Assembly: GCA_963731265.1 (NCBI GenBank) | Contig: CAVSUE010000001.1 | Coordinates: 864,997-928,996, forward strand | Direction: 5' to 3' | Length of the DNA: 64,000 bases | Source: an uncultured Verrucomicrobiae bacterium | GTDB lineage: Bacteria; Chlamydiota; Chlamydiia; Chlamydiales; Rhabdochlamydiaceae | In this document: in pieces, positions 1 to 64,000 of the stretch | Position numbering within the stretch: the first letter of the stretch is position 1 | How the letters are laid out: each line of letters starts with the position of its first letter | Notes under the pieces: model-generated | Databases searched by the model: none | What the model was told of the DNA's origin: nothing | What the model saw: only the letters and a program-made list of their open reading frames with translations | Position numbers and translations under genes: made by a program

Positions 1-22
1 ATTAAACAACAATTTAATTACT

Positions 23-2728
23 ATGACAGTTAACAACAACACACAAAGTACTAATCATAAAGTCCAAAGAGATGAAGTTGTCGTTCCTCTTCCGGTGCCA
101 ACATGGGAAGCCCACCCGGGAAAATATATTCTTTATCAATCCCGGGCTTGTCACATGGAGTCGCATACTGCAGCTGCTATTTTTAAGAAGATGATTAGCG
201 AAAAGATTCCTCAAGCTCAACATTTAGTAAAGCAGATTGCGCAAATTGATCGACACATCAAAGAATTTCATTATCCTTTACATCTCACGACAATTTTTTT
301 TATTTTTCTTGAAGAATTAGTCGAACATTATCAAAATCATGTCTCGGAACGAGATGAAAATCTAGACCAAGAATTTATCAAACTTAAGCGTGTTCTTGCT
401 AAGAACCAGACTCAAATGTGGCCCAAAGATAACCACGAGATTCATACATTCATGAATTTATTAAAGACTAAGCTAAGTCAAGTGGAAGCTCAGCTTGAAA
501 ATTTCGATCTGCTGGTCAGCCACTGGTCCGAGATTCTCAATATCCAGTATCTAGCGAGTATGACATTGGGTGGAGTGTTTTTACAAAGCAATTACACCCA
601 AGTTCATCGATTACCCTCGGAGGATAACACAAATGACTTTCACGGAGAAATCCCTTTAAACCATGGGCACCTTTTGCAGGCTTTTTCTTTAATTTTGCGT
701 CAGCTAAAGAACGACCTTCCGTGGATTATTGAAACCATGAAGGAAAAAATCCCATGTCTGAATGATAAAGAATTAGAAAATGAATTTTCCTTATTTACAC
801 TTTCGCCTTCGAAAAAAGAATCGATGGCTAAAGGGTTAAAAGAATTGCCGACCTTTGCCTCATTGGTTCGAGAATACGGTATGGAAATGAAAACCATTAT
901 CGATCAACTTTCTTCGATGAGTTTCTGCGATAATGCAGTGTTATTACGGATCCAAGATAGACTTGTTTTAACACGAGCTATTGTGTGTGATCAAAGGACC
1001 GACTTTGAATACCAACTATTAGGAATAAAAAAAACCCCCGGTCTACAATTTTCTGGTAATGGATTAATAATTAATGCAGATCATGATTTGATTCCCTACC
1101 TATTCGATTATTGTGATTGCGTAAAATTAAAGTCTACTTATTTAGACCGTCCAATAATTGCGCTTGCCTTGATTCTAGAAGCGATTAAAGATTCTAATCG
1201 GATTTGGGCCCAGTATGAAAAGAATGGAATTCCACCGTCCACAACGTTTATGTCAATCGAGTATTTTGATCAGGAAAAGGCAGAGAAAGAATTGCTAGCT
1301 TTGGAGGGAAAAAAGAAGCATCAAAATTCTTCATCCGCCCAAAAGAAGAAAAAAGCAAAAACTTCTAATCCCTCGAATAAGAAAAAAGACTTTCCGAAAA
1401 ACAGTTCCAAGCAACCTCTGACCACGACAACCAATACATCAACGACAACAACGACTACCACCACCACAACTACAACTACGGCAACGACCACAACTACAGC
1501 AAGCTTGGCCGTACCTTTGCTCATGCAGACTGAGCGTTTAAGAGCAAAATTGGCCGAGCTTTTTGAGCAAAATCCTTCCTCGTCGCTTCGGCAAGTGATT
1601 TGGCATTTGGACCATCTGGCAGTCGTTCAAAAGACGCTGGCAAAGTCGGCTTCTTCCTCGCCGCAGCATTTATGCTTGCTTAGTTCTGCAGCCGCTTCTG
1701 CGCAGAAAATCATGGAACAGGCGTACCGCTGCGTGTTAAAGCAGGAACAGGCCTCTTTTACAACGACCCACAATTTAAAAGAGTACCATCGCCAGTATGA
1801 CCCCGATTTCAAAGCCTACCCTCCTGTTGTTAAGCAGCTCTTTTTGGCCAATCATTGGGTGCGCTATTTTTACACTAACCATAGAAATTGGTATTTCACA
1901 ACATTACACGTCGAAATCCCCGCTGTTTTGGATAAATTATTCAAGATCGCCGATGGGCAGCCTTACTCTCCCCAAGAGTTGAGGGTGACTGTGGAAGAAA
2001 TCGTGGAAAACAGTTGTAAGCAAGTGGAAAACTTATTGAAACAGGATACGTCTGCTCTACAATCAGCTACCTCGCAGGCGCATGAAAAAATCTCGATCAC
2101 AGCTTTTCCTGAACAGATGTTTGCAGGAATTCAGCAGAAGCTTGAAAATTTTCAAGCCAACCTGGGTACAAACCATCCCTTATTTTTACGGGTCAAACAG
2201 GGGATATCCGCTTTGAAAATGCTCGAGGTGAGCATTCGACAGATGAGCAAAGCTGACGATGTACAAGAGCTATCTACATGGACGGTTTGGAGTTTGCTGC
2301 AGTTACAAGAGTCTATCGAGACGATTTTTCATTGCATCGAACAATATAAGGCGGGGGAAATGACCGTCCAGCATGAGCTTAAAACCCTCGCAGACGCCAT
2401 CGGTTTGGAGATGGGGCCGCTGGCCGAATACACTCACGAGCTCTCCTATAAAGTCCGTTATCCAGCAGAAAACAAAAATAACAGCTTGTCGGCTCAGATC
2501 ATCGACGATCTTGAGGCACTTAAGGAATTTCCGGAGATCATGCAGGGGTTTAAATTGAAAAATATACCCAAGATACTTTGGACGGATCCCAGCGCCGATA
2601 TTTCTCTTGAGGGAGTCATTGGAAAGATGCGGCTATTACTCATTGAAGCTCAAAAGTTCTTGAAAGAGACTGCGCTGCCAGCTCTGCAAAAGGCCCATGA
2701 GGACTCTTTGGAGCCCAAAGGCGAGTAA
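23..2728 (+). CDS. Large hypothetical protein (901 aa) with Lys-rich patch, poly-Thr linker and two C-terminal HEPN-like domains; candidate effector
   Basis: Long ORF. S/T/N-rich N-terminus; Thr tract at ~1420-1500. Two segments resemble HEPN (QKIMEQAYRCVL..THNL..VRYF and QESIETIFHCI..QHEL..VRYP). Confidence 0.75.
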   Translation: MTVNNNTQSTNHKVQRDEVVVPLPVPTWEAHPGKYILYQSRACHMESHTAAAIFKKMISEKIPQAQHLVKQIAQIDRHIKEFHYPLHLTTIFFIFLEELVEHYQNHVSERDENLDQEFIKLKRVLAKNQTQMWPKDNHEIHTFMNLLKTKLSQVEAQLENFDLLVSHWSEILNIQYLASMTLGGVFLQSNYTQVHRLPSEDNTNDFHGEIPLNHGHLLQAFSLILRQLKNDLPWIIETMKEKIPCLNDKELENEFSLFTLSPSKKESMAKGLKELPTFASLVREYGMEMKTIIDQLSSMSFCDNAVLLRIQDRLVLTRAIVCDQRTDFEYQLLGIKKTPGLQFSGNGLIINADHDLIPYLFDYCDCVKLKSTYLDRPIIALALILEAIKDSNRIWAQYEKNGIPPSTTFMSIEYFDQEKAEKELLALEGKKKHQNSSSAQKKKKAKTSNPSNKKKDFPKNSSKQPLTTTTNTSTTTTTTTTTTTTTATTTTTASLAVPLLMQTERLRAKLAELFEQNPSSSLRQVIWHLDHLAVVQKTLAKSASSSPQHLCLLSSAAASAQKIMEQAYRCVLKQEQASFTTTHNLKEYHRQYDPDFKAYPPVVKQLFLANHWVRYFYTNHRNWYFTTLHVEIPAVLDKLFKIADGQPYSPQELRVTVEEIVENSCKQVENLLKQDTSALQSATSQAHEKISITAFPEQMFAGIQQKLENFQANLGTNHPLFLRVKQGISALKMLEVSIRQMSKADDVQELSTWTVWSLLQLQESIETIFHCIEQYKAGEMTVQHELKTLADAIGLEMGPLAEYTHELSYKVRYPAENKNNSLSAQIIDDLEALKEFPEIMQGFKLKNIPKILWTDPSADISLEGVIGKMRLLLIEAQKFLKETALPALQKAHEDSLEPKGE

Positions 2729-2818
2729 AGATTAGAATACTGCTTCGCACTGAATGCGTCCGCTCTAATACTAATCTAAGAACAGATTTAATGGAAAAAG
2801 CCACCCACTTGAGGAAGT

Positions 2819-4078
2819 CTATCTCCTCTGAAAACTGAGCATTTTTTTCTTGTAGCCAAGGAATAGAATGAGGCTGGCCAAGAACATCGCTACACCGCCA
2901 AGCACAAGAGGGGTATCATAGCTGAAACTCAATAATGCGCCGCCCAAAAATGGCGTTGCGGCAAAAGCGAAAGCTTGCAGTGATTGAAAAGCTCCCAAAA
3001 TCTCTCCTTGGCGGCCTGCTGTAGTGAGATTGGAAACAATCGTTGCACCTACAGGGAAAATCAAAGCGATGAGGAATTGCTGCATGGCAATATGAGGCCA
3101 ATACCATTCAATTCTGGCATGTAAGAGGAACAATATCAATGTCCCAAGGATTGCCAAGGCAATAAACAGAATCGGAAGGCTTTTAAAACGATTCAAAATA
3201 GGCCGAATGAGCATACCACTGCTTAGAACGTAAATCAAAGAGCCGAATGCGTAGAAGTTGCCGATCTGAGACACATCAAGCCCGTAATTCTTGATCCACG
3301 TCACCGGGATAAATTCCCAATAGAAAGACCATCCAAAACAAAAGGTGAAAAAGGCGAGGAAGATGATTCGAAATGGAGGGGAAATGGTTGTTTTCCAGAG
3401 ATCGTGAAATCGGGAACCAAGAGGGGAGTTGTCCTTCTTTTTTTTGACTATTGTTTCAGAAAAATAGAAACTGATGAGTGCGAAATTCGCTAACGTCAAT
3501 AGTAAGGCAAATAGAAAGGGAACGTGAAGGCCGAAGACTGCCAACTTTCCACCAAGAAAAGGACCGACTGCAAATCCAATCCCATTTGCCATGGCGATTA
3601 ATGCGAAATTCTTTGCTTTTACTAGTGATGGACTAAAGTCTGCAACAGAGGCGTTTATCACTCCGACATTGCCTGCTCCAACTCCTGTGACGAGCCGTCC
3701 TAAAAGCAACACGAAAAAAGATCGTTGCCACATTCCCAGAGCACAAAGAAGGGCTCCTATTGCGATAAGCAAGGTCGTCATTTGTAAAATAGGTTTGCGT
3801 CCTTTCCGATCCGAGAATGCTCCAATGGAAGGAGAACTGACAAATTGTGCCAAGGGAGATGCCGCCAGCAAAGTTCCTAACCAAAATCCTGGTGTTATGT
3901 CGGAGGCCAAATCGAGAAAAATCGGATCAGAATGATAAATGGACATGGCGAAAATAGGATAAACGAGACCATAACTCATCCAATTGAGAAAAGCCCCAAA
4001 GCATAGGACAAAAAAAGACATGTTGAAGAAAGGCTGTTTTGGCATTCTTTCTGTTTTTTTATACGTAAAAGGGTTCAA
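2819..4078 (-). CDS. MFS transporter, DHA1/TetA-like
   Basis: About 12 hydrophobic segments; motif A GAFSDRKGRKPIL; GRLVTGVGAG; GFAVGPFLGG. Confidence 0.92.
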   Translation of the reverse strand: MNPFTYKKTERMPKQPFFNMSFFVLCFGAFLNWMSYGLVYPIFAMSIYHSDPIFLDLASDITPGFWLGTLLAASPLAQFVSSPSIGAFSDRKGRKPILQMTTLLIAIGALLCALGMWQRSFFVLLLGRLVTGVGAGNVGVINASVADFSPSLVKAKNFALIAMANGIGFAVGPFLGGKLAVFGLHVPFLFALLLTLANFALISFYFSETIVKKKKDNSPLGSRFHDLWKTTISPPFRIIFLAFFTFCFGWSFYWEFIPVTWIKNYGLDVSQIGNFYAFGSLIYVLSSGMLIRPILNRFKSLPILFIALAILGTLILFLLHARIEWYWPHIAMQQFLIALIFPVGATIVSNLTTAGRQGEILGAFQSLQAFAFAATPFLGGALLSFSYDTPLVLGGVAMFLASLILFLGYKKKMLSFQRR

Positions 4079-4214
4079 TTAAATGGCCCGCTTTTGAATC
4101 ACGATGTGTATAATCAATAGAACAGAAATATCTACAAAAAGCAAATTGTTCTGACGAAAAAAAACAAATGGGTTAAGTTGTGGAACAATGGGTCGAATTT
4201 CAGAGGAGCGGGAT

Positions 4215-4709
4215 ATGAGACTATTTCTTTTTATCTTGTTATGCATTGTCAGGTCAGCTTTTGCTGCTAATCAAGGGCCTGGACCTTCCGATGCAAAAGC
4301 TTTGGGCAAGCAATTGATGAGCAATATGCCGGGCATATTTTCCCTGGATCAGGAAAACAAGGAAAAAATAGGTGGTTATCAAGTCCCCGCTATCAAAAAT
4401 GGGAATTGGATCATCCGTTCCCAACCCGTATCTCTTGTAGAGAGTTTCACGGAAGAAACTCAGGCAATAGCGACAATCTTTGTGAAGGTGGGAGACGAAT
4501 TTGTCAGGCTTTGTACGACAGAAAATGAAAAGGTAGGAACAGCATTATCCCATTCTCATCCTGCTTATCAACGGCTCCTGGGTGAATTGCGCTATACCGA
4601 TAAAGTCACTCTGTCCGGCAATGATTATATGGCCGACTACGATGTCTTCCGAGATAGGCAGGGAAGGGTCATTGGCGCCTATCTCGTCGGGATACCTATG
4701 GGGGAATAG
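4215..4709 (+). CDS. Secreted stand-alone Cache-type sensor domain protein (Cache_3/Cache_2 fusion-like)
   Basis: ATG 4215 follows GAGGAG. Signal peptide MRLFLFILLCIVRSAFA. ATIFVKVGDEFVR..GTAL..HPAY..Y..FRD..GRVIGAYLVG is typical of Cache domains. Confidence 0.75.
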   Translation: MRLFLFILLCIVRSAFAANQGPGPSDAKALGKQLMSNMPGIFSLDQENKEKIGGYQVPAIKNGNWIIRSQPVSLVESFTEETQAIATIFVKVGDEFVRLCTTENEKVGTALSHSHPAYQRLLGELRYTDKVTLSGNDYMADYDVFRDRQGRVIGAYLVGIPMGE

Positions 4710-4730
4710 AACCTTACCTCGAATCGGGGT

Positions 4731-4919
4731 TCAAGGCCGATAAGACCGCGCGATGACCCAAATTGCCGCGATCCCGAAAGCAGTGTAGAAGATATGTTGA
4801 ACCATGTGCATGGTGATAAAAACCCACATAACCATATTAAAATCAGCAACCCCTACAGTTCCCCAGTTTAGGCCGCCGATCACTAATAAAATGATTGCAA
4901 TTTTGTCTAAAATTTTCAT
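4731..4919 (-). CDS. DUF378 family small membrane protein
   Basis: MKILDKIAIILLVIGGLNWG signature. Confidence 0.88.
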   Translation of the reverse strand: MKILDKIAIILLVIGGLNWGTVGVADFNMVMWVFITMHMVQHIFYTAFGIAAIWVIARSYRP

Positions 4920-5032
4920 CCGTCCTCCGGCGGAAACCCGGCCCTTAAAGGGCCGGGTATTTTCAAAAACAATGTTGGGCCGAGGTCGAAGCTGGGGCCC
5001 AACTTAATCCCAGGCCTTCAGGCCTGGGTTCA
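4920..5032 (+). mobile_element. IS605-derived non-autonomous mini-element, copy 1 (113 bp, three hairpins)
   Basis: Preceded by TTCAT (4915-4919). Hairpins ACCCGGCCC-TTAAA-GGGCCGGGT, GTTGGGCC..GGCCCAAC and CCCAGGCC-TTCA-GGCCTGGG; ends GGGTTCA. Near-identical to the reverse complement of 62790-62901. Confidence 0.8.
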
Positions 5033-5325
5033 CGATTTTCCCAAAAACTCTATCTAAACCTATTTAGCAAGAAGTATAGGATTCATCAATTATGAGTCTA
5101 GGGCAAGCCGCGTTTTTTTGGGAAAAAAGATTTTTTAGTTTTTCTTCAAAAACCGTACATCTGCTATAAGTTAGTTATGTTGAAGCATATTGGCATTTCC
5201 AGCTCTATTTCCCTTCTTCTCCTTAGCTTTCAAGGCTAAAACATTGACATTTCCATAAATTCTTTTTTTTACAGAACGCAAGCCAAGAACCTTGGCTATT
5301 TATAACTTTTTAAGAGGATAAGAAA

Positions 5326-6738
5326 ATGTCTCAAGAGAATACCTGGAGATCCCAGGCTGGTTTTGTCTGGTCGTTGATCGGCTCCGCTGTGGGGTTTGCC
5401 AATGTTTTAAGTTTTAGTGCGAAAGCTTACAAAAATGGAGGCGGGGCTTACCTGATCCCGTATTTGATCGCTTTGTGTGTGATAGGAATCCCTTTTTTGA
5501 TTTTGGAGGGAAAGGTCGGACAGAGGTGGAAAGCGCCCCTTGTCACTGCCTATGGAAATGTCTGGAGCAAAGCAGGCAAAACTATTGGATGGCTTGCTGT
5601 TTTAGCATGCTTGACGATTGGAGCATTCTATATCGTATTGACGGGCTATTCGGTGGCTTATACGTTTTTTTCAGCAACGAATCAAATCCCTGAAGATACA
5701 AAAACATTTTTCGTTCACAACTTTCTGCAAGCAACGGGAAGTATTAAAGAGTTCGGAGCGTTCTCCTGGTCGATATTTCTCGCCACGGGAGCCGTCGGTC
5801 TGATCTCGTGGATGGTTCTAAGACATCATGTGAGAAACGGGATTGAACGGGTCTGTTCGTTTTTCATGCCGCTAATGGTGGTGATGATGGCTGTTTTTGC
5901 CGTTGTGGTCTGTTTTCTTCCAGGAGGAATGGGGGGATTGGTCTATTATTTGAAGCCCAACTTTGCAAAGTTAACGGATTTCGGGCTCTGGCGTGATGTT
6001 TTCGGACAGCTTTTTTTCAGCCTGTCGCTCGGCCTCGGGATCATTGTCGGCTACTCAAGACACACAGGAGAATCGACAAATGTCCCGAGAGCGATGTTTT
6101 TTGTTGCGATGGGCGACTTTATCGTCTCGTTCATCTCGGGGGTGGCGGTCTTTGGGTGCCTGGCCCATATCAGCTATGTGCAAGGGATCCCGTTTGATCA
6201 GATTTTGACGACCGATTCGACGTTTGAGATTGGTTTCATTTTGTTCCCGAAGATTCTTAAAACGTTTGGACCTTTACTTTCTCAATTTGTCGGTTCCGTC
6301 TTCTTTTTCTGTGTTTTTATTGCGGGTATCACCGGTGTCTTTTCTATTGTGGAGAGCATTGCGGGTAATGTGGAGGTGGAGTTTCGGACATCGCGTAGAA
6401 AAGCGGTGGGAGCGACATTAACGGCCTTGCTTGTCATGGCGCTTTTTTTCTGCAGAGGAAATGCGTCCCATTTAATCGATGCGCTGGCTCCCATGGTCCT
6501 CGGAACAAACATGCTCATTGGAGGGCTGGCACTTGTTTTTGCCTTTTCTAAAGACTTACGCCTGCGGATTGTCGCTCCATTAATATTGGGGACTATCCTC
6601 GTCGGCAATCTTTGGCAGGAATGTCATGGATTTGACCCTTCAAAGGCGGTCCGTTGGGGATGGCTTCTAGGATCATTGTTCATAGCAACAGTATTGAGTA
6701 TCAGGCGGAAAAAAGAGGTCGGAGTGTCTGATTTCTGA
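5326..6738 (+). CDS. Sodium-dependent transporter, neurotransmitter:sodium symporter (NSS) family
   Basis: W.S..GF..SLIGSAVGFANV..F..KAYKNGGGAYLIPY; WRDVFGQLFFSLSLGLG. Confidence 0.93.
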   Translation: MSQENTWRSQAGFVWSLIGSAVGFANVLSFSAKAYKNGGGAYLIPYLIALCVIGIPFLILEGKVGQRWKAPLVTAYGNVWSKAGKTIGWLAVLACLTIGAFYIVLTGYSVAYTFFSATNQIPEDTKTFFVHNFLQATGSIKEFGAFSWSIFLATGAVGLISWMVLRHHVRNGIERVCSFFMPLMVVMMAVFAVVVCFLPGGMGGLVYYLKPNFAKLTDFGLWRDVFGQLFFSLSLGLGIIVGYSRHTGESTNVPRAMFFVAMGDFIVSFISGVAVFGCLAHISYVQGIPFDQILTTDSTFEIGFILFPKILKTFGPLLSQFVGSVFFFCVFIAGITGVFSIVESIAGNVEVEFRTSRRKAVGATLTALLVMALFFCRGNASHLIDALAPMVLGTNMLIGGLALVFAFSKDLRLRIVAPLILGTILVGNLWQECHGFDPSKAVRWGWLLGSLFIATVLSIRRKKEVGVSDF

Positions 6739-6745
6739 GAGTCGC

Positions 6746-6778
6746 GGCTGCACGTTTTTCTAGCGAAAACGTGCAGCC
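6746..6778 (+). terminator. Probable intrinsic terminator
   Basis: GGCTGCACGTTTT..AAAACGTGCAGCC stem followed by TTTAT, directly after the transporter stop. Confidence 0.65.
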
Positions 6779-6881
6779 TTTATAGTATTAAAAATTTTAA
6801 TATTATAAAATAATTAAAAATTGATTTTCATTCAAATTAATGATAAAGTAATTACATTAACAAGAATGTAGTGATATTATC

Positions 6882-9800
6882 ATGAGCTTTTTAAATAATT
6901 TAATTTACGTATATAATTCCGGTTCGATTGCAGAAAGAATTGAGGCGAAAAGACAAATTTTCGGCGTTAATGACGAGCTAATTACAAATAAATTTGCTTT
7001 TGGATATTTTTTAGATGGGGATTTTCCTTTAGAACAGCAAAACAATGTAGAAAAGCTGAAACGGTATGAATTCTTTGCTCCCTCTCTTAGCTGTCAAAAA
7101 TTGGTGAAAGAACTTAAGGCGTTTTTTCCGTCGGCTGGATTTATGCAACTGCACACAGAAACTCAAAAACTTCTGAAGGAAGCCGCAGATATTCTTGAAA
7201 AAACCCAAGATATTACTTTTCGAATTGATGATATCCGCTCAGCCGATCTACGGCAAATTTTTCTTACCCTCACTGGAAAAGGGGTTTCTCTGCTCGGAGA
7301 TCAGGAGTTTGATCCCGAAAAGCGGGATGAGATGATCGCCAAGGCGCTCGAACAGGTTGTTTCTTTATCCATCGGGGAACAAGGGGTATTTTCAGCAGGA
7401 AACATCGTTCACGAAACCCTTCTCTCCGTAGAAAAAATCGACGATAATCAGTTTAAGGTTCAGTATTACAATACTGCTGATCATGCCAACCCTAAACGGA
7501 AATATTTTGTCAGCGGTTCTTTTCTCTTGGGAGAAGCCTTTTGGAAGGATCTCTATTCTTCAAAATTTATGCGAAGGGAAATGCTGTTGTTTAAACAATT
7601 CAACGAATTAGACCCCGTAGAGAAAACCGACCGGGACATTTCTGCCCGTTTCAGACAACGAAAAAATACCTGCCATCTACGCTGCTTCCTATCCTTTCTC
7701 AAAGATCAGGTCGTTCAAAGATCACCACTTCCGATCCAAGACAGTTATTGCGACTGGACCCTTTTCAAAGAGCAATTTGGACAATTTCTTCTTAGCAGCG
7801 GGCAGATGACTCATGAAGAGATGAGCCGCTTAAGTCAGCAGAAACAACTCAAACGTTCCTCGAAAAGTAGAAGGGTTATCGATTTTCAGGCTTGTGCCAA
7901 ACAAGGGAAAGCAGAAGAAACCCTGACAGCTTATCGTACTCTTTTCTGTCAATTGACAGGCGACCGGATTTCCGCAGAAAACAGCAAGAATCCTGTTTTC
8001 GATCTGATCCAAGCAGAAAAAACACTCTTGAAAGCGATGGAAAGCTGCCTGCTCTTGCCCGAAGATTTGGATCCCTTATTTGAAAAAAATCCCAACCCTT
8101 GGGTTGAGCAAACTTTGCAACACTTCAAAGAGCGTTTTCCTAAGAGACAAAGTGATTTTCAAAAGGGTTTAAAAGAAGAACTGGAGCAAAGCTCTAAAGT
8201 ACACTACGAGTTCTTAAATCAGCTCCAACGTTCCACATTGGAATGCTTGAATGAAGCAAGCCACAAACTTTCAGAACTTCCCTTCCTCTCGTTGAATACT
8301 CTCCATCTGACAGAATCTCGCAAAATCAGTTCTAACGTTCTGATTGAAAAAGCGGAGTTGCAAAATCTTCTCAATCTTTTTGAAAATCGTCCTGAAAGAC
8401 TTCATTTTCTAGGTCAAAAGCCGCATTGTCTTGCCTTGATCACGCAAGCCATCAAAATGGGAATGATTGAACAGGTGGATCGAATCTATCAAAAATTGCC
8501 TCAAAAGGAGCAAGAGGAGATTTTGACTGCCTGCGGAGAAAAAGAAGTTTTTTCTTATCCTGTGCTTCCTCGGGCAGTGTATGATTATATCCTTCAACAA
8601 CCGGATTCGGCCTTATCTAAATGCCTATCCAAATGGGTCTGCCTAGATGCGCTGCGTAACGGTCAGCGTCTGGAGTTTTTAAATGTGATCGACGCCATGA
8701 AAGTTTCCGAGCCTGATCTCGCCGGTAATTTACAGACTAATGAACTTCATGATTTCCATGCGGGAATTCCCCAGGAAGAAATTTTGCCGATTTTATCTTT
8801 ATTGGACTCTTATTTTCAAACAGTTAAAACTAATTGCCCCTCTCGAATATTGGATAGTTTGATCTCTTCGATCGGCAAATCGTTATTGAAACATAAAGAT
8901 ACCCATTTGGCTGCAGAATATCATATCCCCGAATGGAAAGAATTTCTTTATTTCGTTCATTTGTACCGTCTTTATCAAAACGGAGAGTTTAAAGAGCTAT
9001 CCTCAAAACAGAAAGCTACTCCTTATTCTATTGAGGCTCATTTTCAATTCGATAATGAAAATTATAAAAATGGGTTAGACCTGTTAAAAAAAGTATTTCC
9101 GGCCTCCTTTCTGTTTATCCTTTTTCAGGATCTGGTGACCTTTGCTTTCCAGCAAGGCGATGTCAAGGCCGCATTGGAGGCCCTTCATTGCTATGGCCGG
9201 AATCCATTCTCTCAATGCGCTGACTACTGTTGGAGGCTCGACTATTCCCTCTTCCTGTTCATGGCACAAGGTTTAGTCAAAGAGGAAGCTAGGGAAGATG
9301 AAAAAAATGTATTCATGGTGATCAAGTACCTCATCGATAACTGCGATTCGAAAGAGCGGTTCGACCAAATAAGCGGTATCATCGAGTCTTTATGTTTGCA
9401 ATACCCTTCGATAGGGGATCGCCTGACTGAAACGATCACATATAAGGTTCGGCATTATATCGATCCATCCGCGCAAGGCTTTCTTGCAAAAGCCACTCGA
9501 AAAGATGAATGCGGGCGCGCTTTCATGGAATTGGTCAATGATTGGGGTTATCGCGATGGGGAAACCTTCTCAAAATACCGGAAAGAATGTAATAACTTTC
9601 TAAATAAGTGGAAGCTCCTCGTGCAGAATGAAGATCTATCGGATTGGCGCAGAGCCTATCGAGATTTTATTCAACCCATTTTTGGGATGCATGTGTATGG
9701 AAATCGATCCCATATCGACGCTCTAGGTCTTTTAAAGAGCATGTCGTTTGCAGAAAACGTGCGCTTGCCCCTTGCTGTGCTGTTCAGGCAAGCGGATGAG

Positions 9801-19561: not shown

Positions 19562-19802
19562 TTGTTGCATAAACCAAAAATTTAACCACCGAGCTCACCG
19601 AGAGCACCGAGATGAAATCGATCACAAGCGCTATCGCTATCCACGAGGCACAATTACTGTCATATCTTAAATTCGCTGGTTGTCAAGTAGGGTTACTGAT
19701 CAACTTTAACGTAAAGTTGTTAAAGAATGGGATCCGTAGAATAATAAATTAATCTCGGTGCTCTCGGTGAGCTCGGTGGTTTATTACCCATTTATGCAAC
19801 AA
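19562..19802 (+). mobile_element. Inverted-repeat-bounded element carrying a GxxExxY (PD-(D/E)XK-like) C-terminal fragment (19612-19752)
   Basis: Arms TTGTTGCATAAA..AACCACCGAGCTCACCGAGAGCACCGAGAT and their complement. The interior reads MKSI..IHEAQLLSYLKFAGCQVGLLINFNVKLLKNGIRRIIN*. Confidence 0.78.
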
Positions 19803-19842
19803 AGCCGTTCAACTCCCGAAAAAAAAGCCAAAGGCTAGCCTT

Positions 19843-20202
19843 CTATCGGTTTTCCCATTCATCCTCCTCTTCATCAAATCCTTCCTCTTCGATTCCCGAG
19901 CTATCAGCAACACAAGTAGAACTCCAAGACTTTTGACTTCTTAAAAAATCTTCTCGTTCCCTAGCTTCTCTAATGGATTTATCAAGGTCAACAATGAGAT
20001 CCTTTTTCTCAACACGTTGACCACCTGGTAGGATAGGAAGCAATTCCTGCGTTGGATCCCAATCTTCTGTGTAAAAAGAAAAAGGAGCTGAAATTTCTCC
20101 AAGCTCAAACCATTGAACAGATTCTTCAGCCGGGTTTTCTTCTTCAGCAATTAAATGGGAAGAAAAAGCATTGAAGTAGAGCGCTAAGAACACATATTTC
20201 AT
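19843..20202 (-). CDS. Small secreted acidic hypothetical protein
   Basis: Signal peptide MKYVFLALYFNAFSSHLIA, upstream GAAGGAG, acidic C-terminus. Confidence 0.65.
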   Translation of the reverse strand: MKYVFLALYFNAFSSHLIAEEENPAEESVQWFELGEISAPFSFYTEDWDPTQELLPILPGGQRVEKKDLIVDLDKSIREAREREDFLRSQKSWSSTCVADSSGIEEEGFDEEEDEWENR

Positions 20203-20361
20203 TCGAACTCCTTCATTTTAAAGAATAACCTTACTGCTTTTTGACTTTTTTTTACTAGAAGAACATGTCTCTTGCTCTCTTGTAAACGCGCTTTTTTTTC
20301 ATCAAAAACATCCCGCAAACGCTAAACAGGGGTCTGATTTGAGGGGCAAGGTCTCTTTCAA

Positions 20362-20448
20362 ATGGGAAAAAAACGGGATTAAATAAGCATGCCTTATTTT
20401 TTCCTAACCTGAACTTAACAAAGCTGTGCTCATGAATCATATGACCTC
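20362..20448. repeat. ~85-bp direct repeat, copy 1 (possible IS-end remnant)
   Basis: CTTATTTTTTCCTAACCTGAACTTAACAAAG(C/G)TGTGCTCATGAATCATA(T/C)GACCTC recurs at 21492-21578. Confidence 0.75.
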
Positions 20449-20598
20449 TTCGAATTGGATGCGGGTACCATCACCGTTATTGAGCTCAATAAGGTTTTCC
20501 GAAAGGTCGTATTGAAATGTACGAGATGTTAAACTGGCTAAGCTATTGGTAACATATAGCAAAGAAGTTACAAAACCCAATAAAAATCGAGTATTCAT
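20437..20598 (-). pseudogene. Truncated start of a second Rhs/YD gene (signal peptide + first YD repeat)
   Basis: MNTRFLLGFVTSLLYVTNSLA-SLTSRTFQYDLSENLIELNNGDGTRIQFE, then runs into the direct repeat. Not in the ORF track (53 aa). Confidence 0.7.
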
Positions 20599-20626
20599 AA
20601 TTTAATTATCCAATTTTTTATTCTCA

Positions 20627-21124
20627 TTAAGGGTGTGTATATAAAGAGTTCCATTTAGTTTGTATTTCCTTAGGAAGGGCTTCATTATTAATGCCTACTA
20701 CAATGTCAACTGGAATTATGAAGTCACTAAATCTTTTTGCGTGTTTAACATAGGAAGGTGGCAAATTACTGATATCGATCTTTAGCCAATTTTGATCATT
20801 CCCTATTCTCCAAGCCAGAGTGCCCCATGCACTAGCACCTCCATGATTTTTTAAGCGGAGAACCACGTTTGCATTTTTGAGATAAAGATCTTTTTGGGGA
20901 GGTTGCAGAACATCATTTTCTGGATGGGTTAACAGTTGAACTACTTGCTGATCATTAAGCAGATAAGGCTTTACCTCGATTTTCTTGGCATACCCTCGAT
21001 CGCTAAAGAACCAACGGACAAAGAAAATCGATTTATTCCCTGTAACCGTATCCTTAATCTCAAGAAAGGCTAAGATTCCTAAGATGATCGTTAATGCGAT
21101 GATGCAAAAGGAAGGCTTTTTCAT
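20627..21124 (-). CDS. Rhs-associated small protein, paralog 3 (EWxxLYxK family)
   Basis: N-terminal TM; GYAKKIEVKPYLLNDQQ, LRLKNHG..AWGTL, KWNSLYT. Confidence 0.82.
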   Translation of the reverse strand: MKKPSFCIIALTIILGILAFLEIKDTVTGNKSIFFVRWFFSDRGYAKKIEVKPYLLNDQQVVQLLTHPENDVLQPPQKDLYLKNANVVLRLKNHGGASAWGTLAWRIGNDQNWLKIDISNLPPSYVKHAKRFSDFIIPVDIVVGINNEALPKEIQTKWNSLYTHP

Positions 21125-21399
21125 CTTGCTCTCCCAAATACTTCTTCGAAATTGGATTCATCGATGGGATACGCGATCTCCTGTTGGAGAGAATCTTCAG
21201 AATGCGATTTGAGGGTTATATCACCTCCCTTTAAGTTGTTCTCGGGTTGAAGACGTGAGAGGTTTTTTAAAGCATTTTCAGTGGTTATTTGTAAATTACC
21301 AAAATTGATTTCTTTTAATGAAAACTCTCGATCTTCTTCTCCGAACAAGAAAATTGAAGTCAGGGAAGCGACAATTATTAATGGCATTTTTTGTTTCAT
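21121..21399 (-). CDS. Small secreted hypothetical protein, translationally coupled to paralog 3
   Basis: Signal-like N-terminus; ATGA overlap with 21124. Confidence 0.6.
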   Translation of the reverse strand: MKQKMPLIIVASLTSIFLFGEEDREFSLKEINFGNLQITTENALKNLSRLQPENNLKGGDITLKSHSEDSLQQEIAYPIDESNFEEVFGRAR

Positions 21400-21491
21400 G
21401 GTTTCAAAAAAGGGTTAATACGAAAATCCATCTTGTCATCGAGCAGGTAGAAATTCAAGACTTTTCTGCAGATAGTTTTTGGATTTATCCT

Positions 21492-21578
21492 TGGGAAAAA
21501 AAATCGGATTAAATTAGGATCACTTATTTTTTCCTAACCTGAACTTAACAAAGGTGTGCTCATGAATCATACGACCTC
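21492..21578. repeat. ~85-bp direct repeat, copy 2
   Basis: See copy 1; ends 4 nt before the likely speE ATG. Confidence 0.75.
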
Positions 21579-21582
21579 GACT

Positions 21583-22473
21583 ATGATACTGACTTCTCTT
21601 TTCTTTTTCGGCGCCGTAAACGGAAATGAATGGTACACAGAAACGCTTTACCCGGAATGGCATCAGGCTGTGAGGGTAGACCGTGTCATCGAACAGGATG
21701 AAACGGGGGTGCAAGCTCTGGCGATTTTTGAAAATGATCGATTTGGACGGGTCCTGGCTCTGGATGGGGTGATCCAGACGACGCAGGCTGATGAATTCGT
21801 TTACCACGAGATGATGGTGCATGTGCCTCTGATCGCGCATGGAAAGGCCGAGCAGGTATTGATCATTGGGGGAGGAGATGGGGGGATCTTGCGCGAGGTT
21901 TTCCGCCATAAAAATGTGAGAAGAGTTGTCATGGTGGAGATCGACCGCTCGGTGGTCGATTTATCGAAAAAGTATCTTCCGACATTCTCTGAGGGAGCTT
22001 TTGACGATCCCCGGTTTGGGCTTGTCATTGACGATGGCGCAGAATATGTGAAAAATACAAAGGACCGCTTTGATGTGATCATTTGCGATTCCACGGATCC
22101 GATTGGACCTGGGGAAGTGCTCTTTACCAAAGAATTTTATGGGAACTGCAAAAGGATCTTGAATGGGAAAGGGATCTTCGTCAACCAGAACGGGGTGCCT
22201 TTTATGCAGCCGTTTGAGGTGAAAGAGACGTACGAGCGGCGCAAACCGTTTTTTGAAGATACAGGTTTTTATGTCGCAGCGATTCCTACCTATGTGGGTG
22301 GATTCATGGCATTGGGTTATGCGACGGATGAGAAGAGTTATCGCAAAATTACTCTTAAAGAGCTGAATCGAAGGCTTCAAGAGGTGGAAGGGGAGTTGAA
22401 ATACTACAATTCCGAGATTCATCAGGCGGCTTTTGCTTTGCCGAACTTCGTTAAGATACAATTTAATCAATGA
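21583..22473 (+). CDS. speE: Polyamine aminopropyltransferase (spermidine synthase) with hydrophobic N-terminal extension
   Basis: LALDGVIQTT, YHEMMVH, VLIIGGGDGG, VEID, FDVIICDSTDPIGP. The ORF-track GTG start lies inside the repeat. Confidence 0.93.
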   Translation: MILTSLFFFGAVNGNEWYTETLYPEWHQAVRVDRVIEQDETGVQALAIFENDRFGRVLALDGVIQTTQADEFVYHEMMVHVPLIAHGKAEQVLIIGGGDGGILREVFRHKNVRRVVMVEIDRSVVDLSKKYLPTFSEGAFDDPRFGLVIDDGAEYVKNTKDRFDVIICDSTDPIGPGEVLFTKEFYGNCKRILNGKGIFVNQNGVPFMQPFEVKETYERRKPFFEDTGFYVAAIPTYVGGFMALGYATDEKSYRKITLKELNRRLQEVEGELKYYNSEIHQAAFALPNFVKIQFNQ

Positions 22474-22476
22474 GGA

Positions 22477-23619
22477 TTGGTAATGAGTTTAAGAAGATGG
22501 ATGTTGCGAATTGCAGCGATAACTCTTTTTTCCAGCGCCGCCGCAGAGTTTGATGCGACGATTCCCGTGCTGGACATGAAGGAGTATTATCGGCAAGAGA
22601 CCAAAGAAAAGTTCGTCAAAGAACTTTACGACGCGCTGCACGAGGTGGGCTTTTTTGCTGTCGTCAACACAGGCGTTAACGCCGAAATATTGGACAATGG
22701 CTATCGGGCTTGTTTTGAGTATTTTGCTTTGCCGTTCGACGAAAAAATGCGGAGTTTCAGCCTTTCTACGAATGGCCAGCGCGGCTATGTTCCCGGAGAA
22801 TCGGCTAAAGGGTCTCATTTGGGAGACTTCAAGGAATTTTATCATGTGGGGCGCGAGCGGAGCGAAGAGCAAGCGCGGGCTTTGAGCACATGGCAAAATA
22901 TCTGGCCGTCCGATTTTAATTTGAAAGATCCGCTTTATTCGCTTTTTACGGCACTGCAGGAATACACCTTTTCCTTGGGCTCAGCGATGTCGGAAGCGAT
23001 GGGGGCTTGTCCTGCCCTGTTGCAGGACATGATCGTTGATGGGGATGTGCTGATGCGCGCCATCCATTATCCTGCGAATCCTCCGAAAGAGAGTTTTTGG
23101 GCTGCCGAGCATACCGATATCGATCTCTTCACCATTTTGCCGCGGGCGACAGCAGAGGGTCTGCAGGTGCAAAATAAAGAAGGGGAATGGATTGATGTCA
23201 AAGTTCCTGAAAAGGCTTTTATCGTCAACGGAGGCGATATGTTGGAAAACATCACGAATGGGGAATTCCGCAGCGGACTCCACCGTGTGGTCGCCAAACG
23301 GGATGGCTACGAACGGTATTCTCTGGTGTTTTTTGTACATCCGCGCTCGCAGGACAGGTTGGATCCACTCACCGCATGCATCGAACGCACGGGGGGTGTG
23401 CGCAAATATGCGAACGCGACGCGCCTTGAGCTTCTTGAGGAAAGGCTGGTCGATTTGGGCCTGGCCTCTCCGGCCATGATGGAGCATCTTGCCCAAAGCG
23501 GCCTGATGGAACGGTTGATCGAAGTGGGCAGGGCGAGTCCCAAAGCAATGAAAAAATTGAGAGACGCGGGGTTAGCCAGTGATGCCGTTTTGGCGGAACT
23601 CGTCCGTCTTAATCAGTAA
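22477..23619 (+). CDS. 2-oxoglutarate/Fe(II) dioxygenase (IPNS/DIOX family) with signal-like N-terminus
   Basis: IPVLDM..GFFAVVNTG; HTDIDLFT; NGGDML..TNG..SGLHRV; RYSLVFF. Confidence 0.9.
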   Translation: MVMSLRRWMLRIAAITLFSSAAAEFDATIPVLDMKEYYRQETKEKFVKELYDALHEVGFFAVVNTGVNAEILDNGYRACFEYFALPFDEKMRSFSLSTNGQRGYVPGESAKGSHLGDFKEFYHVGRERSEEQARALSTWQNIWPSDFNLKDPLYSLFTALQEYTFSLGSAMSEAMGACPALLQDMIVDGDVLMRAIHYPANPPKESFWAAEHTDIDLFTILPRATAEGLQVQNKEGEWIDVKVPEKAFIVNGGDMLENITNGEFRSGLHRVVAKRDGYERYSLVFFVHPRSQDRLDPLTACIERTGGVRKYANATRLELLEERLVDLGLASPAMMEHLAQSGLMERLIEVGRASPKAMKKLRDAGLASDAVLAELVRLNQ

Positions 23620-23728
23620 AAATTTTTTTAAACAGAGATGTAATTAACATCCCGGTTAATTTAACAATGTAATAAAATTTTTTTTCCGTCTATTTAAAGT
23701 ATCTTCATGTTATAATTATCCATAATAA

Positions 23729-24637
23729 ATGGGTTTTACCATGTTTTATTTTGAAATAAACCGTTGGTTCCGGGCCCTTGCCCGCTTTTGCGATTATTGC
23801 CTTTTTTTTCTAGCGCTTGGAGCTGTTACTCTTTTTCTTCCGTTCTTTTACGGCCCTCTATTTTATTATTTGCTCGCATTGGCTACCCCATTCTTGTGGG
23901 TCCCCGTAGAAGCCTGGTTGATTAGCAAGTGGGCAACAACTCCCGGAAAAGCCCTATTAGGTTTATCGGTCCGCGACCCTCTTGGCTTTAAACTTCCCTT
24001 TTACGCTTCTTTGCGCAGGGCATTTTTTCTACCTGGCCGGCCGGGGACAGTCCTTCAAAAAAAGATCTCGTGGATAAGAAAGTTATGCGCCATTGCAGCG
24101 AGTACGGTATTTGTCATGACAGCAGTCTATGGTAATTATTTGACGTTGTGGAGCGTGGGCTTAAACAAGGGAATCTCTCCGCAAGAATGGGTCCAATATT
24201 CTCCCAATGATGGCGGTTTTAAAATTTCTTTTCCGACGCCCCCGGAAGAAAATGTCAAAGAACTCGTGATCCCCGACAGCGGAAAAGTTCTTCCCTACGA
24301 AGAACTCACCAGCACTGAAAATGAAAAAATCCGCTATTCTGTGAGCCACATGGAACTTCCCCGACGATGGAGAATCGCGGGCAATACCACTCTTCTCAAG
24401 GGAGTGCTCGAACTCGTAGTGAAACATACGGAAGGGGGAGAGCTCATCGAAAAAGAATTGAAAATAATCTCGGGGCATCGCGTCCTAGACTATCGCATGA
24501 AACAAGGTGACGAGGAAGTCAAAGGGCGCTTGATTATCGTCGGGCCCATTTTGTACAAACTCTCCATCACCTATCCCCCTTCCCATGCTGACAAACTGGA
24601 GCAGAATCCCTTCTTAGATTCCTTTGAAACGTCTTAG
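23729..24637 (+). CDS. RDD family membrane protein with C-terminal soluble domain
   Basis: RALARFCDY..TPGKALLGLSV. Confidence 0.8.
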   Translation: MGFTMFYFEINRWFRALARFCDYCLFFLALGAVTLFLPFFYGPLFYYLLALATPFLWVPVEAWLISKWATTPGKALLGLSVRDPLGFKLPFYASLRRAFFLPGRPGTVLQKKISWIRKLCAIAASTVFVMTAVYGNYLTLWSVGLNKGISPQEWVQYSPNDGGFKISFPTPPEENVKELVIPDSGKVLPYEELTSTENEKIRYSVSHMELPRRWRIAGNTTLLKGVLELVVKHTEGGELIEKELKIISGHRVLDYRMKQGDEEVKGRLIIVGPILYKLSITYPPSHADKLEQNPFLDSFETS

Positions 24638-24799
24638 AAGCTGTCCTAAAACCGCAATTTCGAATCTTCGGCGCTTTCGCGATCTTTTTTGCCGCCTCGC
24701 TCAGCCATATCACCGTCCCGATATTGTCTTCGCTCGGCGTCAAAAAATCTCATCGAAAGCTCCTCCGAATCTCCGGGATTGTGGTTTTAGGACAGCTTC
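24637..24799. mobile_element. MITE-like element (163 bp) with TIRs, flanked by TTA
   Basis: GAAGCTGTCCTAAAACCGCAAT ... ATTGTGGTTTTAGGACAGCTTC; TTA at 24634 and 24800. Confidence 0.75.
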
Positions 24800-24802
24800 T
24801 TA

Positions 24803-24973
24803 GAGACTGACCACAAACTCAGCTTCTGTCGATTTTCGGGTTCTTTGGAGCCAATTTTCGAATTCTTTTTGCGGGGGTAGTATCAACTTGCGTATACCAC
24901 CCCCGCAAAAAAAATCAAAAAGCGGCCAAAATAATCCCGAAAAGCGACGAAGCCTGGGTTTGTGGTCAGTCTC
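24803..24973. mobile_element. MITE-like element (171 bp) with TIRs, flanked by TTA
   Basis: GAGACTGACCACAAAC ... GTTTGTGGTCAGTCTC; TTA at 24800 and 24974. Confidence 0.75.
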
Positions 24974-25591
24974 TTAGTGCAACGCTTTGATCCAGTAGAT
25001 CATCGGCTTTTCTGTGGCATGATCTTTCCCAGCTGTTTTCCATGCAAGGGTGCATTTCATTTCGGGATGCACAATATATCCTCTTTTCCGCCAAAAATCA
25101 GATAAAGGGATGAAATCTTTCGGGGCCCGTGTATCTGTTTCGGAATGTTCGGGGAAGCAAAAGCAGATGTGTTTGTATTTTTTGTGGTGGGCGACATGCG
25201 CTTCGCGCGCATCGAAAAAATGATGGCCGATCCCTCGGCCCCGGTAGGCCTTGAGGAGGACAGAGTCTCCAAATGAGTAATAGGAATCGATATCCAGGCG
25301 TCTTTCTTTAAAAGGTTTCAAGAGAGGTTGTTCCTCAATGGCGAGAGGATAGCCAACGGAAGCGCCGACAATGGTCGTGTTATCGAAAATCAAAACTCCA
25401 ATCGACTCTCTGTGGGATAATACTTTTCTTAAAGTTTGCGTTTCCCTATCAAGGTCCGGCTCTTCAAAATAGGGGTACTCCCTAAAGACATCCATGCGTA
25501 ATTTGGCCACCGAATGCAGATACGACTTTAGGCCCGCCCCGGTGAAAGAGCGGACGTGGATATCTGTCAGAAGCATCATGTTTTCCCCCAA
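24974..25591 (-). CDS. GNAT family N-acetyltransferase
   Basis: LRMDVFREYPY; DSVLLKAYRGRGIGHHFF; FWRKRGY. Confidence 0.88.
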   Translation of the reverse strand: MGENMMLLTDIHVRSFTGAGLKSYLHSVAKLRMDVFREYPYFEEPDLDRETQTLRKVLSHRESIGVLIFDNTTIVGASVGYPLAIEEQPLLKPFKERRLDIDSYYSFGDSVLLKAYRGRGIGHHFFDAREAHVAHHKKYKHICFCFPEHSETDTRAPKDFIPLSDFWRKRGYIVHPEMKCTLAWKTAGKDHATEKPMIYWIKALH

Positions 25592-25695
25592 TAAATGTTT
25601 GAGACAAGGATTTTTTATGTCGAAAAATGAGAAAAAGATAAAGCGAAAAAGGATGCTTGGGTATCCTGAAGTCTATTTAACCCTCAGAGGCTGAC

Positions 25696-26304
25696 ATGGC
25701 TAAGCTATATTTTCGGTATGGAACCGTTGGAAGCGCGAAGACATTGAATCTGCTCGCTGTCGCGCATAATTACCGCCAGCAAGGCAAGAGAATTGTCCTT
25801 TTAAAGCCTGAGCTCGACTCCCGTTTTGGCAGACAGAGAATAAAATCGCGAGCAGGATTGGAGATGGATGCGGACATTTTGGTGTCGCCGGAGACTAAAC
25901 TGCTTGAAATGGACTGGGACGACATCAGCTGTGTTCTAGTGGACGAAGCGCAATTTATCTCTTCGGTGCATATTGAAGAATTGAGGAAGATCACTCTTAT
26001 CAAGAACATTCCGGTGATCTGTTATGGACTGCGGTCGGACTTCCGTACCCGATTGTTCGAAGGCTCGCGGCGCTTAATGGAATTGGCTGACTCGATTGAA
26101 GAGGTCAAGGCGACTTGCCACTACTGCAATCGCAAATCCATTGTAAACTTGAAGCATGTCAACGGGATAGCCGCTCTCGACGGCCCTTCTGTCCAGCTCG
26201 GCACCGAAGAGAAATATTATCCTGTTTGCTACAAGTGCTATGTCGATCAAATCGAAGCGGCGAACAACATAGCACTCTTGGCACAAGTACAAGATGCTAA
26301 TTGA
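25696..26304 (+). CDS. tdk: Thymidine kinase
   Basis: YGTVGSAKT, LVDEAQF, YGLRSDF..FEGS, Zn-binding CHYC..CYKC. Confidence 0.96.
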   Translation: MAKLYFRYGTVGSAKTLNLLAVAHNYRQQGKRIVLLKPELDSRFGRQRIKSRAGLEMDADILVSPETKLLEMDWDDISCVLVDEAQFISSVHIEELRKITLIKNIPVICYGLRSDFRTRLFEGSRRLMELADSIEEVKATCHYCNRKSIVNLKHVNGIAALDGPSVQLGTEEKYYPVCYKCYVDQIEAANNIALLAQVQDAN

Positions 26305-26437
26305 GGCAATTGCAAAACTCCACGCCATCAGAAAGAGGCTGCGAAGAAAGGCAAGCAGTGCCAAGCAGGTGAGCAAAGCGAATCGCCTGAGGCGTCAAAA
26401 GGGCGATTCTACGCGGCCAAGAGTTTTCAATTGCTCA
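26302..26437. repeat. Inverted-repeat-bounded element whose termini are the tdk and udk stop codons
   Basis: TGAGGCAATTGCAAAACTC ... GAGTTTTCAATTGCTCA. Confidence 0.6.
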
Positions 26438-27139
26438 GTTGATCGGTTGTTTTGCTTTATCTGATCTTTGGGCGAAAAAGTCATGTTCCTTTTTCAAGCC
26501 TGAGATCACCAAAGCGATGCCGTTCTCATTACGCTGCCTTGTTGGAATGATCAAGTCTGCATGACGCTTGCTTGGTTCCACGAACATCTCGTGCATTGGC
26601 TTTACTGTTGTCATATACTGGTCGCGCACGCTGTTGAAATCGCGGGCTCTTTCATTCAAATCCCTCTCAATCCGTCGAAGAAGCCGGATGTCATCATCGG
26701 ACTCGACAAAGATCTTCAAATCGCACAATTCCCGAATTTCCGCCACGGCGAACAAAAGGATGCCTTCGACAATGACGATCTCAGCGGGGTTGACTGTCTG
26801 CGTGCTCTTTTCGCGGGAATGGGTGCTAAAATTGTAAATCGGCACTTCGATCGGGTGATCTTCTTTGAGTTGAATCAGATGCTTTTTCAATAACGCAAAA
26901 TCGATCGCATCGGGATGGTCAAAATTCCGTTTAGCGCGCTCTTCAAGACTTAGATGAGAGAGGTCTTTGTAATAGTCGTCTTGGTTGATGATGACAGCGC
27001 AGTCGGAAAAAGTTTCGAGCAACTTTTCGGCGAGCGTCGTTTTTCCAGAACCCGTTCCGCCTGCTATCCCAACGAATACTTGGGCCTGTGCTATTAAAGG
27101 GAATACAAAAGATAAAAGACCAACGATGAGAAAACGCAT
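26435..27139 (-). CDS. udk: Uridine kinase with signal-peptide-like N-terminus
   Basis: VGIAGGTGSGKTT, QDDYYKD, NFDHPDA, IVEGILL, RRIERD..ERAR. Confidence 0.95.
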   Translation of the reverse strand: MRFLIVGLLSFVFPLIAQAQVFVGIAGGTGSGKTTLAEKLLETFSDCAVIINQDDYYKDLSHLSLEERAKRNFDHPDAIDFALLKKHLIQLKEDHPIEVPIYNFSTHSREKSTQTVNPAEIVIVEGILLFAVAEIRELCDLKIFVESDDDIRLLRRIERDLNERARDFNSVRDQYMTTVKPMHEMFVEPSKRHADLIIPTRQRNENGIALVISGLKKEHDFFAQRSDKAKQPIN

Positions 27140-27189
27140 AAAATTAACCTTCTATTTTAAAACTCCCAATAGGATAACTAAGAAGAGGA

Positions 27190-28326
27190 TTAAATCTCAT
27201 CTCTTAAGATTTTTTGACGGTACCGCCGCATCAAATCTATCATGAAATGCAGGTTATGGATCGTGGCGAGCGTCATGCATGTCATCTCGCGGGCTTTGAA
27301 TAAATGATGGAGATAGGCCAAAGAAAACTGGCTGCATGTTGAACAAGGACAACCTTCTTCAGGCGGAACAAAAGCCCTGGCATGGCTGCTCTGTGTGATT
27401 TTCAGGGGACCTTTGTTAGTCAACAAGATCCCATGACGTGCTGCGCGTGTGGGATAAGAAGAATCAAAAGTATCTATCCCCAAAGGAATGCATTGATCGA
27501 TCGATTCCAGATCGCCGATCCCAAGTAGATGATTGGGCTTTTCTAGCGGAAGCATCGGCATTGTCGTTGAGAGCATCCCGATCATTTCGGGCTTGGTTTT
27601 TCCCATGCTTCCTCCAATTGCAAATCCATCGAAAGCAAGGCCGGTTAAGAAATCGCAACTCGCTTTGCGCAGTTCATGATGAACCCCGCCATGAATAACT
27701 GCGTACATCGCTTGTCGTTGAGGGTTTGCCAGGTGAGCGTTGAGCGAACGCTCCTCCCATCGATGCGTGCGGTCCAACGATTTTTTTAAATCGATATCGG
27801 CAATATGATAGGGGGGCAACTCGTCGAAAGGGATGATGATATCGGCGCCAAGGTCTTTTTGCGCAGCTATCGAAGTTTCCGGGGTCAGAAGGATCTTCGC
27901 GCCATCTCGATAGGAGCGGAACAGGACTCCTTCCTCGGTGATTTTCAACACGTGGCCGTCTTGTTTTTTTGTGCCTTTGCTCTTTAATTCATCGGCGACG
28001 GAACCATAAGCTAAGCTAAAGACTTGAAAGCCCCCTGAGTCAGTGATGATGGGCAATGAGCGGTTGATATAAGAGTGCAGACCGCCTGCCTGGCGCACAA
28101 TTTCCGTACCCGGCTGAAGCATGAGGTGATACGTATTGCAGAACATCAGCTGCAATCCCATTTGTTCAACGGATGCGTTATCTAAAGCTTTGAGGGTCCC
28201 GTTGGTCCCGACCCCGACAAAATTCGGCGTGTCGATGACTCCATGAGGGGTTGTGATCCTGCCGACGCGCGCGCGCGATTTTGAAGAGCTATGGATAAGC
28301 TCGAATTGAAAATACGGTTGAGTCAT
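27190..28326 (-). CDS. tgt: tRNA-guanine transglycosylase
   Basis: RARVGRITTPHG, CNTYHL, TDSGGFQVFSL, GIDTFDSSYPTR, Zn site CPCSTC..H. Confidence 0.96.
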   Translation of the reverse strand: MTQPYFQFELIHSSSKSRARVGRITTPHGVIDTPNFVGVGTNGTLKALDNASVEQMGLQLMFCNTYHLMLQPGTEIVRQAGGLHSYINRSLPIITDSGGFQVFSLAYGSVADELKSKGTKKQDGHVLKITEEGVLFRSYRDGAKILLTPETSIAAQKDLGADIIIPFDELPPYHIADIDLKKSLDRTHRWEERSLNAHLANPQRQAMYAVIHGGVHHELRKASCDFLTGLAFDGFAIGGSMGKTKPEMIGMLSTTMPMLPLEKPNHLLGIGDLESIDQCIPLGIDTFDSSYPTRAARHGILLTNKGPLKITQSSHARAFVPPEEGCPCSTCSQFSLAYLHHLFKAREMTCMTLATIHNLHFMIDLMRRYRQKILRDEI

Positions 28327-28982
28327 TCTGTTACCGTTCTTTTGGAGAAGTGGACCAGCGGCGTCATGAGCATGATGACCAGGAGTTTAATTAAAAAGCT
28401 GACGAGGATGACATCCGAAAGATGTTCCACGATTCCCCAGAGGCCTAAAATCGAAAAGAGAAGTGTATCGAGAAATTGCGTGAAACCGACTGAGAGGGCG
28501 TTCCTGCATCCTAGAGGGATCATTTGAAATTTGTCTTTAAGCAGGCCAAACAGACGCAATTCCATCTGCTGGACAAAAATAAAGACGGCAAACGAAGCGA
28601 CGAGGAGGCGAGGGGAGGAAGATAAAACCGCTTTAAAAGAGGCATGAGAGGTATCGAAAGGGCTTGGGGCATAGAAGAGATGGATCTGCGCCATGGCCGC
28701 AAAAAAGGCCATCGCGAAGAAACATGTCCGCAGCGCTTTTTTCGCTTCCTCCTGCCCATGATATTCCCGCAATAAATTCAGGCCGAAGATGTTGCCGACG
28801 GCGAAAACATCGCTGCAAGTGATATGGAACCCAAAAAAGAGGATTTGTTTGATGACAAACAGGTTTGCCAGCACCGCTTGAAGCGCAATCCAGGACGTAA
28901 GGGTGGCCTTCCCCATTTTAAAGGCGGCAAACCCAAAACCTATAACGATAAAAATGTGGGCTAGGAAGAGCAATTCATTCAT
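28323..28982 (-). CDS. yhhQ: Queuosine precursor transporter (YhhQ/Vut_1 family)
   Basis: LANLFVIKQ, DVFAVG..LNLLRE.HG, SPRLLVAS, RNALSVGFTQFLDT. Coupled to tgt; the ORF-track extension comes from the mini-element. Confidence 0.88.
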   Translation of the reverse strand: MNELLFLAHIFIVIGFGFAAFKMGKATLTSWIALQAVLANLFVIKQILFFGFHITCSDVFAVGNIFGLNLLREYHGQEEAKKALRTCFFAMAFFAAMAQIHLFYAPSPFDTSHASFKAVLSSSPRLLVASFAVFIFVQQMELRLFGLLKDKFQMIPLGCRNALSVGFTQFLDTLLFSILGLWGIVEHLSDVILVSFLIKLLVIMLMTPLVHFSKRTVTE

Positions 28983-29054
28983 TTTCAAAAACCATGTTGG
29001 GCCGAGTTCGAAGCTCGGCCCCAACTTAATCCCAGGCCTTAAGGCCTGGGTTCA
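28983..29054 (+). mobile_element. IS605-derived mini-element, copy 2 (left-end hairpin missing)
   Basis: Follows TTCAT (28978-28982); retains the central and right hairpins and the GGGTTCA end. Confidence 0.78.
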
Positions 29055-29150
29055 CATAAAAAATTTCTTTGTGGAGGGTACAAGAATAGCACGGCGGAGT
29101 TTAATTCGGAAGAGTTTGCATTTTTTTTTCTAAACACATAAACTAATTAT

Positions 29151-29795
29151 ATGGAGTACAACACATTTATCTATTACTTTGTCTCTCTCCTGGTCATCTG
29201 CAGCCCTTTTTCGGCCTTGCCTGCTCTAATTACTTTAACCCAAGGGCTTTCCGAGGCGGAGAAAAAGAGGACCGGGCTCGTTGCCGGGATCAGCGTGGGG
29301 GTGATTTTGGTCACAATGACATGGATTGGGGGACCTCTTCTCGATTTTTTGGGGATCACAGTCCCTGCTTTCCAGGTTGCTGGGGGCATCGTGGTCTTCT
29401 TATTGGCCTTATCGATGCTCAACGCAGAAACGAGCCGCATTAAGCAGACAACAGAGGACCAAAAGGATTCCAAGCATAGAAACTCGATAGCAATCGTCCC
29501 GTTGGCTATCCCTATTATGGCAGGGCCCGGAGCGATCAGCACGATGATTGTCGCGGTCAATGATAATCCAGGGGTGATCAATCAGCTCTCTTTGACCTTT
29601 TGCGCGATCCTCGTCGCCTTGGCGCTCGGAATCACGCTCTACTTTTCCCCGAAGTTTGAGAAATTTCTCGGACAAAGAGGGATCAACATCGTCAATCGCC
29701 TCGCGGGTCTGATCCTCGCAGGAATTGCCGTCCAAACGCTTGCTAAGGGCATCATCGGTCTCTTCCCATTTCTCGAGTATCCTGTGGGTCATTGA
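29151..29795 (+). CDS. MarC family inner-membrane protein
   Basis: FQVAGGIVVFLLALSML; IVPLAIPIMAGPGAISTMI; RLAGLILAGIAVQ. Confidence 0.93.
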   Translation: MEYNTFIYYFVSLLVICSPFSALPALITLTQGLSEAEKKRTGLVAGISVGVILVTMTWIGGPLLDFLGITVPAFQVAGGIVVFLLALSMLNAETSRIKQTTEDQKDSKHRNSIAIVPLAIPIMAGPGAISTMIVAVNDNPGVINQLSLTFCAILVALALGITLYFSPKFEKFLGQRGINIVNRLAGLILAGIAVQTLAKGIIGLFPFLEYPVGH

Positions 29796-30666
29796 CCAAA
29801 TCATCCAAATAAGCGGCAAGTTCGGGTGACCGTTTGAGAAGCCATTTCCGCAGTCTTCGCGTATCTTTCACCAATTCATTATGGGTTTGAAGCTCGGAAG
29901 AAAGAAAAAATGAACCAATGTCTATGGAAATGGCCCTGTCTTTGAGGAGGCCGATATTGCGCCGCACGGCTGGATCGAAATCGATGATCCCTTTTTGATA
30001 GCGGGCCTGCAGACAGGTGACGACATTTTTAATCACTTTGCGGCAATAAGTCAGGTCTTTGTGCTGAAGATGAAATCTAAGCGCTGTAAACACGAGATCG
30101 GCCCGATATTGGAGGGCAAAAGGAATGCTGGACAGATCAAGATGGTGCTTGATGCCGGTATTGTCGATGAGGGTGATTTCTAATTCTGTGTATTTTGGCG
30201 AGGGATTAAGGTTTAAAAACAGGAGGCCGGACACGTCCTTAAGCTCTGTGTATGCGAGATGGGAGCTAGTGAAAACGCGCTCGAGTTTTTGTTTTTGCCA
30301 CTTTAAAAATGCGATGCGCGGACGATCGAGGATTCCGGGAAGCGATAAACGATAAAGAAGGGGGTATTGCCGGACATTGTGCATTTTAAAAAGTTTGAGC
30401 ACGATAGATCCGTCCTGAGAGAGAAAAGCATAACTCTGGCCCCCGCTGCCAAAATAAACAAAGGGCTGTGAGAAAATGGCTTTGAGCTCGGCCAATTCTG
30501 TGGCTGAGGGGGGAGAAGTTTCCCATCGAGGGGAATGCGGAAGACGCGAGACGATTTTGACCGTTTGAAAGCCTTGGGTTTGAGAATGGCAAAATTTCGA
30601 AACCGCCCAGAACAGGAACCCGGCGAATAGGAGTTTACAGAATGACTTCAGCATGTATTTTTGCAA
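29752..30666 (-). CDS. Membrane-anchored kinase-like paralog 5
   Basis: TM; YFGSGGQSYAF..VLKLFK; GIIDFDPAVRRN; IDIG. Confidence 0.75.
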   Translation of the reverse strand: MQKYMLKSFCKLLFAGFLFWAVSKFCHSQTQGFQTVKIVSRLPHSPRWETSPPSATELAELKAIFSQPFVYFGSGGQSYAFLSQDGSIVLKLFKMHNVRQYPLLYRLSLPGILDRPRIAFLKWQKQKLERVFTSSHLAYTELKDVSGLLFLNLNPSPKYTELEITLIDNTGIKHHLDLSSIPFALQYRADLVFTALRFHLQHKDLTYCRKVIKNVVTCLQARYQKGIIDFDPAVRRNIGLLKDRAISIDIGSFFLSSELQTHNELVKDTRRLRKWLLKRSPELAAYLDDLVNDPQDTREMGRDR

Positions 30667-31531
30667 TTTTTTCCAATAGGTAGTTTAAAAGTTCCGGAGA
30701 TTCCTTTTCGAGCCACTTTTGCAATGCAAACGTCATGAAAAAAACTTCTGTCGCCGTCTTGAAAGGGCTCTTTAAAGAGGGATCGGAATAATAAGATCCG
30801 AGATCGAATTCGATCGCTTTCCCATCGAGGAAGCCGAAATTAATCCTCAGATTGGGATCGCGGTCCCCAATCCCATTTTTGCAGCGGAGCACAATGAGGG
30901 AAATCATCGCATCGATCGCTTTTTGCGCTTCGTCTTGTCGTCCCTGTTCGATCAGCTCTTTGAAATAGGGAAACAGTAGCTTTGCTCTTCTTTGCAAGGC
31001 AAACTCTGTTTGGCTTAAATTGAACGAATGGGGGATTCCCCAGGCGTCATATAGGGTGATTTGACGATCGAAATACTTGTTCGGACTTAAGGTTAGGTAA
31101 ATGAGGCCTGTTTCTTCTTTGAGCGCCTGGAAAGAGAGGCTGCAGCTATTAAAAAAGAAGGAATGCCGCTTATGTCGATGTTCCTTTTCGCGGAAAAGAA
31201 TTTTCTGGATGCGCCACGCGTCGCAGACACCGGGAAAGGCAAGATGGAAAAGAGAGTGCTTAAAAAAAAGCTGGTGATGTTTGAACACTTTAAGAATGGT
31301 CTTTCCATCCTCTCCCAAGAATACAAACGAAGTCCCTCCCGCTCCGAGAAAGCGGAAAGGCTGATCGAGCAATGCATCGACACCGGCTGGGGGTGGGCAA
31401 TCGATGGAAGTTTGCGAGGAAGCAATTTTAGAAAGGTGGAAGCCTCTATTTTGCCAATAGTAAACTCTTTCTGTCAAAACTCCGGCGGAAACAAGTAAGA
31501 GTGCGGCAAGGATGATCGATTTTTTTTTCAT
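30635..31531 (-). CDS. Membrane-anchored kinase-like paralog 4
   Basis: TM; FLGAGGTSFVF..ILKVFK; GIGDRDPNLRIN; FDLG. Confidence 0.75.
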   Translation of the reverse strand: MKKKSIILAALLLVSAGVLTERVYYWQNRGFHLSKIASSQTSIDCPPPAGVDALLDQPFRFLGAGGTSFVFLGEDGKTILKVFKHHQLFFKHSLFHLAFPGVCDAWRIQKILFREKEHRHKRHSFFFNSCSLSFQALKEETGLIYLTLSPNKYFDRQITLYDAWGIPHSFNLSQTEFALQRRAKLLFPYFKELIEQGRQDEAQKAIDAMISLIVLRCKNGIGDRDPNLRINFGFLDGKAIEFDLGSYYSDPSLKSPFKTATEVFFMTFALQKWLEKESPELLNYLLEKIAKIHAEVIL

Positions 31532-32433
31532 GATTTTTCTACAAGTGCCAGTTCTTCATTGAGGCAGGGGACCAGCTGCGGGTGGTTGTCCTCCAGCCAG
31601 GGGCGCAGACTTTTATCGGTAATCCGTTTTAAGTCGGCAAGGTAAATAGCAGGGTCTTTTAAGAAAGGAACGCGGACAAATCTTCCGATGTCGATAAAGA
31701 TGGCTTTTTGGCCGACGAACCCTAAATTATTGTAAAGACGGGGATCTTCGTCGAATACGCCTTTTTCACTACGATTGACGATGGCCTGGACGATGGCATG
31801 AAGAGATTGTTTGGCAGATACGAGATCTCCTTTTGCCATGGATGCGTCGATCCGAGGAAAAATAGGCTCGGCTTTTCTTTGGACGGCAAATTCGATATTG
31901 TCCAAATCGATCTTATGTTGGATGCCGATTTTATCGATGATCCGGACCGTTCTCTTGAGCTCACTCCCTTTGTTGAGGTGAAGATAAAGCAGACCTGTTT
32001 CTTCCCGAAGGTCTTCATACGCGATTTTATAACTCATAAAATCCCGATGGAGTTTAAAAAGTGCCCTGTCGAGTTTACGGAGGCGGGATAATTCTGCGAC
32101 GCTGGGAAACGGGCGGGTGAGCAGGAAATGGTGGGGTTTGCGAAAAAGACGGAATTTGAAAAATTTGATCACGTAATTTCCGTCTTCGGAAACAAACGCA
32201 AAACATTGCCCTCCAAATCCCAAATAATGAAATTTTTGCGAGAACACCCGGTCAAGCTCAGCTTTTGCCTCCGGGGGAGGAGGGACAGTCTCCCACGCGG
32301 GATTAAAGGTGAGTCCGGAATGGATGAGCGCAACGGAAAAGCCGTCCGTTTTTTGCTGGCAAAAGCGGGAGGTGAAATGGAAAAGAATGATCAAGAGGGG
32401 GAGGATCAAAAAGTTTAGATATTTTTTTTGCAT
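31528..32433 (-). CDS. Membrane-anchored kinase-like paralog 3
   Basis: TM; YLGFGGQCFAF..VIKFFK; GVFDEDPRLYNN; IDIG. Confidence 0.75.
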   Translation of the reverse strand: MQKKYLNFLILPLLIILFHFTSRFCQQKTDGFSVALIHSGLTFNPAWETVPPPPEAKAELDRVFSQKFHYLGFGGQCFAFVSEDGNYVIKFFKFRLFRKPHHFLLTRPFPSVAELSRLRKLDRALFKLHRDFMSYKIAYEDLREETGLLYLHLNKGSELKRTVRIIDKIGIQHKIDLDNIEFAVQRKAEPIFPRIDASMAKGDLVSAKQSLHAIVQAIVNRSEKGVFDEDPRLYNNLGFVGQKAIFIDIGRFVRVPFLKDPAIYLADLKRITDKSLRPWLEDNHPQLVPCLNEELALVEKS

Positions 32434-33245
32434 AAGTGATCGAAGTATTCTAATAGTTCTGGATCCTGGGTGGCAAGGTAGATGCGAAATTTTTCTTTGA
32501 AGCGGCGCAGGTCTTCCTCTGCGCTTTTTTCGGCGTAGGCCATCCTTCCGACATCAACAACGATGGGATTGCCATCCACAAATCCATAATTGCTTCGAAA
32601 ATTGGGGTCTCGGTTACGGACGCCTTTATCATGGAGCCGCATGCATAGCGAGAGCAATTGATCGATTGCGTGTTTTGCCCCGTCCATATCGTTGCTCGCT
32701 ACAAGGGCATCGATATGGCCATTGGCCAAGTCGGCCTTTTTTTGAACGACGAACTGCAGTTCGTCGAGGTTCAGAAGATGTTCTTTTCCGGAGATATCGG
32801 AAAATAAAACGGTTTTATACAGATGTTGCGTAGGATTTAAATGAATGTAAAGCATTCCCGTTTCTTCAGAAAGATGATCGAAACTCAGTCTGAATGCGGA
32901 AAAAACCCGATCTCTTTTGCCTTTCACTTTCTGTAAATTCAACGACAGCCAATGGCGAGGGAGGAATGCCTTTTGCTTGAAGAACTTGATGACGTATTTT
33001 TCATCCTGGCTCACGAAAGTAAAACACTGCCCGCCCCCGCCTAAAAACCGGTAAGATTGGGATAGAGCGGTTTCTGTGTCTTTTTTTTCTATCTCGTTTT
33101 GGTCTCGTCCTTCCCAAGCGCGCTGGAAGGGGACTTTGGTGCTGATGGCCTCCAGAGAAAAGCTTTTATTGGGCTTCGGAACGGGGATCAGAAGAAATAC
33201 TAAACCTAGGTTTAAGAGCAAAAACACGGCCAATTTTTTTATCAT
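32415..33245 (-). CDS. Membrane-anchored kinase-like paralog 2
   Basis: Likely ATG 33245 (ATGA overlap); FLGGGGQCFTF..VIKFFK; GVRNRDPNFRSN; VDVG. Confidence 0.75.
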   Translation of the reverse strand: MIKKLAVFLLLNLGLVFLLIPVPKPNKSFSLEAISTKVPFQRAWEGRDQNEIEKKDTETALSQSYRFLGGGGQCFTFVSQDEKYVIKFFKQKAFLPRHWLSLNLQKVKGKRDRVFSAFRLSFDHLSEETGMLYIHLNPTQHLYKTVLFSDISGKEHLLNLDELQFVVQKKADLANGHIDALVASNDMDGAKHAIDQLLSLCMRLHDKGVRNRDPNFRSNYGFVDGNPIVVDVGRMAYAEKSAEEDLRRFKEKFRIYLATQDPELLEYFDHLCKKNI

Positions 33246-34288
33246 CCGGGGCTCTTCCCTATTTCTTGAAGTAGGTGATCTGACAAGAGAGGGTATTTCT
33301 TGTCCAGCCATTGGCGGAAACTATCTGTGATCAGAAAGATGTTATCCCGGTCACCGGCAATTTTGCTTCCCTTGCTAAACCGGCCGATATCAATCTGGAC
33401 AGGGGTTTTATCGATAAAGCCGAAATTGGTATTTAGATCGGGATCTTTATCGTAAATCCCTTTCTCGCGCCGTGACTTAAGGAGATTGATTAGAGACGTG
33501 ATAGCCTCCTTGGCAGTTTCCATTCCTTCTGTTGCCACGAGATATTGGATGGAAGGATAGAGAAGAGAAGCTTTCTTCTGAACTATGAATTCCATCTCGT
33601 CGAGATCGATCTCATAGGCTATCCCTAACTTGTCATGGATCATCACCTTCTTTTTCAAATCCTTCGTCTTATTGAGATGGACGTAGAGCAGTCCGGTTTC
33701 TTTTTTTAATTCCTGAAAGGCTATCTTATAGCTTTGAAAATCTTTGGCCAACTCCTCCCGTTTTCTAATCATTTTGCCGATCTTGCAAGGTTGAAGCGGC
33801 AACGGGAAACTCAAATGCGTCATCCATAGAGGAGGCAAAAGATGATAAATACGGATAAACTTGATCACGGTTTTACCGTCTTCAGATGCGAAAACATAGG
33901 CTTGGGCTCCTCTGGCAAGATAGTAAAACGGTTGGTCGAAGATTTTCATGAGTTCTTCGTGTTCATCGGACGGCAATGAAGCGGTTTCCCAATCAGAACA
34001 GTAAGAAAGGGAGGAGAAGATCTTATAAAGTGCAAAACCATCCGTTTGCCGATAGCAGAAACGTTTCAAAATGACCACAGCAAGGATAAAGACGCAGATC
34101 TTTCCAATTTTCAAAACGTATACGGGAAATGATTCAAAAGTTGGGAATTTGGCAAGGCGGTTGCGCAAATTTTTTGTTTGGAGCAAGCGACCAATGTGCA
34201 AGCACAAAACGCGAGTGAAGACAAAAAATTTGCTGCATAGCCAACGCAGCCTAAAACCAATTTTTGAATCATTTTCAGTAAAGCTCAT
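33242..34288 (-). CDS. Membrane-anchored kinase-like paralog 1 (start uncertain; N-terminal ~55 aa come from a palindromic element)
   Basis: YLARGAQAYVF..VIKFIR; GIYDKDPDLNTN; IDIG. Confidence 0.72.
   Translation of the reverse strand: MSFTENDSKIGFRLRWLCSKFFVFTRVLCLHIGRLLQTKNLRNRLAKFPTFESFPVYVLKIGKICVFILAVVILKRFCYRQTDGFALYKIFSSLSYCSDWETASLPSDEHEELMKIFDQPFYYLARGAQAYVFASEDGKTVIKFIRIYHLLPPLWMTHLSFPLPLQPCKIGKMIRKREELAKDFQSYKIAFQELKKETGLLYVHLNKTKDLKKKVMIHDKLGIAYEIDLDEMEFIVQKKASLLYPSIQYLVATEGMETAKEAITSLINLLKSRREKGIYDKDPDLNTNFGFIDKTPVQIDIGRFSKGSKIAGDRDNIFLITDSFRQWLDKKYPLLSDHLLQEIGKSPG
34121..34280. mobile_element. MITE-like element with TIRs at the 5' end of kinase-like paralog 1
   Basis: TACGGGAAATGATTCAAAAGTTGG ... 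CCAATTTTTGAATCATTTTCAGTA; inner GCAAATTTTTTGT/ACAAAAAATTTGC. Confidence 0.65.
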
Positions 34289-34377
34289 ACCGAATTTGTA
34301 TACACAAATTAGCTGTTTTTTTTCAACAACATTGACAAATTGATGATGAATTAATAGAATGAAGAAAAGTGAGGTTT

Positions 34378-34599
34378 ATTATGTTTAATTGGCCGTTCAT
34401 TTTTATATTTGTTTCTGTTGTTGCAGGATTATATGGTTTCATGGCTAGAGCCAAAGATTCGACAAAGATAGCAAAAGTTTTATCCGTTGTCTTTTGGGCT
34501 CTTTTTGTCATATCTTTAATTTATCAATATTCTCAATATGGAACAATGACTTCGCAAAATCTCAATGCGAAGGACCTATTTCCATCTAGAGTTGCTTAA
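34378..34599 (+). CDS. DUF1328-like small membrane protein (divergent tandem paralog)
   Basis: Two TMs; STKIAKVL..FWALFVISLI matches the neighbouring gene. Confidence 0.65.
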   Translation: MMFNWPFIFIFVSVVAGLYGFMARAKDSTKIAKVLSVVFWALFVISLIYQYSQYGTMTSQNLNAKDLFPSRVA

Positions 34600-34617
34600 C
34601 AAGAAAAGGGGAGTTTT

Positions 34618-34851
34618 ATGTTAACTTGGGCCGTCATATTTTTGATTATTGCAATTGTTGCAGCATTATTTGGTTTTGCAGGTATAGCCAATGTGTCTAC
34701 ACAGATTGCAAAAGTTCTGTTTTTTATTTTCTTGATCCTTTTTATCGTTTCTTTGATTTATCATTTTTCCAATAGGGAACCTGTTCCAGTGACTACCACA
34801 ACACTAAATTTCCATGCCAACGCCATTGTAGAAATGATATACACATCGTGA
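34618..34851 (+). CDS. DUF1328 (UPF0391) family small membrane protein
   Basis: [43 protein letters not shown]. Confidence 0.88.
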
Positions 34852-35011
34852 CTCAAAAGCGGGCCATTGGCTTCGTCGGCATCCTCATCTTTGCAGTTGG
34901 CTGCATCGAGGATGTTCTTGCACATCCCCTGCTTCCCCAACGGCTCCGCCTGCTGCAAATCTGAAGCCCCGCCATAGCCACTAACCAACTTTTGAAACCC
35001 TCTGCGTATAG

Positions 35012-35842
35012 TTACTTAATGACGATAGTCCTGGTGATATCGTTGAAAGGGCTGGCCACGTAGTTGTTCTGCGGATCGAGAAGTTCCAAGCGGATTTGGT
35101 GCTGCCCTTTTTTCAGGCCGTAAATGTAATAAGGCTGCCAGGAGGTAAGAATGCGCTGGCTATCGTTATCGATGGTGAGTCTGATTTTGTAGCCATCTTT
35201 CGATAGCTCGCAATTGGTCAGGTAGAAGTCAAGAAGGATGGGTTGAAGGTTTTTTCTGTCGTAGTCGTATTCTCCCTGCGGTTCATTGTAAGTGAGGTAA
35301 GGCTGCGACAAATCGATTTTGGAATTTTCCTTAGTTTCTTGGAAATAAAACTTGCTGGCTGCGAATGCTCCTGCAGACTTTAGGCTTTCATTATAGGAGC
35401 GCACGGGAAACGCCCTGATTACATGCATTCCGGGTTGTAATTTGAAAGGAATTTGAAATTCGGCTGTCTGGTCGAAATAATCTTGCACATCGTCTAGAGC
35501 GTCGATCAGGGCCTCGTCTACGGCAAAATAGGGCTGATTGTCGATAAAGATATGCAGACTTTGCCCTTCTGAATCATTCCAAATCTCATGTTTTCTCGGC
35601 TGGTCCGTGTCGACTCCGAGGGCAATTCCTTCCAACTTGATTTGCCCTTTGACAGGCGAAGATTTTTTCAATTCATTCTTTTTTGGGTAGAGAATTCTCG
35701 TATTGACGTGGTCTGGGTCTGGCGTCGGATCCACAGGAACAACTTGCAGTCCTCTAGTGTTAGGAGGCTGGTGTTCGAGCTGGGCGCAAAAACCCATCGT
35801 GGATACAAGAGTGAAAAGTGAGAGGTGAATTATCCTAAACAT
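35012..35842 (-). CDS. Secreted hypothetical protein, probably two beta-sandwich repeats
   Basis: Signal peptide; repeated H/Y..ID/TID...G.H.IR motif. Confidence 0.75.
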   Translation of the reverse strand: MFRIIHLSLFTLVSTMGFCAQLEHQPPNTRGLQVVPVDPTPDPDHVNTRILYPKKNELKKSSPVKGQIKLEGIALGVDTDQPRKHEIWNDSEGQSLHIFIDNQPYFAVDEALIDALDDVQDYFDQTAEFQIPFKLQPGMHVIRAFPVRSYNESLKSAGAFAASKFYFQETKENSKIDLSQPYLTYNEPQGEYDYDRKNLQPILLDFYLTNCELSKDGYKIRLTIDNDSQRILTSWQPYYIYGLKKGQHQIRLELLDPQNNYVASPFNDITRTIVIK

Positions 35843-35857
35843 GAGACTCCCGTTTTA

Positions 35858-35976
35858 ACTCGACTTTGCAACTTTTTGGGTCCGAAGCCCTCGAAATATT
35901 TAATCTCGGCCATTGACAATGGGTCGAACGGCCGCGATTGAATAGCAGGCGGGCCCAAAAAATTGCAAACTCGAGT
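35858..35976. mobile_element. MITE-like element (119 bp) flanked by TTA
   Basis: ACTCGACTTTGCAACTTTTTGGG ... CCCAAAAAATTGCAAACTCGAGT. Confidence 0.7.
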
Positions 35977-36011
35977 TTAAGAATTTGTTTACTCCTTTCC
36001 TATATTTACGT

Positions 36012-36189
36012 CTAGTGGTCCTTGACAAAAACTCTTGCGACAATTTCGAGCGTGAAAGCTCGCTCAAATCGACGAACGCAAGCTTCGCAAGTTGATCCGT
36101 ATTAATTCAATACGAACCAACTTGCGATCGTCGATTTCAGCGGCTTTGACGCTGAAATTGCTCCAAGAATTTTTGTCAAGGACCACTAG
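36012..36189. mobile_element. MITE-like element (178 bp) with CTAG ends
   Basis: CTAGTGGTCCTTGACAAAAACTCTTG ... CAAGAATTTTTGTCAAGGACCACTAG; terminus resembles 18908. Confidence 0.75.
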
Positions 36190-36232
36190 TGCCCCTTCAC
36201 TTTATCGCTCACTCCTGTTATTAGGTGATTAT

Positions 36233-37231
36233 ATGAGCTTTTCACCCCTTGATCTAGTGATCATGATTATCATTCTCGGCCTTCTGTTCGATTATACGAA
36301 CGGATTTCACGATGCGGCCAATGTCGTCTCCACCGTGATCGCCACGCGCGTTTTAGCCCCATTGACGGCAATCGTCCTCGCCTCATTTTTGAACATGGTC
36401 GGAGCCACACAGATCAGCGGCGTGGCCAAAACGATCACGACGGGGCTTGTCGACCTTCATAGCGCCACGCAGGTTGCGATCTTAGCAGCGTTGATCGGGG
36501 CGATCGTGTGGAATATTCTCACATGGTACTTTGGGATACCTAGCAGCTCATCCTATGCGCTCGTAGGAGGTTTGGTCGGCGCTTCCTGGTTTCGCGAAGG
36601 CTATGATGCGATATTGTGGAAAGGGGTTTGCTACAAAGTAGTGATCCCCATGGTTCTTTCTCCCATCGCAGGATTTTTGCTCGGTTTTTTGGTTTTGCGC
36701 GGTCTTCATGTTTTGCTCAAATGGAAGGTTTTTAAGCATAATGAGCGTGTATTCGGCCATCTTCAAATCGCTTCAGCGAGTTTGGTCGCTTTATCGCATG
36801 GGCTCAACGATGCGCAAAAGAGCATGGGTATCATTACTCTCGGGTTGTTTTCCGGAGGGATGGTCGCCACAACGCACATTCCTTTTTGGGTCATCGGCGC
36901 ATGCGCGATCGTCATGGGCATCGGCACGGCTTCAGGAGGTTTTCGGATTATACGCACAGTGGGGTATGAGATCACAAAGCTCAAACCCATTCACGGTTTT
37001 GCCGCGGAAACGAGCGCATCCTGCGTGATTCTCACGGCGAGCTTTTTAGGGATGCCGATCAGCTCCACGCATATGATTGTCGGTAGCGTCACCGGAGTTG
37101 GGGTCGCCCAAGGGTTCTCCAAGGTCCGTTGGTCAACATGGAACAAGATGGCCATCGCTTGGGTGTTGACACTTCCCGGATCCGGTCTTATCGCGGCCTT
37201 TGCCTGCCAAGTGTTTAAGTATTTCTCCTGA
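36233..37231 (+). CDS. Inorganic phosphate transporter, PiT family
   Basis: NGFHDAANVVST; GIPSSSSYAL; HGLNDAQK; GMPISSTH. Real start ATG 36233. Confidence 0.94.
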   Translation: MSFSPLDLVIMIIILGLLFDYTNGFHDAANVVSTVIATRVLAPLTAIVLASFLNMVGATQISGVAKTITTGLVDLHSATQVAILAALIGAIVWNILTWYFGIPSSSSYALVGGLVGASWFREGYDAILWKGVCYKVVIPMVLSPIAGFLLGFLVLRGLHVLLKWKVFKHNERVFGHLQIASASLVALSHGLNDAQKSMGIITLGLFSGGMVATTHIPFWVIGACAIVMGIGTASGGFRIIRTVGYEITKLKPIHGFAAETSASCVILTASFLGMPISSTHMIVGSVTGVGVAQGFSKVRWSTWNKMAIAWVLTLPGSGLIAAFACQVFKYFS

Positions 37232-37317
37232 TTAACATTTATTAATTAACATTGATTATTAATTGTTAATAATTAATAATAAAATATAGGTTAGTACTAA
37301 CAAAAATAACCAATATT

Positions 37318-39498
37318 ATGCATTTGCGCAAAGGTAAAGCAGAACTTTCTGTGATTGAAGCGGTCGATAATCTGTCCCACATGGCAGAAGTGGATGTGAC
37401 TACCCCTCAAGAATCTGAAAAGCCCCTCGAGCTGACGGAAGAACAGCTCGCCGAGAGAATGCATCTTCATTCCTGGCATGATCCAGAATATCACAAGTAC
37501 AATCAGGGTAGAATTCGAGAGACATTTCAGGCGCTCCACAAATATTTAAAAGATCTCTACGAAAAGGACAAAGGGCAGCTTAGAGATGAAGAAACGCAAA
37601 GAGGGATCCAGGCGATGATGCTCCTGGCAGGGGAGGCCGCGCAAAAGATCGACAATTTCACCGACATCTTCAAACAAGAAGGGGAAAGCGTCACCGAGCT
37701 CAAGGAATATAAAGAGCTGCAGCAATTTTATCTCACCAAAGTTGTTCAGCGGTTCCAAAAGACCGTCGAATCTGAAGAAAAGTGGCAGGAAGAATGGGGC
37801 GCCGGCGTCAGCGAAGAGAAGATCGGCGTTCAAAAGGGAGGGCTCAAAAATTTGGAGTCGGTCCGCCAGGATAAAGAATATGAACTGTTTTTCATGCGGA
37901 ATGAATCCGGCCGCCCTTTTTTCAACCGATCCCTTTTGCACCACATCCAATTGATTGGACAATTCGATTTCATGCTCCGCGATATGACCCGTGAAAATCC
38001 TTTTTTACGGATTCCGATGATCCTGGACAGGGATGCGCATTCCTCTGCAAAAGAAGTGCTCCATCTCGTTTCGCCCTACATCGGCGAGTATTTCAAAGAA
38101 GCCTTGAAATTCAAAAAGATTTCCTTCGTTATCGAGATCAATAAGGCTTTGATGGCATTAATGCTGGCCGCTAATCCCCGCAACCTCATGCAAACGGCAG
38201 CAGGTAAATGCTGTTTAAATTATTATACTGACTTCCATAGTTATTTGCGCAGCGGCCTTCAATCCAAAGAATACTTGCGTTTCATCGCCAATCCTCCCGA
38301 CCTTTCGGAACATTTTCTCCATACACTTGTCAACTTGACGCATGTGCTCTCCGCCTCTTTCTTCTTAAGAGGGATGTCCAAAAAAGACATGAACGCCTTC
38401 ATCCACATGCTGATCGAAAAGGGGGCAGAGGGAACAATCGAACAAAAACCCACAGGATCACCGTTGTCCTTCTGGAATACTCTTTTGGATCAAGACAACG
38501 ATATCCGCCGTACATTGAAGCAATACCCCAATGGACCGTTGATGACGACGTTGCGGCTTTTCAGCAAAGACAAGCAGCTGACAGGCTTTGACCCTCTTTC
38601 GCAGCTCGATTTTCCCGGTTTGCTGTACACGATTACAGGCGATGATTTGCATATCAGCTGCATTAAGCTGCCATCGCCCACTTTCCAGGAGAAGATCGAT
38701 TCTGCGCAACCTACAGAAGAGTTTCGCGGCTTTCTGCGGTCGATCGGATCGCAGAAACGGAACCAGCGCTATCTGCTCATCAATCTTCAGGACCGCACTT
38801 CCAGCCATGAAATGCCCCGCTGCATGGCCATCGAGGAAGTGCAAAAAATTGAGGAATTTATCGATACGCTGATGGTCGTGACGCTTCCCAAAAACGCTGA
38901 CTTTTACCTTCAATCGGGCCCTTATTTCGACCTCAATGATGCCAAGGAGTTCAAAGGTCAGTTAAAAGAGCAGATCGCCAGCGCCGAGCAGTGCGGATTT
39001 TACCTTCCTCCCGGGATCGACAAAAAGGCGATTCTCAAATTCACCGAGGGGGCTTTAGACACCATCCATCAAATCTTTTTCGGAGACAAAGGTAACCTGG
39101 TGCATAAAAATCGGCTCGATTTCATCGAGATTTTCTATTTGCTCTTCATGTTGAAGCTGATCGAAGAGTTTAAACCGGATATCTTAAGCTTCACTTGTAA
39201 AGATGCGATCGATACGGGCGCGGCAGCCAGCACCGCATTTTTTGCTTTCCTGAGGATGATGAACTCGACCTCCAAATGGTCGAAAGATGAGACAGACTTC
39301 GTCTTGTGGATGCTCTATTCCCCAGCCTTATCTGCGCGGGAGCGAGCGATCGATAATCAGCGCTTAAACCGTATGGTCAGCGCGCTATCTGTAGTCAACG
39401 CTGAGCTTGAAGCCCATTATCAAGATACTGTAAACGCTTGCAGCAAGCTGTACAAGCTTGCTTTCTTCAAAGGCCTCACTGTCCAAGAGGCTGAGTAA
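37318..39498 (+). CDS. Chlamydiae-type large hypothetical protein with CX5R-like motif (CKDAIDT)
   Basis: Long ORF; LINLQDRT; SFTCKDAIDTG near the C-terminus. Confidence 0.75.
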   Translation: MHLRKGKAELSVIEAVDNLSHMAEVDVTTPQESEKPLELTEEQLAERMHLHSWHDPEYHKYNQGRIRETFQALHKYLKDLYEKDKGQLRDEETQRGIQAMMLLAGEAAQKIDNFTDIFKQEGESVTELKEYKELQQFYLTKVVQRFQKTVESEEKWQEEWGAGVSEEKIGVQKGGLKNLESVRQDKEYELFFMRNESGRPFFNRSLLHHIQLIGQFDFMLRDMTRENPFLRIPMILDRDAHSSAKEVLHLVSPYIGEYFKEALKFKKISFVIEINKALMALMLAANPRNLMQTAAGKCCLNYYTDFHSYLRSGLQSKEYLRFIANPPDLSEHFLHTLVNLTHVLSASFFLRGMSKKDMNAFIHMLIEKGAEGTIEQKPTGSPLSFWNTLLDQDNDIRRTLKQYPNGPLMTTLRLFSKDKQLTGFDPLSQLDFPGLLYTITGDDLHISCIKLPSPTFQEKIDSAQPTEEFRGFLRSIGSQKRNQRYLLINLQDRTSSHEMPRCMAIEEVQKIEEFIDTLMVVTLPKNADFYLQSGPYFDLNDAKEFKGQLKEQIASAEQCGFYLPPGIDKKAILKFTEGALDTIHQIFFGDKGNLVHKNRLDFIEIFYLLFMLKLIEEFKPDILSFTCKDAIDTGAAASTAFFAFLRMMNSTSKWSKDETDFVLWMLYSPALSARERAIDNQRLNRMVSALSVVNAELEAHYQDTVNACSKLYKLAFFKGLTVQEAE

Positions 39499-39872
39499 TT
39501 TATACCGCACTCCGGCCGTCTGCAAAAATGACCCTTCTCGCTTGCGACCACTTCGCTGCGTCCACTGGACTTTAGTTCCGAACGTTCCGCTTCGATTTTC
39601 TTTGCCTCAGAGTCCAAATTCACAAAACTTTCCTGCTCTCGATTTACCCCTTTTCGCTGAATTTAAATTAATTTTTTTATTATATAAATCCACAGGTCCA
39701 CCTCTTCCTCATGATGTCCTCAGGTAATTATTTTTTTATTATGAATATAACGTCGAATTAGTTATAATCTATAACAGAATTTTAAAATAATGTTGTTTTA
39801 GGATTAAACCGCCTTTTTCCTGAACAATGGAGATCAAGTTAATTTTCCATAAAAAATATCATCGAGGTTTAT

Positions 39873-40832
39873 ATGAGTTTTGTACACATTCAGGGTATTC
39901 AGGTTCCAGAATCTACTAGAATCAAAGAAGACCTGCTTCTTTCAAATGATCTCTTAAACACGGTCAACCGTTCCTTAAAAACCCATGCCATGGGTGGGAA
40001 TAAGGTAGATAAGCATTTTACTGGCCTTGACATTGATAGAATTATCCATATTTACAATCGAAACGTCAATTACATTAATTGTAAATGCAAAAATTTCAAA
40101 TTGGAGTACTTCCAAACGTTTGAACAGTATCACAATTCTCATTCTAATCTTAATCTAACTGACGCGCGCGACAACTACGAAGATTTGAAGACGATAGAAT
40201 ATGTAAAATTCTTAGATAATTGGGATGAAGTTCGTCAGTTGGCTCAAGCGGGATTTCTTCATCTAGATTTGAAAGTGAAAATTGAAAAAGCGATTCAACG
40301 AATTGTTGCGCTAGATTTGTATCCTGCAGATCTATTTCCCCCATTAGAGATTCCATTAGAGAAGGCTTTGATTTATGCGTACGATAATAATTATGGTTGG
40401 AATCCTCGACCTCAGCTACGGCATCTAGACTATGAATCAAAATTAAAAAACCTTATGCACACAAAAGAGCTTCCGCGTGAAAGTTCCTCCACCTCTAAGA
40501 CATCCTCTTCTGACCAAACAGTTACGACGGAAAGCAGCCAGCCTCTGGTCGAAACTTCTAAGACTAGCCCTGCCACTGTTTCTGCTCATATCGAATGTAA
40601 TGTTAAAAAAGGAGTTCTGGGAATCTGCCACGAACCTTCTTGGATCGAGCAGCCTGTTCTTTTTTCCCCTACCGAAAAAGGGTGGTCAGGCCAAATTCCC
40701 GTCGGCATAGATTTCAAATTCGTGATCGTTGAAAATGGTAAAGTCAATCAATGGGAGATAGGATTAAATCGCTGTTTAACGGCTGAAAATGCTTCTATTT
40801 TGTTGAGTGCCGATCAAGTCAAATTCGATTAA
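39873..40832 (+). CDS. Hypothetical protein with C-terminal CBM20-like carbohydrate-binding module; candidate effector
   Basis: GAGG RBS; S/T linker; [17 protein letters not shown]. Confidence 0.65.
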
Positions 40833-41398
40833 TTTAAGCTCAAATCTTCCGGGATCATCGAAAGGGTGGCGTACTTGCCACCCATTTCTCGAAGGATATT
40901 CTGCCAGATCTTTTCCGGAGGAGTCTCGAAGACGTGCTTTGCGCTTCCGGGATGCAAGAACCAATTTCCGCTTAAGAATTCCCGTTCCAGTTGGCCGGTT
41001 CCCCACCCGCAATAGCCGAAGCAGAGGCGGACAGCAGGCCCGTTCGCATCGCTGACGGCTTCTTGGAGGAACTGGAGGTCTCCGCCCAAATAGACACCAT
41101 CGCAAAGCTTCAAGGTCTGATCCGGAAGAGTGTCTGAGGAATGCAATAGCATCATTTGGTTCGGCTGGATGGGGCCCCCGGCGCGGATTTGGACATTAGG
41201 ATTGGTGAATTCTTTGGAGTTGACGATCTCCTCGGGGAGTTCCACTTCCAAGTTCTTATTGATGATCAAGCCAAAAGATCCCGCGGCGCTATGCTCGCAT
41301 ACGACCACGACGGTGCGGAAATAGATTCCCGTATCGAAATCAGGACTAGCGACGAGAAAGGAACCCTTCGTTAAGTGTGTATAAGGGATTGATTCCAT
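40829..41398 (-). CDS. YqgE/AlgH (UPF0301) family protein
   Basis: [45 protein letters not shown]. Confidence 0.93.
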
Positions 41399-41408
41399 AG
41401 TTTTATAT

Positions 41409-42617
41409 TTAAGGATCGTTTCGGGCATCCATCAATTGTTGGTTATAGAGTCTTAAATTGTCTGAGAGTTCTTCGGACATGCGAAGGAGCTCGCGGAAAT
41501 CTTTGAGAAATTGGTCGTCGCTCAAAATTTCTTCTTTTTTCGGGCTGCGCTCGGCGCGTTCGATCAAGATCGAAAGCCGTTCCATCGACACATTGATATC
41601 ACCTACTTCACTTTCGAAATACTTTTTAAATCCTTGAGGAGTGTCCAAAGCATTGATCTGGGTGATTTTTTGTAGGCGCTGACGCTGCCAACTCTTGTTC
41701 TGATAGAATAAGAGGCCGTAGTTGTTGATGTCGCTCATCAATGTGTCGACTTTGCTTAGCACAGAGTTTAAATGCAGATAGAAATTCTCGTCTGTGACGA
41801 GTTTTCCCAAGGTTCCTTTGCCATCGGCGATGTCCTCCGTGATCAATTGAATGTTATGCGAAGCGCTCTTTAAGTTTTTGATCATACAGCCGGCGTTGAC
41901 AAAGACGTCGCCCTGCTTCAATTGGGTAATGGCATCATGGACATCGTCTAAAGTAGTCGTGAATTGATTGAGCGCAGTTTTTGCATCATCCAGAATGCCT
42001 TCTTCGTTGATGGTGTGGACCGCGCATTGGATCTCATCCATTGCTCCGCCGAAAGAGCGCACGGCATCACCCATGTCTTCGCCATTGTTTTGGATCCAGC
42101 AGGAGAGCTGTTGGAAAGTCTTTTGCATATCCGAGGCGAGATTGCTGATTTCAGTGAAGGCCCGCTCAAGAGGATCGACCGATTCCGCATAAATCGGCTG
42201 CCCGTCAGAGATTAATCGGGGAACGACTCCTTTGGGCGGGACTTTGGGAATGATCGCAATCGATTTTTCCCCAAGCAATCCTGATGTCTGAATGGTCACT
42301 TCATCGGTGTCGTAGACTTTAACGCTAGAATCGACTTTGAGCACGAGCTGATAATAATAGATTTCCCCGATCACATCGGCAATCGGTTTTAGACGGGCAT
42401 TGGGGATCGGTTCGATAGCGACGACCTCGCCCACGGGCTTTCCAGCGAACAGGACGCGTGTTCCGATGTTGATCTGGTTGACGTTGGAGAAACGCACATA
42501 CAATGTTTCTTTCGCATTGCCCACGGTGGGCTTGAGAAATAAGATTAACCAGATAATCACAGCGCAGGCAGCGATGACAAAGACACCGATCAACATATTC
42601 TTGGTCTGTTCACCCAT
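41409..42617 (-). CDS. mlaD: MlaD/MCE family protein
   Basis: [41 protein letters not shown]. Confidence 0.88.
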
Positions 42618-43392
42618 GGTGGTTTTTCTCCTTAAGCTTTCTGGGGTCAATAGAAATCGTCGCGTAGAACTGTTTGATCAACGGATCATCGATCTCGATA
42701 AAATGAGCCGGATCAGTTATATGGGCGATTTTACCATCTCGGATCAATGCCAATCTATCTCCTACATAGAGTGCTGAAAACATATCATGCGTGACGACGA
42801 TGCTTGTGGCTTTGAGCTCTTCTTTTGTTTTCACGATTAGTTCATTGATTTGCATGCCGATGATCGGGTCTAGCCCCGTCGTAGGTTCGTCATACAGAAT
42901 GATTTTTGGCCGGTAGACGATGAGCCGCGCCAAGGCAGCTCTTTTGCGCATCCCGCCGGACAGCTCGGAAGGCATTTTATTTTGCGTGCCTTCGAGTCCA
43001 ACGAGTTCAAGGGCATGGTCGACCCTGTCCGAGATCTCCTGTTTGCTCAATTTTTTGCCGGTTTCAGGATCGCCGTGTTGTATCAGATAGAATCCCGTAT
43101 TTTCTTCCACGTCCATCGAATCGAATAAAGCGGCGCCTTGAAAGAGCATCCCCATATCTTGCACAGCTTTGAATAATTCCGGACCCGATAAATCGGTGAT
43201 CCGGATGTCATTGACATCTACAGTGCCTTTATCAGGTTTAATCAGACCAATGATGTGTTTGAGAAGGACGCTTTTGCCAATTCCGGAATGCCCCAGGATA
43301 ACCAGTGTTTCTCCTTCTTGTATGTCTAGATTCAGACCTGCGAGCACTTGATTTTTGCCGAAACGTTTCCACAGATCCGTAATTTTTATCAT
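42610..43392 (-). CDS. mlaF: MlaF-type ABC ATP-binding protein
   Basis: GHSGIGKS; LSGGMRKRAALAR; LYDEPTTGLDP. Confidence 0.92.
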   Translation of the reverse strand: MIKITDLWKRFGKNQVLAGLNLDIQEGETLVILGHSGIGKSVLLKHIIGLIKPDKGTVDVNDIRITDLSGPELFKAVQDMGMLFQGAALFDSMDVEENTGFYLIQHGDPETGKKLSKQEISDRVDHALELVGLEGTQNKMPSELSGGMRKRAALARLIVYRPKIILYDEPTTGLDPIIGMQINELIVKTKEELKATSIVVTHDMFSALYVGDRLALIRDGKIAHITDPAHFIEIDDPLIKQFYATISIDPRKLKEKNHHG

Positions 43393-44216
43393 TTAAACCT
43401 TGTGATTACAGCGCGGATAACATTGAGAGCAAGAGTAAGGAAAAAATTCGTCAACAAGATAGCAACATAGGTGACTACCACGCTGTTTGTCGTGGCGCGT
43501 CCGACTCCTGCAGCGCCGCCCGATGTGCGTAACCCCTTATAGCAGGCGATTGTCATGATCAAAATACCAAAGATGAACCCTTTGACAAGCCCTGTAAAGA
43601 AATCGAAGTATTTGACATGGATGGGGATCGGGCTCATGTAAGTATTGGGCGCCATCCCAAAATAATAGACCGATATCAAATAGCCTCCAAAAATCCCCAT
43701 CACGATGCAAAAAACAGTGAGCAAAGGCATCATAAAAATGCCCGCAATAAACCGGGGGGCAATCAGATAGCGGTGAGGGTTGATGGCCATGGTTTGCAGG
43801 GCGTCGATCTGCTCGGTGACCAGCATCGTCCCCAGCTCAGCGCACATCGCAGCTCCGACGCGGCCCGTCACCATGAATCCAGTCAATACCGGCCCAAGTT
43901 CTGTCATCATCGCTTCGGTCACCATTAGCCCCGTGACGGAAGTCAGCCCTTTGTCCGACAATTGGTAAATCGATTGGGCGGCAAGCACAAGCCCCGTCGA
44001 AAAGCCCGTGATCGCCACGACAGGCAATGAAGCAACCCCTATATCGTACAGCTGCTTGAAGATGAGTTTGACACGCGGCGGCCGCAGCATCGTCGCCTTG
44101 AAGACGTTCAAAATGAGAGTCATCCATTCGCCCACCGAGATGACCAATCTTAAACGGGTCATCAAGAGCTGGCGAAAAGTATGGTTGTTATTATTATTCG
44201 CTGTTTCAATTTCCAT
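43389..44216 (-). CDS. mlaE: MlaE-type ABC permease
   Basis: ELGPVLTGFMVTGRVGAAMCAELGTM..TEQIDAL; GVGRATT.SVV. Confidence 0.92.
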   Translation of the reverse strand: MEIETANNNNNHTFRQLLMTRLRLVISVGEWMTLILNVFKATMLRPPRVKLIFKQLYDIGVASLPVVAITGFSTGLVLAAQSIYQLSDKGLTSVTGLMVTEAMMTELGPVLTGFMVTGRVGAAMCAELGTMLVTEQIDALQTMAINPHRYLIAPRFIAGIFMMPLLTVFCIVMGIFGGYLISVYYFGMAPNTYMSPIPIHVKYFDFFTGLVKGFIFGILIMTIACYKGLRTSGGAAGVGRATTNSVVVTYVAILLTNFFLTLALNVIRAVITRFK

Positions 44217-44384
44217 AGGGAAGAAAAAAAAGAATAAGCCTTTCCTTACCGGGATTCTATAGGAAGCCCCATTTGGGGTCAAATCAGGACATTACAATGG
44301 TTTTTTTTATTTCGAAAAATTGGATTTTCAATAGACTGCTGACAGTTGAAATTTTGTATAACTTTCAACTGTCAGCAGAGGAGC

Positions 44385-46703
44385 TTATTTTCTAACCAGC
44401 GTTCCATGTCCTGCGACCCGGAACACACCATTGAGATTATGTTTATCTAATAGGCTTTGCAAAATTGTGCGGTTGAAATCGAACCCAGCAGTTTTCCTGA
44501 CCTCGTAAACATCAGCCAAGAACGCGTCACCGTTATACGATCTGACACCAGCGTTGTAGAGGAATTTTTCCATCGTTCTTCTGGAAGCAGAATTGACGTT
44601 TACGCTCTTAACTGGATTTCTATGCTTCTTCAGAGCATACTCTTTAATTTGCGCTCTCGAAGGCGCCATGGTTCCTGGTCCTACATCGGACCCGATATTT
44701 TCTTTTTTGAGCCAATTTGCTGTTCTCTCCACATAGCTTCTATCTGGTCCGCCTCCCATTGAAGCAGATCCAAAAGCATGAATATTTCCATCTCCAGTTT
44801 TGTAACCAATAGGGGTACCCGAATAGGCGTCTTGATTCAATTGCATACTATTCTTGAACTCTTTGGTCGCTTCTTTCAACACGAGATCATCTTGACCGAT
44901 CGAACAAACAAACTGATCGCATTCTAATACAAACGTGTTAGGTATTGCGCTTAGATCCTTGGCTTTAAAATGCAACTGCAGTTTACCAGTCATTGGATCC
45001 TGAATAATTTTTTGCAGTTCGCCGTTCAGTTGCTCCCCACGGCTTGTTGCCGCTGTAGTCGATCGGGATGCTAGTCGGCCATTTCCTACGCTGTCATAAT
45101 TTCTTGCCACCCACTTGACTGAATTTTTTCTATTGGCCTCCGTAAATTCAAGATTTTGTGTTCCTTTATCTTGGTTAAAGAAAGCTTTTCGATAACACGC
45201 TGAAGCAGTTCCCCCACCGCCATAGACGACTATCGATCTGGGGTTGGTGCAATTTTCTTCAGAATCTGTCAGCATGAATTGATTCCCATCGACAATAGGT
45301 GTAAATTTCTTAATATCGTCGAATTGGCTTAATCGATCGAATTCTGCTGTCGGAATAATCGAATATCCGATTTTACTAGCCGGTCCAAGCCCTGTGCAAA
45401 TATCCACGTTATGGGTATAAATTGTTTTTTCCCCATGTGTCGTTGTGATGATCACACGGTATTTACAATCCTGACATTTCCAATCCTGGGGATGTTCGGT
45501 TCGCTTCTGAATACTCGTAAAGGAAGCAGTTAGAACAGGAGCTTGTGTTTTAGCTAAAATGACTTCATTAGCTTGATAAACGTGTCTGCCATTCACAAAA
45601 GCATTTTTTTCATAATTTGTTGTAGTCACATAATCGGAAGGGTTCCATTTAAGTTCAGCACGCTCAAGAAAACTGTGAGGCTGCGCGAGTGTATAATCAT
45701 GACCGAAACACCCCTGATTTTTTGCGATGATCAAAACGTCGGGAATTTCTCCTTGAGATAATTTTTCCTGTGTTTTGTTATGATGCGACTCATAATTTTC
45801 GAGCCAGAGTGTTACTCCTGTATCGCCGGCACCTAAAACTACGCGTGGGACTGTAACAAATTCTTGCGATTTGAGGATTTCGAGAATTCCTTCATTGATC
45901 GATTTTTTGACTTCGTGCGATTTAACTAATCGATCATAACTCCGTGTGATTCGTGAAAGATCATCGGAATCAGGAAGCGCTGAGGCAGAAGCAAATGAGC
46001 TTTTAAATCCATGGCTACCCATATCCTCTTCTGTGAAAACAATGCTTAGATCAGTGGCGTGGTTATAGGCTTTAAGCGCTTGCTTAAATATTTCAAAGCA
46101 TTGCTCTTCGGTAAATTGCCGCTTAAAAATTTTGGGTTGTTGATTAATCTCCCTTACCACAAAAGGGAAACGATCTATCAAATCCTCTCTAGTTTTGATG
46201 TTGTAATGGAGTAAGCAGGAACAGATATGGTTAATCTTTACTTGGGAAACATGGGTAGAAGAATTTGATTTTTTTGCCACATTTATTTTTCTTTTCACTC
46301 TTTTGCTTTCTAGATCATCAGCTACTGTCTCAGGATCGGAATAGTATCCATCCAAATTAGCATCAGAAGCCTTCAGTTCAGAATGCTTCCGCCCCCCTCT
46401 TTTACGCTTTTCGGAAAAGACTTCCTGGTCTGAGTCAGAAGCGGTCGAGTCTCGAGAATTCGTCTCACTGGTTTCAGGGCTGCTTCTCGGGGCAACATCG
46501 AGAGTGCTGAGGGGAGCGGAAATAAAACTGGTAATGTTTGGAAATAAATTTTTAATAGGATCAAATTCCGCTTTTTTTGAAGGCGGCAGATTTTCATCAT
46601 GAACCATTCCTTCGTCGTCAGAGCTTGTTTGACTAGAAGAACTGAGATTAGTGGAATAAACCTCGTTTTTTAATGATGATGTATTAAATTCAAAGAATGT
46701 CAT
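44385..46703 (-). CDS. Candidate effector: low-complexity N-terminus, FAD/NAD(P)-binding oxidoreductase-like core, HhH-like C-terminus
   Basis: VVLGAGDTG; IVVYGGGGTA; CDQFVCSIGQ; IHAFG; VNVNSASRRTM; basic clusters KRKRGGRK and KRVKRK. Confidence 0.7.
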   Translation of the reverse strand: MTFFEFNTSSLKNEVYSTNLSSSSQTSSDDEGMVHDENLPPSKKAEFDPIKNLFPNITSFISAPLSTLDVAPRSSPETSETNSRDSTASDSDQEVFSEKRKRGGRKHSELKASDANLDGYYSDPETVADDLESKRVKRKINVAKKSNSSTHVSQVKINHICSCLLHYNIKTREDLIDRFPFVVREINQQPKIFKRQFTEEQCFEIFKQALKAYNHATDLSIVFTEEDMGSHGFKSSFASASALPDSDDLSRITRSYDRLVKSHEVKKSINEGILEILKSQEFVTVPRVVLGAGDTGVTLWLENYESHHNKTQEKLSQGEIPDVLIIAKNQGCFGHDYTLAQPHSFLERAELKWNPSDYVTTTNYEKNAFVNGRHVYQANEVILAKTQAPVLTASFTSIQKRTEHPQDWKCQDCKYRVIITTTHGEKTIYTHNVDICTGLGPASKIGYSIIPTAEFDRLSQFDDIKKFTPIVDGNQFMLTDSEENCTNPRSIVVYGGGGTASACYRKAFFNQDKGTQNLEFTEANRKNSVKWVARNYDSVGNGRLASRSTTAATSRGEQLNGELQKIIQDPMTGKLQLHFKAKDLSAIPNTFVLECDQFVCSIGQDDLVLKEATKEFKNSMQLNQDAYSGTPIGYKTGDGNIHAFGSASMGGGPDRSYVERTANWLKKENIGSDVGPGTMAPSRAQIKEYALKKHRNPVKSVNVNSASRRTMEKFLYNAGVRSYNGDAFLADVYEVRKTAGFDFNRTILQSLLDKHNLNGVFRVAGHGTLVRK

Positions 46704-46901
46704 ATTAAAACTCCTTTTACATTATTACTTATCGAAGTTAATTATACCATTATTAAGATTTTAAATATATTTATTATTTATATAAGTTTTTTAAAGAAAC
46801 GTGATTATTGATAATCAGTTGTTTAGGGAAATTTTAATGCAAGACATTAAAATTCAATGACTTATCAGACTATTGGAATTAAAGTTTTTAGAAAGAGGAA
46901 G

Positions 46902-47702
46902 TTACAAAATGCGCTCAATCTCTGCGAGGGCTTGGGGCGATGAAAGATAATATTCTAGAATAACACGCATTAGCTCATCCCTACCCCAGCGACCATGGCT
47001 ACCGTCACTTCCGCCAGGTCTTGATGTCATGTCGGGGCTGAGATCGATGCTTTTATTTTGGCCATGTAAACTGTAGTAGGGCAACGGTCCAAGTGCATCG
47101 TATCTGATCGTTAAAGCAAAATAGGTGTTTGTCGTCACGGATAGTTCCGCGTGATGCGCCTCCCGGTTTTGGGGGTGGCGGATCAGGGCTTCGAGCTTTT
47201 GCATGGCAGTTTGTTTTAAATTTTCCAGCGCTTGAGGGCCATTCATTTGCATGTAGCAATAGTCTTGCATCCGATTGTATTTGAGGAAAACAACGACTTT
47301 GCTGTCCCGGATAAGATCGGATTCAATGCCGCGCGACGTCCATGACTCACCGTGGCCCGGAGGTTCATCGACTCTGGGGCGGAGCTGGTCCTGAATGTAA
47401 TTTTTCCCCATGCTAACTCTCTGCTCGATCAGCGAGGCAGAAATCGGCCCTGTGGGGATCGTCACTGTTTGAACTGGAAACAAACAGGGAAGACAATATC
47501 TTAACAGCTCTTTTATCCTGGTCCGGATGCCATTGAAGAAAGCCGCAGTTTCGTTAAATTCTTCTTTTGCATTTTCGCGTTGAAGGGTTTCCAACTGGGA
47601 AGGGATAGAGGACAGGCCGCAAGGGATTGAAGGCCTAGAAAGTGAAGATATTTCCAGGGCTGAACGCTGAAGGGTACCCGTAATTCTAAGATCAGTACTC
47701 AT
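46902..47702 (-). CDS. Hypothetical protein downstream of the translocator operon
   Basis: 266-aa ORF co-oriented with the T3SS genes; S/T-rich start. Confidence 0.7.
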   Translation of the reverse strand: MSTDLRITGTLQRSALEISSLSRPSIPCGLSSIPSQLETLQRENAKEEFNETAAFFNGIRTRIKELLRYCLPCLFPVQTVTIPTGPISASLIEQRVSMGKNYIQDQLRPRVDEPPGHGESWTSRGIESDLIRDSKVVVFLKYNRMQDYCYMQMNGPQALENLKQTAMQKLEALIRHPQNREAHHAELSVTTNTYFALTIRYDALGPLPYYSLHGQNKSIDLSPDMTSRPGGSDGSHGRWGRDELMRVILEYYLSSPQALAEIERIL

Positions 47703-47721
47703 TTCTATTCAGCCCTGAAGC

Positions 47722-48291
47722 TTAGGCGCCTTTGGACTTGGAATCTAAGAGGCGGGAAGCTGCCTGTTGTGCCGTTTGCACGTTCTGATCAAATTGCGAC
47801 TTCTTCGCTTGCCCGTCTTGGATATTGACGCGTTCGATAAGTGCTCTCCTGGATTCGATGTCCGTTGTTGTTCCGCGGAACCAGACTTCTACGGGTTGGG
47901 TAACGCCGCCAAAAAATTTGGAGGTTGTTTTGCAGGTCGTCCTCAAAAAATCATTGTCGCTCAATTTTTGCGTGATGGCTTTCAGCGCATTGGAAAAGGG
48001 GTCGGAGTGTCCATCGTGAGCGGCGAGACGTGGATCGACGGTAGGGGCATTCCCATTGGCTGCACCGCTTTTAGGGATCAGGGCTCCTGCAATCGCAAAG
48101 CTTGCGCTTAATGAAGTCAAACACAGTGTGGACCAGCCTTGCCAGTTCAATTCTCCGACGAGATCTTTAGTCATCTCCTGGAAGCGCTCGATATCACGGC
48201 GGACAATGATGAGAAAATCGGAATGCAGGCTTCCCATCGTCTTGGTGAAGTCGGCGATTTCTGCAAATACCTTATTTAGTGCTCCTGACAT
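47722..48291 (-). CDS. T3SS translocator-like protein (CopD2/CT860-like position)
   Basis: One hydrophobic segment, coiled C-terminus, follows the CopB-like gene; GAGG RBS. Confidence 0.65.
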   Translation of the reverse strand: MSGALNKVFAEIADFTKTMGSLHSDFLIIVRRDIERFQEMTKDLVGELNWQGWSTLCLTSLSASFAIAGALIPKSGAANGNAPTVDPRLAAHDGHSDPFSNALKAITQKLSDNDFLRTTCKTTSKFFGGVTQPVEVWFRGTTTDIESRRALIERVNIQDGQAKKSQFDQNVQTAQQAASRLLDSKSKGA

Positions 48292-48306
48292 ATTACCTCT
48301 TAAGTT

Positions 48307-49269
48307 TTAACCTTGCCTCACAAGCCGAACATTGGATTGTGAAAGGGTTTGTATAATTTTTTTCGATTTGCTCTTGACGGCTCTAAAGTCACTCATGCTG
48401 CTTTCGATCTCGCGCATCACAGTATCAAAGTTTGTGCGTTCAACAGTCAAATCCGCTTGCGCCTTCTTGAGCTCTGCATCCGACCAGATCAGGTGTGTCT
48501 TTGCATACCCTGCGCCAAATGTCGTAATGCCATCAAAAACGGCAAGTGCGGTCTGTGCGATGTATACGGCTTTCTCAGCAAATTGGGCAGCGCCTGTGGC
48601 TATCACTTGGACGGATCCGACGATTCCAATCGCGCCGGCGATAATGCCGACAGCTCCTGGTAGGCACATCGCGAACATCTTTCTACGCTCTTCATTCTCG
48701 CCTGCAAGCTGTTTAGCAACCCAGTCCCACGCGCCGGTTTCCGATAAGGCAAAATTGGCCAAAGAGAGGACGCCGGAGGCGATCATCGCTCCGCCGATCA
48801 AGGCTCCGCCGCCTGTGGCGACCAGGGAAATACCGAAGACGATCGAGAGGGCGGAAAGAAGGGAAGTCGCAATCTTTTTCAAAACCGACCAAAAGCTGCT
48901 GTCGGCGGCTCTTTTGGCGTTTTCTTTTAATTTTTGGATGTTGTCCGCAGAAATTTCTCGGATCGAATGTTTCACATGCTGAAGACGGGTTCCCAGCGTT
49001 TCCATGATTTGGTTTCCGAGGCTACGCGTCTCTTCCGTCGCCGCAAGCAATCGATATTCACTGCTTGGTGGTGTGCGATTGGGAGGAAACAAGTCATCGG
49101 GAGAAGTCAAAACGGGACGTTCAGGCATCCAATCCGCGGCTGTCATTCTTTCCGCAACGCCTAGAGTATCGGAAACGCCGGAAGTTTCCCTGGATAGCGA
49201 AGCCGAAGCCGGCGCATCCGGAAAGGAAAGGGACTGGAAGGAGGAAGAAATTGGGTCAAGATTTGGCAT
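48307..49269 (-). CDS. T3SS major translocator-like protein (CopB2/CT861-like)
   Basis: Hydrophobic hairpin LSIVFGISLVATGGGALIGGAMIASG; coiled coils; directly after the class II chaperone. Confidence 0.75.
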   Translation of the reverse strand: MPNLDPISSSFQSLSFPDAPASASLSRETSGVSDTLGVAERMTAADWMPERPVLTSPDDLFPPNRTPPSSEYRLLAATEETRSLGNQIMETLGTRLQHVKHSIREISADNIQKLKENAKRAADSSFWSVLKKIATSLLSALSIVFGISLVATGGGALIGGAMIASGVLSLANFALSETGAWDWVAKQLAGENEERRKMFAMCLPGAVGIIAGAIGIVGSVQVIATGAAQFAEKAVYIAQTALAVFDGITTFGAGYAKTHLIWSDAELKKAQADLTVERTNFDTVMREIESSMSDFRAVKSKSKKIIQTLSQSNVRLVRQG

Positions 49270-49702
49270 AATGAATCGTCTTTAATAAGTTGATCTTATC
49301 GCGCAATCGCTCGTTCTCGCAGCATAAATCCAATGCGGCGTCGAGAGCTTTAAGCGCATCTTCTTTTTCATCGAGGGAAAGAAAACATTCCGCTGCATGA
49401 AAGTGGGGCGCGGAATCATTTTCTTTCAATAATGCAACCAGGCTCCAGGCATGTACAGCGGCTTGATACTCTTTTGCCATTTGCTTGGAGCTCGCAAGCC
49501 CTTGCCAGTAGTGCAGCGAAAAGGGATGGGTTAGAACGAGCTGGGTAAACAGCTGGGCAGCTCCTCGGTAATCGCCCTTTTCATAAAGACCAAAGGCGAT
49601 CGCATAAAATTGCTGCTCCATTTCAAGCGGAATCGGTGAGATCGCGTCTTCCGTGATCCCCAGGATTTCCATCACTTCTTGTTGAAAGGAGCTGCGCATC
49701 AT
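49256..49702 (-). CDS. SycD/LcrH class II T3SS chaperone (TPR)
   Basis: YAIAFGLYEKGDY..A..LFTQL..YWQGLAS..Y..A..D..PHFHAAECFL. Confidence 0.92.
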   Translation of the reverse strand: MMRSSFQQEVMEILGITEDAISPIPLEMEQQFYAIAFGLYEKGDYRGAAQLFTQLVLTHPFSLHYWQGLASSKQMAKEYQAAVHAWSLVALLKENDSAPHFHAAECFLSLDEKEDALKALDAALDLCCENERLRDKINLLKTIHYAKS

Positions 49703-49707
49703 TTTTT

Positions 49708-50334
49708 TTATCCGCCACGGCCGGTTTTTTGGATGATCGATTTGTTCAATTCATCCGCTTCTTTGAGGACTTGTTTCGCATTTTCGGTCATCTGAGAGCG
49801 GTCTTCGTATTTGCTGTTGATGTCCATTAACTGTTTATTCAAGTCTGCGCCGAGCGACTTCAATTCTGCATCCAAACCTTGGACGACGACATCGATCGCC
49901 GATTCATCGAGGGGTTCGAATTGGAGATTCGGATCGCAGTGAACCTTTTCCATGATCATCCCAAGATGGATTTCTGCATCGGGCACGCCTTCTTCACGAA
50001 GTTGATCGATAATCTCGTTTAATTTTTGTTCCAGGCTGATCTCTTCGACGGGTGTGTTACCCACTTTGCCCTCGAAAATCGTTGGATTCCTCAAATAAGC
50101 GAGATAGGCGTAGTTTTTGGCAACTTCATCATTGGTGAGATCAATTTTTTTGTCTTTTTGCTTGGCATGCGAGAGTTTGTTCATCACGTCTTGCATGATT
50201 TTGACTTGGATGTTGGTCACTTTCAAGCCGTCGATGAGTTTATTGAGCTCCACCTCGCGATAATCGAAATATTTTTGATAACACTGTGTGATCTCGAGGC
50301 CCATATTGTAGCCATGGTTCGTTACAGCACCCAT
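49708..50334 (-). CDS. Coiled-coil hypothetical protein upstream of the chaperone (CT863-like position)
   Basis: ATG 50334 with TAAGGAGA RBS; helical. Confidence 0.7.
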   Translation of the reverse strand: MGAVTNHGYNMGLEITQCYQKYFDYREVELNKLIDGLKVTNIQVKIMQDVMNKLSHAKQKDKKIDLTNDEVAKNYAYLAYLRNPTIFEGKVGNTPVEEISLEQKLNEIIDQLREEGVPDAEIHLGMIMEKVHCDPNLQFEPLDESAIDVVVQGLDAELKSLGADLNKQLMDINSKYEDRSQMTENAKQVLKEADELNKSIIQKTGRGG

Positions 50335-50595
50335 ATTTCTCCTTAAGTGGTTTTTTTTTGGGATTGAGCATAGCAAAGAATCTTCATTAAAGCAATCTTA
50401 ACAAAACTCAATTTTTTGAGGTTTTGACAAATAAAAGGATTAATTAACTGGTTCGTGTAGAGAGTGATCGAAGATTTTAATGCTCGTTTGAAGACTCGTG
50501 CGTCGTTCCTCAGCGTAATTTTACTCATTTACACATTATAAATAAATACGAGCACTTATTTTAAAAGGGAATGACCAGGAAAGGTTGACCCCCTA

Positions 50596-51208
50596 GAGGT
50601 TGCATAGGCTTTTATTCAACGCAGAGGCGCTAAGACGCAAAGGTAAATTCCGAGGCATACAATGTCTCAGAATTTACTTTCATTTTTTGGCGAAAATCAA
50701 GAGTTATAAACCATTTACTACTCGACAAACGCCATCCTTGAGCTGTTTTTTGCCAAAGTTGAGAAGAAGACCTAATTTCATGCCACTGAGGCGCAGATAG
50801 GTTAATAATTGGGATTGATATACGGAATGATCAAGTTCAGTTGCTTTGACCTCAATGATTATTTTGTTTTCGACCAGAATATCTAAAAAGAGAAGATCCC
50901 TAATGGTTTTGTATTTCACCGGAATAGCCAATTGCCTCTGGCAACGCAATTCTAACAAAGACAATTCATAGACCCGGCCCCCTAAGGCACGGTGAACCTC
51001 AATGGCTGCTCCAATGATTTTTCGCGTAAGCTCAGCTTCCATGGTCCTAAAACTATACAGAAAAAATATTTTTGCAAAATGACATTTGGTGCTCTCTTTT
51101 CTTCCTTCCAAGTGAAGGTAAATTCCGCGGCATTCTAATGCCTCGGAATTTACCTTTGCGGCTCGGCGGCTTTGCGCCTCTGCGTTGCATAAAACCCTAT
51201 GCAACCTC
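50596..51208 (-). mobile_element. Inverted-repeat-bounded GxxExxY cassette
   Basis: Arms of ~62-70 bp, GAGGTTGCATAGG..CAACGCAGAGGCGC..GCAAAGGTAAATTCCGAGGCAT and their complement at 51138-51208. Confidence 0.75.
50704..51042 (-). pseudogene. Degenerate GxxExxY (PD-(D/E)XK-like) protein
   Basis: LTRKIIGAAIEVHRALG; DILVENKIIIEVKA; QLLTYLRLSGMKLGLLLNF. The GxxExxY motif itself is disrupted by short in-frame deletions. Confidence 0.75.
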
Positions 51209-51261
51209 AAGGTGGTAATGGGATGTGTAAACTTGCCACGAGCCCGTGCCCGGCTTCTTTA

Positions 51262-54200
51262 TTAATAGCTCTTGGTCCACTTGAGGGAGAATTTGCCTTC
51301 TTCCTCGTCCTGGGTTTCGGCTTGGAAGACGAAGCCTTTGGGGAGTTCAACTTCGACGATGACTCGGCTGCTGGTCGCGCTTTGGGAGAGAGTGATCAGC
51401 AGGCCGCGGGTCAAGTATTTTCCGATTTGTACAGCGATCTCATCAGTGCCCGGCTGGGAAGAGATGTTAAGGCGGTCGACCCCGATGCTTTTACGGATGG
51501 TCTCGAGGACATCGGGCCCTGCCCCTCCTGAAAGGCTGACCAGGGTGCTGGCGAGCTGGACCGCTTCAGGATGGGAAATGTCGGAGATATCTTTGTTGAA
51601 CAGGATCAGGGCTAAGATCGAGCTTGTCGGTTTTTGCGGGTTGGATTGGAAGGTAAGTTGAGGGGAGTTCAGAGGGCCGCGCAGCATCGCCGTGATCGTC
51701 GCTTCAGGCAAAGTGAGCGTTCCGTTCAGGTTGAGATACCCTGAAGGGGTTGGTTTGTCATTGAAGACAATTTCTCCTTCGGTCAGCTTGAAGACTTTGC
51801 CGGAAAACTGGTATTCTCCTTTAATCAATTTTAAAGCTCCATTCGCAGCGATGTTGGCGTTATTGCCATACAGATGGACATGCCCTTCGAGTTCTGCATT
51901 CAAGCCGCGCCCTTCTACGAGGACTTTGTTATCAGCTGTCAATTCCAGATCCATCGAGAAGATAAAATGTCGTTCAGGTTTTGCTGCCCTGGAATAGAGA
52001 TAGGGAGGACGATTGACATAAGTGAAAGGCATGGTCGGAATTTCGTAAGGGAGCCTTTCGGTAATATGAATTTTCGCCTCTTCGATCAACAAATTGCCTT
52101 GCGCAAGCATCTGTGTCGTGTCGCCCGTCAAGTAAAGAGGTCCCGTGAGATTGGAATCGATCATATCAAACCCTAAAGCGTGCAAGTTCTGCAATTCGGC
52201 CTCAAAGGCGTAAGGAAAAAATTCCTGGGGTTTGAGCAGGATTTGGCCTTGGCCAGTCATCGACCCCTTTTTATCATCATCCGCCTTGATCTGGATGAGA
52301 TGGATGGTGTCATTTTGCGCTTCGCAGTCTGCTTGGATATTCTTGAGAGAGATTCCCGTAAAATAGTTCTCATAGGTGCCGTTTTGCCATTCTAGTTTTC
52401 CTCTAAGAGAAGGAGCTGCGAGGGTATTGGAGAGAAAAAGACGACAGGAGAGCAACCCCGAGAAGTAATTCGTGCCCAGATTGACGAAATCGAACAAGTC
52501 CTGCAATTTTCCTTCCGCGATGAGCTCTCCCGAAATGTTTTTTGTCTCATCAAAAGTCATGCGGAAGGGATAGAGCTGGTACTCGACGGGAAAAGAACCG
52601 GCGAAATCGAGAAATTGTTGGTCTGTTGCGTAAAGGTCGGTGTAGACCTGAAGGATGCGTTGATCGAGATGCGCTTGAACGACGCCTTTAGCCCGGAATG
52701 GATTTTTTCTTCCGAAGTGAAGAACGTCGACTTCCTCAAGGATTGTCTTTGACACCCCTTCGATATTTTCCGGCGTTGCGTCAAAGAATCCATCCGAGGA
52801 GGCAAAACCATGTAATTTAAAGTGAGGGCGGAAACAGCGGAAAACCTCCAACGGAAAATGTTTTAAATCCCATTTGCCGAAAGAACGGAGCGGAGTCGAT
52901 TCGAATGTCGCATAAAATCGACCATCGCCGATGAGAAAATCAAAAGGGCTTAATGTCACATAACTGGCGCCCCATTCCATCTCAGTAGGATATTTTAATG
53001 AAAAGGGAATGTCGGAAAGATCGCCAAATAACTGGGTGAGTTCCAAGGAAAATAAACTGTTTTCTTTTTTCCAAAATCCTTCAGCCGTGCAATGAAAGGG
53101 ATTTTCTATCTGTCCCTCTGTCTTTATCGTGAATGGCCAAATCCCCTCATCGGATTGTGTGGTAAAATGAAGTTCGTCCAGGTAGAAGCTGGGCGCATAA
53201 ATTTTTTCTGCGAGAATATCGACTTCCCCAGAGGGTGCATCGAAGAGGTTCTGGATTTTGGCGGCCACATTTAAATCTTCAAGAAAGTATTCGCGGAAAC
53301 GCAAATTTTTCCCGATGAGGAGGCAATGTGCATTTTGTTCGTTGTCTTCGGTGGAAAGGACGCATTCAGCGGCAAGTTTACCCCCGAGATTTTCGTTTCT
53401 GAAGAAAGATTCAAAAGATTCGAGATGGTTTGTATTTGCAAAAAGCGAGGATTGGCAAAGGCCCCGGGGCAAATCGTAGGTCAAATACCCATGGAGGGAG
53501 GCATCAGAAATTTTGAAGTTGAGATCGATGATGGAAAAGGATTGACCGGGGAAATATTCAAAGGCAAAAGCAACATGGAAGGGGAGGTCTGCCTGAGGAG
53601 AGGACAATTGGACTTCTCCTTCCCATTCCCTGTTTTCATAGCTCCCTTTGACCATCCCCTGGATGGTATTGGCGGCAAAAGAGTGGATGTGAAGTTCATG
53701 GGCTTCCAATGAGGCTTTGTATGTCCCTTCCTGGTAGACGCCTTTGCCATGCACGGATCCTTTTACCGGAATAGTAGGGAACTTTGCTAAATCGGGAAAA
53801 GAATATGCGAAAGCTATTTTGCTTTTTTCCAGATCGGCATTCAAATTCCCTTTTGCTTTGAGGTGGACGAGATCGCTCAGGAGGAGCAGTTTTTGCAGAT
53901 AGATTTCCTGACCGGACAAAACGGAAAACTCTGTTTTAAATTTCCAATCTCGATTTAAGAGGGGGACAGCTGGAAAATGAACATTGGCAAGCTCTCCTTT
54001 CCACGTGCCTTGAAGAGGGGAGCCTGTGCGCGGAAGATCGTAGAGAAGCTCTGACCATGTCATCCAGGAACCTTCTAAATCGAATTCGGAATCGATTTCA
54101 TTGAGATGGGCCTGAATTTTGGCCTCGACTAAATTTCTTAACTTATTGGCTGATAAGCGGAAATCCAAATAAGTCTTCTTGTTTTCCGGGGAAAAAAATG

Positions 54201-54762
54201 TGAGTTCCAACTTAAAGGTTTCTAAATCGCGGCGCAGGGCGATCTTTCCCGTTAATCCTGTACTCAGCGTGGAACCGGTTTGGATATTTTTTACCTCTAA
54301 GAAGGCGAGATTAAAGTGATCAATATCGATTTCGCAGGGTAGATCGATCCCTTCGATTTGTTTGCGCACCCACGCTTTGGCGCTGGCGAGATCTAAAGCA
54401 GGAGGTTGTTCCGAAGGAAAATAAGAATAAATGGCATGGCTCGCGCTCAAATAGTTGATGACGATTTTTCCTCGCAATAGGGGCAGGATCGCAATGCGCA
54501 GCCTGACATCGGACAATTTCAGCGAATCGCCTTTGTTGAAAGTAAAATCGGCTTGCTGAATTTCCCAAGAAAACGGAAGGCGTCCCGATAAATCAGCAAT
54601 AGAGGCCTGTGTTCCGGACTCGTTTAGATAAGCGACGATTTTTGCCTGGATTTGATCTTTGGCCCATTTTGTCTGCATCAGTGCGAACGCAGTGCAGAAG
54701 AAGAGGATGAGTCCAATGAAGATGTAGAGGACAGATTTGGTCAATTTATAAAATATAATCAT
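51262..54762 (-). CDS. tamB: Translocation/assembly module TamB (DUF490) family
   Basis: N-terminal TM, long beta-rich body, C-terminal GVDRLNI..IGKYLT..F..E. Confidence 0.85.
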   Translation of the reverse strand: MIIFYKLTKSVLYIFIGLILFFCTAFALMQTKWAKDQIQAKIVAYLNESGTQASIADLSGRLPFSWEIQQADFTFNKGDSLKLSDVRLRIAILPLLRGKIVINYLSASHAIYSYFPSEQPPALDLASAKAWVRKQIEGIDLPCEIDIDHFNLAFLEVKNIQTGSTLSTGLTGKIALRRDLETFKLELTFFSPENKKTYLDFRLSANKLRNLVEAKIQAHLNEIDSEFDLEGSWMTWSELLYDLPRTGSPLQGTWKGELANVHFPAVPLLNRDWKFKTEFSVLSGQEIYLQKLLLLSDLVHLKAKGNLNADLEKSKIAFAYSFPDLAKFPTIPVKGSVHGKGVYQEGTYKASLEAHELHIHSFAANTIQGMVKGSYENREWEGEVQLSSPQADLPFHVAFAFEYFPGQSFSIIDLNFKISDASLHGYLTYDLPRGLCQSSLFANTNHLESFESFFRNENLGGKLAAECVLSTEDNEQNAHCLLIGKNLRFREYFLEDLNVAAKIQNLFDAPSGEVDILAEKIYAPSFYLDELHFTTQSDEGIWPFTIKTEGQIENPFHCTAEGFWKKENSLFSLELTQLFGDLSDIPFSLKYPTEMEWGASYVTLSPFDFLIGDGRFYATFESTPLRSFGKWDLKHFPLEVFRCFRPHFKLHGFASSDGFFDATPENIEGVSKTILEEVDVLHFGRKNPFRAKGVVQAHLDQRILQVYTDLYATDQQFLDFAGSFPVEYQLYPFRMTFDETKNISGELIAEGKLQDLFDFVNLGTNYFSGLLSCRLFLSNTLAAPSLRGKLEWQNGTYENYFTGISLKNIQADCEAQNDTIHLIQIKADDDKKGSMTGQGQILLKPQEFFPYAFEAELQNLHALGFDMIDSNLTGPLYLTGDTTQMLAQGNLLIEEAKIHITERLPYEIPTMPFTYVNRPPYLYSRAAKPERHFIFSMDLELTADNKVLVEGRGLNAELEGHVHLYGNNANIAANGALKLIKGEYQFSGKVFKLTEGEIVFNDKPTPSGYLNLNGTLTLPEATITAMLRGPLNSPQLTFQSNPQKPTSSILALILFNKDISDISHPEAVQLASTLVSLSGGAGPDVLETIRKSIGVDRLNISSQPGTDEIAVQIGKYLTRGLLITLSQSATSSRVIVEVELPKGFVFQAETQDEEEGKFSLKWTKSY

Positions 54763-54763
54763 A

Positions 54764-56539
54764 TTAGAACATTTGCCCGATGCTTACTAAAATTCTATAT
54801 ACGGGATCGATCCCTTTACGGCGATCTAAAGGGAACGCCAGATCTACTCTAAACGGCCCCATGAATGTGAAGTAGCGAAATCCCAGACCAACAGATTTAT
54901 ACCATTTCCCGTGAGTGGGGTATTCTGTCGTCCATACACTTCCCATGTCGAAAAAGGGGACCAGCCCGATCGTCTCTGTTACACGGAAGCGTGTTTCAAA
55001 AGTGAAATAGGCGGCAGACCTGCCTCCGATCGGTTTCCCATGCACAAGCGGGCTTACGGTCTGGTAGCGGTAGCCTCGCAAATCTTCTTCGGAGCCCCCT
55101 AAAAAACGGTAACAGAGAGGAATGGCCTCAAGGCCATTGCTCAGGATCATGCCATAAGTGAATTTCTCCGCCAGGACAACTCTTGCTTTTTCATCGAGAG
55201 GCAGGTAAGCCGATTCGATGAATTTTTGAGTAAGGTAGACATCGCGTGCGCGCGCGACATTGAGAGCAGGCGTAAGAACGTATTCCAATGTCGCCCCACG
55301 CGTGGGGTTCAGCAAGCTGTTGGCCGAACTCCAGCGCAAATACATGGGGACTTCCAAAAGCCAATAATTCCCATTTTGGGCGCTTTCCGTCACGTAGACT
55401 CTTTCCCCTTTGATGCCGGCCGAGCCGCGCAGCCTTCTTGTGAGCTGCCGTTCAAAACGGTCTGACAGGCTGTACGCGCGCATTGAATAGGCTTTCGGCA
55501 AGGCCCCATGTGAAGCTTGGGCTTGGGCAATCATGTCCTGGCCGATTTTGTTGTAATCGGGATGGATATATGTCGCGTTGCCGGTCTGGCTAATGCGGGT
55601 GACATCTCCTTGAAAACTAAAAGTACGGCCCATTCCGCCAACGTTATTGTTGGCCCAGCCGAAGGTCAAGCCGGGGCCGAACACCGTTTGATAGCTGACG
55701 CCGATATTGACCTTTCTGTGTTTACTCTCGCTGACTTCGATTTTAAGCGGAATTTCTCCATGGGAAGAGAGTGTTTCTTCGTGAGTGACGAGGACGGAGC
55801 TGAACAATCCCGTCTCGATCAAAGCGTTTTGCGTTTTTTCGACAAGACGGCTATCGTAAACTTCTCCTTCTTTCCACAACTTTTTTTGTTCTAAAAACAA
55901 GGGTTTGACTCTGGTCGTGCCGACGATCGCAGTCGGACCAAATTCTGCTTTTTCACCCGTTTTAACATCCAGCTGTACGCGTACACCTTTCGTGTTCCCG
56001 TCCACAATGACGTCCCGCCGTTCCGATTTGGCGAGTGGATAACCGCACTCAGACAAACGTTGCAGGACTTTAAGCTCAGCATCTAAAATGGCTTCTGTCT
56101 GCGCGGGCTTGTTCAGCTGCACTCCGATATCCCCAAAGGTAATCTGGCAGCATGAATTAGGGACATCTGAGGTTTCGCAATAGAGGCGAAGATCGAACGC
56201 TTCCAACCGATATCGCGGACCGGGATCGATCATCACGATCACTTTCACTTCGTTATTGAGCTCATGGATCTGAATGTTGATTTTTGCCTCGTAATACCCA
56301 TGCGCCTGAAGGACTTTGATCAATTCGGGGATGTCGGACTCTGTTCGATAACGCAAGGCATTGATCGAAGCCGGCGGCCGTTTTTTTAGCGAAGTGAGCT
56401 GAGAGGCTAGCTTAATTTCTCGAAGAGCGCGGGAGTCGCCTAAACCTTCAAATGCGACGTTGTAGGAAATTCCTCCCGCATAGGCGGTAAATGGGATCCA
56501 TAAAAAGAGGGCGGTTAAAAAGAAATTCCTCAACGTCAT
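54764..56539 (-). CDS. tamA: Omp85 family outer-membrane protein (TamA-like)
   Basis: POTRA repeats; RFLGGSEEDLRGY; SVGLGFRYFTFMGPFRVDLAFP; terminal F; adjacent to tamB. Confidence 0.85.
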   Translation of the reverse strand: MTLRNFFLTALFLWIPFTAYAGGISYNVAFEGLGDSRALREIKLASQLTSLKKRPPASINALRYRTESDIPELIKVLQAHGYYEAKINIQIHELNNEVKVIVMIDPGPRYRLEAFDLRLYCETSDVPNSCCQITFGDIGVQLNKPAQTEAILDAELKVLQRLSECGYPLAKSERRDVIVDGNTKGVRVQLDVKTGEKAEFGPTAIVGTTRVKPLFLEQKKLWKEGEVYDSRLVEKTQNALIETGLFSSVLVTHEETLSSHGEIPLKIEVSESKHRKVNIGVSYQTVFGPGLTFGWANNNVGGMGRTFSFQGDVTRISQTGNATYIHPDYNKIGQDMIAQAQASHGALPKAYSMRAYSLSDRFERQLTRRLRGSAGIKGERVYVTESAQNGNYWLLEVPMYLRWSSANSLLNPTRGATLEYVLTPALNVARARDVYLTQKFIESAYLPLDEKARVVLAEKFTYGMILSNGLEAIPLCYRFLGGSEEDLRGYRYQTVSPLVHGKPIGGRSAAYFTFETRFRVTETIGLVPFFDMGSVWTTEYPTHGKWYKSVGLGFRYFTFMGPFRVDLAFPLDRRKGIDPVYRILVSIGQMF

Positions 56540-56618
56540 GGAGAAAAGGGTATTTGTCCCCGATTTCCAATGCAACTTCTTCTTTCCATTTTCCCCTCTT
56601 TAATTTAAAACTTGCTGT

Positions 56619-57905
56619 ATGAAATTACGTCCGCACACAGAAAAACTCTACCGCGACTCCTGCGCCCTGATGCCGGGCGGGGTCAGCTCTCCCGTTCGAT
56701 CTTTTAAAGGAATGGAGCTTACGCCTTTAATTGTCCGTGAAGGAAAAGGGGATACGATCATCGATGTCGATGGGCATGCCTATATCGATTTTTGCCAAAG
56801 CTGGGGGGCGTTGATCCTCGGCCACGCCCATGAGCGCATCGTGCAAAAAGCCTCGGAGCAGTTAGGCCGCGGCTCTTCTTTTGGCATTGCTACACCTTAT
56901 GAAAAAGAGCTTGCGGAGGCGCTCATGCGCCATGTGCCCTCTATGCAAAAGCTACGTTTTGTCTCCTCGGGCACCGAGGCAACGATGAGCGCGGTCCGCC
57001 TTTCCCGCGGCTATACCGGAAAACAGACAATTATCAAATTCAACGGCCATTTCCATGGGCATTCCGACAGTTTATTGATCCAGGCAGGTTCCGGGGTCAC
57101 TCATCTTCCCCAAGCCTCTTCCAAGGGCATCCCTTATGAGCTTGTCAAACTCACTGTATCTTTGCCCTTTAACGATCTTGAGACATGCCGCAATTTTTTG
57201 AGGTCGCGCGACGATATCGCCGCCATCCTGATTGAGCCAATTGCGGGAAATATGGGAGTGGTCCCAGCAAAGAAAGAATTTCTTGAAATGTTGAGAGAAG
57301 AGACGGAAAAAAAAGGAATTGTGCTGATCTTCGATGAAGTGATCACGGGATTTCGAGTCGCCCTTCATAGCGCTCAGGGTCATTATGGGATTACCCCGGA
57401 TTTGACATGTCTGGGCAAAATCATCGGGGGCGGCTTCCCTGCCGCGGCCTGCGGGGGAAAACAGGAAATCATGGAGATGATCGCTCCTCTGGGCGCGGTC
57501 TACCAGGCAGGGACTCTTTCCGGCAATCCTTTGGCTATGTGCGCAGGCTTGGAAACTTTAAAAATCATCGAACAGCCCGATTTTCATCCAGGCTTGAATG
57601 CGAGAACGGAAAATTTTTTAGAGCCGATCCGGAGATTGGCCGCTCAAAAACAATTACCCATCGCCATTCAAAGCGCAGGTTCAATGTTCACCCTCTTTTT
57701 TGGTCTTGAAAAAGTCGAAAGCAGGGAAGACCTTGCAACCATGGATGAGGCCCGCTTCAACCATTTTTTCCGCACGTTGTTTGACCAGGGGATCTATCTT
57801 TCCCCTTCCGCATATGAGGCACATTTTCTTAGCCAGGCGCACACCGATGAGAGCTTGGAAAAGACTCAGGGTGCGATTCTAAGATACCTTGAAGAATTTT
57901 TCTGA
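56619..57905 (+). CDS. hemL: Glutamate-1-semialdehyde 2,1-aminomutase
   Basis: PGGVSSPVRSF; SSGTEATM; LIFDEVITGFR; LGKIIGGG; GTLSGNP. Confidence 0.97.
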   Translation: MKLRPHTEKLYRDSCALMPGGVSSPVRSFKGMELTPLIVREGKGDTIIDVDGHAYIDFCQSWGALILGHAHERIVQKASEQLGRGSSFGIATPYEKELAEALMRHVPSMQKLRFVSSGTEATMSAVRLSRGYTGKQTIIKFNGHFHGHSDSLLIQAGSGVTHLPQASSKGIPYELVKLTVSLPFNDLETCRNFLRSRDDIAAILIEPIAGNMGVVPAKKEFLEMLREETEKKGIVLIFDEVITGFRVALHSAQGHYGITPDLTCLGKIIGGGFPAAACGGKQEIMEMIAPLGAVYQAGTLSGNPLAMCAGLETLKIIEQPDFHPGLNARTENFLEPIRRLAAQKQLPIAIQSAGSMFTLFFGLEKVESREDLATMDEARFNHFFRTLFDQGIYLSPSAYEAHFLSQAHTDESLEKTQGAILRYLEEFF

Positions 57906-58265
57906 AAATTCTTTCACTTTGCCGGTGGGAGTTAAAATTTCAGGAGCATGGGCATTGATCAGTTCCTTGCCATGCACGTCTGTGGCGATGACTTTTTTTT
58001 CTTTGAGTTCAAAAGTAATAGGGGCGATAGAAAGATCATCGAGCTGATTTCCAAGCGCAGGATCCTGATTGAATGCCTCGCCCAAAAAAGAGAGAATTTT
58101 AACGATTTCCTGAGAAGACCCTTTTAATTTTAAAGGGATTTCGGGAGCCAATTCTTCTGTTTCCTTTGTCAAAAGAACTCGGACATTATAGGTGTCCTTT
58201 TCTTTTGGATCGGAATCCACTCCCAATACTTCGCAGTGCTTTTGAATGACAATTCGTGTATTCAT
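57879..58265 (-). CDS. Hypothetical protein
   Basis: 128-aa ORF, convergent with hemL and divergent from the NfeD gene. Confidence 0.6.
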   Translation of the reverse strand: MNTRIVIQKHCEVLGVDSDPKEKDTYNVRVLLTKETEELAPEIPLKLKGSSQEIVKILSFLGEAFNQDPALGNQLDDLSIAPITFELKEKKVIATDVHGKELINAHAPEILTPTGKVKEFSEKFFKVS

Positions 58266-58344
58266 CTAAACAATATTTTATATGATAAAGATTAAAATTT
58301 AAACAGTTGGACAAAATTCTGTTAATTTTTTACTTTTAAAGAAG

Positions 58345-64000: not shown

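Follow-up and report, generated by a model that had tools for sequence, protein, structure and literature searches.

A PATE-like mini-element of the IS200/IS605 family concentrates at start codons and may be tolerated there through the fit of both its ends

Background

Bacterial transposons are generally thought to persist through the avoidance of genes or through rare beneficial effects. The element described here belongs to a kind of mobile DNA that is already known from several prokaryotes, the palindrome-associated transposable elements (PATEs). These are non-autonomous derivatives of the IS200/IS605 family and have been described in Haloquadratum walsbyi (PMC3119063) and Geobacillus stearothermophilus (10.1101/2023.03.14.532601). 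In Geobacillus, both the targets TTCAT and TTTAT and the associated PATEs have been documented (Meers et al. 2023 preprint, 10.1101/2023.03.14.532601). A second group with a related appearance is formed by the REP2 repeats of Neisseria and the IR repeats of Borrelia, which are dispersed repeats of ~120-150 bp located directly upstream of ORFs and which contain internal stem-loops and a ribosome-binding site (PMC3184786). For REP2 a promoter and an ATG of its own have been described, and no transposition mechanism has been assigned (PMC3184786).

In the 64-kb stretch of DNA presented above (the window, i.e. the whole stretch analysed), an earlier note had distinguished three copies of a short repeat and had read them as a non-autonomous, IS605-derived element that lands at translation starts and brings along a Shine-Dalgarno (SD)-like sequence. 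We have followed up this reading by comparison with related contigs and by wide searches of genomes and metagenomes, and have analysed how the two ends of the element relate to the genes on either side.

Results

Three copies adjoin three gene starts

All three copies are indeed present in the window (Table 1), and a 27-nt pattern of the right end gives 3 matches in the window versus 0 expected on the basis of shuffles. Each copy lies directly 3' of TTCAT, which is the reverse complement of the ATGAA start of the DUF378, yhhQ and tnpA genes, as had been claimed; Pfam names all three genes. The loci were correctly placed, while the empty sites described below moved their borders by one position: c1 ends at 5033 and not at 5032, c2 ends at 29055 and not at 29054, and c3 begins at 62789 and not at 62790. 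On the gene strand the left ends read GGAGGACGG^ATG in c1 and AGAGGACGG^ATG in c3 (the caret marks the point of insertion), which is the SD-like end followed by ATG that had been reported for the two full copies. Copy c2 lacks the first ~40 nt and consequently has no terminal hairpin, no HP1 and no SD-like motif. Copy c3 is positioned exactly 5' of the tnpA ATG (62902, plus strand) of a resident IS605-type element, ISx.

The sigma-70-like match upstream of c1 is a candidate native promoter and would read through c1. An exact-protein look-up of the DUF378 product returned no record. At the second copy, a 233-aa ORF starting with TTG (28323-29024) represents a gene-caller-style extension of the ORF into c2. 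The window is locally homologous to Rhabdochlamydiaceae-like loci at ~69% identity, which points to an environmental host of chlamydia-like type, and relatives are present in moss and plant metagenomes.

Table 1. Positions of the mini-element copies, their parts and the adjoining features within the window
Feature	Position	Strand	Remarks
Copy c1	4920-5033	+	Full-length mini-element, 114 nt, end TTCAC; empty site in related contig and repeat detection
c1 target motif (TAM) TTCAT	4915-4919	+	Reverse complement of ATGAA, bases 1-5 of the DUF378 gene
c1 terminal mini-hairpin HP0, CCGTCCTCCGGCGG	4920-4933	+	Gene strand reads CCGCCGGAGGACGG
c1 SD-like GGAGG within HP0	4924-4928	- (gene strand)	4 nt from the ATG at 4919-4917
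c1 left-end hairpin HP1, CCCGGCCC-TTAAA-GGGCCGGG	4937-4957	+	Presumed TnpA-binding subterminal palindrome
c1 middle hairpin HP2	4975-5002	+	Stem covaries between subfamilies
c1 right-end hairpin HP3, CCCAGGCC-TTCA-GGCCTGGG	5009-5028	+
c1 end motif (TEM) TTCAC	5029-5033	+	Gene strand GTGAA, supplies TGA
DUF378 gene	4731-4919	-	ATG adjoins c1 left end; Pfam
Sigma-70-like promoter match	5073-5100	-	Upstream of c1 on the gene strand; consensus match only
Copy c2	28983-29055	+	73 nt, 5'-truncated (HP2, HP3 and TEM); 3' of TTCAT at 28978-28982
Vut_1/YhhQ-family transporter gene	28323-28982	-	ATGAATGAA start adjoins c2; Pfam
Copy c3	62789-62901	-	Full-length, 113 nt, TEM TTCAT; between tnpB and tnpA of ISx
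ISx, IS605-type	61567-63383	-	Divergent tnpA and tnpB; 1817 nt including c3; TAM TTTAT, TEM TTCAA
ISx TAM TTTAT	63384-63388		Reads ATAAA on the plus strand
tnpA (Y1 transposase, IS200-type)	62902-63314	+	Pfam; frameshifted, in-frame ORF from TTG at 62919
tnpB (OrfB_IS605 / Cas12f-like TNB)	61615-62766	-	383 aa; Pfam

Insertion is precise

A comparison of the window with related metagenome contigs (~90-95% identical) provided what had been proposed as a check, namely exact empty sites in relatives for c1, c2 and c3. A 7.2-kb contig (run X1) has the DUF378 gene up to 4919 and then directly the homologue of 5034 onward, giving TTCAT^GATTTT; the border of c1 therefore is 4920-5033 and its end is TTCAC. 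For c2, position 28982 is joined to ~29056 in X7, X1 and X2 (TTCAT^ATAAAA; in X7 the site reads TTCAT^ATAAAATTTATTTATGGAGGG). The empty site of c3, TTCAT^AGGCT, is found in copies of ISx in X2, X3 and X7, which read AGCCT^ATGAAAAAGTCAATGGATTTG and have no insert, and two intact ISx loci that were fetched via TnpA homologues (L066 and L067) are without c3 as well. A target-site duplication (TSD) is absent from all three empty sites, which confirms the supposed insertion 3' of a fixed target without duplication. A classical MITE was rejected considering this absence, the hairpin ends and the asymmetry of the element.

The element is a PATE with covarying hairpins

The element has a length of 112-123 nt, consists mostly of hairpins and is without protein-coding capacity. 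On the active strand its consensus is TTCAT ^ CCGTCCTCCGGCGG AAA CCCGGCCC-TTAA(A)-GGGCCGGG TATTTTCAAAAACAATG TTGGGCCGAG-(T/G)NCGAA(G/A)-CTCGGCCCCAA CTTAAT CCCAGGCC-TT(A/C)A-GGCCTGGG TTCAC ^ flank. In an alignment of 20 sequences the three helices are 96% paired, versus 56-60% when the partners are slid by one column, and double (compensatory) changes occur at 7 pairs, 4 of which are in HP2. HP1 and HP3 are 96-99% paired and show compensatory changes; the stem of HP2 changes completely between subfamilies while its loop, (T/C)NCGAAG, is kept. To these three hairpins, which had been recognised before, a small fourth one at the terminus (HP0) can be added; the truncated c2 keeps only HP2 and HP3. 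HP0 comprises the first 11-15 nt, has 4-5 bp and covaries as well (CCGTC..GGCGG, CCTTC..GAAGG, CTTCC..GGAAG, CCCG..CGGG). It is absent from the autonomous ISx and from a tnpB-carrying element at locus L055.

The predicted fold has -36.6 kcal/mol (z = -6.4) as single-stranded DNA and z = -3.5 as RNA, and the numbers of G·T and A·C wobbles in the helices (6 versus 9) gave no signal on the strand of function. At the gathering score Rfam gave 0 matches in the whole window. In E-value mode only sub-threshold matches were obtained, both for the ISx right end and for c1 (STnc490, 24 bits with a gathering score of 56; sot0042, 18.5 bits with a gathering score of 88), and no ribozyme was found with Rfam. 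The target rule, the hairpin ends, the TEM and the lack of coding capacity all fit a PATE. The repeat is a non-autonomous element of the IS200/IS605 family, as the earlier note had proposed.

The resident ISx shares the layout of the element

ISx has the left end TTTAT^CCACTAGACGCGAGAAAACTCGGTCCCTTTAGGGCCGAG and the right end AATCCCTCGCTTTAGGCGAGGGAGGTTCAA. Its whole-element empty site in X1, X2 and X3 (a skip of 1828 less 11 bridging letters, or 1817 nt) fixes both ends and thereby the TAM TTTAT and the TEM TTCAA. The tnpA of the window has lost one G after 62915 and is frameshifted. Intact relatives read ATGAAAAAGTCAATGGATTTG, with the start ATGAAAAAG that encodes MKKSMDLRHGR, so that the ATGAA adjoining c3 is the native tnpA start. 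ISx and the mini-element have a layout in common (CC..GAAAAC-hairpin at one end, AATCCC-hairpin-..TTCAA at the other), whereas the stem sequences and the TAM and TEM differ. The proposal that the ends of the mini-element mirror those of the IS605 in the window thus holds for the quoted ends and for the architecture, but not for the sequences of the hairpins.

A TnpA with matching ends was found neither in the scanned loci nor among TnpA homologues. A tblastn search with the TnpA and TnpB of the window against the 65 scanned loci yielded only an unrelated IS1341-like tnpB with other ends (in L055), and the TnpA homologues led to the intact ISx copies L066 and L067, which have TTTAT/TTCAA ends and not those of the mini-element. 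An autonomous element with the same ends was absent from the 185,579 species genomes and the JGI metagenomes that were searched.

The element has spread recently in several lineages

Two scans that were blind to the flanks were used to collect copies. The right-end hairpin pattern gave 38 loci in 185,579 species genomes, with at least 19 copies in one near-complete Verrucomicrobiae MAG, CAVOSF01, and others in MAGs of Verrucomicrobia, Rhabdochlamydiaceae and Chlamydiae; a left-end 25-mer gave 27 loci in JGI metagenomes. Two loci, L032 and L010, were rejected as right ends of full-length elements and are solo right-end hairpins. When restricted to loci that bear the left end and cleared of duplicates, the collection comprised 54 independent sites. 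Within one genome, 0-4 nt separate the copies of the largest subfamily (MFD) and 0-8 nt those of the second one, and this near-identity points to recent bursts of spread. Copies at start codons are older than the others in one subfamily, equally old in another and younger in a third. We therefore rejected a 'deletion shelter', in which old copies would last only at starts: the copies are young and those at start codons are not consistently older. This argues against a slow differential decay, and is still compatible with the immediate purging of harmful insertions.

The flank of the 54 sites is TTCAT in 31, another NNCAT in 9, TTGAT in 5, TTTAT in 5, TTAAT in 3 and GTGAT in 1. Positions 4 and 5 of the target are thus A and T throughout (54/54), with TTCAT favoured and NT(C/G/T/A)AT also accepted. 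Among 42 extracted copies the TEM is mostly TTCAC, TTCAT in ~8, and TTCAA or TTCTC in single copies.

Most TTCAT-flanked copies adjoin a start codon

A site was counted as a start site when its CAT represented an ATG from which an ORF, of at least 60 aa or continuing beyond the contig end, leads away from the element. The ATG of a real gene, reading away from the left end, adjoins the element in 31/54 sites (57%), which is 78% of the NNCAT-flanked sites. Twenty-nine of these are exact and two are frameshifted (the tnpA of the window and a SpeH-like gene, L053). Three more copies are located 19-46 nt upstream of a gene in the same orientation; at the non-ATG flanks the number of adjoining gene starts is 0/14. 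The proteins encoded at the junctions include RmlA, HPr, KdsA, ornithine cyclodeaminase (OCD), 5-FTHF cyclo-ligase, RecN, ZnuA, PS decarboxylase, endonuclease IV, Tmk, MurG and a T2SS ATPase. The Pfam domains, MshEN among them, begin at residues 1-8 of the junction ORFs, and the ATGs are therefore taken to be native N-termini.

The search and tally of flanks that the earlier note had called for thus bear out the association. Between 23 and 25 of the 31 TTCAT-flanked sites (74-81%) are at gene starts. A crude background of 344 kb from the same genomes contained 1178 ATGAA sites, of which 126 were intergenic and 36-64 coincided with candidate gene starts, so that 3-5% would be expected at starts under uniform use of TTCAT and 22-34% when only non-disruptive sites are considered (P <= 5e-6 for either; P = 0.005 at p = 0.5, with starts making up half of the tolerated sites). 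How far the non-disruptive null is exceeded depends on crude gene calls and on all intergenic TTCAT being taken as neutral, and at p = 0.5 the excess is only moderate. The concentration of the element at start codons is strong, and none of the observations named beforehand as speaking against the reading (random flanks or TSDs, a lack of enrichment at starts, a lack of empty sites) was made.

Both ends fit the adjoining genes

GGAGG lies 4 nt from the ATG in all full-length copies of the main lineage, the gene strand reading ...CCGCCGGAGGACGG^ATG. Other variants of the left end read GGAGAAGG, GGGAGAAGG and GGGGAAGG. A purine-rich GGAG motif is present in 4/6 left-end variants of the mini-element and absent from the other two, from ISx and from the L055 tnpB element. 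The native leaders that were displaced are rich in A/T and mostly poor in SD sequences (9/21 have one by a lax rule). At three gene starts decayed copies (L055, L061 and L065) have kept only the SD-bearing end.

The right end, a feature that the earlier note had not touched upon, begins with GTGAA on the gene strand. In six start sites (L011, L015, L021, L035, L048 and L062) the TGA contained in GTGA now terminates the upstream ORF (141-600 aa), the last codon of which has changed from NNA to NNG. This change is synonymous in 6/6 cases, and L015, an aminotransferase/OCD gene pair, was confirmed by eye. The six junctions must have been classic 4-nt overlaps of the ATGA type. At another five sites the stop codon of the upstream gene is found 1-8 nt from the point of insertion. 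The native SD there must be part of the upstream gene, and is now removed from the start by more than 112 nt. Taken together, operon junctions that are all but devoid of a spacer make up at least 11 of the 29 sites; there, the 5' edge of the ATG is the only point of entry that leaves the ORFs unbroken. At these junctions the downstream gene has no SD-like sequence near enough other than that of the element itself.

No terminator-like hairpin plus T-run was called on either strand of the element, and no promoter was called inside it. With the gene-sense strand free of such terminators, transcripts that start at the native promoter would be able to pass the element. For neither the window nor locus L030 was an RNA run found. 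One 151-nt contig in a soil metatranscriptome joins 84 nt of tmk, ATG included, to 67 nt of the element, with an identity of 100%; unstranded, of depth 2.8 and possibly derived from DNA carry-over, it is weakly compatible with co-transcription. An apparent second match in the metatranscriptome was the same tmk contig.

Discussion

The reading that we consider probable is that a PATE inserts seamlessly at gene junctions and survives at start sites through the compatibility of its ends. According to the rules of the family, a Y1 (HUH) TnpA acting in trans would mobilise the element by single-strand 'peel and paste', in the manner of IS608 and ISDra2. TTCAT complements ATGAA, with which genes in these genomes most commonly start, and a sizeable share of the insertion sites that spare ORFs would therefore be start codons. 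Copies landing there would survive, both ends suiting the neighbouring genes: the left end would set GGAGG 4 nt before the untouched ATG, in place of the displaced native leader, and the right end, through GTGAA, would give back an in-frame TGA to an upstream gene whose end once overlapped the start as ATGA. The element would thus, incidentally, be a portable SD with a structured leader.

With respect to the left end, we infer that GGAGG may be a working Shine-Dalgarno sequence. Against this role, GGAGG is also part of the covarying HP0, which could serve transposition instead; moreover, c2 is found at a start codon without an SD, and its native leader has none either. An SD may in fact not be needed, since the phyla concerned often initiate translation without one. 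These considerations lead to the most serious alternative, which we nevertheless regard as unlikely: that the pattern is only the by-product of an ordinary PATE with TTCAT specificity and of the purging of gene-disrupting insertions, with GGAGG a structural part of HP0 that has no role in translation. The pairing and covariation of HP0, the SD-poor native leaders and the toleration of c2 are all in line with such a by-product, and selection alone predicts 22-50% of the sites at starts. The observed 74-81% is still above these nulls, however. In addition, at the eleven operon junctions, with their spacers of 0-8 nt, the insert is structured and longer than 112 nt, and re-initiation behind it needs some signal. 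The autonomous relatives do without HP0 and without the purine motif, and the remnants at gene starts keep the SD end.

TTCAT is an ordinary target for the IS200/IS605 family, and the pattern at starts may arise by selection rather than by mechanistic targeting. We find it improbable that the machinery actively favours start regions beyond the pentanucleotide, through a T-rich context or exposed single strands, with the pattern set at insertion. The left flanks are indeed T-rich (TTTTCAT, TTTCAT), and the copies are very young, yet 45-80% of them are at starts and those at starts are not older; lethal insertions are purged at once, however, and this youth is compatible with selection too. The choice by c3 of the tnpA start among the 8 TTCAT sites of ISx is in line with targeting as well, but concerns a single case (P = 0.125). 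On the other side, the targets without ATG, 14 of the 54, are in non-genic DNA, and a test of replication strand by local GC skew gave no bias (25/47 positive). To our knowledge, no mechanism of the IS200/IS605 family reads beyond the 4-5-nt target.

It is more doubtful still that the element is primarily the carrier of a guide RNA, i.e. of a compact, omega-RNA-like transcript of the top strand that would be used by TnpB in trans for homing or retention, the link with gene starts being incidental. Omega-RNAs are frequently encoded by PATEs (Meers et al. 2023 preprint 10.1101/2023.03.14.532601), ISx contains a tnpB, the loop of HP2 is conserved and is not known to serve TnpA, and the TEM TTCAC differs from the TAM TTCAT as protection from self-cleavage would need. 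The 114 nt of the element are less than the known TnpB scaffolds, though, Rfam gave no match at the gathering score, and at start sites the top strand runs antisense to the neighbouring gene, with no promoter called. Finally, a conserved 5'-UTR motif of the genes themselves, such as an attenuator or a thermometer-like structure that is not mobile, would account for the location in 5' leaders, the stable and conserved hairpins (RNA fold z = -3.5) and the SD beside a small hairpin, but is hardly credible for an element that is precisely missing from orthologous loci in relatives, precedes functionally unrelated genes, occurs in non-genic sites and inside an IS, and follows the end and target rules of IS200/IS605.

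Returning to seamless insertion, one may tentatively go a step further and ask whether the lineage has by now become a parasite of gene junctions. It could combine a target that is the complement of ATGAA with a portable SD on the left and a portable stop on the right (GTGA for ATGA), harm neither neighbour, uncouple their translation and provide dozens of housekeeping genes with a structured leader that may be regulatory.

Neither the kind of element (PATE) nor the class of mechanism nor the use of TTCAT as a target is new. The suggestion that the cassette might be undescribed therefore has to be narrowed to the start-codon niche and the neighbour-sparing ends, which do seem undescribed: in an incomplete search of the literature we found no IS200/IS605 derivative that concentrates on start codons or that has ends supplying an SD and regenerating a stop. 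Here, insertion at the point where a gene is most sensitive appears to be rendered harmless by the transposon's own ends. If this is true, the element is a DNA-level counterpart of the self-splicing introns and IStrons for hiding mobile DNA in coding-dense genomes and a natural portable module of an SD and a structured leader. It would also explain a class of mis-annotated starts, in which gene callers extend ORFs into the element, and would offer a clean system to separate target choice from selection in single-strand transposition. More generally, the target motif of TnpB or TnpA alone can bias elements toward translation starts.

Comparison with known systems

The mini-element shares with the PATEs the lack of coding capacity, subterminal hairpins in place of terminal inverted repeats, the position 3' of a 4-5-nt target without duplication and the presumed mobilisation in trans by TnpA. 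It differs from them in that most of its copies are at start codons, in the outward GGAGG of the left end, in the TGA-regenerating right end and in a third covarying hairpin with a conserved loop. With IS605, IS608 and ISDra2 it has in common the logic of target and end motifs, the left and right hairpins and the presumed strand-specific, single-strand mechanism. ISx has the gene layout of IS605 and obeys the same rule (TTTAT^...TTCAA), whereas the mini-element is without genes and has hairpins and TAM/TEM motifs unlike those of ISx, which in turn lacks the terminal hairpin and the SD motif.

Unlike in REP2, as far as its description allows a comparison, the ATG next to the mini-element is that of the host and is present in the empty sites, no promoter was called, and the mode of insertion can be read. 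The REP/BIME repeats (RAYT) are likewise short and abundant, consist of hairpins and are related to Y1 transposases, but REPs are mostly located downstream of genes and tied to a single-copy RAYT, which does not hold for the mini-element. Correia elements alter the expression of neighbouring genes and have terminal inverted repeats and a TA duplication, both of which are absent from the mini-element. Like the IStrons and the group I and II introns, the mini-element would neutralise the damage of landing in or at genes; unlike these, it has no ribozyme, and its silencing would come not from RNA splicing but from ends that act at the DNA level by mimicry of an SD and a stop.

Start and stop codons at the mini-element

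In six of the loci recovered from the species genomes and the JGI metagenomes (L011, L015, L021, L035, L048 and L062) the right end, which reads GTGA on the gene strand, terminates the upstream gene by providing its stop codon. The last sense codon of that gene is changed from NNA to NNG, a change that is synonymous in every one of these six cases. At these loci the two genes formerly overlapped in the sequence ATGA, which includes the start of the downstream gene.

The 121-nt subfamily (L005, L007, L030 and further copies, in the MAG CAVOSF01) carries a gene-strand ATG 90 nt 5' of the host ATG, in the same frame and without an intervening stop. This additional ATG could yield an N-terminal extension of 30 aa or mislead gene callers. 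The mechanical ORF of the YhhQ-like gene, which adjoins the 5'-truncated copy c2, illustrates how the mini-element causes a start site to be mis-annotated. A different arrangement is found in L026, where a minus-strand copy (around index 6223) lies 26 nt 5' of a class-V aminotransferase gene. There, the SD of the mini-element and the flanking ATGAAA create a uORF of 9 codons (MKIIFGCG*), the TGA of which overlaps the true ATG of the aminotransferase gene (TGATG).

Conserved and variable parts of the mini-element

The middle hairpin (4975-5002 in the window) is homologous in all loci. Its entire stem is swapped between subfamilies, while the 7-nt loop (T/C)NCGAAG is kept. A comparison with Rfam gave no match for this hairpin, and it is not known to have a TnpA-related role. 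In the decayed derivatives found at gene starts (L055:976-1000, L061 and L065) the SD-bearing left end is the sole part kept, and in the 43-nt micro-element of L055 the left-end hairpin contributes its left arm, which is fused to the right arm from the right-end hairpin.

Homologous genes of the MBL-fold family have a mini-element at the start codon in two different MAGs, at the loci L062 (~7149) and L012 (a minus-strand copy), and the two mini-elements belong to different subfamilies. Either the same gene family was struck independently or the pair is a coincidence. The Bacteroidota matches (L017 and L020, both from a Parafilimonas MAG, and L008) have only the CCCAGGCCTGNAGGCCTGGG palindrome in common. 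In L017 and L020 it terminates another kind of repeat, about 135 nt long and composed of several hairpins, with about 90% identity between both loci.

Other repeats and IS200/IS605-type elements

The window contains several further repeats (see the table). The near-perfect palindrome is flanked by minus-strand ORFs, one on each side. The long inverted repeats enclose about 0.5 kb and may represent a further small mobile element or the remnant of one.

Coordinates of the features in the window and at related loci
Feature	Location	Description
Mechanical ORF of YhhQ-like gene	window 28323-29024	begins at TTG within copy c2
GTGA stop at right end of mini-element	L015:6456-6459	
Near-perfect palindrome, 100 nt	window 18908-19007	two directly adjoining arms of 50 nt with 98% complementarity
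Long inverted repeats	window 50588-50658 and 51138-51216	51-nt and 39-nt arms with 87-88% complementarity
Clustered inverted repeats (nest)	window 24632-24977	
Direct repeat, 85 nt, 89% identical	window 20364-20448 and 21494-21578	1.1 kb apart
Inverted repeat, 31 nt, 97%	window 4082-4112 and 34838-34868	30 kb apart; adjoins gene ends
IS1341-like element, tnpB only	L055:4935-6047	38% identity to the window TnpB

The tnpA gene of ISx, the resident IS605-type element, lacks one G after position 62915 (within 62902-62921), where intact relatives encode MKKSMDLRHGR. Because of the resulting frameshift this copy is probably defunct. In the TnpA homologue P0002 (229 aa) the N-terminal ~90 residues are tandemly duplicated internally. 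The IS1341-like element of L055 has the left end TTTAT|CCTAACAGCGCCGAAAACC and a different right end, and belongs to the same broad group.

Follow-up and report, generated by a model that had tools for sequence, protein, structure and literature searches.

A tandem array of predicted protein-kinase-like paralogs, putatively exported, in environmental chlamydiae

The minus strand of the 64,000-nucleotide window (by which we mean the whole stretch of DNA that was analyzed) carries five tandem, overlapping genes, located at positions 29752–34114 after correction of start codons, that encode paralogs of a new sequence-orphan family within the protein-kinase-like (PKL) superfamily. We propose that these genes form an operon-like array of exported PKL enzymes that would modify the envelope in the periplasm, probably as a hetero-complex. 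We give a probability of about 0.5 to this reading as a whole, in which the array is ancient and its paralogs would be non-redundant and catalytically competent.

The five genes and overlapping ends of the preliminary description are confirmed, with open reading frames at 33242–34288, 32415–33311, 31528–32433, 30635–31531, and 29752–30666 for paralogs E, D, C, B, and A, respectively, and the start codons of E, D, and A have been corrected. Gene E (array position 1; 33242–34114, minus strand) most likely begins at TTG 34114, which predicts a protein of 290 amino acids, and not at ATG 34288, to which the longest open reading frame reaches. The 58 codons between these two positions pass through palindromic DNA that belongs to a repeated element, and the orthologs of E, the N-termini of which begin at M..KICVFIL..KRFC, lack them. 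Gene D (position 2; 32415–33245, minus strand; N-terminus MIKKLAVFLLLNLGLVFLLIPVP) starts at ATG 33245 rather than at 33311, which places its start over the stop codon of E in the sequence ATGA, and it overlaps gene C (position 3; 31528–32433, minus strand; 301 amino acids) by 19 nt. The start of gene B (30635–31531, minus strand; 298 amino acids) overlaps the stop codon of C, again as ATGA, and gene A (29752–30654, minus strand; 300 amino acids) starts at ATG 30654 rather than at 30666, resulting in a B/A overlap of 20 nt. The description of the products as divergent paralogs of ~300 amino acids holds, given that the five proteins align over their full length with 24–37% identity and 27 invariant columns. 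Their family HMM scores, ranging from 288 to 434 bits (E, 388; D, 288; C, 434; B, 297; A, 326), are far beyond chance. Rfam, promoter, and terminator scans of the array region were uninformative.

The palindromic element (34117–34284, with no strand assigned) is 168 bp long, has terminal inverted repeats of 24–34 nt, and lies 2 nt upstream of the E start; because it supplies the upstream codons, the 5′ extension of open reading frame E is false. Its orientation in the window is opposite to that at loci L001 and L007. The inversion relative to L001 and the 24-nt inverted repeats raised the idea of an invertible promoter, which we rejected: the same element occurs in unrelated contexts (a second copy at L007, loci L082–L084, and many metagenome contigs), and no strand-change joints were seen in contigs. 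Based on these occurrences, the element is better read as a putative dispersed MITE/REP-like element, and it does not belong to the enzyme system.

An AF2 model of paralog C (pLDDT 96.4, pTM 0.91) displays the element order of a minimal kinase, namely β1, the Gly loop, β2, β3 with the Lys, a long helix, β4–β5, helix αE, the catalytic loop, and the D-x-G motif, which is followed by ~50 residues. The best 50 Foldseek matches of this model in the PDB are all protein-kinase-like, with E-values of 1.7e-5 to 5e-3 and weak TM-scores of 0.27–0.43; AceK ranks first (E 1.7e-5) and WbdD second (E 1.6e-4), followed by Myt1, RIO1/2/3, PknB, and CDK2. Together with conserved Lys, Asp, Asn, and Asp residues, the model and its matches support the kinase-like fold that had been suggested from the motifs, and with it membership of the family in the PKL superfamily on the basis of a predicted fold.

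The kinase-type motifs themselves are present in all five paralogs. The Gly loops read YFGSGGQ, FLGAGGT, YLGFGGQ, FLGGGGQ, and YLARGAQ, the last being a variant in paralog E that is kept in position-1 orthologs; β3 carries [VI][IL]K, and [IVF]D[IVL]G forms the last motif. In the catalytic stretch, G[IV]x[DN]xDPxxxxN, the Asn does stand at D+6 as previously described, whereas the shorthand DP..N is two residues short. The corresponding residues of paralog C are the 72-GFGG-75 loop, K90, E145, D167, Q185, D228, D230, N236, and D248-I-G250. We counted conservation in 332 family members from 77 loci: K90 is found in all 299 sequences that have no gap there, D230 and N236 are each found in 331 of the 332 members, and D248 is present in 330 of 330. 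Given that this Lys, Asp, Asn, and Asp are retained at every array position, no position is a pseudoenzyme, and we rejected the idea of pseudokinases or scaffolds; judged by these residues, the array enzymes may well be catalytically competent. D167 and Q185, present in at least 327 of 332 members, are extra invariant residues that lack a canonical role. The candidate for the helix-C Glu, E145, is kept as Glu in 262 of 332 members, with Gln or Asp taking its place in 36, and the αC-Glu equivalent is uncertain; D131 is not conserved among the 332 members.

Sequence searches of Pfam, NCBIfam, and the PDB returned no kinase, whether performed with single proteins, with a 5-sequence profile, with a 71-sequence profile, or with the 71 members individually. 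The five window proteins and the 71 members have no Pfam match to the Hanks-type models PF00069 and PF07714, no profile match to UbiB/ABC1/COQ8 (PF03109), and not even a weak match to the Kdo/WaaP model PF06293; RIO (PF01163) was likewise not matched by profile search. Fam20 (PF06702) and CotH (PF08757) gave no Pfam match and are absent from the 50 best structural matches. When the family profile was aligned by hhalign, the probability was 0.3% for E. coli WaaP and 0.1% for WaaY, neither of them significant, although single-sequence targets make this comparison less sensitive. Three members are named "glycosyltransferase involved in cell wall biosynthesis" by JGI. Literature searches on this family, periplasmic kinases, or chlamydial LPS kinases found nothing relevant, and neither these searches nor the names of the listed homologs indicated a studied family member. 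Given that no Pfam or NCBIfam model and no studied member were found, the family would add a branch to the PKL superfamily that sequence methods miss.

Clustering at 50% identity divides the family into ~2,500 groups. MAGs of environmental Chlamydiota, some of which bear other labels, are the source of the recovered loci; the family has so far been found only in environmental chlamydiae and appears to be confined to bacteria with an obligate intracellular life. Neochlamydia sp. EPS4 and Candidatus Protochlamydia phocaeensis, the records of which are not flagged as MAGs, have single-copy members, and these would offer an experimental route if the strains are still in culture. Arrays contain 3–8 genes in different genomes, and orthology is kept position by position: the window array corresponds to positions 1, 2, 3, 6, and 7 of a 7-gene array (paralogs B and A being the orthologs of positions 6 and 7), paralog E is 48–71% identical to position 1 of other arrays, and 1:1 positional orthology is found in 5- and 7-gene arrays and again in 8-gene arrays, which form an independent clade. 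This orthology between genomes argues that the array is ancient. The earlier term "expanded family" is thus better reworded, since the paralogs do not stem from a recent expansion.

At least three different natural two-domain fusions (P0121/P0074; P0122, which is like position 2 of L048; and P0123) have their one hydrophobic segment at the N-terminus and none farther inside, and a further fusion is probably encoded at L066 position 1 (a 510-codon open reading frame scoring 488 bits). The fusions suggest that neighboring paralogs act together on one side of the membrane, and the earlier proposal of a hetero-oligomer gains support from them, although complex formation itself is something we infer. 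Gene order, retained catalytic residues, and fusions make a multi-kinase complex directly testable.

A basic N-terminus followed by a hydrophobic stretch, as previously claimed, is found in each of the five proteins, which carry two or three Lys/Arg ahead of 11–21 uncharged hydrophobic residues. The median uncharged stretch is 18 residues. The N-terminal flank has on average 2.2 K/R and 0.1 D/E and the 12 residues after the stretch have 2.0 K/R and 1.6 D/E; in K/R alone the flanks are almost balanced (2.2 versus 2.0). Paralogs A and B have hydrophobic cores of 11–15 residues with small residues at −3/−1 and resemble signal peptides, as in the N-terminus of B (MKKKSIILAALLLVSAGVLTER); the core of A comprises only ~11 residues (LLFAGFLFWAV), and its 19-residue Kyte–Doolittle mean of 1.47 is under the usual transmembrane threshold of 1.6. 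The homolog P0122 has a clear cleavage site between AHA and VS, its N-terminus reading MNLYKFLFLVICVPIYAHA up to the cut and VSS after it. Two further ideas were tried and set aside. None of the five paralogs has both the conserved Cys25, which follows the hydrophobic segment, and Cys77 of the Gly loop, so these residues lend no support to a periplasmic disulfide, and a Phe before the conserved Cys leaves no lipobox for a lipoprotein. Based on charge and length rules, we favor a putative N-in/C-out topology that places the domain outside the cytoplasm; the N-terminal features, the cleavage site of P0122, and a secreted upstream partner all favor export. Outside the cytoplasm bacteria normally lack the ATP that a kinase would need, and periplasmic enzymes that depend on ATP are very rare among them, which counts against a periplasmic kinase.

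The upstream partner, up276 (35012–35842, minus strand), has a signal peptide and two Ig/FnIII-like β-sandwich domains. It has no Pfam match; its AF2 model (pLDDT 85) matches FnIII modules, RbmA, and SiiE in Foldseek, and the protein is predicted to be secreted with an extracytoplasmic-type fold. We identified 848 homologs. In the 44 loci holding up276, the gene is found immediately upstream of the array, sharing its strand in 43 of them and facing the other way in L024, and at 60–96% identity it is more conserved than the kinase-like genes. Chlamydial synteny is generally high, so this co-location may not mean shared function. A uridine kinase encoded 3 kb from the array also has a signal-peptide-like N-terminus, as do at least 13 of its orthologs, which suggests that periplasmic use of ATP is feasible.

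We hypothesize that the basic N-terminus and hydrophobic segment route each protein to the Sec pathway, after which the segment would serve as a signal anchor that holds the protein in the inner membrane or, if short, would allow its release; either way, the ~270-residue minimal kinase domain would end up in the periplasm. Nucleotide that chlamydiae, as energy parasites, acquire from the host, and that has to pass through the periplasm, would be the source used, and envelope components would be phosphorylated or otherwise nucleotide-modified. Working next to one another, the paralogs would most likely form a hetero-complex or modify successive sites of one substrate, possibly joined by the double β-sandwich protein up276. 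As to the class of substrate, which we infer to be an envelope protein, glycan, or lipid, the sole lead is a Kdo hydroxylase gene (KdoO; PF11004, E 3.6e-93) that, at 4 of the 16 singleton loci (L055, L059, L062, and L069, all of one lineage), comes after the singleton member and reads in the same direction. Neither KdoO nor any LPS gene was seen at Parachlamydiaceae singleton loci; no neighbor common to the singletons was found, their context differing by lineage, and no LPS gene was seen at array loci, where mapping covered homologs of six window neighbors only. A more specific version is one that we offer tentatively and at less than even odds: a periplasmic ATP-dependent phosphorylation system in which a hetero-complex of 3–8 anchored enzymes and up276, fuelled by host ATP bound for the ATP/ADP translocase, would modify envelope proteins, LPS, or glycans. 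If the domain is periplasmic, the family challenges the textbook view of a Gram-negative periplasm without ATP-driven enzymes, and would link this exception to the way in which chlamydiae live as energy parasites; combined with the uridine kinase and its signal peptide, it would make the chlamydial periplasm an energized compartment, unlike that of free-living Gram-negative bacteria.

The main rival explanation, which we regard as unlikely, is that the proteins are anchored small-molecule kinases that face the cytoplasm and act at the inner leaflet on the LPS core or Kdo, lipid A, or a lipid-linked glycan, as analogues of KdkA, WaaP, WaaY, or the WbdD kinase, with the paralogs serving several positions of one glycolipid. 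ATP is on hand in the cytoplasm, known LPS kinases are membrane-associated, and WbdD, the second-best fold match, is an O-antigen glycan-capping kinase. The JGI names of three members point the same way, as does the resemblance of the family stretch G-x-x-x-x-DP-x-x-x-N-F...IDxG to HGMVSGDPHRGNF...IIDLS of WaaY. The PF06293 and hhalign results argue against such a relationship. The adjacency of singletons to KdoO, a cytoplasmic-face enzyme, would also fit, but it is confined to one lineage, missing from Parachlamydiaceae singletons, and not accompanied by LPS genes in the compared parts of the arrays. Moreover, anchors of known N-out/C-in proteins such as WaaA and LpxK have their positive charges after the helix, the reverse of the Lys/Arg placement seen here, and chlamydial LPS is very short, which is hard to reconcile with 5–8 kinases.

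Two other explanations would retain export or the fold while changing the role of the proteins. That they are exported by Sec and then by type II secretion to the inclusion lumen or host cytosol, as effector kinases with host targets, seems to us improbable. Host ATP is plentiful outside the bacterium, CPAF is one of the Sec/type II substrates that chlamydiae secrete, the N-termini resemble signal peptides, some of them apparently cleavable, and the family appears confined to obligate intracellular bacteria. However, effector families usually expand and turn over by lineage, at odds with the strict positional orthology and slow, order-keeping evolution of these arrays; most members have 18–21 uncharged residues with no good cleavage site, for which anchors are a better fit, and a juxtamembrane motif (FC..TDGF) is conserved. 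Slightly more doubtful still is a kinase-like fold put to other chemistry, such as AMPylation (SelO), glutamylation (SidJ), or ATPase-driven handling of membrane lipids (UbiB/COQ8). A number of atypical PKL families proved to have activities other than that of a kinase, and the present family, which lies very far from every known kinase, has the unusual D+6 spacing and the invariant D167 and Q185, while membrane anchoring would suit lipid handling; against this, the phosphotransfer set of Lys, Asp, Asn, Asp, and Gly-rich loop is intact, and no SelO, SidJ, or ABC1 model or structure is among the matches.

Returning to the preferred reading of an exported array, we compared the family with the nearest known systems. 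Fam20/Fjx1 and CotH are like the family in concept, having a signal or anchor before a divergent kinase fold with an extracytosolic site of action; these much larger proteins are of the eukaryotic Golgi or the spore coat, and the resemblance is one of analogy only. RIO1/2 and RIOK3 also have a small kinase domain lacking a classical activation segment or substrate-binding lobe; they are soluble ribosome-biogenesis ATPases of archaea and eukaryotes. KdkA, WaaP, and WaaY (PF06293) share a length of ~230–300 amino acids, a PKL fold, membrane binding, and, in WaaY, the "DP" of the catalytic loop, and the KdoO neighbors of some members provide a link to them; unlike the family, they face the cytoplasm and lack the basic-hydrophobic N-terminal signal, and no significant HMM or profile similarity was found. 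The best fold match, AceK (isocitrate dehydrogenase kinase/phosphatase; PDB 6k5l and 3eps; TMq 0.34–0.43), is likewise a bacterial member of the atypical PKL enzymes and conserves the Lys, Asp, Asn, and Asp, but it is a soluble cytoplasmic protein of 570 amino acids with an extra regulatory domain, an Asn at D+5, and 11–13% identity to the family. The WbdD kinase domain, from the E. coli O9a O-antigen chain terminator (PDB 4azs and 4ax8), shows 14–18% identity to the family in the structural alignment, with a TM-score of ~0.33 and no sequence-profile match, and differs in being cytoplasmic, in its methyltransferase fusion and C-terminal attachment region, and in having no paralog arrays. Like the predicted fold of the family, however, its fold is that of a bilobal minimal kinase, and WbdD is a membrane-associated enzyme that acts on an envelope glycan.

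The region at 29752-34288 holds five ORFs in succession, all on the minus strand, that encode the kinase-like paralogs E, D, C, B, and A in order of transcription. Their products align over the full length with 24-37% identity and 27 invariant columns, and their scores of 288-434 bits against a family HMM built from 71 members place paralogy beyond chance. Comparison with orthologs led us to revise three starts (E, TTG 34114; D, ATG 33245; A, ATG 30654), so that E and D now overlap by ATGA and D and C by 19 nt; C and B share another ATGA and B and A, with its revised start, overlap by 20 nt. The preliminary description of five divergent paralogs with overlapping ends thus stands, with these starts revised, and the four overlapping junctions have the layout seen in operons with translational coupling, the coupling itself being predicted. 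An apparent 58-codon N-terminal extension of E, like a spurious plus-strand ORF at 34071-34343, is the product of a 168-bp palindromic repeated element (34117-34284) that lies 2 nt upstream of E. This element has terminal inverted repeats of 24-34 nt and an inner perfect 13-nt inverted repeat, reaches -48.4 kcal/mol (z = -3.8) as RNA, and in its window orientation faces the array with a weak hairpin (34250-34232) and trailing T run that resemble a terminator. At the orthologous sites in two comparison loci (L001 and L007), the element, with ~90% identity, is reversed relative to the genes. We set aside an invertible switch upstream of E because copies bounded by identical termini turn up in unrelated settings: L007 has a longer copy between other genes (2764-3050), three metagenome contigs (L082-L084) have copies with unrelated flanking ORFs, and many short moss and soil metagenome contigs hold copies with differing flanks and raised depth. 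These contexts indicate a dispersed, MITE/REP-like element. Elsewhere in the window, two adjacent large RHS-repeat/YD-shell proteins (984 and 517 aa; 14316-18834, minus strand) may represent a split toxin-delivery gene.

Sequence methods do not see this family: the five window proteins have no match in Pfam or NCBIfam, none of the 71 family members, each scanned by itself with E values of up to 5 allowed, matches a Pfam kinase family, and a PDB sequence search with either a 5-sequence or a 71-sequence profile gave no match. The kinase-like motifs noted in the preliminary description are all found in the five paralogs, namely a Gly-rich loop (YFGSGGQ, FLGAGGT, YLGFGGQ, FLGGGGQ, and YLARGAQ), [VI][IL]K, G[IV]x[DN]xDPxxxxN, and [IVF]D[IVL]G, and the Asn of the third motif does lie six residues beyond the invariant Asp. 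Paralog C was modeled with AlphaFold2 from a 71-sequence alignment at very high confidence (mean pLDDT 96.4, pTM 0.91), and the elements of the model follow the order found in a minimal protein kinase. The modeled chain begins with a strand, the Gly loop, a strand, the strand bearing K90, a long helix, and two strands with an extra hairpin; it continues with another long helix and the loop that contains D228, D230, and N236, and it ends with two short strands, D248-I-G, and ~50 helical residues. A Foldseek search of the PDB with this model, the check suggested for the proposed protein-kinase-like (PKL) fold, returned kinase-like proteins for all of the best 50 matches, led by AceK (E = 1.7e-5) and WbdD (1.6e-4) and followed by Myt1, RIO1/2/3, PknB, CDK2, BRAF, and FGFR2, with low TM-scores of 0.27-0.43; the modeled fold class is therefore well supported, and no family with a solved structure is close to this one. 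Across 332 family members taken from 77 loci, K90 is present in 299/299 ungapped sequences, G74 in 298/299, D230 and N236 each in 331/332, and D248 in 330/330. Given this near-complete conservation, each position of each array looks catalytically competent, and we ruled out a pseudoenzyme at any position. D167 (327/332) and Q185 (331/332) are as invariant as the catalytic set yet have no canonical role.

A search of 1.84 billion cluster representatives with the family profile recovered 2,578 clusters (E<=1e-3), with lengths of 270-330 aa in nearly all of those listed. Three database members (P0002, P0048, and P0058) carry the JGI name "glycosyltransferase involved in cell wall biosynthesis"; none has a glycosyltransferase domain. 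When a single genome was scanned for each GTDB species, 230 matches emerged and 77 loci were kept, approximately 47 of which are titled Chlamydiae, Chlamydiota, Parachlamydiales, or Rhabdochlamydiaceae and the remainder Verrucomicrobia, Acidobacteriota, or "uncultured bacterium." The loci without a chlamydial title that have an array and enough flanking DNA, including both titled Acidobacteriota (L009 and L060), share the same flanking synteny. The lineage of the window is nearest to these loci, with paralog C 83% identical to its counterpart in L001. In most loci the members lie in tandem, 3-8 to an array, and some genomes encode a further copy on its own, apart from any array. Best matches between genomes run position to position: window genes E-A are positions 1, 2, 3, 6, and 7 of the seven-gene arrays in L005 and L010, the five-gene arrays of L013 and L020 are positions 1-5, and the eight-gene arrays of a separate clade match 1:1 across all eight positions. 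This orthology argues against recent expansion as the origin of the arrays and indicates that each paralog is an old orthologous group held in fixed order, which points to non-redundant roles. The "expanded family" proposed at the outset is more aptly viewed as an ancient multi-enzyme array with conserved gene order and a putative secreted partner.

Two family domains are joined in one polypeptide in P0121 (501 aa), P0074 (503 aa), P0122 (564 aa), and P0123 (519 aa); a P0122-like fusion also occupies position 2 of L048 (6296-7993), and position 1 of L066 (7929-9458; a 510-codon ORF, 488 bits) is probably another. These fusions represent at least three different joinings. By the Rosetta-stone argument, neighboring paralogs probably associate physically, and the fusions point to a complex. 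In the inspected fusions, the sole hydrophobic segment is at the N-terminus: across the linker region, the highest hydropathy of any 19-residue window is 0.5-1.4, short of the usual transmembrane threshold. We conclude that both domains of a fusion work on one side of the membrane.

Which side this is can be addressed from the N-termini, which are (M)KIGKICVFILAVVILKRFC in E, MIKKLAVFLLLNLGLVFLLIPVP in D, MQKKYLNFLILPLLIILFHFTSRFC in C, MKKKSIILAALLLVSAGVLTER in B, and MLKSFCKLLFAGFLFWAVSKFC in A. Among 174 gene-called family members, a mean of 2.2 Lys/Arg and 0.1 Asp/Glu precede an uncharged stretch with a median of 18 residues, and the 12 residues past it contain 2.0 Lys/Arg and 1.6 Asp/Glu; in their Lys/Arg content alone, the flanks hardly differ. 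The hydrophobic core of paralog A (~11 residues; best 19-residue hydropathy mean 1.47) appears too short and weak for a stable membrane span and typical of a Sec signal peptide, and P0122 has a cleavage site of the textbook kind (AHA|VS). The N-out/C-in anchors of cytoplasmic envelope enzymes such as WaaA and LpxK have uncharged N-termini and positive clusters past the helix, a pattern opposite to that of the kinase-like family. Based on these features, we favor Sec targeting that would place the domain outside the cytoplasm, with a probability of roughly two in three; proteins with a long segment would be anchored, and those with a short one possibly released.

The putative partner is a 276-aa protein, up276 (35012-35842, minus strand), encoded directly upstream of array position 1 in the 44 loci that have it and on the array strand in all but one (L024). 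It has 848 homologs (60-96% identity among 120 listed; 77% to a cluster named Rhabdochlamydiaceae by NCBI), a hydrophobic, signal-peptide-like N-terminus, invariant His/Asp residues (H97, D101, H140, and H248), and no Pfam match. Its predicted structure (pLDDT 85) consists of two beta-sandwich domains resembling FnIII modules, the Vibrio matrix protein RbmA, and the adhesin SiiE, suggesting an architecture of the extracytoplasmic type. Beyond up276 there usually lie a PiT (PHO4) phosphate transporter (36092-37231, plus strand) and, conserved beside it, a 726-aa protein lacking any Pfam match (37318-39498, plus strand), a pair oriented divergently to the array in about 27-30 loci; the usual downstream neighbors are MarC, a Vut_1-family transporter (PF02592, "putative vitamin uptake transporter"), and tgt. 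Given the high synteny of chlamydial genomes, the co-location of up276 and the array is suggestive of shared function rather than proof of it.

The periplasm normally lacks ATP. Chlamydiae import host ATP via nucleotide translocases of the inner membrane, so host nucleotides must cross the periplasm. A uridine kinase in the window (26435-27139, minus strand; Pfam PRK, 2.7e-43) has a signal-peptide-like N-terminus, MRFLIVGLLSFVFPLIAQAQ, immediately ahead of the P-loop strand, and an equivalent basic-hydrophobic-"PL.A.." extension, not conserved in sequence, recurs in 13 or more orthologs encoded at other chlamydial loci. This enzyme may be an exported ATP-dependent nucleoside kinase, and its extension fits the idea of a kinase working in the periplasm. 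If the extension is a real signal peptide, a second ATP-dependent enzyme is exported in these organisms; at stake is whether chlamydiae run ATP-dependent chemistry in the periplasm.

The main rival to an exported kinase is a cytoplasm-facing LPS or glycolipid kinase, given that WbdD is the second-best fold match and that the catalytic loop is similar, by eye, to WaaY "GDPHRGNF...IIDLS"; however, profile comparisons were not significant and the N-terminal charge pattern is reversed from that expected. In four loci of one lineage, a Kdo hydroxylase gene (KdoO; PF11004, 3.6e-93) follows the single-copy member on the same strand (L055 7971-10015; likewise L059, L062, and L069), although this link is missing in Parachlamydiaceae and the neighbor comparison found no LPS gene around the arrays. 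A DIOX_N/2OG-Fe(II) oxygenase gene lies somewhat further on in L055, L062, and L069, with a homolog in the window at 22477-23619; upstream in L055 are two Glyphos_transf genes as well. Chlamydial LPS is moreover very short, and 5-8 kinases are many for such a structure. A periplasmic enzyme acting on LPS after flipping would reconcile these clues with those for export. Less support exists for Sec/T2S-secreted effectors with host targets or for kinase-fold enzymes with other chemistry, such as AMPylation, glutamylation, or a lipid-handling ATPase. We consider the family a new, sequence-orphan branch of the known PKL superfamily with an unusual predicted location.

Follow-up and report, generated by a model that had tools for sequence, protein, structure and literature searches.

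A GxxExxY-family nuclease gene between inverted arms beside tamB: a probable non-autonomous transposable cassette in decay

Among published systems, the nearest parallel to a nuclease that sits between hairpin repeats of its own is Ssn, whose small genes are flanked by hairpin-forming repeats (NTS/SRM) that the enzyme cuts and that also occur as gene-less copies elsewhere in the genome (PMC11893778). A different kind of precedent is provided by the mobile insertion cassettes, such as MIC231 with its IS231 ends (Chen 1999 and De Palmenaer 2004, as cited in PMC2266710). For the IS50 subgroup of insertion sequences, an end consensus and target duplications of 8-9 bp have been published (PMC2266710), and the target duplications of IS903B are 9 bp (PMC9769513). 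The GxxExxY proteins (PF13366, PDDEXK_3) form a very large prokaryotic family whose function is listed as unknown in a family survey (PMC3424549). Our literature search under these three names returned that survey and incidental mentions, with no paper on the repeat context of the genes or on a module of nuclease plus arms. The locus described here has a gene of this family enclosed by inverted, hairpin-forming arms, outside which lie the remnants of insertion-sequence terminal repeats.

The cassette between tamB and the translocator operon

The window, by which we mean the whole stretch of 64,000 nucleotides that was analyzed, corresponds to C1:864997-928996 of a genome (G000) of 2.34 Mb in two contigs with 46% G+C. 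Judging by gene content, this is probably an environmental chlamydia-like bacterium. The cassette and its neighbors comprise the following features.

Downstream operon, minus strand: SycD/LcrH type III chaperone gene (TIGR02552, 111 bits, over the cut-off)
Downstream operon, minus strand: hydrophobic translocator candidates
Downstream, on the other side of the cassette from tamB, minus strand: gene of 222 aa
50575..50598, no strand: left outer segment, GGAAAGGTTGACCCCCTAGAG, a degenerate remnant of an outer terminal repeat with an uncertain terminus
50599..50620, no strand: left terminal hairpin, GTTGCATA-GGCTTT-TATTCAAC, with one mismatch
50619..50642, no strand: left array of three 8-nt units, ACGCAGAG GCGCTAAG ACGCAAAG, located by a genome-wide regex scan
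50640..50680, no strand: left inner hairpin, AAGGTAAATTCCGAGGCAT / ATGTCTCAGAATTTACTTT
50704..51042 (50707-51042 without the stop), minus strand: GxxExxY-family gene, 112 aa plus stop (PF13366, PD-(D/E)XK)
51043..51114, minus strand: gene leader (putative promoter), which contains a TATAGT box and has AGGA 7 nt ahead of the ATG
51115..51156, no strand: right inner hairpin, with arms of 20 nt that are 95% complementary
51154..51185, no strand: right array of four 8-nt units, read on the minus strand as ACGCAGAG GCGCAAAG CCGCCGAG CCGCAAAG
51184..51205, no strand: right terminal hairpin, GTTGCATA-AAACCC-TATGCAAC
51206..51240, no strand: right outer segment, read on the minus strand as CGTGGCAAGTTTACACATCCCATTACCACCTTGAGG, a degenerate remnant of an IS50-type outer terminal repeat
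51262-54762, minus strand: tamB (PF04357, 168 bits), upstream of the cassette
Beyond tamB, minus strand: TamA/BamA-like gene

The cassette gene, tamB and the translocator operon all have the same orientation, and a promoter-like stretch downstream of the cassette (TTAAAA-18-TATAAT at 50564-50535) is conserved in the relative G002. In G002 and in G003, the closest congener, in which TamB is 93% identical, tamB is followed by 130-235 bp and then by a homolog of the 222-aa gene; the whole cassette appears as a gap in the alignment with both loci. A different gene adjoins tamB in G001. When the cassette DNA was searched against 30 relatives, matches were found in 15, none of them near their tamB, and the cassette-like matches in 18 congeners likewise lie away from this gene. 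The cassette is an insertion in this lineage only, between the stop codon of tamB and the putative promoter of the translocator operon.

The two arms (50588-50685 and the reverse complement of 51110-51216) agree at 87 of the 107 columns of a gapped alignment that contains one 8-nt and one 1-nt indel; this corresponds to 87/98 ungapped positions, or 81% identity over all 107 columns. The alignment score is 114, as compared with 15 +/- 2.2 (maximum 23) for 300 shuffles. From the outside to the inside, each arm consists of a small GTTGCATA hairpin, 8-nt CGCARAG units in an array (three in the left arm, four in the right) and an inner hairpin of 17-20 bp (50640-50680 and 51115-51156). In single-stranded form, each arm folds into strong local hairpins (for the right arm, z = -5.9 and -6.3), and the stem of the terminal hairpin is kept by paired changes in related copies, being GTTGAAT/ATTCAAC in G018 and GTTGGA/TCCAAC in G003. 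A 666-nt transcript would fold into a single long stem whose loop contains the gene (-231 kcal/mol, z = -10, none of 20 shuffles as good).

The gene at 50707-51042 on the minus strand is the sole gene between the arms, and no transposase gene is present inside the cassette. Profile scans place its product in the family, with 86.3 bits for TIGR04256 (cut-off 35) and 82.7 bits for PF13366 (cut-off 22); a Pfam scan found no domain other than PF13366, and a sequence search of the PDB with an intact homolog returned no relative. The reading frame is open. An alignment with 13 intact relatives, all of which retain the GxxExxY motif, shows that this motif is missing from the window protein through an in-frame deletion of 11 codons that took out PGLLExxYExx, and that a further two residues have been deleted in frame. 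The PD-(D/E)XK core is kept (D54, E64-x-K66 and Q78..Y82); D54, E64, K66 and Y82 occupy invariant columns, and the column of Q78 is at least 90% conserved. No intact GxxExxY gene is present anywhere in G000. A public-metagenome contig of 151 nt (run X2) matches the cassette gene exactly over window positions 50829-50947 after 32 unrelated letters; at so low a depth, it might reflect a variant junction from a related strain. In the public sequencing runs the organism was present at very low depth, and none of the reads crossed an empty or filled site.

The outer repeats of the window copy are degenerate remnants that are weakly recognizable by homology. The left segment, GGAAAGGTTGACCCCCTAGAG, is homologous to the outer flank of the copy at C1:969.7 kb and of its ortholog in G003 (GGTTTACGCCTAGAG), as well as to the IS50-type terminal inverted repeat of the G018 homologs described below. 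The right segment, CGTGGCAAGTTTACACATCCCATTACCACCTTGAGG, is homologous to GGCACGTTTACGCATCCTAAGTC (C1:966.36 kb), to GGCATGTTTACGCTTCC (C1:370.88 kb) and to CTGATCTTTACCCATAAGTC of G018. Direct reading under several placements of the ends at 50.58/51.24 kb gave no target duplication, the candidate 9-mers matching at 3-4 of 9 positions. The window copy is probably inactive. It has lost the motif, its arms agree at 87 of 98 ungapped positions, its outer ends are eroded and it retains no duplication.

Most of what an earlier note on this DNA had described from the letters agrees with these results. The position it gave, between a translocator operon and tamB, is confirmed by the PF04357 and SycD/LcrH profile matches. 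The imperfect inverted repeats, put at ~62-70 bp, are real and in fact longer (50588-50685 / 51110-51216); the outer hairpin with an AAACCC loop was found on the right at 51184-51205, its left copy at 50599-50620 having one mismatch. The computed folding bore out the proposed transcript structure, in which the gene occupies the loop of a long stem, and calling the gene degenerate was right in the specific sense that the motif is deleted in frame, with an open frame and the core residues retained. Both comparisons that the note had proposed gave the outcome it looked for: the site is empty in G003 and G002, with no cassette-like DNA near tamB in the other congeners, and inverted repeats tightly flank 8/12 intact GxxExxY genes in relatives.

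Related cassettes and their terminal repeats

Two homologs of the window cassette occur at other loci in the congener G018 (L039/L026 at C9:95649-97577 and L057 at C14:3739-4436). They are ~85% identical to it over the leader (51043..51114) and arm, and are internally deleted, with most of the gene lost. Inverted ends that begin CTGATCTTTACCCATAAGTC lie ~30 nt outside their terminal hairpin. The C9 copy is bounded by a perfect 9-bp duplication, CCCTAACAG, and the second copy by a duplication that matches at 7 of 9 positions (GGCAGGTCC / GGCCGGGCC). The CTGATCTTTACCCATAAGTC end fits all seven of the seven conserved positions in the published consensus of the IS50 subgroup. The same end also bounds a 155-bp MITE in G016 and, in G001, an element with an internal deletion, whose remnants match the DNA-binding and dimerization domains of Tn5. 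The cassette copies of G000 retain a degenerate outer segment (GGCAYGTTTACRCWTCC). At one shared point, both G018 homologs contain inserted elements with CTAGTACATGACG ends, the insert being a ~170-bp MITE in one and ~1.4 kb with more than one such element in the other.

Two copies of a Tn5-like insertion sequence, 99% identical and with 470-aa frames, are present in G000 (C1:935243-936767 and C1:1689170-1690694). Their ends, CATAGTGTTATACACAAC, fit the IS50-subgroup consensus, yet differ from the outer ends of the cassette family. These intact elements were considered as the cognate mobilizer and set aside since the ends differ, matching at 10 of 20 positions. No cognate transposase was found in G000.

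A second, sister cassette lies within the window at 19.6 kb.

19558-19806 (249 bp; 19549..19815 with the duplications), plus strand: second cassette, with ends GATCTTGTTGCATAAACC and, on the other strand, GGCTTTGTTGCATAAATG

Each of its arms contains three 9-nt CACCGAG units, and all that it retains of a GxxExxY gene is the final 47 codons. A perfect 9-bp duplication, GTTCAACTC (19549-19557 and 19807-19815), flanks the cassette, and a 100% identical copy at C1:1807084-1807332 (C1:1807075-1807341 with the duplications) has a perfect 9-bp duplication of its own, TATTACATA. The right end of the second cassette matches the right end of IS903B at 16 of 18 positions, the IS903B ends having been read from an annotated plasmid as GGTTTTGTTGAATAAATC and GGCTTTGTTGAATAAATC. 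A third copy of the 55-nt end of this cassette (C1:1171967-1172023) is found after the stop of a remnant gene for an IS903-like transposase. This is the sole IS903-like transposase in G000; it is N-terminally truncated, its domains are DDE_Tnp_1 and DDE_Tnp_1_5, and its identity to the IS903B transposase is 38%. The C-terminal part of an IS605-type TnpB-like ORF with a CxxC...CxxC zinc finger (C1:1170301-1171173) ends 6 bp before the truncated frame and probably caused the truncation. A joined-flank search of 20 relatives found no empty site for the 19.6-kb cassette, the region being specific to G000. Just upstream of this cassette, at 17281-18834, is a 517-aa ORF rich in YD/RHS-type repeats. 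The left terminal hairpin of the window cassette contains the GTTGCATA core that is common to the IS903-type ends of the second cassette. The idea that the GTTGCATA hairpin is a relic of an IS903-type end was not adopted and stays a suggestion, the 8-mer alone being common to the ends of the second cassette and of the G105 elements described next.

In G105, which belongs to another family of the same order, three near-identical copies of an element could be aligned over ~1,565 bp. The order of its parts is IS903-type terminal inverted repeat, arm, intact GxxExxY gene (135 aa), transposase gene (314 aa), arm and terminal inverted repeat, so that the transposase gene is also enclosed by the arms. 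Perfect 9-bp duplications, ACTATCGAT and ACTAAGCAA, flank two of the three aligned copies. The transposase has 14 matches in G105 and 22 in G127; autonomous IS903-GxxExxY elements exist in the former genome and probably also in the latter. Copies of the window cassette's family and of its sister family are thus seen with IS50- or IS903-type terminal repeats and 9-bp duplications, and such cassettes transpose without a working nuclease gene.

G028 contains a 1.4-kb IS5-family element (L072/L073, on C15 and C44) with DUF4096 and DDE_Tnp_1 domains and CTAAGAGCCTGTTCAGAAT ends. A GxxExxY gene bracketed by arms of CACAGAG units lies inside the ends of this element. There are 67 GxxExxY matches and 53 DDE_Tnp_1 matches in this genome, many of them side by side by their coordinates, and at many sites open frames of DDE_Tnp_1 type are located ~100 nt from GxxExxY genes or fragments. 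Judged from the match list alone, most of the G028 copies appear to hold a C-terminal gene fragment only. An intact protein of G028 that is 65% identical to the window protein has arms of the same unit type as the window cassette, and one G028 cassette with this unit type is associated with an 8-bp direct repeat and has no visible shell. Three shells, of the IS903 group, the IS50 group and an IS5/IS427-like group, are represented within one bacterial order.

Among the 12 intact GxxExxY genes that were fetched from relatives, eight have tight flanking inverted repeats, 30-110 nt long and composed of short units. No arms accompany the closest intact proteins (L028 of G002 and L029 of G012). A genome-wide regex scan found unit arrays at only four loci in G000, namely the window cassette and C1:370.6 kb, 966.4 kb and 969.7 kb. 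The first of these other loci (C1:370620-370735) is a gene-less foldback of the same arm family, with units and a collapsed inner hairpin, and is followed by several unrelated GC-rich palindromes. A left-type end at C1:966384-966417 and a right-type end at 969647-969755 lie 3.2 kb apart, around ORFs of 725 and 123 aa; they may have captured cargo between them or be half-elements unrelated to each other. An ortholog of the right-type end at 969.7 kb is present in G003, and further copies of the cassette family are found in G003 and G018. Short gene-less foldbacks of ACGCAAAG-type units occur in G005, G010 and G012 in two arrangements. No terminal repeats or duplications were seen around them, so DDE shells may not account for all of the spread. 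Two foldbacks of G005 (L043 and L047) have the opposite arrangement, with unit arrays running outward from a GTTGAA...TTCAAC tip, which follows the sequence logic of the window cassette's terminal hairpin.

Explanations for the spread of the nuclease-plus-arms module

It is probable, though well short of certain, that the stretch of ~50578-51240 represents a non-autonomous transposable cassette in an old and decaying copy, which carries the nuclease module as a passenger or accessory and was moved by an IS transposase in trans. The core of such a cassette would be the small PD-(D/E)XK gene of the GxxExxY family with its own leader. Around it would lie inverted arms of ~100 nt, each with a hairpin, an 8-nt CGCARAG array and a second hairpin with the GTTGCATA core, and the outermost layer would correspond to the remnants of insertion-sequence terminal repeats. 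By comparison with the homologs, the window copy would have been moved by a DDE transposase supplied in trans, in the style of a mobile insertion cassette, and would have decayed after its arrival, the nuclease-plus-arms module being a rider or accessory of the transposon and not its engine. By analogy with the Ssn nucleases and their flanking repeats, we would guess that the arms are sites bound or cut by the nuclease. The IS-type ends, the 9-bp duplications and the full element of G105 support the mobile-element reading. They also make the passenger the best fitting of the roles that the earlier note had offered for the gene, because cassettes with such ends and duplications have moved without an intact gene. 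The proposal of an undescribed mobile element holds insofar as this is a mobile, lineage-specific repeat family, but is not supported for an undescribed mechanism of its own, in view of the IS50- and IS903-type ends and the 9-bp duplications. A role of the nuclease as the mobilizing or homing enzyme found no support, since the well-preserved copies are IS-bounded and the 47-codon cassette has transposed in G000.

That the GxxExxY nuclease itself mobilizes or homes a new minimal element by recognizing the arm arrays or hairpins, with the IS shells as secondary captures, is improbable on the evidence at hand. All of the clean duplications are 9 bp long and lie outside IS50- or IS903-type ends, the movement of the 47-codon cassette took place in a genome with no intact GxxExxY gene, and most of the G028 copies appear, from the match list alone, to be gene fragments only. 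In favor of the nuclease, the arms always immediately enclose the gene, whichever of the three IS shells is involved, and they are tight at 8 of 12 intact genes in relatives; those of G105, however, take in the transposase gene too. Other points in its favor are the gene-less foldbacks without any IS ends, the stem of the terminal hairpin, kept through paired changes in three species, and possibly the 8-bp repeat beside the shell-less G028 cassette. A partnership of the Ssn/NTS type, in which the enzyme cuts or binds single-stranded or hairpin repeats of the arms and transposons merely spread the module, is compatible with the cassette reading and has a low, although not negligible, probability. 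Such a partnership might influence recombination, DNA uptake or the transposition chemistry of the carrier, for instance as a TnsA-like second-strand nuclease. Like the repeats of Ssn (PMC11893778), the window arms form strong local hairpins as single strands and gene-less arm copies occur in several congeners; in G105 and in the second cassette the arms adjoin the transposon ends. Against this analogy, the fold is PD-(D/E)XK and not GIY-YIG, the repeat copy number in G000 is low (four loci), and PF13366 is a family whose function is listed as unknown (PMC3424549) and for which the PDB search found no relative by sequence. By analogy with the Ssn nucleases and their flanking repeats, we would guess that the arms are sites bound or cut by the nuclease.

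An action of the arms at the RNA level only, with the stem processed like the intervening sequences of 23S rRNA or serving to insulate or stabilize a transcript, and with no mobile DNA involved, is very improbable. The long stem of the 666-nt transcript (z = -10, 0/20 shuffles as good) and the common orientation of the gene with tamB and the translocator operon agree with it, but such folding is general to long inverted repeats, and the site is polymorphic for presence or absence of the cassette. The target duplications of homologous cassettes elsewhere speak against this as the sole explanation, and no rRNA context is apparent in the window or in 20 related loci. A 23S rRNA intervening sequence was tried as a candidate; Rfam scans found no family in the window and matched tRNA alone among the 20 related loci, and the idea was therefore dropped.

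Movement of these elements is evidenced by the clean 9-bp duplications, by identical copies at different sites and by the 1,565-bp autonomous element. It is explained by ordinary DDE transposases, which weakens the case for a new transposition mechanism. The window copy of the cassette is itself an ordinary, eroded and harmless insertion, with the promoter-like site of the type III translocator operon lying downstream of it; the wider interest is in the layered design and the clean duplications, the mechanism of spread being conventional. More speculatively, and with a probability that we rate as low, the GxxExxY gene and the unit-array arms could form a self-contained accessory module that has repeatedly settled just inside the ends of unrelated DDE transposons and acts on them. 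Such a module could supply a second-strand nuclease comparable to TnsA, its position set by the subterminal arrays; alternatively, it could be a selfish rider directed at transposon termini. If so, this would be the first role for the large PF13366 family and a new kind of transposon partner. The layered elements offer a compact, testable system for the roles of nuclease and arms toward the transposon.

Comparison with known systems

The shells themselves have familiar counterparts. Those of the IS903 group (IS5 family) resemble the known elements in their ends (16/18 to the right end of IS903B), 9-bp duplications and a transposase homolog 38% identical to that of IS903B, and those of the IS50/Tn5 subgroup (IS4 family) in the seven of seven conserved end positions, 9-bp duplications and Tn5 DNA-binding and dimerization domains. 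Classical IS903 and IS50 have neither a nuclease gene nor subterminal unit arrays, whereas here arrays and a PD-(D/E)XK gene are located just inside the ends. REP/REPIN-RAYT systems share palindromic repeats with or without an enclosed gene and a copy number that varies among relatives; they differ in that no Y1/HUH transposase is involved here and in that the 9-bp duplications and DDE-type ends of the present elements are absent from REPINs. In Tn7, TnsA is a PD-(D/E)XK nuclease that works with a DDE transposase. The likeness is one of architecture, a nuclease with a restriction-enzyme fold and a DDE transposase being combined in one element in G105 and G028. Unlike in Tn7, the elements here proliferate with truncated nuclease genes, which indicates that the nuclease is not required in cis.

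Ssn with its NTS/SRM repeats is similar in having a small nuclease gene between hairpin-forming repeats and gene-less repeat copies elsewhere (PMC11893778). Its nuclease is of the GIY-YIG type (cd10448), whereas the Pfam scan found PF13366 only in the window gene. Cutting of the repeats has been demonstrated for Ssn (PMC11893778); a corresponding action of the PF13366 nuclease on its arms is hypothetical. The arms described here are, in addition, arrays of 8-9-nt units with hairpins that travel inside transposon ends. Mobile insertion cassettes and MITEs have in common with the present cassettes the lack of a transposase of their own, a passenger gene, autonomous relatives elsewhere and, in the well-preserved copies, terminal repeats of a transposase-encoding IS and a duplication of the length typical of that IS. 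They differ in that the window copy is too eroded for a visible duplication and has no cognate transposase identified in G000, and in that the passenger is here always the same module, a nuclease with inverted arms, carried in three IS shells.
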